Source: an uncultured Lachnospiraceae bacterium
GTDB taxonomy: Bacteria; Bacillota; Clostridia; Lachnospirales; Lachnospiraceae
Assembly: GCA_946611525.1 (NCBI GenBank)
Contig: CAMODS010000001.1
Coordinates: 1 to 29,974, forward strand
Direction of reading: 5' to 3'
DNA: 29,974 bases
Shown one piece after another: positions 1 to 29,974 of this stretch; the first letter of the stretch is position 1, and each line of letters starts with the position of its first letter. The notes below the pieces were generated by a model, which was not told where the DNA came from, did not search any database, and saw only the letters and a program-made list of their open reading frames with translations. Both the position numbers and the translations under genes were made by a program.

Positions 1-1977
1 TTACATGCGCCATTCGAGGCGACCGGGGACCAGCCCCGGGCAATAGATGAATTAGTTGAGGGTTTCAAGCGGGGCAACCAGTTTGAAACCCTTCTTGGCG
101 TGACGGGGAGTGGCAAGACCTTTACCATGGCCAATGTCATAGCAAAGCTCAACAAGCCCACCCTCATCATTAGTCACAACAAGACTTTGGCGGGACAGCT
201 TTACTCTGAGATGAAGGAGTTTTTTCCGGAAAATGCTGTAGAGTATTTTGTCTCCTACTACGATTACTATCAGCCGGAGGCCTATGTGCCCCAGACAGAT
301 ACGTATATCGCAAAGGACTCTGCCATCAATGATGAGATAGACAAGCTCAGACTTTCTGCCACTGCATCCATGTCTGAAAGAAAAGATGTGATAATCGTTT
401 CATCCGTTTCCTGTATCTACGGTATTGGATCCCCTGATGATTATGAAAACATGATGATATCCCTGCGCCCCGGAATGGAGATGGACAGGGATGATGTGAT
501 CCATGCCCTTATTGATATGCAGTACACCAGAAACGACATGGATTTTACCCGCGGTACCTTTAGAGTCAGGGGAGATGTGCTGGATATCATCCCCGCAAAC
601 GTATCTGACTATGCTTACAGGATCGAGTTTTTCGGGGACGAGATCGACCGCATAGTCGAGACGGACATCGTAACCGGGAAGGCCAGACGTGAGATGAACC
701 ATGCAGCCATTTTTCCCGCATCCCATTACGTGGTTCCCCAGGATCGCATAAAGGCGGCCTGCGAGACCATTGAGGAGGAACTGAAAGAGCGGGTGCAGTA
801 CTTCAAGTCCGAGGATAAGCTGATCGAGGCACAGCGTATCTCGGAGCGCACGAATTTTGATGTGGAGATGCTTCGTGAGACGGGATTTTGCAGCGGCATA
901 GAAAACTACACCAGACATCTGAATCCTAAACAAAAGCCCGGCGAGCCCCCTGCCACGCTGATGGATTATTTCGGAGATGACTATCTCCTTATCATAGATG
1001 AGTCGCATATGACGGTGCCCCAGGTCAGGGGAATGTATTTTGGTGACAGGTCCAGAAAGAGCACTTTGGTGGACTATGGTTTCAGGCTGCCCTCTGCCCT
1101 TGACAACAGGCCCTTGAATTTTGATGAGTGGGAGATGAAGCTGGATCAGGTGCTTTTTGTATCTGCCACTCCTGCGGAGTATGAAGAGGAGCATGAGCTT
1201 TTGCGCGCAGAGCAGGTGATCCGTCCTACCGGTCTTTTGGATCCGGATGTGGACGTGCGACCGGTGGAGGGCCAGATAGATGACCTGGTGGCGGAGATAA
1301 AAAAGGAAACCGCCGACCATAACAAGGTGATGATCACCACCCTTACCAAGAGGATGGCAGAGGATCTTACCACCTATATGCAGGAACTGGGGATCAGGGT
1401 AAAGTATCTCCACAGCGACATTGATACCCTTGAAAGAGCAGAGATAATAAGGGATCTGAGACTGGATGTCTTTGATGTTTTGGTGGGCATAAACCTTTTG
1501 AGAGAGGGACTTGATATTCCGGAGATCACACTGGTTGCCATTTTGGATGCGGACAAGGAGGGTTTTTTACGCTCGGAGCGTTCACTGATACAGACCATAG
1601 GTCGTGCAGCGAGAAACTCAAAGGGACACGTGATAATGTACGCGGATACAATGACCGAGTCCATGGAAAAGGCTATCACCGAAACAAAGAGGAGACGTGC
1701 CATCCAGGAGGCATACAATGAAGAGCATGGTATTACTCCCACCACCATAGAGAAAAAGGTGAGAGAGGTGATCGCCATATCCAAGGCTGTGGCAAAGGAT
1801 GAAATGTCCGATGGCAAGGCACCCGAGGAGATGAACGAAAAGGAGCTTAAAGAGCTGATCAAAAAGGTACGTTCAAAGATGGAAAAGGCAGCCACGGATC
1901 TCAACTTTGAGCTTGCCGCCGAATACCGCGACAGGATGGTGGAGCTTAAGAACATGCTGCTTGAGATGCAGGCATAA
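1..1977 (+). CDS. uvrB: Excinuclease ABC subunit B (5'-partial; true start lies just upstream of the window)
   Basis: Frame 1 is open from base 1 ([18 protein letters not shown]...[11 protein letters not shown], Walker A). It has the beta-hairpin [10 protein letters not shown], Walker B IIDESH, helicase motif [24 protein letters not shown] and a C-terminal UVR coiled coil ([13 protein letters not shown]). Confidence 0.98.
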
Positions 1978-1984
1978 AAATGTT

Positions 1985-2013
1985 TTGGCAAAACATGGCA
2001 ATTGGTGTAGAAT
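1985..2013 (+). promoter_or_regulatory. Putative sigma-A promoter for the REC-GGDEF-EAL gene
   Basis: TTGGCA (1985-1990), 17-nt spacer, TAGAAT (2008-2013) in the uvrB/next-gene intergenic region. An AAGGGGGA RBS lies upstream of ATG 2069. Confidence 0.6.
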
Positions 2014-2068
2014 AATAGGATAGCGAATATCTATAACAACCTGTGCTGTAACGTAAAGGGGGAACAAC

Positions 2069-3748
2069 ATGGATGAAGAATTGATCTATCTCGGTAATAT
2101 CAAAAGGACTATTCTGGTAGTAGATGATGAGGAGATAAACAGGGAGATCCTCGGCGGCATTTTGGAGGATCATTATGATGTCCTTTATGCGGCTGACGGA
2201 GATGAGGCTCTTTCTGTTATCAACGAAAAAGGTCCGCTCCTTTCTCTGGTGCTTTTGGATCTTATCATGCCAACGGTGGATGGATTCGCAGTCATGGAGG
2301 AGATGCAAAATGATATCATCAGCAGGAATATTCCTGTTATCGTCCTTACCTCCGAGGAGTCTGCCGAGATCGAGAGCTTAAAAAAGGGGGCAGCGGATTT
2401 CATCAAAAAGCCCTACGACATGCCCGAAAAGATCATAGCCAGGGTAAAGCGTATCATTGCTCTTTTTGAGGACAGGATGATCATCCAGTCCACTGAGCGT
2501 GATGAGCTTACCAACCTTTTGACAAAGAGCTATTTTTATGAATATGCGTCACTCCAGGACAAGTTCCATCCCGACCGCAGGATGGATGCGGTGGTTGTAA
2601 ATATCAATCATTTCCAACTGTTTAACGAGCTTTACGGGATGCATGAGGGTGACAGGGTGCTTACCACTATCGCCGGAGCCATAAAGGATTTTACTGAGGA
2701 AAATGACGGCATAGCCGGACGCAGCGAGGGGGATATTTTTTATTTGTATATTCCTCACCGCGACAGCTACGAGGATCTGTCTGAGGCCATCAGGCTGGCA
2801 GTTACACGTGATTTCAGGATCCACAATGTTCAGGTGCGCCTGGGCATAAACGATTCTATTGATGATGACATGCGTATAGAGATGGCTTTTGACCGGGCCA
2901 GGATGGCCGGCAACACCATCAGGACAGACTACAGCAGGACCATAGCATATTATGATGACAAGATGCGCAAGCAGCGCGTGTTTGAGGAGAGGCTGATACA
3001 GGATATCGCAGACGGCATAGCCAGAAACCAGTTCATGGTTTTGTTCCAGCCCAAGTTTGACATCAGAGGAGAAAAGCCAAAGCTGGTTGGGGCAGAGGCC
3101 TTGGTGCGCTGGGATCATCCGGAGTTGGGTCTTGTGTCTCCCGGCAGTTTCATTTCACTATTTGAGGAGAACGGCCTGATACGTTTGGTGGATGATTATG
3201 TATGGCGGGCAGCTGCCATGCAGATCAAAGAATGGAAAGACAAATACGGCGTCTCCATTCCCGTATCCGTAAATGTATCCAGGATAGATATTCAGGATGA
3301 TGGCATCGTGGACAATCTTTTGGAGATAGTAAAAGATGCGGGCATAGATCCCTCGGAGCTTCATCTTGAGATCACCGAGTCTGCCTATGCTTCGGATACC
3401 CGTCAGCTGGTAGAGGTGGTGGAGCAGTTCAGAAAGCATGGCTTCAAGATCGAGATGGATGATTTCGGAGCGGGCTATTCATCCCTCAACATGCTTACAT
3501 CCCTGCCCATCGATGTATTGAAGGTAGACATGAGATTTATCAGCGGAGTCAACGATGACGCGAAGAACCACCGCATGATGGAGCTTATCATGGACATCGC
3601 GGAGTTTTTGGATGTACCGGTGGTGGCAGAAGGTGTCGAGGAAGAGGAGCAGTATGCTACCCTAAAGGATATGGGCTGCGAGATGATACAGGGCTACTAT
3701 TTCTCCAAGCCGGTACCGGCGGATGACATTTGTAATTTTATAGATTAA
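2069..3748 (+). CDS. Response-regulator receiver + degenerate GGDEF + EAL protein (probable phosphorylation-controlled c-di-GMP phosphodiesterase)
   Basis: REC: ILVVDDE, LLDLIMP, VLTS, FIKKP. GGDEF domain (DELTNLL...NINHFQLFNELYGMHEGDRVL) has its signature altered to RSEGDIF. EAL motifs are intact: GAEALVRW, VSVNVS, LEITES, MDDFGAGYSSL, LKVD, VAEGVE, IQGYY. Confidence 0.93.
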   Translation: MDEELIYLGNIKRTILVVDDEEINREILGGILEDHYDVLYAADGDEALSVINEKGPLLSLVLLDLIMPTVDGFAVMEEMQNDIISRNIPVIVLTSEESAEIESLKKGAADFIKKPYDMPEKIIARVKRIIALFEDRMIIQSTERDELTNLLTKSYFYEYASLQDKFHPDRRMDAVVVNINHFQLFNELYGMHEGDRVLTTIAGAIKDFTEENDGIAGRSEGDIFYLYIPHRDSYEDLSEAIRLAVTRDFRIHNVQVRLGINDSIDDDMRIEMAFDRARMAGNTIRTDYSRTIAYYDDKMRKQRVFEERLIQDIADGIARNQFMVLFQPKFDIRGEKPKLVGAEALVRWDHPELGLVSPGSFISLFEENGLIRLVDDYVWRAAAMQIKEWKDKYGVSIPVSVNVSRIDIQDDGIVDNLLEIVKDAGIDPSELHLEITESAYASDTRQLVEVVEQFRKHGFKIEMDDFGAGYSSLNMLTSLPIDVLKVDMRFISGVNDDAKNHRMMELIMDIAEFLDVPVVAEGVEEEEQYATLKDMGCEMIQGYYFSKPVPADDICNFID

Positions 3749-3778
3749 GATCCTTCGGGCTGCGCCCTCAGGATGACA
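3748..3778 (-). repeat. REP-like palindromic repeat, copy 1 (left arm of an inverted pair)
   Basis: Reverse complement reads TGTC-ATCCT-GAGGGCGCAGCCCGA-AGGAT-CT. It has the same tag, stem and flanks as the copies at 3835-3861 and 6952-6978. Confidence 0.8.
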
Positions 3779-3834
3779 AGGGAGAGAAGGAATCCCGCTC
3801 GGCAAATCATGAAATGATTCGCCGAGATTCCCGT

Positions 3835-3861
3835 TGTCATTCTGAGCGAAGCGAAGAATCT
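3835..3861 (+). repeat. REP-like palindromic repeat, copy 2 (right arm of an inverted pair)
   Basis: TGTC-ATTCT-GAGCGAAGCGA-AGAAT-CT, inverted relative to copy 1 with a 56-nt hairpin-forming spacer. Confidence 0.8.
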
Positions 3862-3876
3862 TTAGGAGGACAATGT

Positions 3877-4218
3877 ATGATCACAATAGACGCGCTACGC
3901 GCATATGGTGCCAATGTTGACGAGGGCATTGCCCGCTGTGCCGGCAAGGAGGAGCTCTATCTCAAGCTGGTGGGGCGCATCCCTGATGACAAAGGTTTTG
4001 GAGCACTTCGGGATGCCGTCGAAAGCGGCAATCTGGATGCGGCCTTTGAGTATGCCCATGGTCTAAAGGGCGTTCTGGCAAATCTGTCACTGACTCCCAT
4101 GCTTGAGCCGGTGTCCAGGATCACTGAGTCTCTTCGCGCAAAGGAGGACAGGGATTACAGTGCCGATCTAAATGAAATGGCGGAGGCAAAAGTTAAGTTC
4201 GATGAGCTTTTCACGTAA
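3877..4218 (+). CDS. Standalone Hpt (histidine phosphotransfer) domain protein, 113 aa
   Basis: AHGLKGVLANL matches the Hpt H-x-x-K-G motif in a helical protein. Start moved from 3814 to ATG 3877 because AGGAGGA (3864-3870) precedes it, and the upstream extension (CHSERSEES) is simply the REP repeat translated. Confidence 0.85.
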   Translation: MITIDALRAYGANVDEGIARCAGKEELYLKLVGRIPDDKGFGALRDAVESGNLDAAFEYAHGLKGVLANLSLTPMLEPVSRITESLRAKEDRDYSADLNEMAEAKVKFDELFT

Positions 4219-5119
4219 AGTAGAGGAACCAAAGAAAAAATTACCAATGACAAAAAAGAGATTTATGGTTTATTTCCGGGATTTCTGGATCATCATTCTC
4301 GGAGCTACCATAGTCTCTTTTGCTGTGAAGTACCTTTTTGACCCGGCGGGGATGGTTACCGGAGGGGTATCCGGCCTGGCTATTGTCATAAGGTATCTGT
4401 CCGAGCACTACCTGCCCTTTGTCATACCCCTCTGGGTCAGCAACCTGGTGCTAAATATACCTATTTTTCTTTTTGCATGGTGGACTGAGGGCTTCAAGAG
4501 GATAGTTCGTACCGGACTGGGATTTACGGTCATGACGGTGGAGCTTTATCTTTTCCCTGACTATACCTTTGTGGCGGACAATATGCTTTTGACGTCTCTT
4601 TACGGAGGCATATGCTTTGGTGTGGGTACGGGGCTTTTGCTTATGGCCAAAGCTACCACCGGAGGCACGGATATGCTGGGCAATTCCCTGTCAAAGTACC
4701 TAAGGTCTATCAGTGTAGGACACCTGATAGAGGTTCTTGACGGGGCCATAGTGGTTGTGGGTGCTTTTGTATTCAGCATCGAGCACACTCTTTATGCCAT
4801 CATTTCGGTATTTATCATGGGCCGTGTGACGGACTACATCCTCGACCGGGGTAAAAAGGCCAAGATCACTCTTATCATTTCCCAGAAGCCGGATGAGATC
4901 ACCCGGGAGATACTCTCGGAGATGGACAGGGGAGTTACCAGTATCCAGGGTATGGGAGAATACACCGGCGAGAGCCGCAAGGTACTTATCTGTATATGTA
5001 CCAGACGTGACGTTCCCATGATAAAGGACATCATAAAAGAACACGATCCCAAGGCGTTTTTCATAGTCGGAAACATATCCGAAGCCATGGGTGAAGGTTT
5101 CGTAGAAAAATGGATGTAA
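4202..5119 (+). CDS. YitT-family (DUF161/DUF2179) integral membrane protein
   Basis: Multiple TM segments, motifs GMVTGGVSGLA and ATTGGTD, and C-terminal EMDRGVTSIQGMGEYTGE...DPKAFFIV..ISEAMGEGF. Start is uncertain (4172, 4202 or 4247). Confidence 0.88.
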   Translation: MSFSRKVEEPKKKLPMTKKRFMVYFRDFWIIILGATIVSFAVKYLFDPAGMVTGGVSGLAIVIRYLSEHYLPFVIPLWVSNLVLNIPIFLFAWWTEGFKRIVRTGLGFTVMTVELYLFPDYTFVADNMLLTSLYGGICFGVGTGLLLMAKATTGGTDMLGNSLSKYLRSISVGHLIEVLDGAIVVVGAFVFSIEHTLYAIISVFIMGRVTDYILDRGKKAKITLIISQKPDEITREILSEMDRGVTSIQGMGEYTGESRKVLICICTRRDVPMIKDIIKEHDPKAFFIVGNISEAMGEGFVEKWM

Positions 5120-5122
5120 GTA

Positions 5123-5151
5123 TTTATTTTTGAGAGACAGTGTAGTACAAT
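5123..5151 (+). promoter_or_regulatory. Weak candidate sigma-A promoter upstream of the P-loop gene
   Basis: TTTATT (5123-5128), 17-nt spacer, TACAAT (5146-5151) in a 92-nt intergenic gap. The -35 match is poor. Confidence 0.35.
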
Positions 5152-5211
5152 ATCAGCAATGAGGTCGCTTAGGCGGCACCACGGAAATATAATGATTGGA
5201 GGGTTAGTACA

Positions 5212-5634
5212 ATGGTTTCATTAATCGTAGGAGCAAAGGGAAAGGGCAAGACAAAGCATCTTTTATCAAAGGCCACAGAGCTTCAGAAGGATCTCAAGGG
5301 GAGCATGGTCTATATTGATAAAAACAACAAGCATATGTATGATCTTGACTCAAAGGTTCGTCTCATTGACATGTCCGAATTTTCAATGTCATCCACAGAT
5401 GAGTTCTTAGGTTTTATCTGCGGAGTTATTTCACAAAACAATGATATAGAGGAGATACTTTTAGACAGCTTCCTGGATAATGCACTTATCGACAGCGATG
5501 AGGAGATCGCCACAGCTATCGACAAGATCGACAAGTATTCCAACAAGTATGATGTCAACTTTGTTATCAGCATCTCCAGAAACAAGGACGAGCTGCCCAG
5601 AAAGCTTCAGGATAAGGTAATCGTATCTCTGTGA
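5212..5634 (+). CDS. Small P-loop (Walker A) protein, conserved hypothetical type
   Basis: N-terminal LIVGAKGKGKT (GxxGxGKT) and a possible Walker B EILLD. A GGAGG RBS precedes ATG 5212. Only 140 aa. Confidence 0.75.
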   Translation: MVSLIVGAKGKGKTKHLLSKATELQKDLKGSMVYIDKNNKHMYDLDSKVRLIDMSEFSMSSTDEFLGFICGVISQNNDIEEILLDSFLDNALIDSDEEIATAIDKIDKYSNKYDVNFVISISRNKDELPRKLQDKVIVSL

Positions 5635-5647
5635 TAGGGAGCTTTTT

Positions 5648-6715
5648 TTGGAGAGTCTTGTATTCACAATAGTCATGCCGTCCTACGGGGTGGAGGCTTA
5701 TATAAGGGATGCCATTGAGGATGTGCTGCACCAGTCCTATCGCAGATGGGAGCTTATCGTTGTAGATGATGCTTCCCCGGATCGCACCGGAGCCATTGCA
5801 GAGGAATGTGCCGCCAATGATACCCGTATCAGGGTCATAAGACAGCAGAGCAATAAGGGGGTATCTGCTGCGAGGAACCTGGGACTGTCAGAGGCCAAAG
5901 GCGAGTACATACTGTTTCTGGATCCCGATGACCGTTATGACAGCGAGCTTTTGATGTCCATCTACCAAAAGCTGATGGATGAAAAGGTTGATGTGGTGAT
6001 CTATGGACATACCGAGGACTACCTGAATGCCAACGGTGAATGTGAGTACACCAGAGATTTTTTCCTTCCCACACAGTTTGTGAACGACAAGCGAGTCATC
6101 AGGCATCTGGTGATAGAGCTTGAGGAGATGACCATGTATGGTTATCCCTGGAACAAGGCGTTTTCGGTATCCTATTTGAGAGACATGGGAGTCACTTTTC
6201 CGGATATCGAGCACATAGAGGACATTTTGTTCAACGTGGATGCTTTCAAGCATGTCCACAGTCTGCAGCTCATATCTGACAGACTGTATCACTACATCAA
6301 CAGGGTACAGGATGACAGCCGGGCTACAAGAAAGGTTTTGACGGAGTACTTCGAGCTGCAAAAGATCAGGATCAATGCCATCCGGGATCAGCAGGAGAGA
6401 TGGGGGACAGTGGATGACAGGATGTATACGGTACTGTCATCGGAGTATTTCAGATCCATGTTTTCGATGATGGAGAGAGGGATCCGACAGGGACGGTCCA
6501 AGTCGGACATACTTGCAGAAGCAGAGTCTGAGCGCTCCACGGAGATGTTCGGAGTGCTTTCCAGATATTTAGGAGAGGGTAGCAGGACAGTCAGGTTTTT
6601 ATATACTCCACTCGCCAGAGGCAATTTTAAAAAGGCTTACAGCCGTGCCCGCCTGGTGTCGTGGATCAGGGAGAACTTCCCGTTTATGTTTGCAAAGCTA
6701 AAGCAGGCCAGATAG
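5648..6715 (+). CDS. Glycosyltransferase family 2
   Basis: FTIVMPSYGVEAYI, LIVVDDASPD, NKGVSAARNLGL, DxD motif FLDPDD, and PWNK...EDILFN typical of GT2. TTG start with an AGGGAG RBS. Confidence 0.92.
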   Translation: MESLVFTIVMPSYGVEAYIRDAIEDVLHQSYRRWELIVVDDASPDRTGAIAEECAANDTRIRVIRQQSNKGVSAARNLGLSEAKGEYILFLDPDDRYDSELLMSIYQKLMDEKVDVVIYGHTEDYLNANGECEYTRDFFLPTQFVNDKRVIRHLVIELEEMTMYGYPWNKAFSVSYLRDMGVTFPDIEHIEDILFNVDAFKHVHSLQLISDRLYHYINRVQDDSRATRKVLTEYFELQKIRINAIRDQQERWGTVDDRMYTVLSSEYFRSMFSMMERGIRQGRSKSDILAEAESERSTEMFGVLSRYLGEGSRTVRFLYTPLARGNFKKAYSRARLVSWIRENFPFMFAKLKQAR

Positions 6716-6724
6716 GAGGCGGAC

Positions 6725-6865
6725 ATGACAGAAGAAGGTTTTTTGATATTCTTTGGGATCCTTGTCTTATTAGTGATCATATTTGCTGTGGTTGTGGTAG
6801 TTGCCACAGTGGCAAGTTCCGTGGCAGCCATAGTTCAGGATGAGGATGCTTCCAATAATGAATAG
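6725..6865 (+). CDS. 46-aa single-pass membrane microprotein (not in the ORF track)
   Basis: ATG 6725 to TAG 6865 encodes MTEEGFLIFFGILVLLVIIFAVVVVVATVASSVAAIVQDEDASNNE. RBS AGGAGG at 6714-6719; a terminator follows directly. Confidence 0.8.
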   Translation: MTEEGFLIFFGILVLLVIIFAVVVVVATVASSVAAIVQDEDASNNE

Positions 6866-6872
6866 TAAAGCG

Positions 6873-6907
6873 GGGTCTTCACATTCTGATGTGGAGGCCC
6901 TTTTTTT
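6873..6907 (+). terminator. Rho-independent terminator
   Basis: Stem GGGTCTTCACAT / loop TCTG / ATGTGGAGGCCC (with G-U pairs), followed by T7. Confidence 0.85.
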
Positions 6908-6951
6908 CAACATGAGCGGGGAATTCTGCCGCACCATGCGAAGCTTCCGTC

Positions 6952-6978
6952 TGTCATCCTGATCGAAGCGAAGGATCT
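6952..6978 (+). repeat. REP-like palindromic repeat, copy 3 (solo)
   Basis: TGTC-ATCCT-GATCGAAGCGA-AGGAT-CT is 24/27 identical to copy 2. Two of the three differences are a compensatory pair in the stem. Confidence 0.8.
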
Positions 6979-6996
6979 TTCATATAAGGAAAAACC

Positions 6997-7800
6997 ATGG
7001 AAATAAAAGTATTAGTTGCAGCCCACAAGCCCTGCAGACTGCCAAAGGATCCCATGTACGTGCCCATTCAGGTGGGGGCGGTGGGGAAGCCCTCCATAGA
7101 GGGAATCGGTCTAAGGGACGATACGGGGGACAATATTTCAGAAAAAAATCCATATTACTGTGAGCTTACCGGACACTACTATGCCTGGAAGAATCTTTCG
7201 GCGGATGCGGTAGGGTTGGTGCACTATCGCAGATTTTTATCTGTGGCTCCCTGGATAAAGCGGGCATTTTCAAAAGACAGGATGGAACTGGTGCTAAAAA
7301 GAGGAGAGGCCGAAAAGCTTTTGGAACGCTATGACGCCATTGTTCCGGCGAGACGCAGATATTTTATCGAGAGCCTTTACAGTCACTACATCCATACCAT
7401 AGGTATCGACCACCTGGTCATGGCCAGGGAGATCATCGCTAAAAGCTGTCCGGAGTATATCCCATATGTGGATGAGGCCTACAGCAATACCTGGGGCTAT
7501 ATGTTCAATATGATGATCATTAAAAAGGAATACTATGACGACTATCTTTCCTTTTTGTTTCCGGTGCTTTTTGCACTGGAGGAAAAAATAGACACGGATG
7601 TGCTGTCGGACTTTCACAAGCGCCTTTATGGCAGGGTGTCCGAGGTGCTTTTCAATGCCTGGGTGATGAAGGCAAAAAAGGACGGTATGAGACTTAAGGA
7701 GGTGGCATACATGCCCCTTGACAGAGAGAACTGGATCAAAAAGGGCAGTGCATTTTTAATGGCTAAGTTTGCCCACAAAAAATATGAGGAGAGCTTTTAG
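6997..7800 (+). CDS. DUF4422 glycosyltransferase (GT111-like; possibly a galactofuranosyltransferase)
   Basis: IKVLVAAHK, YVPIQVGA, DDTGDNISEKNPYYCELTGHYYAWKN, VGLVHYRR, FNMMI, RLYGRVSEVLFNAW are characteristic of DUF4422. Donor specificity is inferred from family knowledge only. Confidence 0.85.
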   Translation: MEIKVLVAAHKPCRLPKDPMYVPIQVGAVGKPSIEGIGLRDDTGDNISEKNPYYCELTGHYYAWKNLSADAVGLVHYRRFLSVAPWIKRAFSKDRMELVLKRGEAEKLLERYDAIVPARRRYFIESLYSHYIHTIGIDHLVMAREIIAKSCPEYIPYVDEAYSNTWGYMFNMMIIKKEYYDDYLSFLFPVLFALEEKIDTDVLSDFHKRLYGRVSEVLFNAWVMKAKKDGMRLKEVAYMPLDRENWIKKGSAFLMAKFAHKKYEESF

Positions 7801-8706
7801 ATGAAGATATCTTTTATCACGCCCTTTTATGATGGCAATAAATATATGCCAAAGTATCAGGAAATGATGGGGAAAAATGAAGAAAAGCTCAAGGCTTCAA
7901 ATAAGGTGGACGGTACCGATCTGTCCATGGAGGTGATCCTGGTAAACGACAGTCCCGGGATTGCCATAAGGCTTTCCGGTATATATGCAGGCAGGGAAAA
8001 CTGGCATATTATAACAAATGAAAAAAACTCCGGTATCCACGCATCGAGGGTTGCCGGGCTTAAGGCCGCAACGGGAGATGTGATCTGTTTTTTGGACCAG
8101 GACGACAGGATAAAGCCGGAGGCTGCTTTTGAGTTTCTTTTGGCGGCGGGGCGCCACCCTTATCATGTGATAGTTGCAAACGGTGATTTTGAGACTGGAA
8201 ATGAACTGCACCGCATATACCGTACAGAGGCTCACAAGGCAATGGTGGGTGATCTGTCTGCCTATATCAGGGTGGGTACCCAGATCATATCTCCGGGTCA
8301 ATGCGCCATTCCCCGGTCGGTGATACCGGAGTTCTGGTGCGAAAATATCCTGGGGAGAAACGGTGCAGACGACTATTTTTTGTGGCTTTTGCTTTTGGGC
8401 CAGGGTATAGGCTTTTTCTATCTGGACAGGAATCTCTATATCCACTCATATACCGGAGACAACCTGTCAGCGGATACCAAAGTGACGGATGATTCCACCT
8501 ATGAGTTTATTGATCTCTTAAAGAATAGCAGCTTTCTATCCGATGACGAGCAAAAAAAGCTGAGACGGATGATAAGCTATAAGGCTGAATTCCGCAGGTC
8601 GGGCATATTTAAAAAGATGGGCCTTACTCTAAAGAACATGGATATATTTACAGCAAACCTGCTGTATAAGCTTCGCACGAAAACCCCTTACGGGTATAAC
8701 AGGTGA
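7801..8706 (+). CDS. Glycosyltransferase family 2
   Basis: KISFITPFYDG, EVILVNDSPG, NSGIHASRVAGL, DxD motif FLDQDD, GADDYFLWL. Starts immediately after the DUF4422 stop. Confidence 0.88.
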   Translation: MKISFITPFYDGNKYMPKYQEMMGKNEEKLKASNKVDGTDLSMEVILVNDSPGIAIRLSGIYAGRENWHIITNEKNSGIHASRVAGLKAATGDVICFLDQDDRIKPEAAFEFLLAAGRHPYHVIVANGDFETGNELHRIYRTEAHKAMVGDLSAYIRVGTQIISPGQCAIPRSVIPEFWCENILGRNGADDYFLWLLLLGQGIGFFYLDRNLYIHSYTGDNLSADTKVTDDSTYEFIDLLKNSSFLSDDEQKKLRRMISYKAEFRRSGIFKKMGLTLKNMDIFTANLLYKLRTKTPYGYNR

Positions 8707-8707
8707 T

Positions 8708-9679
8708 ATGAAAACAGCGATCCTTTTGGCTACCTACAACAGCAAAGAGTATATCGGCGAGATGACGGCATCCCTTTTAAATCAGTCGGATGGGGACTTT
8801 GTCTGCTACGTACATGATGACGGTTCCGCAGACGGTACGGTTGATATCGTAAAGGAGCTGGCATCATCGCATCCCGACCGCTTTGTGATCCTGGAGGACG
8901 GCAGATCCCATCTGGGAGCAAAGGGCAACTTTATGCACCTTTTAAGATCCGTGGAAGCGGATGTTTATTTTTTTGCAGATGCCGATGATGTGTGGATGAA
9001 GGACAAGGTAAAAAGGTCAAAGGATGCACTTTTTGAACTCATGGATTCATGCGGCAATGATGTGCCCTGTGCGGTATTCTGTGATATGAAGGTAACGGAC
9101 GAGAAGCTGGGTGTTACCCATGAGTCTTTTATCAGATCCATAGACCGTGATCCTTCGTACCACAGCTATCAGGAGATCATCATGGATAATCCCGCCGCGG
9201 GCTGCAGCATGTGCTTTAACCGTGCATGCAGGGATATGGCGGTTTTTGCGGCTGTGCCTGAGGGGGAAAAACTTTATAAAAAAACAGAGGAGCTGGTGGA
9301 AATGCATGATGCATGGGTGCTTTTTACAGCGTCTCTTTTGGGAAGAGTGGAGGCCATAGATGAGCCTCTGGTCTACTACAGGCAGCATGGCGATAATGAG
9401 ATGGGAGCCAGGCAGGAGTCTGTGAGCCAAAAGGCGGGACGTAATGTGGGAGGTGCTATTGCCGGAGATCTGGCTTCAAAAAAGAAGGCCTACTACGACA
9501 ATGCAAAAAACCTGGCAAGGGCCGGGCTTTTGCTACAGGGTATAGACGAAGATAAAAGAAGGGTGCTAAAGGGCTTTGTGGGATTGGATAAAATATCAAA
9601 GCCTGCCCGCATATTCTTTTTGAAAAATAACGGTTTCAGGCGAAAAAAACGGTCACTGTGGATTTGGCTATGGGCCTGA
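8708..9679 (+). CDS. Glycosyltransferase family 2 (rhamnosyltransferase-like subgroup)
   Basis: ILLATYNSKEYI, HDDGSADGT, FFADADDVW, MHDAW, LVYYRQHGDNEMG resemble the RgpB/RfbN-type GT2 pattern. Specificity is not proven. Confidence 0.88.
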   Translation: MKTAILLATYNSKEYIGEMTASLLNQSDGDFVCYVHDDGSADGTVDIVKELASSHPDRFVILEDGRSHLGAKGNFMHLLRSVEADVYFFADADDVWMKDKVKRSKDALFELMDSCGNDVPCAVFCDMKVTDEKLGVTHESFIRSIDRDPSYHSYQEIIMDNPAAGCSMCFNRACRDMAVFAAVPEGEKLYKKTEELVEMHDAWVLFTASLLGRVEAIDEPLVYYRQHGDNEMGARQESVSQKAGRNVGGAIAGDLASKKKAYYDNAKNLARAGLLLQGIDEDKRRVLKGFVGLDKISKPARIFFLKNNGFRRKKRSLWIWLWA

Positions 9680-9692
9680 TTTGTGATATAAT
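9664..9692 (+). promoter_or_regulatory. Putative sigma-A promoter for valS with extended -10
   Basis: TTGGCT (9664-9669), 17-nt spacer, TG at 9684-9685 and TATAAT at 9687-9692. The -35 lies inside the end of the upstream GT gene. Confidence 0.7.
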
Positions 9693-9729
9693 ACTTGGGT
9701 TATTTTTATAGAAAGCACGAGGTTATCTT

Positions 9730-12384
9730 ATGAAGGAGCTTGCAAAAACCTACGATCCGAAAGGGATGGAGGATCAGATTTATAAAAACTGGGAGGAAAA
9801 GGGATATTTCCACGCTGCTGTGGATCGCAGCAAAAAGCCCTTTACCATTGTGATGCCGCCCCCCAATATCACGGGACAGCTTCATATGGGTCACGCCCTG
9901 GACAATACCATGCAGGACATTTTGATCCGTTACAAGAGGATGCAGGGCTACAATGCTTTATGGCAGCCGGGTACGGATCATGCAGCCATCTCCACTGAGG
10001 TAAAGGTCATCGAGAACCTGAAGTCCCAGGGTATCAGCAAGGACGAGCTGGGCCGAGAGGGCTTTTTGGAAAAGTGCTGGGAGTGGCGCAGGGAATACGG
10101 TGGACGTATCGTGAAGCAGCTAAAAAAGATCGGTTCCTCAGCAGACTGGGAGCGCGAGCGCTTTACCATGGATGAGGGCTGCTCCGAGGCTGTTGAAGAG
10201 GTCTTTGTAAAGCTCTACGAAAAGGGCTATATATACAAGGGAGAAAAGATCATAAACTGGTGTCCCGTTTGTCAGACCTCCATTTCCGATGCAGAGGTTG
10301 AGTACGAGGACCAGCATGGTCATTTCTGGCATATCAACTATCCCGTGGCCGGCGAGGAGGGGCGCTTTGTGCAGATAGCTACCACCCGTCCTGAGACTAT
10401 GCTGGGCGATACTGCGTTGGCGGTCCATCCCGATGATGAGAGATACAAGGATATTGTCGGGAAAAATGTGATCCTGCCTTTGGTGGGTCGCGAGATCCCC
10501 ATTGTTGCAGACGAGTATGTTGACATGGAGTTTGGTACCGGAGTGGTAAAGATAACGCCGGCACATGACCCCAATGACTTTGAGGTGGGTAAGCGTCATG
10601 ACCTGCCCATCATAAATGTATTAAATGACGATGCCACCATCAATGAAAACGGCGGCAAGTATGCGGGCATGGATCGTTATGAGGCCAGAAAGCTTATCGT
10701 CTCAGAACTCGAGGAGCAGGGCCTTTTGGTAAAGGTGGAGGATCACGATCACAATGTAGGTACCCATGACCGCTGCCACACTACGGTAGAGCCCATGGTA
10801 AAGCCCCAGTGGTTTGTGGCTATGTCAGAACTGGCAAAGCCGGCTATCGCCGCTATTGAAAAGGGTGAGCTGAAGTTCGTGCCCGAGCGTTTTGACAAGA
10901 CATATCTTCACTGGCTTGAAAATATCCGTGACTGGTGCATCAGCCGCCAGCTTTGGTGGGGACACCGCATCCCTGCATATTACTGCGATGAATGTGGTGA
11001 GATAGTAGTGGCACGATCAAAGGATGCTCCCGACGTATGCCCCAAGTGTGGCTGCACTCACATGCACCAGGATGAGGACAATCTGGATACCTGGTTTTCT
11101 TCTGCGCTTTGGCCCTTCTCTACTCTGGGATGGCCCAAAAGCACTGAGGAGCTGGATTACTTCTATCCCACTGATGTACTGGTGACAGGCTACGATATCA
11201 TCTTTTTCTGGGTGGTTCGAATGGTATTTTCAGGCTATGAGCACACCGGGAAGTCACCCTTCCACACTGTATTGATACACGGACTGATCCGTGATGATCA
11301 GGGACGCAAGATGTCAAAGTCCCTGGGCAATGGTATCGATCCCCTTGAGGTCATTGACAAGTACGGTGCCGATGCTCTTAGGCTTACACTTATAACGGGT
11401 AATGCACCCGGAAACGATATGCGCTTCTACTGGGAGCGTGTTGAAAACAGCAGGAATTTTGCCAATAAGGTATGGAACGCATCCAGATTCATCATGATGC
11501 ACCTGGAAGCCTTTGACGGCAAGGATCCCGGACTGGATGCCCTGTATCCCGAGGACAGATGGATACTTTCGCTGGTCAACACCGTGGCCCGTGATGTGAC
11601 CGAGAACATGGACAAGTTTGAACTGGGTATAGCAGTCCAAAAAGTATATGATTTCATCTGGGACGAGTTCTGCGACTGGTATATCGAGATCGTAAAGCCC
11701 AGACTTTACGCAAAGGCAGAGGATCCGAAGAGTGCCAATGCAGCACTTTGGACACTTAATACGGTGCTTACAAATGCACTCAAGCTTTTGCATCCCTATA
11801 TGCCTTTTGTAACTGAGGCAATATTTACATCGCTTCATCCCGAGGAGGAGTCCATCATGATCTCCGACTGGCCCGTGTACAGAGAGGACTGGCACTTTGC
11901 GGCAGAGGAGAGCGAGCTTGATCACGCCAAGGATCTGGTGCGCGGCATGAGAAATCTCCGCACCGATATGGACGTGCCTCCTTCCAAAAAGGCAAAGCTT
12001 TTTGTTACATCAGCCAAGGCAGATGTAAGGGATATTTTTGAAAAGGTAAAACACACGTATATGGGACTCGCCGGTGCCACCGAGGTTGTGGTACAGGAGG
12101 GCGATGCGGGTATCCCCGGGGATGCGGTTTCCTTTGTAATACCGGATGCGGTGGTATATGTACCGCTTGAGGATCTGGTGGACAAGGCAAAGGAGACAGA
12201 GAGGCTTACAAAGGAGCGTGACAGACTGGCCAAGGAGCTGGCGAGATCAAAGGGTATGCTCTCAAATGAAAAGTTCCTCTCCAAGGCTCCCGCAGAAAAG
12301 GTTGCCGAGGAAAAGGAAAAGCAGAAAAAATACGAGTCAATGATGGCAGATGTAGAAGCAAGACTTGCAGCCATGAAAAACTAA
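9730..12384 (+). CDS. valS: Valine--tRNA ligase
   Basis: PPPNITGQLHMGH (HIGH motif), GTDHAAIST, editing domain ATTRPETMLGDTA/GTGVVKITPAHD, DWCISRQLWWGH, KMSKS, and a C-terminal coiled coil (FLSKAPAEKV). 884 aa. Confidence 0.98.
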   Translation: MKELAKTYDPKGMEDQIYKNWEEKGYFHAAVDRSKKPFTIVMPPPNITGQLHMGHALDNTMQDILIRYKRMQGYNALWQPGTDHAAISTEVKVIENLKSQGISKDELGREGFLEKCWEWRREYGGRIVKQLKKIGSSADWERERFTMDEGCSEAVEEVFVKLYEKGYIYKGEKIINWCPVCQTSISDAEVEYEDQHGHFWHINYPVAGEEGRFVQIATTRPETMLGDTALAVHPDDERYKDIVGKNVILPLVGREIPIVADEYVDMEFGTGVVKITPAHDPNDFEVGKRHDLPIINVLNDDATINENGGKYAGMDRYEARKLIVSELEEQGLLVKVEDHDHNVGTHDRCHTTVEPMVKPQWFVAMSELAKPAIAAIEKGELKFVPERFDKTYLHWLENIRDWCISRQLWWGHRIPAYYCDECGEIVVARSKDAPDVCPKCGCTHMHQDEDNLDTWFSSALWPFSTLGWPKSTEELDYFYPTDVLVTGYDIIFFWVVRMVFSGYEHTGKSPFHTVLIHGLIRDDQGRKMSKSLGNGIDPLEVIDKYGADALRLTLITGNAPGNDMRFYWERVENSRNFANKVWNASRFIMMHLEAFDGKDPGLDALYPEDRWILSLVNTVARDVTENMDKFELGIAVQKVYDFIWDEFCDWYIEIVKPRLYAKAEDPKSANAALWTLNTVLTNALKLLHPYMPFVTEAIFTSLHPEEESIMISDWPVYREDWHFAAEESELDHAKDLVRGMRNLRTDMDVPPSKKAKLFVTSAKADVRDIFEKVKHTYMGLAGATEVVVQEGDAGIPGDAVSFVIPDAVVYVPLEDLVDKAKETERLTKERDRLAKELARSKGMLSNEKFLSKAPAEKVAEEKEKQKKYESMMADVEARLAAMKN

Positions 12385-12401
12385 TGAGAGAGGTGGTAAT
12401 C

Positions 12402-13058
12402 ATGAAAGATGAAGAACTTTTAAAAATGTGTGACCACACTTTACTGAAGGTGGACTCCACCTGGGATCAGGTGAGACAGCTCATTGATGAGGGCATCGAG
12501 TACGGATGCGCATCCGTATGCATCCCGGCATCATTTGTGGCTGTGGCTTCAGAGTATATCCGCGATGCCGGATCTGAGCTTCCGGTATGCACGGTCATCG
12601 GCTTCCCCAACGGATACAGTACCACCGCCACAAAGTGTTTCGAGGCGCATGATGCTGTGGAAAAGGGTGCTTCGGAGATCGACATGGTGATCAATGTAGG
12701 CTGGGTAAAGGAAGGCAGATACGACTTTGTGCTTGACGAGATCAATGCGGTTAAGGAGGCCTGTGATGGCAGACTTTTAAAGGTTATCATCGAGACCTGC
12801 CTTCTTACAGATGAGGAGATAGTGGAGATGTGTAATGTGGTGTCCGAGTCGGATGCTGACTTTATAAAGACCTCCACCGGTTTCTCTACCGAGGGTGCAA
12901 CCTTCCATGCGGTGGAGCTTATGGCAAAGAACATGACAAACGGCAAAAAGATCAAGGCTGCAGGTGGCATCACCACCGTTGATGATGCCATAAAGTTTGC
13001 AGAACTTGGAGCAGATCGTCTGGGTACCAGCCGTCTGGTAAAGCTTTTGAAAGGATGA
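12402..13058 (+). CDS. deoC: Deoxyribose-phosphate aldolase
   Basis: CDHTLLK, VCTVIGFPNG, EIDMVIN, LKVIIET, FIKTSTG (Schiff-base Lys), IKAAGGI, RLGTS. Start set at ATG 12402 after GAGGTG; 12384 is an alternative. Confidence 0.96.
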   Translation: MKDEELLKMCDHTLLKVDSTWDQVRQLIDEGIEYGCASVCIPASFVAVASEYIRDAGSELPVCTVIGFPNGYSTTATKCFEAHDAVEKGASEIDMVINVGWVKEGRYDFVLDEINAVKEACDGRLLKVIIETCLLTDEEIVEMCNVVSESDADFIKTSTGFSTEGATFHAVELMAKNMTNGKKIKAAGGITTVDDAIKFAELGADRLGTSRLVKLLKG

Positions 13059-13474
13059 GTATGACTATAGATCAACCCACTATCGACCACATGGTGTTTT
13101 TGGCAAAGGGTATGACAGAGCGTTCCTATGCTCCCTATTCCCATTTCCATGTGGGTGCGGCGCTTTTATGTGACGACGGAGCCATCTATACCGGATGCAA
13201 TATTGAAAATGCATCCTATGGCGCCACCAACTGTGCTGAGCGCACGGCGGTCTTTAAGGCAGTAAGCGAAGGCTATCATCATTTTTCGGCCATAGCCATT
13301 GCCGGCGGTCCCGAGGGAGTCATCGGTGATGCCTGCCCTCCCTGCGGTATCTGCCGACAGGTGCTTTCGGAGTTTTGTGACTCCGATATGCCGGTTTATC
13401 TTGCAAAGGCTGACGGCTACGACGAGTACACCCTTGGCGACCTTTTGCCACTGACATTTGATCTTTTGGAGTAA
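13055..13474 (+). CDS. cdd: Cytidine deaminase (homotetrameric, three-Cys Zn type)
   Basis: YAPYSHFHVGAA, GCNIENASYG, CAERTA, PCGICRQVLSEF, LLPLTF. ATGA overlap with deoC. Confidence 0.96.
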   Translation: MSMTIDQPTIDHMVFLAKGMTERSYAPYSHFHVGAALLCDDGAIYTGCNIENASYGATNCAERTAVFKAVSEGYHHFSAIAIAGGPEGVIGDACPPCGICRQVLSEFCDSDMPVYLAKADGYDEYTLGDLLPLTFDLLE

Positions 13475-13478
13475 TTGT

Positions 13479-13622
13479 ATGATAGATTTTGAAGAGGAAT
13501 TAAAGAATTTCACAAAGAGCATCGAGGTGGAGGACGCTGAGGACGCCATCCAGAGCCGTGACCTGACAGACATGATCGACATCCTAAAAGAGATCACCAT
13601 GGAAAGGAAGCGTAAGGGATGA
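13479..13622 (+). CDS. 47-aa acidic microprotein (not in the ORF track)
   Basis: ATG 13479 to TGA 13622 encodes MIDFEEELKNFTKSIEVEDAEDAIQSRDLTDMIDILKEITMERKRKG. GGAG RBS at 13468-13471. It fills the cdd-TPR gap exactly, and its stop overlaps the next ATG (ATGA). Confidence 0.82.
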   Translation: MIDFEEELKNFTKSIEVEDAEDAIQSRDLTDMIDILKEITMERKRKG

Positions 13623-15025
13623 ACTGTTACGTATGCAACATGGTGGTGGACCGCGAGGATGTATGCCCTGTCTGCGGCGCTGACGTGAGGGCATACCGCC
13701 ACATTATAAGAGCTTGTGATGAGGCCTACAATGACGGACTGCGCCGTGCCAAAATGCGGGATCTGTCAGGAGCCATCGAGAGTTTGAACCGTGCGCTTCG
13801 CTTCAACAAGCGTCACACGGATTCCCGAAACCTTTTGGGACTTGTGTACTACGAGTTTGGTGAGCCGGTGCTGGCTATGAGGGAGTGGGTTATCAGTAAA
13901 AACTTTTCTCCGCAGAACAACCGTGCCGATCTCTATCTTGACAAGATAGCCCACGGCAGCGGTGCACTAAAGCAGTTGGATGTGACGGTGAAAAAGTACA
14001 ACCAGGCCATCGAGTACTGCCATCAGGGCAACCGGGATCTGGCAAAGATCCAGCTTAAAAAGGTTATCACCATGAACCCTAAGATGGTAAGAGCCCGACA
14101 GCTTTTGGCACTTTTGCATATGCAGGACGGGGAATGGGAGCAGGCCAGAAAGGAACTCCATGCGGCAGGCAAGATAGACATGTCAAATCCCCGCACCATA
14201 GAATACATGCAGGAGGTCCGCTCAGTCCTTAACAGTGACGAGAAAAAGAAAAAGAAGAAAAAGCAGCCCCGCCCCACATCAGTTGATTTCAGGGACAACG
14301 TCGAGACGGCGGCACTTCCCAGGCAGACGCTGGTGGAGACCATTGACAATATGAAGGGCGGCATTTTTAATATTTTGATCGGAGGCCTTATAGGGCTTTT
14401 GGTAACGGTATTTTTAGTGGTACCCACAGTCAGGCAGAATGCCAATTCCACTGCGGCCAACGCTTTGGTATCCGCCAATGAGGAGGCGGCAGGTAACGCC
14501 AGTGACATCGTGGCACTAAATGCCCAGATCGAAGATCTGAATAAAAGACTTGAAAAGTATGAGGGACAGTCCGACATCAAGGGCTCTTATGAGCAGCTGA
14601 TGAAGGCGCTGTCAATGATGAACTCCGAGGAGCCGGATGCCAGGGTTGCGGCAACCGAGCTTTCCAAGGTCAACAAGAGCCTTTTGGAGAATGAGGGCAA
14701 GAGGACGTACGATGCGCTTTCTTCCATAGTGGAGGGCGCAGTGGCGGATCAGTATTTCAATGAAGGCGAGGAGGCCTTCAACGAAAAGGACTATCCAAAA
14801 GCCATAGAGGCATACCGCGAGGTGATCAAGGCTGACAAGACGTATGGCGAAGGCCAGGCCATGTTTAATCTTGCCAGAAGCTACCAGTTGTCCGAGGACT
14901 TCGAAAAGGCGATGAAGTATTATAATAAGGTGATAGAGCTTTTCCCTGACAGGCGCATAGCGGGTCAGGCCAGATATCGTATCGGCCAGATCCCAGAGGA
15001 GTACAGAAATGTCGAGGAACAGTAA
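13619..15025 (+). CDS. Zinc-ribbon + TPR + single TM + coiled-coil + TPR protein
   Basis: N-terminal CYVC...CPVC. TPR-like repeats (YNDGLRRA, RNLLGLVYYEFGE, YNQAIEYC, RQLLALLHM), a K7 run, a hydrophobic segment GIFNILIGGLIGLLVTVFLVVP, a coiled coil, and C-terminal TPRs (YFNEGEEAF, AMFNLARSYQ). Confidence 0.85.
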   Translation: MNCYVCNMVVDREDVCPVCGADVRAYRHIIRACDEAYNDGLRRAKMRDLSGAIESLNRALRFNKRHTDSRNLLGLVYYEFGEPVLAMREWVISKNFSPQNNRADLYLDKIAHGSGALKQLDVTVKKYNQAIEYCHQGNRDLAKIQLKKVITMNPKMVRARQLLALLHMQDGEWEQARKELHAAGKIDMSNPRTIEYMQEVRSVLNSDEKKKKKKKQPRPTSVDFRDNVETAALPRQTLVETIDNMKGGIFNILIGGLIGLLVTVFLVVPTVRQNANSTAANALVSANEEAAGNASDIVALNAQIEDLNKRLEKYEGQSDIKGSYEQLMKALSMMNSEEPDARVAATELSKVNKSLLENEGKRTYDALSSIVEGAVADQYFNEGEEAFNEKDYPKAIEAYREVIKADKTYGEGQAMFNLARSYQLSEDFEKAMKYYNKVIELFPDRRIAGQARYRIGQIPEEYRNVEEQ

Positions 15026-17224
15026 ATGGAAAAGTATGATGTAACAGGAATGAGCTGCGCTGCGTGCGTGGCTCATGTTGAAAAAGCGGTAAGGACGGTT
15101 CCGGGAGTGGACAATGTGACGGTAAACCTCCTTACCAACTCCATGGTGGTGGAGGGCGATGCCGATGCCGGGAGGATATGCAGTGCCGTGGAAAAGGCGG
15201 GTTATCATGCAAGCCCGACGGGAAACTCCGGACAGAGTGATGATCCCGCAGACAGAGATCTTTCCGACAGGGAGACACCACAGATGATCAGACGGCTGAT
15301 ACTGTCAGTCGTTTTTTTGCTACCCCTCATGTATGTGTCCATGGGACATATGATGTGGGACTGGCCGCTGCCGGAGTTTTTACGTGACAATCACATTGGC
15401 ATGGGTATATATGAGATGCTTTTTGCCATTGTGGTGATGTTTATAAACCGCAAGTTTTTCATAAGTGGCATAAACGGAGCCATACACAAGGCTCCCAATA
15501 TGGACACCTTGGTGGCACTGGGATCGGGAGTTTCCTTTGGCTACAGCGTGGTGATCCTTTTTGCCATGACCTATGCAGCTTCGCAAAATGACAGTGAAGC
15601 GGTCATGGGATATATGCATGAGTTTTACTTTGAATCTGCAGCCATGATCCTTACGCTCATTACTGTGGGAAAGACCTTAGAGGCATATTCAAAGGGTCGG
15701 ACCACTGATGCCATAAAGGGGCTTTTGGAACTGGCTCCCAAAATGGCAACGGTAAGACGTGACGGCAAGGAAGTGGTCATACCGGCAGCTCAGGTAAAGG
15801 TGGGAGATGTTTTTATAGTCAGAGCCGGCGGAGCCTTCCCGGTGGACGGAGTGGTGACAGAGGGAAGCGGCAAAGTGGATGAGTCCGCCCTTACCGGTGA
15901 GAGCGTGGCAGTGGAAAAAACCATTGGCCGTGAGGTGTCGGTGGGAACCATCCTGCTTTCCGGCGAGCTTTGTTGTGAGGCTACCCGGGTCGGTAGTGAC
16001 ACCACCCTTTCAAAGATAGTGGAGCTGGTAAGTGATGCTGCAGCCACTAAGGCGCCTATCGCCAGGGTGGCAGATAAGGTGGCAAATGTATTTGTGCCGG
16101 TGGTTTTGGGTATCGCATTTATTACAGCCCTGGTATGGCTTATGATCGGTGCACCCATAGGTACTGCCTTATCCCATGCCATTACGGTTTTAGTGATAAG
16201 CTGCCCCTGCGCTCTTGGACTGGCGACTCCCGTGGCCATCATGGTTGGAGGCGGAGTGGGTGCAAAGCATGGCATCCTTTATAAAAACTCCGTATCACTT
16301 GAGCAGGCAGGCAGGGCGGATATCGTGGTGATGGATAAGACGGGAACCATTACACAGGGGCTTACGGATGCACCCGATGAGATCAGGCCGGAAAGCGCAG
16401 CTGCCATTAAGGAACTAAAGGATATGGGCTTTTACACCGTGATGCTTTCCGGAGACAAGGTGGATATAGCTGAAAGGATAGCAGCCCAGGCCGGGGTGGA
16501 CGAGGTCATAGCCGGTGTCCTTCCGGATGGCAAGGAGTCTGTGATAAGAGAACTCCAAAACCACGGTAAGGTCATAATGGTTGGTGACGGTATAAATGAC
16601 GCTCCCGCTCTAAAGCGTGCTGAGGTGGGCTTTGCCATAGGCGCCGGAAAGGATATTGCCATAGATGCGGCGGATGTGGTGCTGGTCAATTCAAAGCTTT
16701 CGGACGTGCCGGCTGCCATCAGGCTGTCAAAGTCGGTGCTGAAAAATATCAGGGAGAATCTTTTCTGGGCGTTTATCTACAATGTGATAGGAATACCCCT
16801 TGCGGCAGGAGTGTGGATACCCATTACCGGATGGTCGCTGACTCCCATGTTTGGCGCGGCGGCTATGAGTCTGTCCAGCTTTTGCGTGGTAATGAATGCC
16901 TTAAGGCTAAATCTTATTGACATATATTCACCGAAAAAGTTTTTGGGAAAGTCCCCTTTTAATGCCGGGGAAAAACTGTATAATAAAGAAAAAAACGGAG
17001 GAAAAGACGCTATGGAAAAGACACTCAGTATCGAAGGAATGATGTGCGAGAAATGTGAGGCTCACGTAAGAAAGGCATTGGAGGCTCTTGATGGAGTGGC
17101 CGAGGTAAAGGAAGTAAGCCATGATAAGAATGTTGCGGTGGTAAGCGTAAACGGTGATGTTTCCGATGATGCCTTTAAGGCAGCTGTAGAGGAAGCAGGC
17201 TATGATTTCAAGGGAGTAGCATAA
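15026..17224 (+). CDS. copA: Cu(+)-type P1B ATPase with N- and C-terminal HMA domains, lacking the nucleotide-binding N-domain
   Basis: GMSCAAC HMA, PNMDTL, YFES, TGES, ISCPCALGLATP, DKTGT, MLSGD, GDGINDAPAL, FIYN, AMSLSS, and C-terminal GMMCEKC. Only 31 aa separate DKTGT and MLSGD, and there is no (SE)HP motif. Confidence 0.9.
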   Translation: MEKYDVTGMSCAACVAHVEKAVRTVPGVDNVTVNLLTNSMVVEGDADAGRICSAVEKAGYHASPTGNSGQSDDPADRDLSDRETPQMIRRLILSVVFLLPLMYVSMGHMMWDWPLPEFLRDNHIGMGIYEMLFAIVVMFINRKFFISGINGAIHKAPNMDTLVALGSGVSFGYSVVILFAMTYAASQNDSEAVMGYMHEFYFESAAMILTLITVGKTLEAYSKGRTTDAIKGLLELAPKMATVRRDGKEVVIPAAQVKVGDVFIVRAGGAFPVDGVVTEGSGKVDESALTGESVAVEKTIGREVSVGTILLSGELCCEATRVGSDTTLSKIVELVSDAAATKAPIARVADKVANVFVPVVLGIAFITALVWLMIGAPIGTALSHAITVLVISCPCALGLATPVAIMVGGGVGAKHGILYKNSVSLEQAGRADIVVMDKTGTITQGLTDAPDEIRPESAAAIKELKDMGFYTVMLSGDKVDIAERIAAQAGVDEVIAGVLPDGKESVIRELQNHGKVIMVGDGINDAPALKRAEVGFAIGAGKDIAIDAADVVLVNSKLSDVPAAIRLSKSVLKNIRENLFWAFIYNVIGIPLAAGVWIPITGWSLTPMFGAAAMSLSSFCVVMNALRLNLIDIYSPKKFLGKSPFNAGEKLYNKEKNGGKDAMEKTLSIEGMMCEKCEAHVRKALEALDGVAEVKEVSHDKNVAVVSVNGDVSDDAFKAAVEEAGYDFKGVA

Positions 17225-18411
17225 TGATAAATCAAAAATACAAGGAAATGCTGAATGCAAAAAATATCATCCGCGTGCTGTCAGAGTATGCTACGGCCCG
17301 CGGTGAGGAGATAGGCTATGAGAATGTATTTGATTACAGTCTCGGCAATCCTTCGGTGCCCTGTGCAGATGACTACACCAGGGCGGTGATAGATCTTCAC
17401 GAGCACGAGGATCCCATGGCCATCCACGGCTACAGCCCTTCTTTAGGCAATACTTCGGTGAGGGAAGCTGTGGCTGCATCCCTTAAAAAAAGATTTGGAC
17501 TGCCCTATGAGACAAAGCATATCTTTATGACATCAGGCGCTGCCGGTGCAATCGCCCATGCAGTTCGTGCAGTGACTGTCCCGGGTGACGAGGTGATCAC
17601 CTTTGCCCCCTTTTTTCCGGAGTACAATCCTTATGTAAATGAGACCGGCGCCATACTTAAGGTGGTGCCTCCCCGCACAGAGGACTTCCAGATCAACTTC
17701 ACCGAGTTTGAAAAGATGATGAACGAAAAAGTTCAGGCCGTCCTCATAAACTCGCCCAACAATCCCAGCGGCGTGGTCTACTCAGAGGAAACTCTTGAGC
17801 GCCTTTCCATGTATTTGGAAACCTGTGAGAAAAAGTACGGTCATGAGATCTTTTTGATCAGTGACGAGCCGTACCGTGAGATAGTGTTTGACGGTGCCAC
17901 CGTTCCCTATCCTGCAAAGTATTACAAAAATACCATCACCTGCTACTCCTTCTCGAAGAGCCTTTCTCTTCCCGGAGAGCGTATCGGATACGTGGCAGTA
18001 AACCCGGCAGCGAAGGATGCGGATATCATAGCATTAATGTGTGGACAGATAAGCAGAGGCATCGGCCATAACTGTCCCTCATCCACACCTCAGCTTGCGG
18101 TGTCGAGAGTTTTGGATCAGACCAGTGATCTTAGCGTTTACGAGACCAACCGCAACATCCTTTACAAGGAGCTTGTGGATCTCGGCTTTACAGTTGTAAA
18201 GCCCGGAGGCACCTTCTACATCTTCCCCAAGGCGCTTGAGGAGGATTCGGTGGCCTTCTGCAACAAGGCGAAAAACTACGACCTCATCCTCGTGCCTGCC
18301 GACGGCTTTGGGGCACCGGGGTACTTCCGTATGGCCTACTGCATCGACACCGAAAAAGTGGAGCGCTCCCTACCCGCACTCCGCAAGTTCGTGAATACTG
18401 AATACCACTAA
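17224..18411 (+). CDS. PLP-dependent aminotransferase class I/II (aspartate aminotransferase-like)
   Basis: YSLGNP, MTSGAAGA, INSPNNPSG, LISDEPY, SFSKSLSLPGERIGY (PLP Lys), FRMAY. TAATG overlap with copA. Confidence 0.93.
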   Translation: MINQKYKEMLNAKNIIRVLSEYATARGEEIGYENVFDYSLGNPSVPCADDYTRAVIDLHEHEDPMAIHGYSPSLGNTSVREAVAASLKKRFGLPYETKHIFMTSGAAGAIAHAVRAVTVPGDEVITFAPFFPEYNPYVNETGAILKVVPPRTEDFQINFTEFEKMMNEKVQAVLINSPNNPSGVVYSEETLERLSMYLETCEKKYGHEIFLISDEPYREIVFDGATVPYPAKYYKNTITCYSFSKSLSLPGERIGYVAVNPAAKDADIIALMCGQISRGIGHNCPSSTPQLAVSRVLDQTSDLSVYETNRNILYKELVDLGFTVVKPGGTFYIFPKALEEDSVAFCNKAKNYDLILVPADGFGAPGYFRMAYCIDTEKVERSLPALRKFVNTEYH

Positions 18412-18438
18412 CACCCCGACAATAACAGGGAGACTATA

Positions 18439-19461
18439 ATGACTACATTTTCGTTATGTATGATAGTAAAAAATGAAGCGCAGGTGTTGGCGCGGTGCCT
18501 GGATTCCGTGGCGGACATCATGGACGAGATCATCATCGTGGACACAGGCTCCACCGATGCCACAAAGGAGATCGCAAAGCGCTACACCGCCAAGGTCTAC
18601 GACTTCCCATGGGTGGACGACTTTTCGCTGGCGAGAAACTTCGCTTTTGAAAAGGCGGGCTGCGACTACATCTACAGCGCAGATGCGGATGAGGTGCTGG
18701 ATGAAAAAAACCGCGAAGCCCTAAAGAATCTGAAGTCCGTGATGATGCATGAGGTGGAGATCGTCACCATGTGGTACACGGAGTCAGGAGTTCAGACGGT
18801 TTTGAATGCAAAAAGAGAGCGCCGCCCAAAGCTGTATAAGCGTCTCAGAAAATTCGTATGGGTGGATCCCATACACGAGACAGTCCGCACAGATCCTGTG
18901 GTTTTTGACAGCGACATTGAGATAAAGCACATGCCGGTGGGCAACCACAGCGACAGGGACTTTTCCATTTTTGAGGGAGCCTATGCCACCCAGGGCAGGC
19001 TTTCCAAAAAGCTGTACCGTATGTATGCCCGGGAGCTATACAAATGGGGTGACGCCGAGAGACTGGCACATGGGGCCAGGATATTCAGGCAGGTCATGGA
19101 CCGGGAACAGGTGGGGCAAGACCTGTTTTTGATGTTTGCAGCCGTCATAGTCAGGGCTGAGAGATTACTTGCAAACAGCAGCGAGTTTATGAAGTACGCC
19201 ATGAAGGTCATCTCTGTGGGAGGCTGCTCCGAGGTATGTGTGGAACTGGGTGACTACTATCGTGATAAAAACGATCTGTCGGAGGCTGTGCTGTGGTATT
19301 ACAATGCCTGCTATGAGACCGAGAGTGTGCTTGATATCAGGACTACCGGTTCTGAGACGCTTCTTAAGCTCTCCGACTGCTATGAAAAGCTGGGAGACGG
19401 AGATCTTTCGGCGAAGTATCTGAAGGCTGCTTCCGAATGGCAGCTTCCAAAGGAGTTGTAG
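18439..19461 (+). CDS. Glycosyltransferase family 2 with TPR-like helical C-terminus
   Basis: SLCMIVKNEAQVLARCLDS, IIIVDTGSTD, WVDDFSLARNFA, YSADADE, IHE, and a C-terminal TPR-like ELGDYYRDKNDLSEAVLWYYNA. Confidence 0.88.
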   Translation: MTTFSLCMIVKNEAQVLARCLDSVADIMDEIIIVDTGSTDATKEIAKRYTAKVYDFPWVDDFSLARNFAFEKAGCDYIYSADADEVLDEKNREALKNLKSVMMHEVEIVTMWYTESGVQTVLNAKRERRPKLYKRLRKFVWVDPIHETVRTDPVVFDSDIEIKHMPVGNHSDRDFSIFEGAYATQGRLSKKLYRMYARELYKWGDAERLAHGARIFRQVMDREQVGQDLFLMFAAVIVRAERLLANSSEFMKYAMKVISVGGCSEVCVELGDYYRDKNDLSEAVLWYYNACYETESVLDIRTTGSETLLKLSDCYEKLGDGDLSAKYLKAASEWQLPKEL

Positions 19462-19464
19462 TAC

Positions 19465-20838
19465 ATGGTTTTTTCGGGACTTCCATTTTTATTTTTCTTT
19501 TTGCCGCTTACCTTGGCGGCATATTTTTTGGTGCCGTTAAAGTTTAAAAAAGTAGTGCTTTTGATCTTCAGCATCATCTTTTACGCCTGGGGAGAGCCGG
19601 TATATGTGCTGCTGATGCTTTTGTCCATTGCCGTAAACTTTGCCATGGCTCTATTTGCTTATCAAAAAAAGCTGCCCCTTATCATAGCCATAGTGTACAA
19701 CCTGGCCATGCTGGGAGTGTTCAAATATGCGGGGCTTTTTTTAACTACCATAAGCAACCTGACGGGAATCTATATTTCGGATCCCGGACTGGAGCTTCCC
19801 ATAGGCATAAGCTTTTACACCTTCCAGGCCATGTCATATGTCATTGATGTGTACAGGGGTGATGTAAAAGCGACCAAAAACCCTATAGATTTTGGCGCTT
19901 ACCTTTCCATGTTTCCCCAGCTTATCGCCGGTCCCATAGTCCGGTACAAAACCATTGAGAAAGAGCTTAAGGATCCTGCCATATCCATTGAAAACTTTTC
20001 ATATGGCATCAGCCGCTTTGTGGTGGGACTGGGGAAAAAGGTTCTTTTGGCAAATTCCATAGGAAGGGTGTGGACCCAGATAAGCCATGTGGGAAAAGAC
20101 GATCTGTCCATGGCTACGGCGTGGATAGGAATAGCGGCCTTTACCCTCCAGATCTATTTTGACTTTTCGGGATATTCGGACATGGCAATCGGAATGGGAC
20201 GGATGCTTGGCTTTTCATTTTTGGAGAACTTTGATCATCCCTATGAGTCAAAGAGCATAACTGAGTTTTGGCGCAGATGGCATATGTCACTGGGGACCTG
20301 GTTCCGTGAGTATGTCTACTATCCTCTTGGCGGTTCAAAGAAAGGACAGGGACGACAGCTTTTTAACATCTTTATAGTATGGATGCTCACCGGTTTCTGG
20401 CACGGAGCTTCGTGGAACTTTTTGCTCTGGGGTGTGTACTATGCAGTTTTACTTTTCATTGAAAAGCTTTGGCTTTTAAAGAAACTCGAAAAGGCGCCAA
20501 AGGCTTTAAGCACCATATATACTCTGTTTTTTGTGGCTTTGGGCTGGGCTGTCTTTTCCTGGCAGGACATATGGGATGTGCAGGGCTTCTTTGCATCCAT
20601 GGCAGGCTTCGGAGGCAGGGGGATAGCGGATCCTTCCACCTTTTATTTCATCCGCTCCTATGTTATACTTTTCGTGATAGCAGCGGTTGGTTCGACCACG
20701 CTTCCCAAGAGATTATGGGGGCGGCTTACGAAAAATGCCGCAGTGCCGCTATACATATTTGAGGCGGCAGTCTGTGTGCTTTCGGTTGCATGTCTGGTTT
20801 CGGATACTTACAATCCGTTTTTGTATTTCAGATTTTAA
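19465..20838 (+). CDS. MBOAT family O-acyltransferase (AlgI/PatA/DltB-like)
   Basis: MVFSGLPFLFFFLP, LPIGISFYTFQAMSY, FPQLIAGPIVRY, IYFDFSGYSDMAIG, FWRRWHMSL, TGFWHGA (catalytic His), and terminal NPFLYFRF. Confidence 0.94.
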   Translation: MVFSGLPFLFFFLPLTLAAYFLVPLKFKKVVLLIFSIIFYAWGEPVYVLLMLLSIAVNFAMALFAYQKKLPLIIAIVYNLAMLGVFKYAGLFLTTISNLTGIYISDPGLELPIGISFYTFQAMSYVIDVYRGDVKATKNPIDFGAYLSMFPQLIAGPIVRYKTIEKELKDPAISIENFSYGISRFVVGLGKKVLLANSIGRVWTQISHVGKDDLSMATAWIGIAAFTLQIYFDFSGYSDMAIGMGRMLGFSFLENFDHPYESKSITEFWRRWHMSLGTWFREYVYYPLGGSKKGQGRQLFNIFIVWMLTGFWHGASWNFLLWGVYYAVLLFIEKLWLLKKLEKAPKALSTIYTLFFVALGWAVFSWQDIWDVQGFFASMAGFGGRGIADPSTFYFIRSYVILFVIAAVGSTTLPKRLWGRLTKNAAVPLYIFEAAVCVLSVACLVSDTYNPFLYFRF

Positions 20839-20849
20839 AGGAGATCATA

Positions 20850-21503
20850 ATGAAAAAGAAAAAATATGCTCTTACTTCCATTATATCTTTTGCACTTTTT
20901 GTGTTGCTTATCATCCTTCTTAAAACAGTGGATGTGGCGGCGGTGGGACCGGATGGGACATCGGTTGGTTTTTCTCATCTCAATGTATCCTTCCATGAGA
21001 CATTTCCTTTGAATATGACCATATACAAGCTGACCGAGATACTGGGATACCTGGCGCTTTTGGTGGCGGCAGCTTTTGCCCTCCTTGGTTTTTTACAGCT
21101 TATAAGGACAAAGAGCCTGGACGGGGTGGACAGACAGATCTATTGCCTGGCGGGACTATATGTTGTGATGGGCATCCTTTATGTCTTATTTGAAAAGCTG
21201 ATCATAAACTACCGCCCTGAGATCCTACCGGGAGAGGCTGCAGTGGAGGCATCATTCCCTTCGTCACATACCATGCTGGCCTGCGTTATCTTTGGGAGCG
21301 CATACACCATGCTTGGCTTTTATATGGAAAAAAACACGGCCAGACTGGGGCTTCAGATCGCATTGGATATACTGATATTCTTTACGGTGTTTGGCAGACT
21401 GATCTGCGGTGTTCACTGGTTTACCGATATTCTGGGAGGGCTTTTCATAAGTACTGCCCTGGTATCACTCTTTAACTTTTTTGTCACTGAGGACGAGGAA
21501 TGA
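20850..21503 (+). CDS. PAP2 superfamily membrane phosphatase
   Basis: Motifs K.IINYRP, SFPSSHT and RLICGVHWFTD with several TM helices. Start at ATG 20850 after AGGAG. Confidence 0.9.
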   Translation: MKKKKYALTSIISFALFVLLIILLKTVDVAAVGPDGTSVGFSHLNVSFHETFPLNMTIYKLTEILGYLALLVAAAFALLGFLQLIRTKSLDGVDRQIYCLAGLYVVMGILYVLFEKLIINYRPEILPGEAAVEASFPSSHTMLACVIFGSAYTMLGFYMEKNTARLGLQIALDILIFFTVFGRLICGVHWFTDILGGLFISTALVSLFNFFVTEDEE

Positions 21504-22645
21504 AAAAGAGATATCTTATTTTCACATTGGCAGTCCTTTTAGTCATGGGCCTGCTGTCAGGGTGCACGCGCACTGTGACCGAAGATGAGGAGGTCGTCGT
21601 GGAGGAGACCCATGAGCCTGTTGCCAAAATAGGAGTGGCACTGTGGAGTTCCACGGATGTGCTGGGATCCAGATGCAGAGAGGTGATCCTTGACGCGGCA
21701 GAGGCACTTGATGTAGAGGTGGAGTTTACAGACCACGGTTTTTCCCATCAGGACGAGGCGCTGGCAGTAAGGCAGCTTATTGATGACGGTTGTCAGGGTA
21801 TAGTGCTTTGCAATTCCTCGGATGAGGAGCTGGAGGGCATCATAAAAGACTGCGATGCGTCCGGCACCTATCTGGCACAGTGCTTTCGTTCAATAAACAG
21901 GGATGCCCACCCCGGTGTATATGCCCTTGCAGAGGCGTCACCCTGCTATGTGGGATGTGTACATGAAAACGAGATAGAAAACGGTAGGAATACAGCTCAG
22001 ATGATCATCAATCTCGGAAAAAGAAGGATAGGTGTTTTGGGCTGGATGCCGGGTGATACGGCATGGGAATTTAGGATGGAGGGGTATTCCATTGCGGTGG
22101 AAGGAGCCAACAGGATAAACCGTGACAAGCCGGTGATCCTTTTGGATCCGGTATACGCAGGTATTACCTATGAGGGTGGCTACAGGGCTGTTGATGAGTT
22201 GATAAAGCGCGAGCCTGCCGTGGATGCTCTCATAGTTGCGGGAGGCGGCGGCGAGCCTTTGGTGGGAGCCATGGCTGCCATTTCAGACAACGGACTTGAC
22301 CGCAGGATAGCTGTCGTGGCCACTGATTTTGTGGACGACCTCGATGAAAGAATGAAAAGCGGTACCATGGTGGGAGCATCAGGTGGTACCCACTGTGACA
22401 GTCTTCTTGCTTTTATGATGGTGTACAATGCCGTCATGGAGACCGAAGGCTATACCGATCTTTCCGGTACCGCAAATGAGATTATATTTCCGTATCTCTA
22501 CGCCATTTCACCCCAGGATTATGCTGATTTTGAAAAGAACTTTTTTGATGTGAGCCCATACACCGGGGAGGAGTTTATAGAGCTTTCCGGGCTTTCCGTG
22601 GATGGACTCATGGAGGAAGCATCGGGCTTCAAGAAAAAATGGTAG
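21500..22645 (+). CDS. Sugar-type substrate-binding lipoprotein (periplasmic binding protein type I), probably sensory
   Basis: Signal peptide with lipobox LSGC (C22), then KIGVALWS, GIVLCNS, ENEIENG, VVATDF. No permease or ATPase is adjacent; the kinase gene follows after a 1-nt gap. Confidence 0.82.
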   Translation: MKKRYLIFTLAVLLVMGLLSGCTRTVTEDEEVVVEETHEPVAKIGVALWSSTDVLGSRCREVILDAAEALDVEVEFTDHGFSHQDEALAVRQLIDDGCQGIVLCNSSDEELEGIIKDCDASGTYLAQCFRSINRDAHPGVYALAEASPCYVGCVHENEIENGRNTAQMIINLGKRRIGVLGWMPGDTAWEFRMEGYSIAVEGANRINRDKPVILLDPVYAGITYEGGYRAVDELIKREPAVDALIVAGGGGEPLVGAMAAISDNGLDRRIAVVATDFVDDLDERMKSGTMVGASGGTHCDSLLAFMMVYNAVMETEGYTDLSGTANEIIFPYLYAISPQDYADFEKNFFDVSPYTGEEFIELSGLSVDGLMEEASGFKKKW

Positions 22646-22646
22646 C

Positions 22647-24134
22647 ATGAAAAAGCTGGTTTACACTCTGGATAATCTTTTAAAAAAGCTGAGGCTACGG
22701 AGGCGGATGGGCCTTATCATAGCTTCTCTTTTTGTACCCTACGCCGTCATAGTGGGGATACTTTTGTATTCCCTCAACACCTTTTACTCCGAGTACAACA
22801 GGATAGGTGACAATATCGTCATTGCCAACAAGTACAATGTGGAGTTTAAGGAAGACATGGATGCCGTGATGTACCAGATGGTAATACGTGCCATCAGCAA
22901 GGATGCAGTAGAGGAGAAGCTTGGCATGAAGGGGCCGGATGCTCTTATTTATGAAGCACAAAATGATTTTACATCCTTAAAGTCCACATCTTATTCCAGA
23001 CAGGCTTCAGATACGGCGGGAAGTATTTTAAATCTTTTAAACACTCTCGGGGACAGAGTGGATGATATCAATCTGACGGTAAAACAGTCCGGCTATTATG
23101 ATGAAAACATGCTTTCTTTGGACACAAATATCCGCATCATCACACAGCTTATACAGGAGAGGATCTCAGAATACAATTACTACGAAGCCGAAAGCTTAGC
23201 GCAGATCAGGAAGGACCTGTCTGCCCGGGTGGACTTTATCATCAGGCTTACCATCTTTTTATTTATAGTGGTAACGGTGGTGTCTCTCACTTTGGCATAT
23301 TCCGTATCACGCAGTATATCGTCCTCTGTGGAGGAACTAAGGAGGCTGGCTGAGGAATACGGTATGGGTAACTTTGACGCCAGGGCCTATGATTTCGGTG
23401 ATGTGGAGTTTAGCGTGCTAAACGAGACCTTTAACAGTATGGCATCCCAGACCCAGGAGCTTATCGAAAACGTAAGGCAGGCGGAGATCGGTGCCCGTGA
23501 CCTGGAGCTAAAGCTTTTGCAGGCACAGATCAATCCCCACTTTTTATACAATACCCTGGATAATATTATCTGGCTGGTAGAGGCAGACAGGAAAGAGGAT
23601 GCGGAAAACATAGTGACCTATCTGTCGCAGTTTTTCAGGACCACCCTTTCCGGAGGCCGCGACTTTATCACCTTAAAGGAAGAGTTTAACCATATCAAGG
23701 CCTATCTTCGGATACAGGAATTTCGCTACCGTGACATCCTGTCGTTTGAGCTGAAACTGCCGGAGGAACTGTCCGGATATCTCATTATAAAAATGGCTCT
23801 TCAGCCCATAGTGGAAAATGCTCTTTATCACGGCATAAAGTACAAGAGATCCATGGGAAAGATAACTGTCTGCGCTTCGGACGCCGGGGATAATATCTCC
23901 ATAGTGGTAACGGATGATGGTATCGGTATGGAAGCAGATGAGCTTTCTGACCTTCGGATAGCCGTATCGGAGGGGCATCCCAATCCGGACGATTCGGGCT
24001 TTGGTATGGCAAATGTGTCTGAGCGGCTCAGGATGAACTATGGTGAGTCCTACGGACTTTTCGTGGAGAGTGAGTACGGTGCGGGAACCACCGTTGAGAT
24101 ACTGATACCCAAGCGGGCTACGACGAGGCTTTGA
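22647..24134 (+). CDS. Sensor histidine kinase 1, YesM/LytS type (2 TM, helical sensor, HAMP, His_kinase, HATPase)
   Basis: LLQAQINPHFLYNTLD, FFRTTLS, LQPIVENALYHG, VTDDGIGM, GFGMANV. HAMP lies at ISSSVEEL...FNSM. Start taken as ATG 22647. Confidence 0.92.
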   Translation: MKKLVYTLDNLLKKLRLRRRMGLIIASLFVPYAVIVGILLYSLNTFYSEYNRIGDNIVIANKYNVEFKEDMDAVMYQMVIRAISKDAVEEKLGMKGPDALIYEAQNDFTSLKSTSYSRQASDTAGSILNLLNTLGDRVDDINLTVKQSGYYDENMLSLDTNIRIITQLIQERISEYNYYEAESLAQIRKDLSARVDFIIRLTIFLFIVVTVVSLTLAYSVSRSISSSVEELRRLAEEYGMGNFDARAYDFGDVEFSVLNETFNSMASQTQELIENVRQAEIGARDLELKLLQAQINPHFLYNTLDNIIWLVEADRKEDAENIVTYLSQFFRTTLSGGRDFITLKEEFNHIKAYLRIQEFRYRDILSFELKLPEELSGYLIIKMALQPIVENALYHGIKYKRSMGKITVCASDAGDNISIVVTDDGIGMEADELSDLRIAVSEGHPNPDDSGFGMANVSERLRMNYGESYGLFVESEYGAGTTVEILIPKRATTRL

Positions 24135-24214
24135 TGCGTGTGCCAGACAGTGCACAGGCAAGAGAATCGGTGTAGTTATTTAAAAAACGCCACACTGGGT
24201 CATAGGAGGAAGCT

Positions 24215-25234
24215 TTGAAAAAGGAAGAACACAAAACAGGTATTTTCATAATTGTGGCGCTGATCATATTGGCGGTATGCCTGGGTATCATCATCTTCAG
24301 AGTCCAGTATCTTTTGCTGGCAAGGGATCAGGTGGATACTTCCGCGCGCACCTATGACAGATACTACGCCTTTATAACCTCTGACGATTCCGATTTCTGG
24401 GAGGAGGTCTATGAGAGTGCCAGGGACTATGGCGAAAACTATGATGTATATGTGGAAAAATTCGGGTCAGACCTTTCGGCTGGCTATGGTGAGGCTGAGC
24501 GTATAGAGATTGCGGTGGCCTCCGGAGTGGATGGCATCATCGCTGAGGGTGCCCCAAAGTCTGCTCTTAAAAAAGCTCTGAAAAAAGCTGATGCGGCGGG
24601 GATCCCCGTGGTTCTTGTGGGTGAGGATATGCGCGCTGTTCCCAGGATCAGCTTTGTGGGAGTAGGCCAGTATGATCTGGGAGAAATGTACGGCGTACAG
24701 GCTGCGGCTATTTCAAAGAAGCTTTTGAATTCAAAGGACAAAGTAAGGATCACGGTGCTTTCATCCTCGGCCAAGCCCGGGGAAGGAGAGAAGCTTATCA
24801 TCAGTGCCATCAGAAAGGTGATCTCCAGTGATGAGGATCTATACGGCAGAGCCTCAGTTGATCTGTATCCCATTGGTGACGACGGGCTTTTTTCTTCTCA
24901 GGAGACGGTGTATGATTTTTTGATGGAAAAGGATGTGCCGGATGTGGTGATAGCCCTGACTGAGGAGCTTACCGTAAGTACATATCAGGCGGTGGTGGAT
25001 CTAAACCTGGCAGGAGTCGTAAACATCATAGGCTCCCACGACTCCGATGCGATAAAAAGTGCCATCAAAAATGAGGTTATCTATTCTTCTGTGGCTACGG
25101 ACACAACCCAGTATGGGGAGTATGCTACCTACGCCCTGGAGGAATATCTAAAGACGGGTAACGTCAGCGAATACTTTGCGGTGGACAATATAGTGCTGGA
25201 CGTTCCGACCCTGATGTCGGAGGATGAGTCATGA
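24215..25234 (+). CDS. Membrane-anchored sugar-binding-type sensory protein
   Basis: TTG start after AGGAGG, N-terminal TM helix without a lipobox, PBP type I motifs (FWEEVYESA, VDGII, GIPVVLV, FVGVGQYDLG). Confidence 0.85.
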   Translation: MKKEEHKTGIFIIVALIILAVCLGIIIFRVQYLLLARDQVDTSARTYDRYYAFITSDDSDFWEEVYESARDYGENYDVYVEKFGSDLSAGYGEAERIEIAVASGVDGIIAEGAPKSALKKALKKADAAGIPVVLVGEDMRAVPRISFVGVGQYDLGEMYGVQAAAISKKLLNSKDKVRITVLSSSAKPGEGEKLIISAIRKVISSDEDLYGRASVDLYPIGDDGLFSSQETVYDFLMEKDVPDVVIALTEELTVSTYQAVVDLNLAGVVNIIGSHDSDAIKSAIKNEVIYSSVATDTTQYGEYATYALEEYLKTGNVSEYFAVDNIVLDVPTLMSEDES

Positions 25235-26706
25235 TAGAACGCATAGAAAACAGTTCCATCGGAAAAAAGCTTTTGTTTATATATGCCATTACCTCCGTTG
25301 TGGTACTGATGCTCAACATCTTTGTTTTCGTCAATATCAACAGGCTGGTAAAAGAGCTGGACAGTGTGTTTTTGACCAACATCAATATTGGAGAATTCTC
25401 CTCATCTTTAGATAAGGTGCATACCCAGATGCTTGGTTATCTGAATACCAAGTCCACGGATGATATCTACGGCTACTACGAGGCTTATCAGGAATATGAG
25501 ACACAGATATCCCTTTTGTCCGATGAGATATCCTCCCAGTCCACCAAGCGGATGGAGAGGAATATCCGCAGTATGAGTGAAAACTACCTGCTTCTGACGG
25601 AAAACGCCATAGATGCAAAGCGAGGCAGGAATATAGAAAAGTACCGTAACTACTATGAGCAGGCAAATGAGCTCTACGGTTATTTAAAGACCTATATCAA
25701 CAACCTAAACAACGAGTATTTTAAAAACAATTCCGCAGACTACCTGACTTTGTCCGACTCTCTGGGCTATGTGGAATTTATAAACATGTTTGTGTTTGTT
25801 ACGGTTTCGACCGTCAGTATTATTTTGGTCATCATCCTGGCAAACAGGGTGACGAGGCCCCTAAAGTCCCTGGCTGATGTGGCGGAAAAGGTGGCCGAGG
25901 GAAACTATAATGTGACGGTTCAGCCTGTAAAAACAATGGATGAGATCGGTGTTTTAAATGCAGCCTTTGACAGGATGCTTACGGGAATAAAGCAGGGGAT
26001 ACTGATGGAAATGAAGCTTCGTGAGGCAGAGCTTAAGACGTTGCAGGCCCAGATCAATCCCCACTTTTTGTTCAATACCTTAAATGCCGGTGCCCAGCTT
26101 GCCATGATGGAGGGGGCGGACCGGACCTATGCCTACGTTCAGGCAGTGGCGGATTTCTATCGCTACAATGTTAAAAAAACGGATGCTCCGGTGACTTTGG
26201 CAGATGAGATCCAGATGGTGGATACCTATATCTACATATTAAACATCCGCTTTTCAGGTGACGTGGGTTATGAAAAGCATATAGAAGAGGGCATAGAGGA
26301 TGTGATGATGCCCACCATGACTCTTCAGCCCATAGTGGAGAATGCGGTAAACCACGGAATCAGAGAGATCATGGGTGAGGGCAGGATAGTGATCACCGCT
26401 GAAAATGATGGGGCGGAATGTGTCATCCGTATATCAGACAACGGCAGGGGACTGACGAAAAAACAGGTGGACGACATCATGCACAGACGCACCAGGATGA
26501 AGGATGAGCACGGAGGCATCGGACTTAGAAACGTGATGGAGAGACTCTTTCTCATGTTTGGCAGAGAAGATGTGTTTGAGGTGGAAAGTGACGGGCCCGA
26601 TATGGGTACCACCGTGACACTGAGGTTGCCGAAGGATGGTAACCTTGCATTGGAGGATATGGAACAGGGAGGTGACGAAAGCATTGTATCGGATAATGAT
26701 ATGTGA
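25231..26706 (+). CDS. Sensor histidine kinase 2, YesM/LytS type
   Basis: HAMP VTRPLKSL...DEIGVLNAAFDRM, LQAQINPHFLFNTLN, LQPIVENAVNHG, ISDNGRG, GIGLRNV. ATGA overlap with the upstream binding protein. Confidence 0.93.
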   Translation: MIERIENSSIGKKLLFIYAITSVVVLMLNIFVFVNINRLVKELDSVFLTNINIGEFSSSLDKVHTQMLGYLNTKSTDDIYGYYEAYQEYETQISLLSDEISSQSTKRMERNIRSMSENYLLLTENAIDAKRGRNIEKYRNYYEQANELYGYLKTYINNLNNEYFKNNSADYLTLSDSLGYVEFINMFVFVTVSTVSIILVIILANRVTRPLKSLADVAEKVAEGNYNVTVQPVKTMDEIGVLNAAFDRMLTGIKQGILMEMKLREAELKTLQAQINPHFLFNTLNAGAQLAMMEGADRTYAYVQAVADFYRYNVKKTDAPVTLADEIQMVDTYIYILNIRFSGDVGYEKHIEEGIEDVMMPTMTLQPIVENAVNHGIREIMGEGRIVITAENDGAECVIRISDNGRGLTKKQVDDIMHRRTRMKDEHGGIGLRNVMERLFLMFGREDVFEVESDGPDMGTTVTLRLPKDGNLALEDMEQGGDESIVSDNDM

Positions 26707-28285
26707 TGACGAGGGTATCGTTATTGATTCCATAAAGTTCATAATTGAAAAGGAGTTTCCGGGGCAGTGTGACATAGCATCGGCCAAGACCGGACGCGCG
26801 GTTATAGAGCTGGCGGACAGCTTCAGACCTGACATTGCATTCATGGATATCCAGATGCCGGGGATAAACGGCATCGAGGCCATGAAGGAGATCAGAAAGA
26901 GCAATGATTCCGTGATCTTTATAGTGCTGACAGCCTACGACAAGTTTGACTACGCAAAGGCTGCCATTAATGTAGGGGTAAAGGAGTACCTAAACAAACC
27001 GGTGGACCGTGCCAAGATCACCGAGGTTTTATCCCTTGCCATGAAGGACATTGACGACAACAGGAACAAGAGGGCCAGGGAGCTTCAGGTAAAGGAAAAG
27101 CTTGAGACTGTTGTTCCCATGATAGAAAACGGCCTTATATATAACCTTCTTTTCCAGGAGTACTTTGAGGAGGATATTGAAAACTACAGGAATCTTTTGG
27201 GTATTACGGAAAAGAGATGCTTTATGGGAGCTATAGTCTTCGGTGAAGAAAGGGACGGCAACCACATGACCAATGCAGTTGGAAGCTCCATAAGACTTCA
27301 CCGTTGCTACACCGAGGTGAGGGAGCTTATCCGCAGTACCTTCAACTGTTTTGTTGGTGGTATTTCTGCCAACAAGATAGCCATGCTTTTTCCCACGGAT
27401 GATGAGACCCATGATTACAATTCCAGAGTACGTCTCATAGAAAATGCCAGGAACCTGACTAAAAGGATAAAGGAGAGGACGGACATAGATGCGAGGGTGG
27501 GCTTTGGCCATATAGTTGATACCATGGATGCCATGTCTTCCTATCGTGATGCTCTTTGGGCTCTGATCCAGACCTCCGGCGGAGTGGCCCATGTGGATGA
27601 TGTTTTTACGGGAACGCTTTTTGATGAGGATTACCCGGCACAGACAGAAAAGGCCATAGCAGATGCCACTGAAAAGGGTGACGAGGAGGCTCAGCAGAGA
27701 GCGGCCATGGTCTACTTTGACTGGATGGTAAAAAACTATGCCAATGCGGTTTCAAATATCCAGCTTAAGGTTTTGGAACTGGTGATGAGGGCGGAGACCA
27801 TAGGCTATATAGAAAGTAGTGATACCTACCACTTTTTGTCCAGGGATGATTACCTTCCGGGTGTCATCAGTATGGGACAGGATATGGATGCATTAAAGGG
27901 CTGGTTTTTAATGAAGCTTTCTTTGGCTGTCCGCCGTGTGTCCGAAAGCCGCAGCAACCGTGAGGCCAATACCATCGAGAGGGCCAGGCTTTATATTGAC
28001 GAAAACTATTCAAAGGATATTTCTCTTGATGACGTTTCCAGGGTGGTTGATATAAGTCCCTATTATTTCAGCCGGGTCTTTAAGGATGAGACGGGACAGA
28101 ACTTTATCGACTATCTGACAGAGCGGCGTCTGGACAAGGCCAGGGAGCTTTTGCTGTCGGATGACAGGCTTTCCATGAAGGAGATCAGTATCATGGTGGG
28201 CTATTCAGATCCCAACTATTTTTCTCGTATATTCAAAAAGAATGTGGGGGTTACTCCTACAGAGTTTAAGGGAGGGAAAAATTGA
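26684..28285 (+). CDS. Response regulator, YesN type (REC + AraC HTH)
   Basis: MICDDE, FMDIQMPG, LTAYDKF, YLNKP, and C-terminal AraC (ISLDDVSRVVDISPYYFSRVFK...VGYSDPNYFSRIFKKNVGVTPTEF). Start taken as TTG 26684 after GGAGGTG. Confidence 0.94.
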   Translation: MYRIMICDDEGIVIDSIKFIIEKEFPGQCDIASAKTGRAVIELADSFRPDIAFMDIQMPGINGIEAMKEIRKSNDSVIFIVLTAYDKFDYAKAAINVGVKEYLNKPVDRAKITEVLSLAMKDIDDNRNKRARELQVKEKLETVVPMIENGLIYNLLFQEYFEEDIENYRNLLGITEKRCFMGAIVFGEERDGNHMTNAVGSSIRLHRCYTEVRELIRSTFNCFVGGISANKIAMLFPTDDETHDYNSRVRLIENARNLTKRIKERTDIDARVGFGHIVDTMDAMSSYRDALWALIQTSGGVAHVDDVFTGTLFDEDYPAQTEKAIADATEKGDEEAQQRAAMVYFDWMVKNYANAVSNIQLKVLELVMRAETIGYIESSDTYHFLSRDDYLPGVISMGQDMDALKGWFLMKLSLAVRRVSESRSNREANTIERARLYIDENYSKDISLDDVSRVVDISPYYFSRVFKDETGQNFIDYLTERRLDKARELLLSDDRLSMKEISIMVGYSDPNYFSRIFKKNVGVTPTEFKGGKN

Positions 28286-29343
28286 AGAAGCTTTTTTTGA
28301 AAATTTGTTCGTGTCTGTTATGTTTTACACTTCTATTGTCCTGTGCCACGGCTTTGTCCGGCTGCGGCCCGGCGGATGATGCAGGCGAAGAAGAACAGGA
28401 GGTTGATAACGGAGTTCCCGTCATAGGGTTTTCTTTTGACTCCTTCCTCATTGAAAGGTGGGAAAAGGACAGGGATATCTTTGTGTCAGCGGCAAAGGAT
28501 CTGGGTGCCGAAGTCAATGTCCAGGATGCAGGTGGAGACGTACAAAAACAGATAGGCCAGATAGAGTATTTTATAGAAAAAAAGGTGGATGCCATCGTGG
28601 TGGTGCCCATAGATGCAGAGAGCCTCGCTGATGTGTTGGCGCGGGCTAAAAATCTGGGGATAGTGGTGGTGTCCTACGACAGGATGGCTTTAAATGCTCC
28701 ATTGGATCTGTACATATCCTTTGACAACAAGAGGGTTGGTGAGCTCATGGCTGAGGCGCTGGCCTCCCATGACAATGTAAAAAATGTACTTATGCTTACC
28801 GGCCCGCTTGAAGACAACAATGTTACTCTTGTAAATGAGGGCTTTGAGGAAGTGTGCCAAAAGAACGGTATCACTGTGGTGGACAAATTCAACACACCGG
28901 AGTGGAAGTCGGAAAATGCGGAAGAGTTTTTGAATGCCAATATCGGGGTTTTAGACAGCATCGACGCAATAATGTGCGGAAACGACGGACTGGCCACCAG
29001 GACAATCCGTATCCTGGCAGAACGCAGAAAGGCAGGAACTATCCTGGTGACCGGGCAGGATGCAGAACTTGAGGCCTGCCAGCGGATAGTCCAGGGAACC
29101 CAGCTTATGACAGTATACAAGCCGGTGGAAAAGGAAGCGCGCATGGCTGCCGAGGCCGTGATGTCACTCATTGAGTCCCGGGCACCCTCCGGGATAAATG
29201 CCACCATGAGCAACGGAAAGTATGAAGTGGACAGCATTATCCTGGACCCTGTTGCGGTGGATAAGGACAATATTGACAATGTCATCATCGACAGCGGGTT
29301 CCACTCCAAAGACGATGTTTACTTGTTTAAACGGGAAGATTAA
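28282..29343 (+). CDS. XylF-like sugar-binding lipoprotein (probably sensory)
   Basis: Lipobox LSGC, IGFSFD..ERWEKDRDIF, VVSYDRM, ISFDNKRVG, GPLEDNN, MCGNDG, VTGQDAEL, MTVYKP match the XylF/D-xylose-binding type. Confidence 0.88.
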   Translation: MKKLFLKICSCLLCFTLLLSCATALSGCGPADDAGEEEQEVDNGVPVIGFSFDSFLIERWEKDRDIFVSAAKDLGAEVNVQDAGGDVQKQIGQIEYFIEKKVDAIVVVPIDAESLADVLARAKNLGIVVVSYDRMALNAPLDLYISFDNKRVGELMAEALASHDNVKNVLMLTGPLEDNNVTLVNEGFEEVCQKNGITVVDKFNTPEWKSENAEEFLNANIGVLDSIDAIMCGNDGLATRTIRILAERRKAGTILVTGQDAELEACQRIVQGTQLMTVYKPVEKEARMAAEAVMSLIESRAPSGINATMSNGKYEVDSIILDPVAVDKDNIDNVIIDSGFHSKDDVYLFKRED

Positions 29344-29371
29344 GGATTTCAATAGCACAATTTTAATAATT

Positions 29372-29410
29372 AAAAAAAGAGGCGGAGCAAAAATGTCCAC
29401 CTCTTTTTTT
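29372..29410. terminator. Bidirectional Rho-independent terminator
   Basis: AAAAAAAGAGG (29372-29382) pairs with CCTCTTTTTTT (29400-29410) around an imperfect inner stem. A7 and T7 tails are on the two sides. Confidence 0.85.
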
Positions 29411-29436
29411 GATTTCTATTTTTGTCCTGAAAAAAA

Positions 29437-29466
29437 TTGAAGATGATTGCAAACAAATCATATTAT
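29437..29466 (+). promoter_or_regulatory. Candidate sigma-A promoter for the ChvE-like gene
   Basis: TTGAAG (29437-29442), 18-nt spacer, TATTAT (29461-29466). An alternative is TGTGATAAT at 29470-29478. Confidence 0.45.
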
Positions 29467-29555
29467 CAATGTGATAATGTATGTGCATGGGAGCGGTGCA
29501 GGACGAAAATACACCGCCCAAAAAATTCACATACTTTACAAGGAGGGAGAAAACT

Positions 29556-29974
29556 ATGAAAAAAAAGATTCTTAGCGTACTTTTAAGTGTTGCTATGGCA
29601 GCTACCTTACTGGTTGGCTGTGGCGGCAATGGCGGCGGCGACACAGCATCTGACGCAGGCACAGACGCTGCACCCGCAGCAGAGGCACCTGCAGCTGAGG
29701 AAGCAGCTCCTGCAGCTGAGGCACCCGCAGGCGGCGGCAAGGTTGGCGTTTCAATGCCTACAAAGGATCTTCAGAGATGGAACCAGGACGGTGCTAACAT
29801 GGAAGAGCAGCTTAAGGCAGCAGGCTATGAGGTTGATCTTCAGTATGCAGCAAACGACGTTCAGCAGCAGCTTTCTCAGGTTGAGAACATGATCTCAGGC
29901 GGATGCAACGTTTTAGTTATCGCAGCTATCGAGGGATCTTCACTTGGTGAGGCTCTTGACATGGCTAAGGAAGC
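29556..29974 (+). CDS. Multiple-sugar-binding lipoprotein, ChvE-like (3'-partial; not in the ORF track)
   Basis: RBS AAGGAGGG, then ATG 29556: MKKKILSVLLSVAMAATLLVGC (lipobox), an Ala/Pro/Glu linker, KVGVSMPTKDLQRWNQDG...LQYAANDVQQQLSQVENMI...VLVIAAIEGSSL. The frame is open to the window end. Confidence 0.9.
   Translation, partial: MKKKILSVLLSVAMAATLLVGCGGNGGGDTASDAGTDAAPAAEAPAAEEAAPAAEAPAGGGKVGVSMPTKDLQRWNQDGANMEEQLKAAGYEVDLQYAANDVQQQLSQVENMISGGCNVLVIAAIEGSSLGEALDMAKE

Follow-up and report, generated by a model that had tools for sequence, protein, structure and literature searches.

We identified a gene for a CopA-type P1B-1 ATPase without a nucleotide-binding (N) domain in the window, by which we mean the whole 29,974-nucleotide stretch of DNA from an uncultured Lachnospiraceae bacterium that was analysed here. 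A single intact open reading frame (ORF) of 732 amino acids encodes the protein (Table 1), and the N domain, which binds ATP in canonical P-type pumps, is wholly absent from it, SEHP motif and GxG loop included. The gene is real and selectively maintained, and on balance we consider it probable that it encodes a Cu(I) pump that goes through its phosphorylation cycle without an N domain, with both the phosphoryl donor and the transport itself as predictions.

The original prediction had counted 31 residues between the phosphorylation motif DKTGT and the MLSGD stretch (residues 473-477) and had seen no (SE)HP motif. The interval is exactly 31 residues, and neither SEHP nor any other N-domain motif was found in the 732-residue ORF. 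From DKTGT to the motif D-x-I-K/R-P-D/E-S there are 14 residues, against 133 in the closest full-length ortholog (P0121), which corresponds to a net loss of 119; the five residues LTDAP stand where relatives carry about 124. The Pfam Hydrolase (HAD) profile is matched from position 94 onward only. Similarly, the alignment with L. pneumophila CopA (3rfu) ends at chain residue 435, and a second alignment places the junction residues near chain residue 550, so that chain residues 436 to about 547 have no counterpart in the window protein. The HAD profile and the gaps relative to 3rfu agree with the proposal that the whole N domain is missing, and the proposed hinge-to-hinge, in-frame join was upheld. 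In an AF2 model of the window protein, compared with known structures as had been suggested, the Rossmann-type P domain is intact and the junction forms a short loop of low confidence (residues 447-449). The model matches CopA and ATP7B structures, with a TMq of 0.68 and a TMt of 0.76 against AfCopA (7r0g). Among the results from AlphaFold DB clusters there were full-length representatives only.

Table 1 Features of the capless copA gene and its 5' boundary, in nucleotide positions of the window
Feature	Position	Strand	Basis
N-domain-less CopA-type P1B-1 ATPase, complete ORF (732 aa)	15026..17224	+	ORF reading, Pfam, 3rfu alignment, NCBIfam, AF2 model
Stop of upstream TPR gene adjoining copA start (TAA ATG)	15023..15028	+	Comparison with full-length ortholog locus
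N-terminal HMA metal-binding domain; CAAC at aa 11-14, nt 15056-15067	15026..15220	+	Pfam PF00403; genome search with PF00403
TGES, A-domain dephosphorylation motif, aa 290-293	15893..15904	+	Motif reading; 38-sequence alignment
CPC, transmembrane Cu(I) site of M4, aa 393-395	16202..16210	+	Motif reading; invariant in alignment of 38
DKTGT phosphorylation motif, aa 437-441	16334..16348	+	Motif reading; invariant in alignment of 38
LTDAP deletion junction, aa 446-450	16361..16375	+	Alignment with full-length orthologs; stands for ~124 residues of hinge and N domain
SGDK, altered TGDN (T475S, N478K), aa 475-478	16448..16459	+	Comparison with relatives
LPDGK with catalytic Lys503, aa 499-503	16520..16534	+	Motif reading; P500 and K503 invariant in alignment of 38
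GDGINDAPAL, Mg2+/phosphate-binding motif, aa 520-529	16583..16612	+	Motif reading; alignment of 38
YN of M5, Cu(I) site, aa 585-586	16778..16783	+	Motif reading; invariant in alignment of 38
MSLSS (MxxSS) of M6, Cu(I) site, aa 614-618	16865..16879	+	Motif reading; invariant in alignment of 38
C-terminal HMA domain; CEKC at aa 674-677, nt 17045-17056	17012..17221	+	Pfam; genome search with PF00403

Outside the deletion, the protein had been described as intact in every respect. This holds for all of the landmarks listed at the time (both CxxC HMA domains, TGES, CPC, DKTGT, LPDGK, GDGINDAPAL, YN and MSLSS), but TGDN is now SGDK, and several more P-domain positions have changed, each of them at least 97% conserved in full-length relatives. 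The residues of the phosphorylation cycle and of the Cu sites are all invariant in 38 aligned capless (that is, N-domain-less) and full-length sequences; within TGES, G291, E292 and S293 are invariant and T290 is nearly so. The A domain is recognized by Pfam PF00122 over residues 235-415 (4e-56). The protein also passes the NCBIfam cut-offs of TIGR01511 (498.5 bits versus 397) and TIGR01525 (495.5 versus 346.25), each in two stretches, and therefore automatic annotation would not flag the loss of the N domain. Genome pipelines label capless genes as ordinary pumps.

We provisionally define capless P1B ATPases, a polyphyletic class, by a DKTGT-GDGxND spacing of fewer than 100 residues, the lack of SxHP and the retention of the other P1B-1 motifs; the window protein, with a spacing of 83 residues, belongs to it. 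Species-representative genomes were searched with a DNA pattern of DKTGT, GD and GDGxND at capless spacing, which matched 91 stretches and also finds the window gene. Among the 80 listed as loci (L038-L117), 62 are true capless P1B genes, forming 22 clusters at 55% identity or more, and the record titles of the capless set name at least five phyla (80 loci listed of 91). Gut or rumen anaerobes, among them Prevotella sp. P5-50 and tc2-28, are the source of nearly all of the 62 genes listed. CPC is present in 61/62 and TGE in 57/62, the remainder being truncated ORFs, while the presence of DKTGT, GD and GDGxND in the 62 was required by the search pattern. The pattern also picked up CadA-like pumps whose N domain is normal but contains a second DKTGT, and these were excluded as false positives (17 of the 79 ORFs recovered).

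Searches with protein queries were of varying use. A 40-aa junction peptide gave one marginal match among 1.84 billion protein representatives, the query being too short to inform on distribution. A 56-aa junction query against 400 genomes of the family yielded mostly spurious alignments to the N-domain end of full-length CopAs, and only G340 proved truly capless. A search of the ESM Atlas pointed to 639-aa Bacteroidota clusters, and capless Bacteroidota genes of 611-692 aa were recovered by the DNA pattern. The suggestion of a previously unrecognized capless P1B subtype is borne out as a widespread and polyphyletic class. In a literature search that leaves out most subscription journals, we found no published description of an N-domain-less P-type ATPase and no established subfamily of this short form.

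Within the Clostridia, capless types B, C and D (for example P0123, P0155 and P0196) have junctions that differ from that of the window type, type A. An approximately unbiased (AU) test gave p = 0.002 against one single capless clade and p = 0.0002 against the grouping of A with C and D, for a capless group defined after inspection of the tree. At the level of the phylogeny, these analyses show at least three independent N-domain losses among CopAs of the Clostridia. The window protein and representatives of types B, C and D all keep DKTGT, [S/T]GD, Lys503, GDGxND, TGES, CPC, YN and MxxSS.

The capless proteins also share substitutions in the remaining P domain and near it. SGD is found in 53/62 of the capless genes listed, and GD is followed by Lys or Arg in 53/62. 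N478K/R, seen in types A, B and D, is absent from all 205 full-length relatives; T475S is common to types A and B, T481I/V to types A, B and C, K454R to types A, C and D, and P295A/L to types A and B. As read from the aligned proteins, most capless lineages converge on the change from TGDN to SGD(K/R), and the window lineage, with SGDK at 475-478, did so independently. In gut and rumen bacteria the N domain has thus been deleted many times over; on every occasion selection preserved the rest of the catalytic machinery and the same adjustments arose beside the phosphorylation site.

All 40 relatives searched, the eight congeners among them, gave split (full-length) matches. The nearest full-length relative (G008) has an 867-aa protein that is 74% identical, downstream of the same TPR gene (85% identity). 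In the tree, the capless pair is nested in a clade of full-length proteins with support values of 99 and 100. We conclude that the deletion arose in an ancestor shared by two rumen Lachnospiraceae lineages, from a full-length ortholog that occupied this locus. A recent in-frame deletion and a capless subtype had been offered as alternatives; the deletion is in frame and arose within one genus, and the capless class is real, but the idea of a recent, decaying lesion did not stand. We considered whether the protein is a mosaic whose P-domain segment came from another capless gene, and rejected this because the best match to residues 451-495 is a full-length relative (62%, versus 56% for the best capless protein).

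The window capless lineage is young and has two known species-level members only. Its copA lies between the TPR gene and an aminotransferase gene. The spacer of roughly 100 nt found at the full-length ortholog locus, which in G008 holds a terminator-like hairpin and TTGACA-16-TAAAAT, is gone, and in the sister capless lineage (L002) the TPR gene and copA are separated by a 2-nt gap. The only hint of transcription, too thin to support a claim, comes from a bovine metatranscriptome, in which one 236-nt contig covers the last 185 nt of the gene, although this could be DNA carry-over.

We propose that the protein keeps the Post-Albers phospho-enzyme cycle and would export Cu(I), and that Asp437 becomes phosphorylated although no dedicated nucleotide pocket remains. 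The P domain has a Rossmann fold of the HAD type, whose site combines an Asp nucleophile with a Ser/Thr, a Lys and an acidic Mg2+ motif; acetyl phosphate can phosphorylate receiver domains, which have a comparable site. The active site is predicted to be open because the cap (the N domain) is absent, as in C0 HAD enzymes. The donor would most plausibly be a small acyl phosphate, such as the acetyl phosphate made by Pta and AckA in this fermenter, and both ackA and pta are present in the source genome. Alternatively, ATP or PPi may dock directly on the open P-domain site. The new basic residue after GD may assist in the binding of an anionic donor, a role that we assign to Lys478 purely by conjecture. 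More speculatively, capless CopAs in general might be non-ATPase P-type pumps, in which acetyl phosphate or butyryl phosphate from fermentation would phosphorylate Asp437 directly, at a HAD site left without its cap, and the convergently acquired Lys/Arg after GD would help to bind the donor. If so, gut and rumen anaerobes would drive copper export from the acetyl-phosphate pool and not from ATP. The Na,K-ATPase is known to be phosphorylated by acetyl phosphate (PMC2217063).

A role outside transport that makes use of the phosphate and Mg site would agree with the conserved motifs as well. The protein could sense or buffer Cu(I), act as a gated facilitator or serve as a scaffold, with metal bound by both HMA domains and by the Cu sites in the membrane, and the capless P domain could be structural or could merely equilibrate with inorganic phosphate (backdoor E2P) and bring in no net energy. 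Such a role would fit the absence of the ATP-binding domain of canonical pumps, as well as the loss of the promoter spacer and the position of the gene in an unrelated operon with no csoR nearby. We nevertheless consider it rather unlikely, as DKTGT, TGES and the metal sites are invariant across independent capless lineages, and we know of no role for TGES except the hydrolysis of the aspartyl phosphate. In addition, the convergent SGDK/R beside the phosphorylation site looks like the tuning of catalysis rather than its loss, and the capless protein is the only CopA-like pump found in most of the capless genomes examined.

ATP might still be the fuel of a capless pump if the N domain were supplied in trans, either by a small protein or by another P-type ATPase in a hetero-oligomer. 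Each capless genome inspected has another P1B ATPase of about 630-670 aa with an N domain, and a dimeric P1B ATPase structure has been reported (PMC13677743). However, a stand-alone N-domain gene and a second full copA, both of which the original prediction had recommended looking for, were not found in the source genome, which is 54% complete and comprises 188 contigs; the query for the former was the N domain of the ortholog. Nor did this 54%-complete genome yield a second P-type ATPase, a further HMA protein or csoR, and the window CopA is its sole detectable copper-export pump. The neighbourhood offers no conserved partner gene either, types A and B lying in unrelated contexts, and the short junction loop and the convergent SGDK/R do not seem to suggest a docking surface. 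Supply in trans thus seems very unlikely to us. Elsewhere, the only other P1B ATPase with a CPC site in G340 (100% complete) is CadA-like by motif reading, and the search of Prevotella sp. P5-50, Prevotella sp. tc2-28, a Pseudobutyrivibrio metagenome-assembled genome (MAG) and a Treponemataceae genome brought up no further CopA-like match that carries an HMA domain. In G427, the capless gene co-occurs with a full-length CopA.

The second capless lineage (L002) carries a syntenic ortholog (P0003, 93% amino-acid identity) with the same deletion. Between the two genes, the Nei-Gojobori dN/dS is 0.079 at a dS of 0.60, compared with 0.025-0.18 for neighbouring genes, and within what is left of the P domain it is 0.04. 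Neither the first P-domain segment (aa 406-447) nor M5-M6 shows an amino-acid change between the two lineages, and the 19 junction codons differ by seven synonymous and no non-synonymous changes. No stops or frameshifts were found in six assemblies or in the second lineage. The whole protein, the capless P domain and the junction included, is under strong purifying selection. A functionless relic in slow decay is therefore strongly disfavoured, and we regard pseudogenisation as highly improbable, even though a P-type ATPase that loses an essential domain would normally be inactive and the capless stem has about twice as many changes at conserved positions as the sister branch (18 versus 9 overall, 12 versus 3 in the P domain). 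The acceleration at conserved P-domain sites on the stem (12/18 versus 3/9; Fisher p = 0.12-0.13) is a trend only and is not significant. Pseudogenisation had been expected to show itself as relaxed selection beside full-length genes in close relatives; the congeners are indeed full-length, but selection is not relaxed. The architecture also persists at deeper divergence elsewhere, with type B extending down to 71% identity and 22 clusters in all.

The junction itself recurs in other sequence data, as the original prediction had asked to see confirmed. Contigs of ERZ28612953, ERZ1756080 and SRR873599 encode an identical protein and ERZ12302820 a variant with one substitution; a 58-mer around the junction is identical in these four other assemblies (L003-L006), which come from different pipelines, and an 889-nt contig from an independent 2024 sheep run of another study (X2) crosses the junction without a gap. 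A fragmented MAG of 188 contigs might contain a collapsed or chimeric contig, and two low-coverage contigs of run X3 stop at 16354 and 16355, just before the junction; an artefact of assembly or binning nevertheless has a negligible probability given the data from the other assemblies and the diverged ortholog, whose junction is the same with synonymous differences only.

According to a standard review, every P1B ATPase possesses an N, a P and an A domain, and ATP is delivered by the N domain (PMC7558416). Compared with the CopA-type P1B-1 pumps of A. fulgidus (7r0g, 3j09) and L. pneumophila (3rfu, 4bbj) and with human ATP7B (7xuk), the window protein has the same membrane core with CPC, YN and MxxSS, the A domain with TGES, the catalytic residues of the P domain and the HMA domains. 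Sequence searches of the PDB gave E-values of 1e-115 to 1e-122, and the folds agree with a TMq of 0.68-0.74. It differs from them in lacking the N domain (about 119 residues, with SEHP and the GxG loop) and in having SGDK in place of TGDN, whereas the syntenic ortholog of its congener is a full-length CopA of the usual kind. With the capless CopA-like ATPases of gut and rumen anaerobes it shares a DKTGT followed by [S/T]GD within about 35-50 residues, the catalytic and Cu-site motifs, an SGD that is mostly followed by K/R, and the gut or rumen habitat; it differs from these in its independent origin, as it nests among full-length proteins and is separated by the AU test, and in its shorter junction, LTDAP. 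The uncapped P domain, with its open active site, can be likened to C0 HAD enzymes and CheY-like receiver domains as a functional analogy only, and homology is claimed at the superfamily level only; unlike in those proteins, the fold of the window protein sits in a full ion-pump scaffold with a TGES-bearing A domain. The comparison raises the question of whether a P-type cycle can run without a nucleotide-binding domain, and on what fuel, and nature supplies a matched pair for comparison in the capless protein of 732 aa and the full-length, syntenic ortholog that is 74% identical to it.

The window copA is a single uninterrupted open reading frame whose product is placed as a CopA-type P1B-1 ATPase by all profile and fold measures; the nucleotide-binding (N) domain is the one defining P1B-1 feature that it fails. 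We call such proteins capless. After DKTGT the order runs ITQG, LTDAP, DEIRPES and MLSGD. The count of 31 residues between DKTGT and MLSGD in the original prediction is exact, and every other motif it listed was found; its statement that all else is intact needs one correction, in that TGDN has become SGDK. The distance from DKTGT to D-x-I-K/R-P-D/E-S is 14 residues in the window protein versus 133 in the closest full-length ortholog, a net loss of 119. Alignment with L. pneumophila CopA (3rfu) ends at chain residue 435, and a second alignment has the junction residues near chain residue 550.

Features of the window CopA and of the four capless types found among Clostridia (spacer, residues between DKTGT and D-x-I-K/R-x-D/E-S)
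Feature	Nucleotides (strand)	Residues or length	Spacer	Observation
HMA domains, two (window CopA)				Pfam
E1-E2 ATPase region, A domain and membrane (window CopA)				Pfam
HAD hydrolase (window CopA)				Pfam, second half of profile only
DKTGT (window CopA)	16334-16348 (+)	437-441
MLSGD (window CopA)		473-477
Type A (window)	15026-17224 (+)	732 aa	9 (ITQG-LTDAP)	SGDK for TGDN
Type B (28 clusters, down to 71% identity)		728-777 aa	18	SGDR
Type C		720 aa	15	TGDN retained
Type D		727 aa	23	TGDK

In an alignment of 38 capless and full-length proteins, the invariant positions comprise D437, K438, T439, G440, T441, G476, D477, K503 and G520-D525 in the P domain, and G291-E292-S293, C393-P394-C395, Y585-N586, M614, S617 and S618 elsewhere. 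Judged by its sequence, the window CopA keeps every residue needed for Cu(I) binding and for formation and hydrolysis of the aspartyl phosphate. We infer that it still phospho-cycles, because these residues are kept under strong selection and because TGES has, to our knowledge, no role except dephosphorylating E2P. The most economical idea is that a small acyl phosphate would act as phosphoryl donor. Acetyl phosphate phosphorylates SERCA and CheY-like receiver domains, Pta and AckA are both encoded in the window's genome, and the taxa with capless pumps are acetate-forming anaerobes. The Na,K-ATPase also accepts acetyl phosphate as phosphorylating substrate (PMC2217063). If ATP or PPi were instead used directly, with low affinity, at the uncapped site, the data would fit equally well.

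The first rival to a working pump is a non-pumping role. G340, a 100% complete genome of the family, has no P1B-1-type ATPase other than a capless one as classed by motif reading, under which the remaining P-type genes are a CadA-like pump that has CPC and an N domain, and two more distant types. No other CopA-like match with an HMA domain was found in Prevotella sp. P5-50, tc2-28, a Pseudobutyrivibrio MAG or a Treponemataceae genome; one Pseudobutyrivibrio genome carries capless and full-length CopA together. Congeners of the window genome have one CopA-like match each, and the capless copA is that ortholog in the window. Alternatively, a working pump might be served by an N domain in trans; in the window's own MAG, which is 54% complete, no stand-alone N domain, second P-type ATPase, csoR or further HMA protein was seen.

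That the gene is a relic is strongly disfavored by comparison with a second rumen Lachnospiraceae lineage (contig L002), whose intact ortholog P0003 has 93% amino-acid identity to the window CopA and the same length and junction. The two loci share ValRS, DeoC, a 47-aa ORF, a TPR protein, copA, an aminotransferase and GT2. Whole-gene dN/dS is 0.079 at a dS of 0.60, so the relaxed selection raised as a possibility in the original prediction is not seen; neighboring genes (long ORFs) give 0.025-0.18. The P-domain remnant has a dN/dS of 0.04 (dS 0.53) and its second segment (residues 448-575) 0.045. Residues 406-447 and M5-M6 show no amino-acid changes, and the 19 junction codons differ by seven synonymous and no non-synonymous substitutions. 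Since all of this divergence post-dates the deletion, the capless protein has long been under constraint.

Other features of this comparison concern the neighborhood. At 15026-18411 (versus L002 10001-13386), copA and the downstream aminotransferase (dS 0.52) have roughly half the synonymous divergence seen in the flanking genes (1.07-1.29). This block may have been exchanged by recombination between both lineages after their split, in which case the capless allele would have spread instead of passing down by simple inheritance. The 47-aa ORF (13479-13622, upstream of the TPR gene) is almost certainly a genuine microprotein gene under strong constraint, because its protein is 100% identical between the lineages despite saturated synonymous divergence (dS ~2.3, dN/dS 0.004). 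A periplasmic-binding-protein gene (~21500-22640) has 63% amino-acid identity between lineages (dN/dS 0.18), and its neighbors are 84-98% identical.

The weakest rival, an assembly artefact, is ruled out by a 58-nt junction identical in four other assemblies (ERZ28612953, ERZ1756080, Logan SRR873599 and ERZ12302820) and by an 889-nt Logan contig from an unrelated 2024 run that crosses 15610-16498 with seven mismatches and no gaps; the deletion is thus confirmed. The first three assemblies (ERZ1756080 is also in NCBI) carry the identical protein and the fourth a one-substitution variant. By word search the gene occurs in gut metagenomes, sheep among them, of more than 10 studies dated 2013-2025. 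In another run, two low-coverage contigs meet at 16354/16355, which we read as a gap in coverage. Support from RNA is negligible, with one 236-nt contig over the last 185 nt of copA.

Among 40 genomes of related species, all eight congeners included, every CopA match is split at the missing domain, with open frames of 745-997 aa. The nearest full-length CopA (867 aa, 74% identity) is that of the nearest congener, G008, where copA follows the same TPR gene (85% identity); more distant relatives have the usual csoR-copA module. We conclude that a normal full-length CopA at this locus gave rise to the window gene. Relatives do hold the full-length gene, as the original prediction had considered, but the window allele has not decayed. 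In G008 the TPR gene and copA lie ~100 nt apart, and this spacer contains a terminator-like hairpin and a TTGACA-16-TAAAAT promoter (L007 2796-2875). Both capless lineages have lost it, so that the copA start adjoins the TPR stop codon (window 15023-15028); the copA stop overlaps the aminotransferase start (17222-17226). With the N domain and the spacer both lost, the lineage underwent two deletions, and copA now appears to be read within the upstream operon.

The capless architecture is not unique to the window. When 400 Lachnospiraceae genera, represented by one genome each, were queried with a sequence spanning the junction, a second capless CopA appeared in G340, whose relatives sort into three further types (B-D). 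IQ-TREE grouped type A with the full-length proteins P0121 and P0005 (support 99) within a clade of ten (support 100), types C and D as sisters within another full-length clade (support 97), and type B as a long separate branch. Forcing all capless proteins together cost 188 log-likelihood units (AU p = 0.002), and forcing A with C and D gave AU p = 0.0002, the group having been named after the tree was seen. On this phylogeny, type A is a young, independent N-domain loss. A separate search of 1.84 billion protein representatives with a 40-aa junction peptide gave one marginal match, P0122 (1154 aa), in which the DKTGT-side half of the query matches in three separate stretches.

Several sites at least 95% conserved among 205 full-length relatives changed in parallel: T475S (types A and B), N478K/R (A, B and D; 0 of 205 full-length proteins), T481I/V (A, B and C), K454R (A, C and D) and, right after TGES, P295A/L (A and B). 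Window residues 451-495 match a full-length relative best (62%, versus 56% for the best capless protein) and therefore show no sign of gene conversion from capless genes; on these alignments SGDK was gained independently in the window lineage. Within the P domain, this stretch has diverged most from full-length kin (flanks ~86% identical), yet the capless pair hardly differ in it. A burst of adjustment with constraint setting in afterwards would fit this pattern, and excess change at conserved P-domain sites on the stem branch is a trend only (p = 0.13). The recurrent Lys/Arg after GD could provide positive charge for an anionic donor.

We surveyed species-representative genomes with a DNA pattern (DKTGT, 34-44 codons, GD, 40-47 codons, GDGxND; Asp codon GAT only) that matches the window once, where chance predicts none. 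It found 91 stretches; 80 were taken as loci, and 79 ORFs were recovered. Of the 79, 62 encode true capless P1B ATPases and fall into 22 clusters (≥55% identity); 61 of the 62 have CPC and 57 TGE (the remainder are truncated ORFs), 53 have SGD and 53 have K or R after GD. The other 17 are CadA-like pumps and not capless (L046, L062, L110 and 14 similar loci; ~620-720 aa): their normal N domain contains another exact DKTGT, ~96 residues before GDGIND, which imitates capless spacing in motif scans. By record titles, carriers include Bacillota (Lachnospiraceae, Oscillospiraceae/Ruminococcaceae, Acutalibacteraceae, Acidaminococcaceae, Anaerovoracaceae, Mogibacterium), Bacteroidota (Prevotella including isolates P5-50 and tc2-28, Muribaculaceae, Bacteroidaceae), Hallerella, Treponemataceae, Coriobacteriia, Actinomycetes, Candidatus Ancillula and one Alphaproteobacteria MAG; gut or rumen samples are the source of nearly all. 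A single cluster (L039, L042, L045, L056, L075, L083, L092, L098, L100) spans Pseudobutyrivibrio, Acutalibacteraceae, Lachnospiraceae, Hallerella (Fibrobacterota), Prevotellaceae and Anaerotignum, and the grouping of such different taxa at ≥55% identity suggests that the gene moved horizontally among rumen and gut bacteria.

No P-type ATPase lacking the N domain was described in the full texts searched, a collection with limited coverage of subscription journals, so the short form is not a described subfamily in the literature searched. A 2020 review places N, P and A domains in all P1B ATPases and recognizes subgroups P1B-1 to P1B-7 by substrate, an N-domain-less form not among them (PMC7558416). 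The value of the window gene lies in its young independent origin, its syntenic full-length ortholog for direct comparison, and the convergent SGDK change that it shows. In its AlphaFold2 model (mean pLDDT 77) the P-domain Rossmann fold still has its alternating strands and helices, with a short low-confidence loop (447-449) at the N-domain insertion point. In Foldseek comparisons, the model matches the fold of A. fulgidus CopA, as proposed for checking (7r0g; TMq 0.68, TMt 0.76, rmsd 3.7 Å), and that of ATP7B (7xuk; TMq 0.74).
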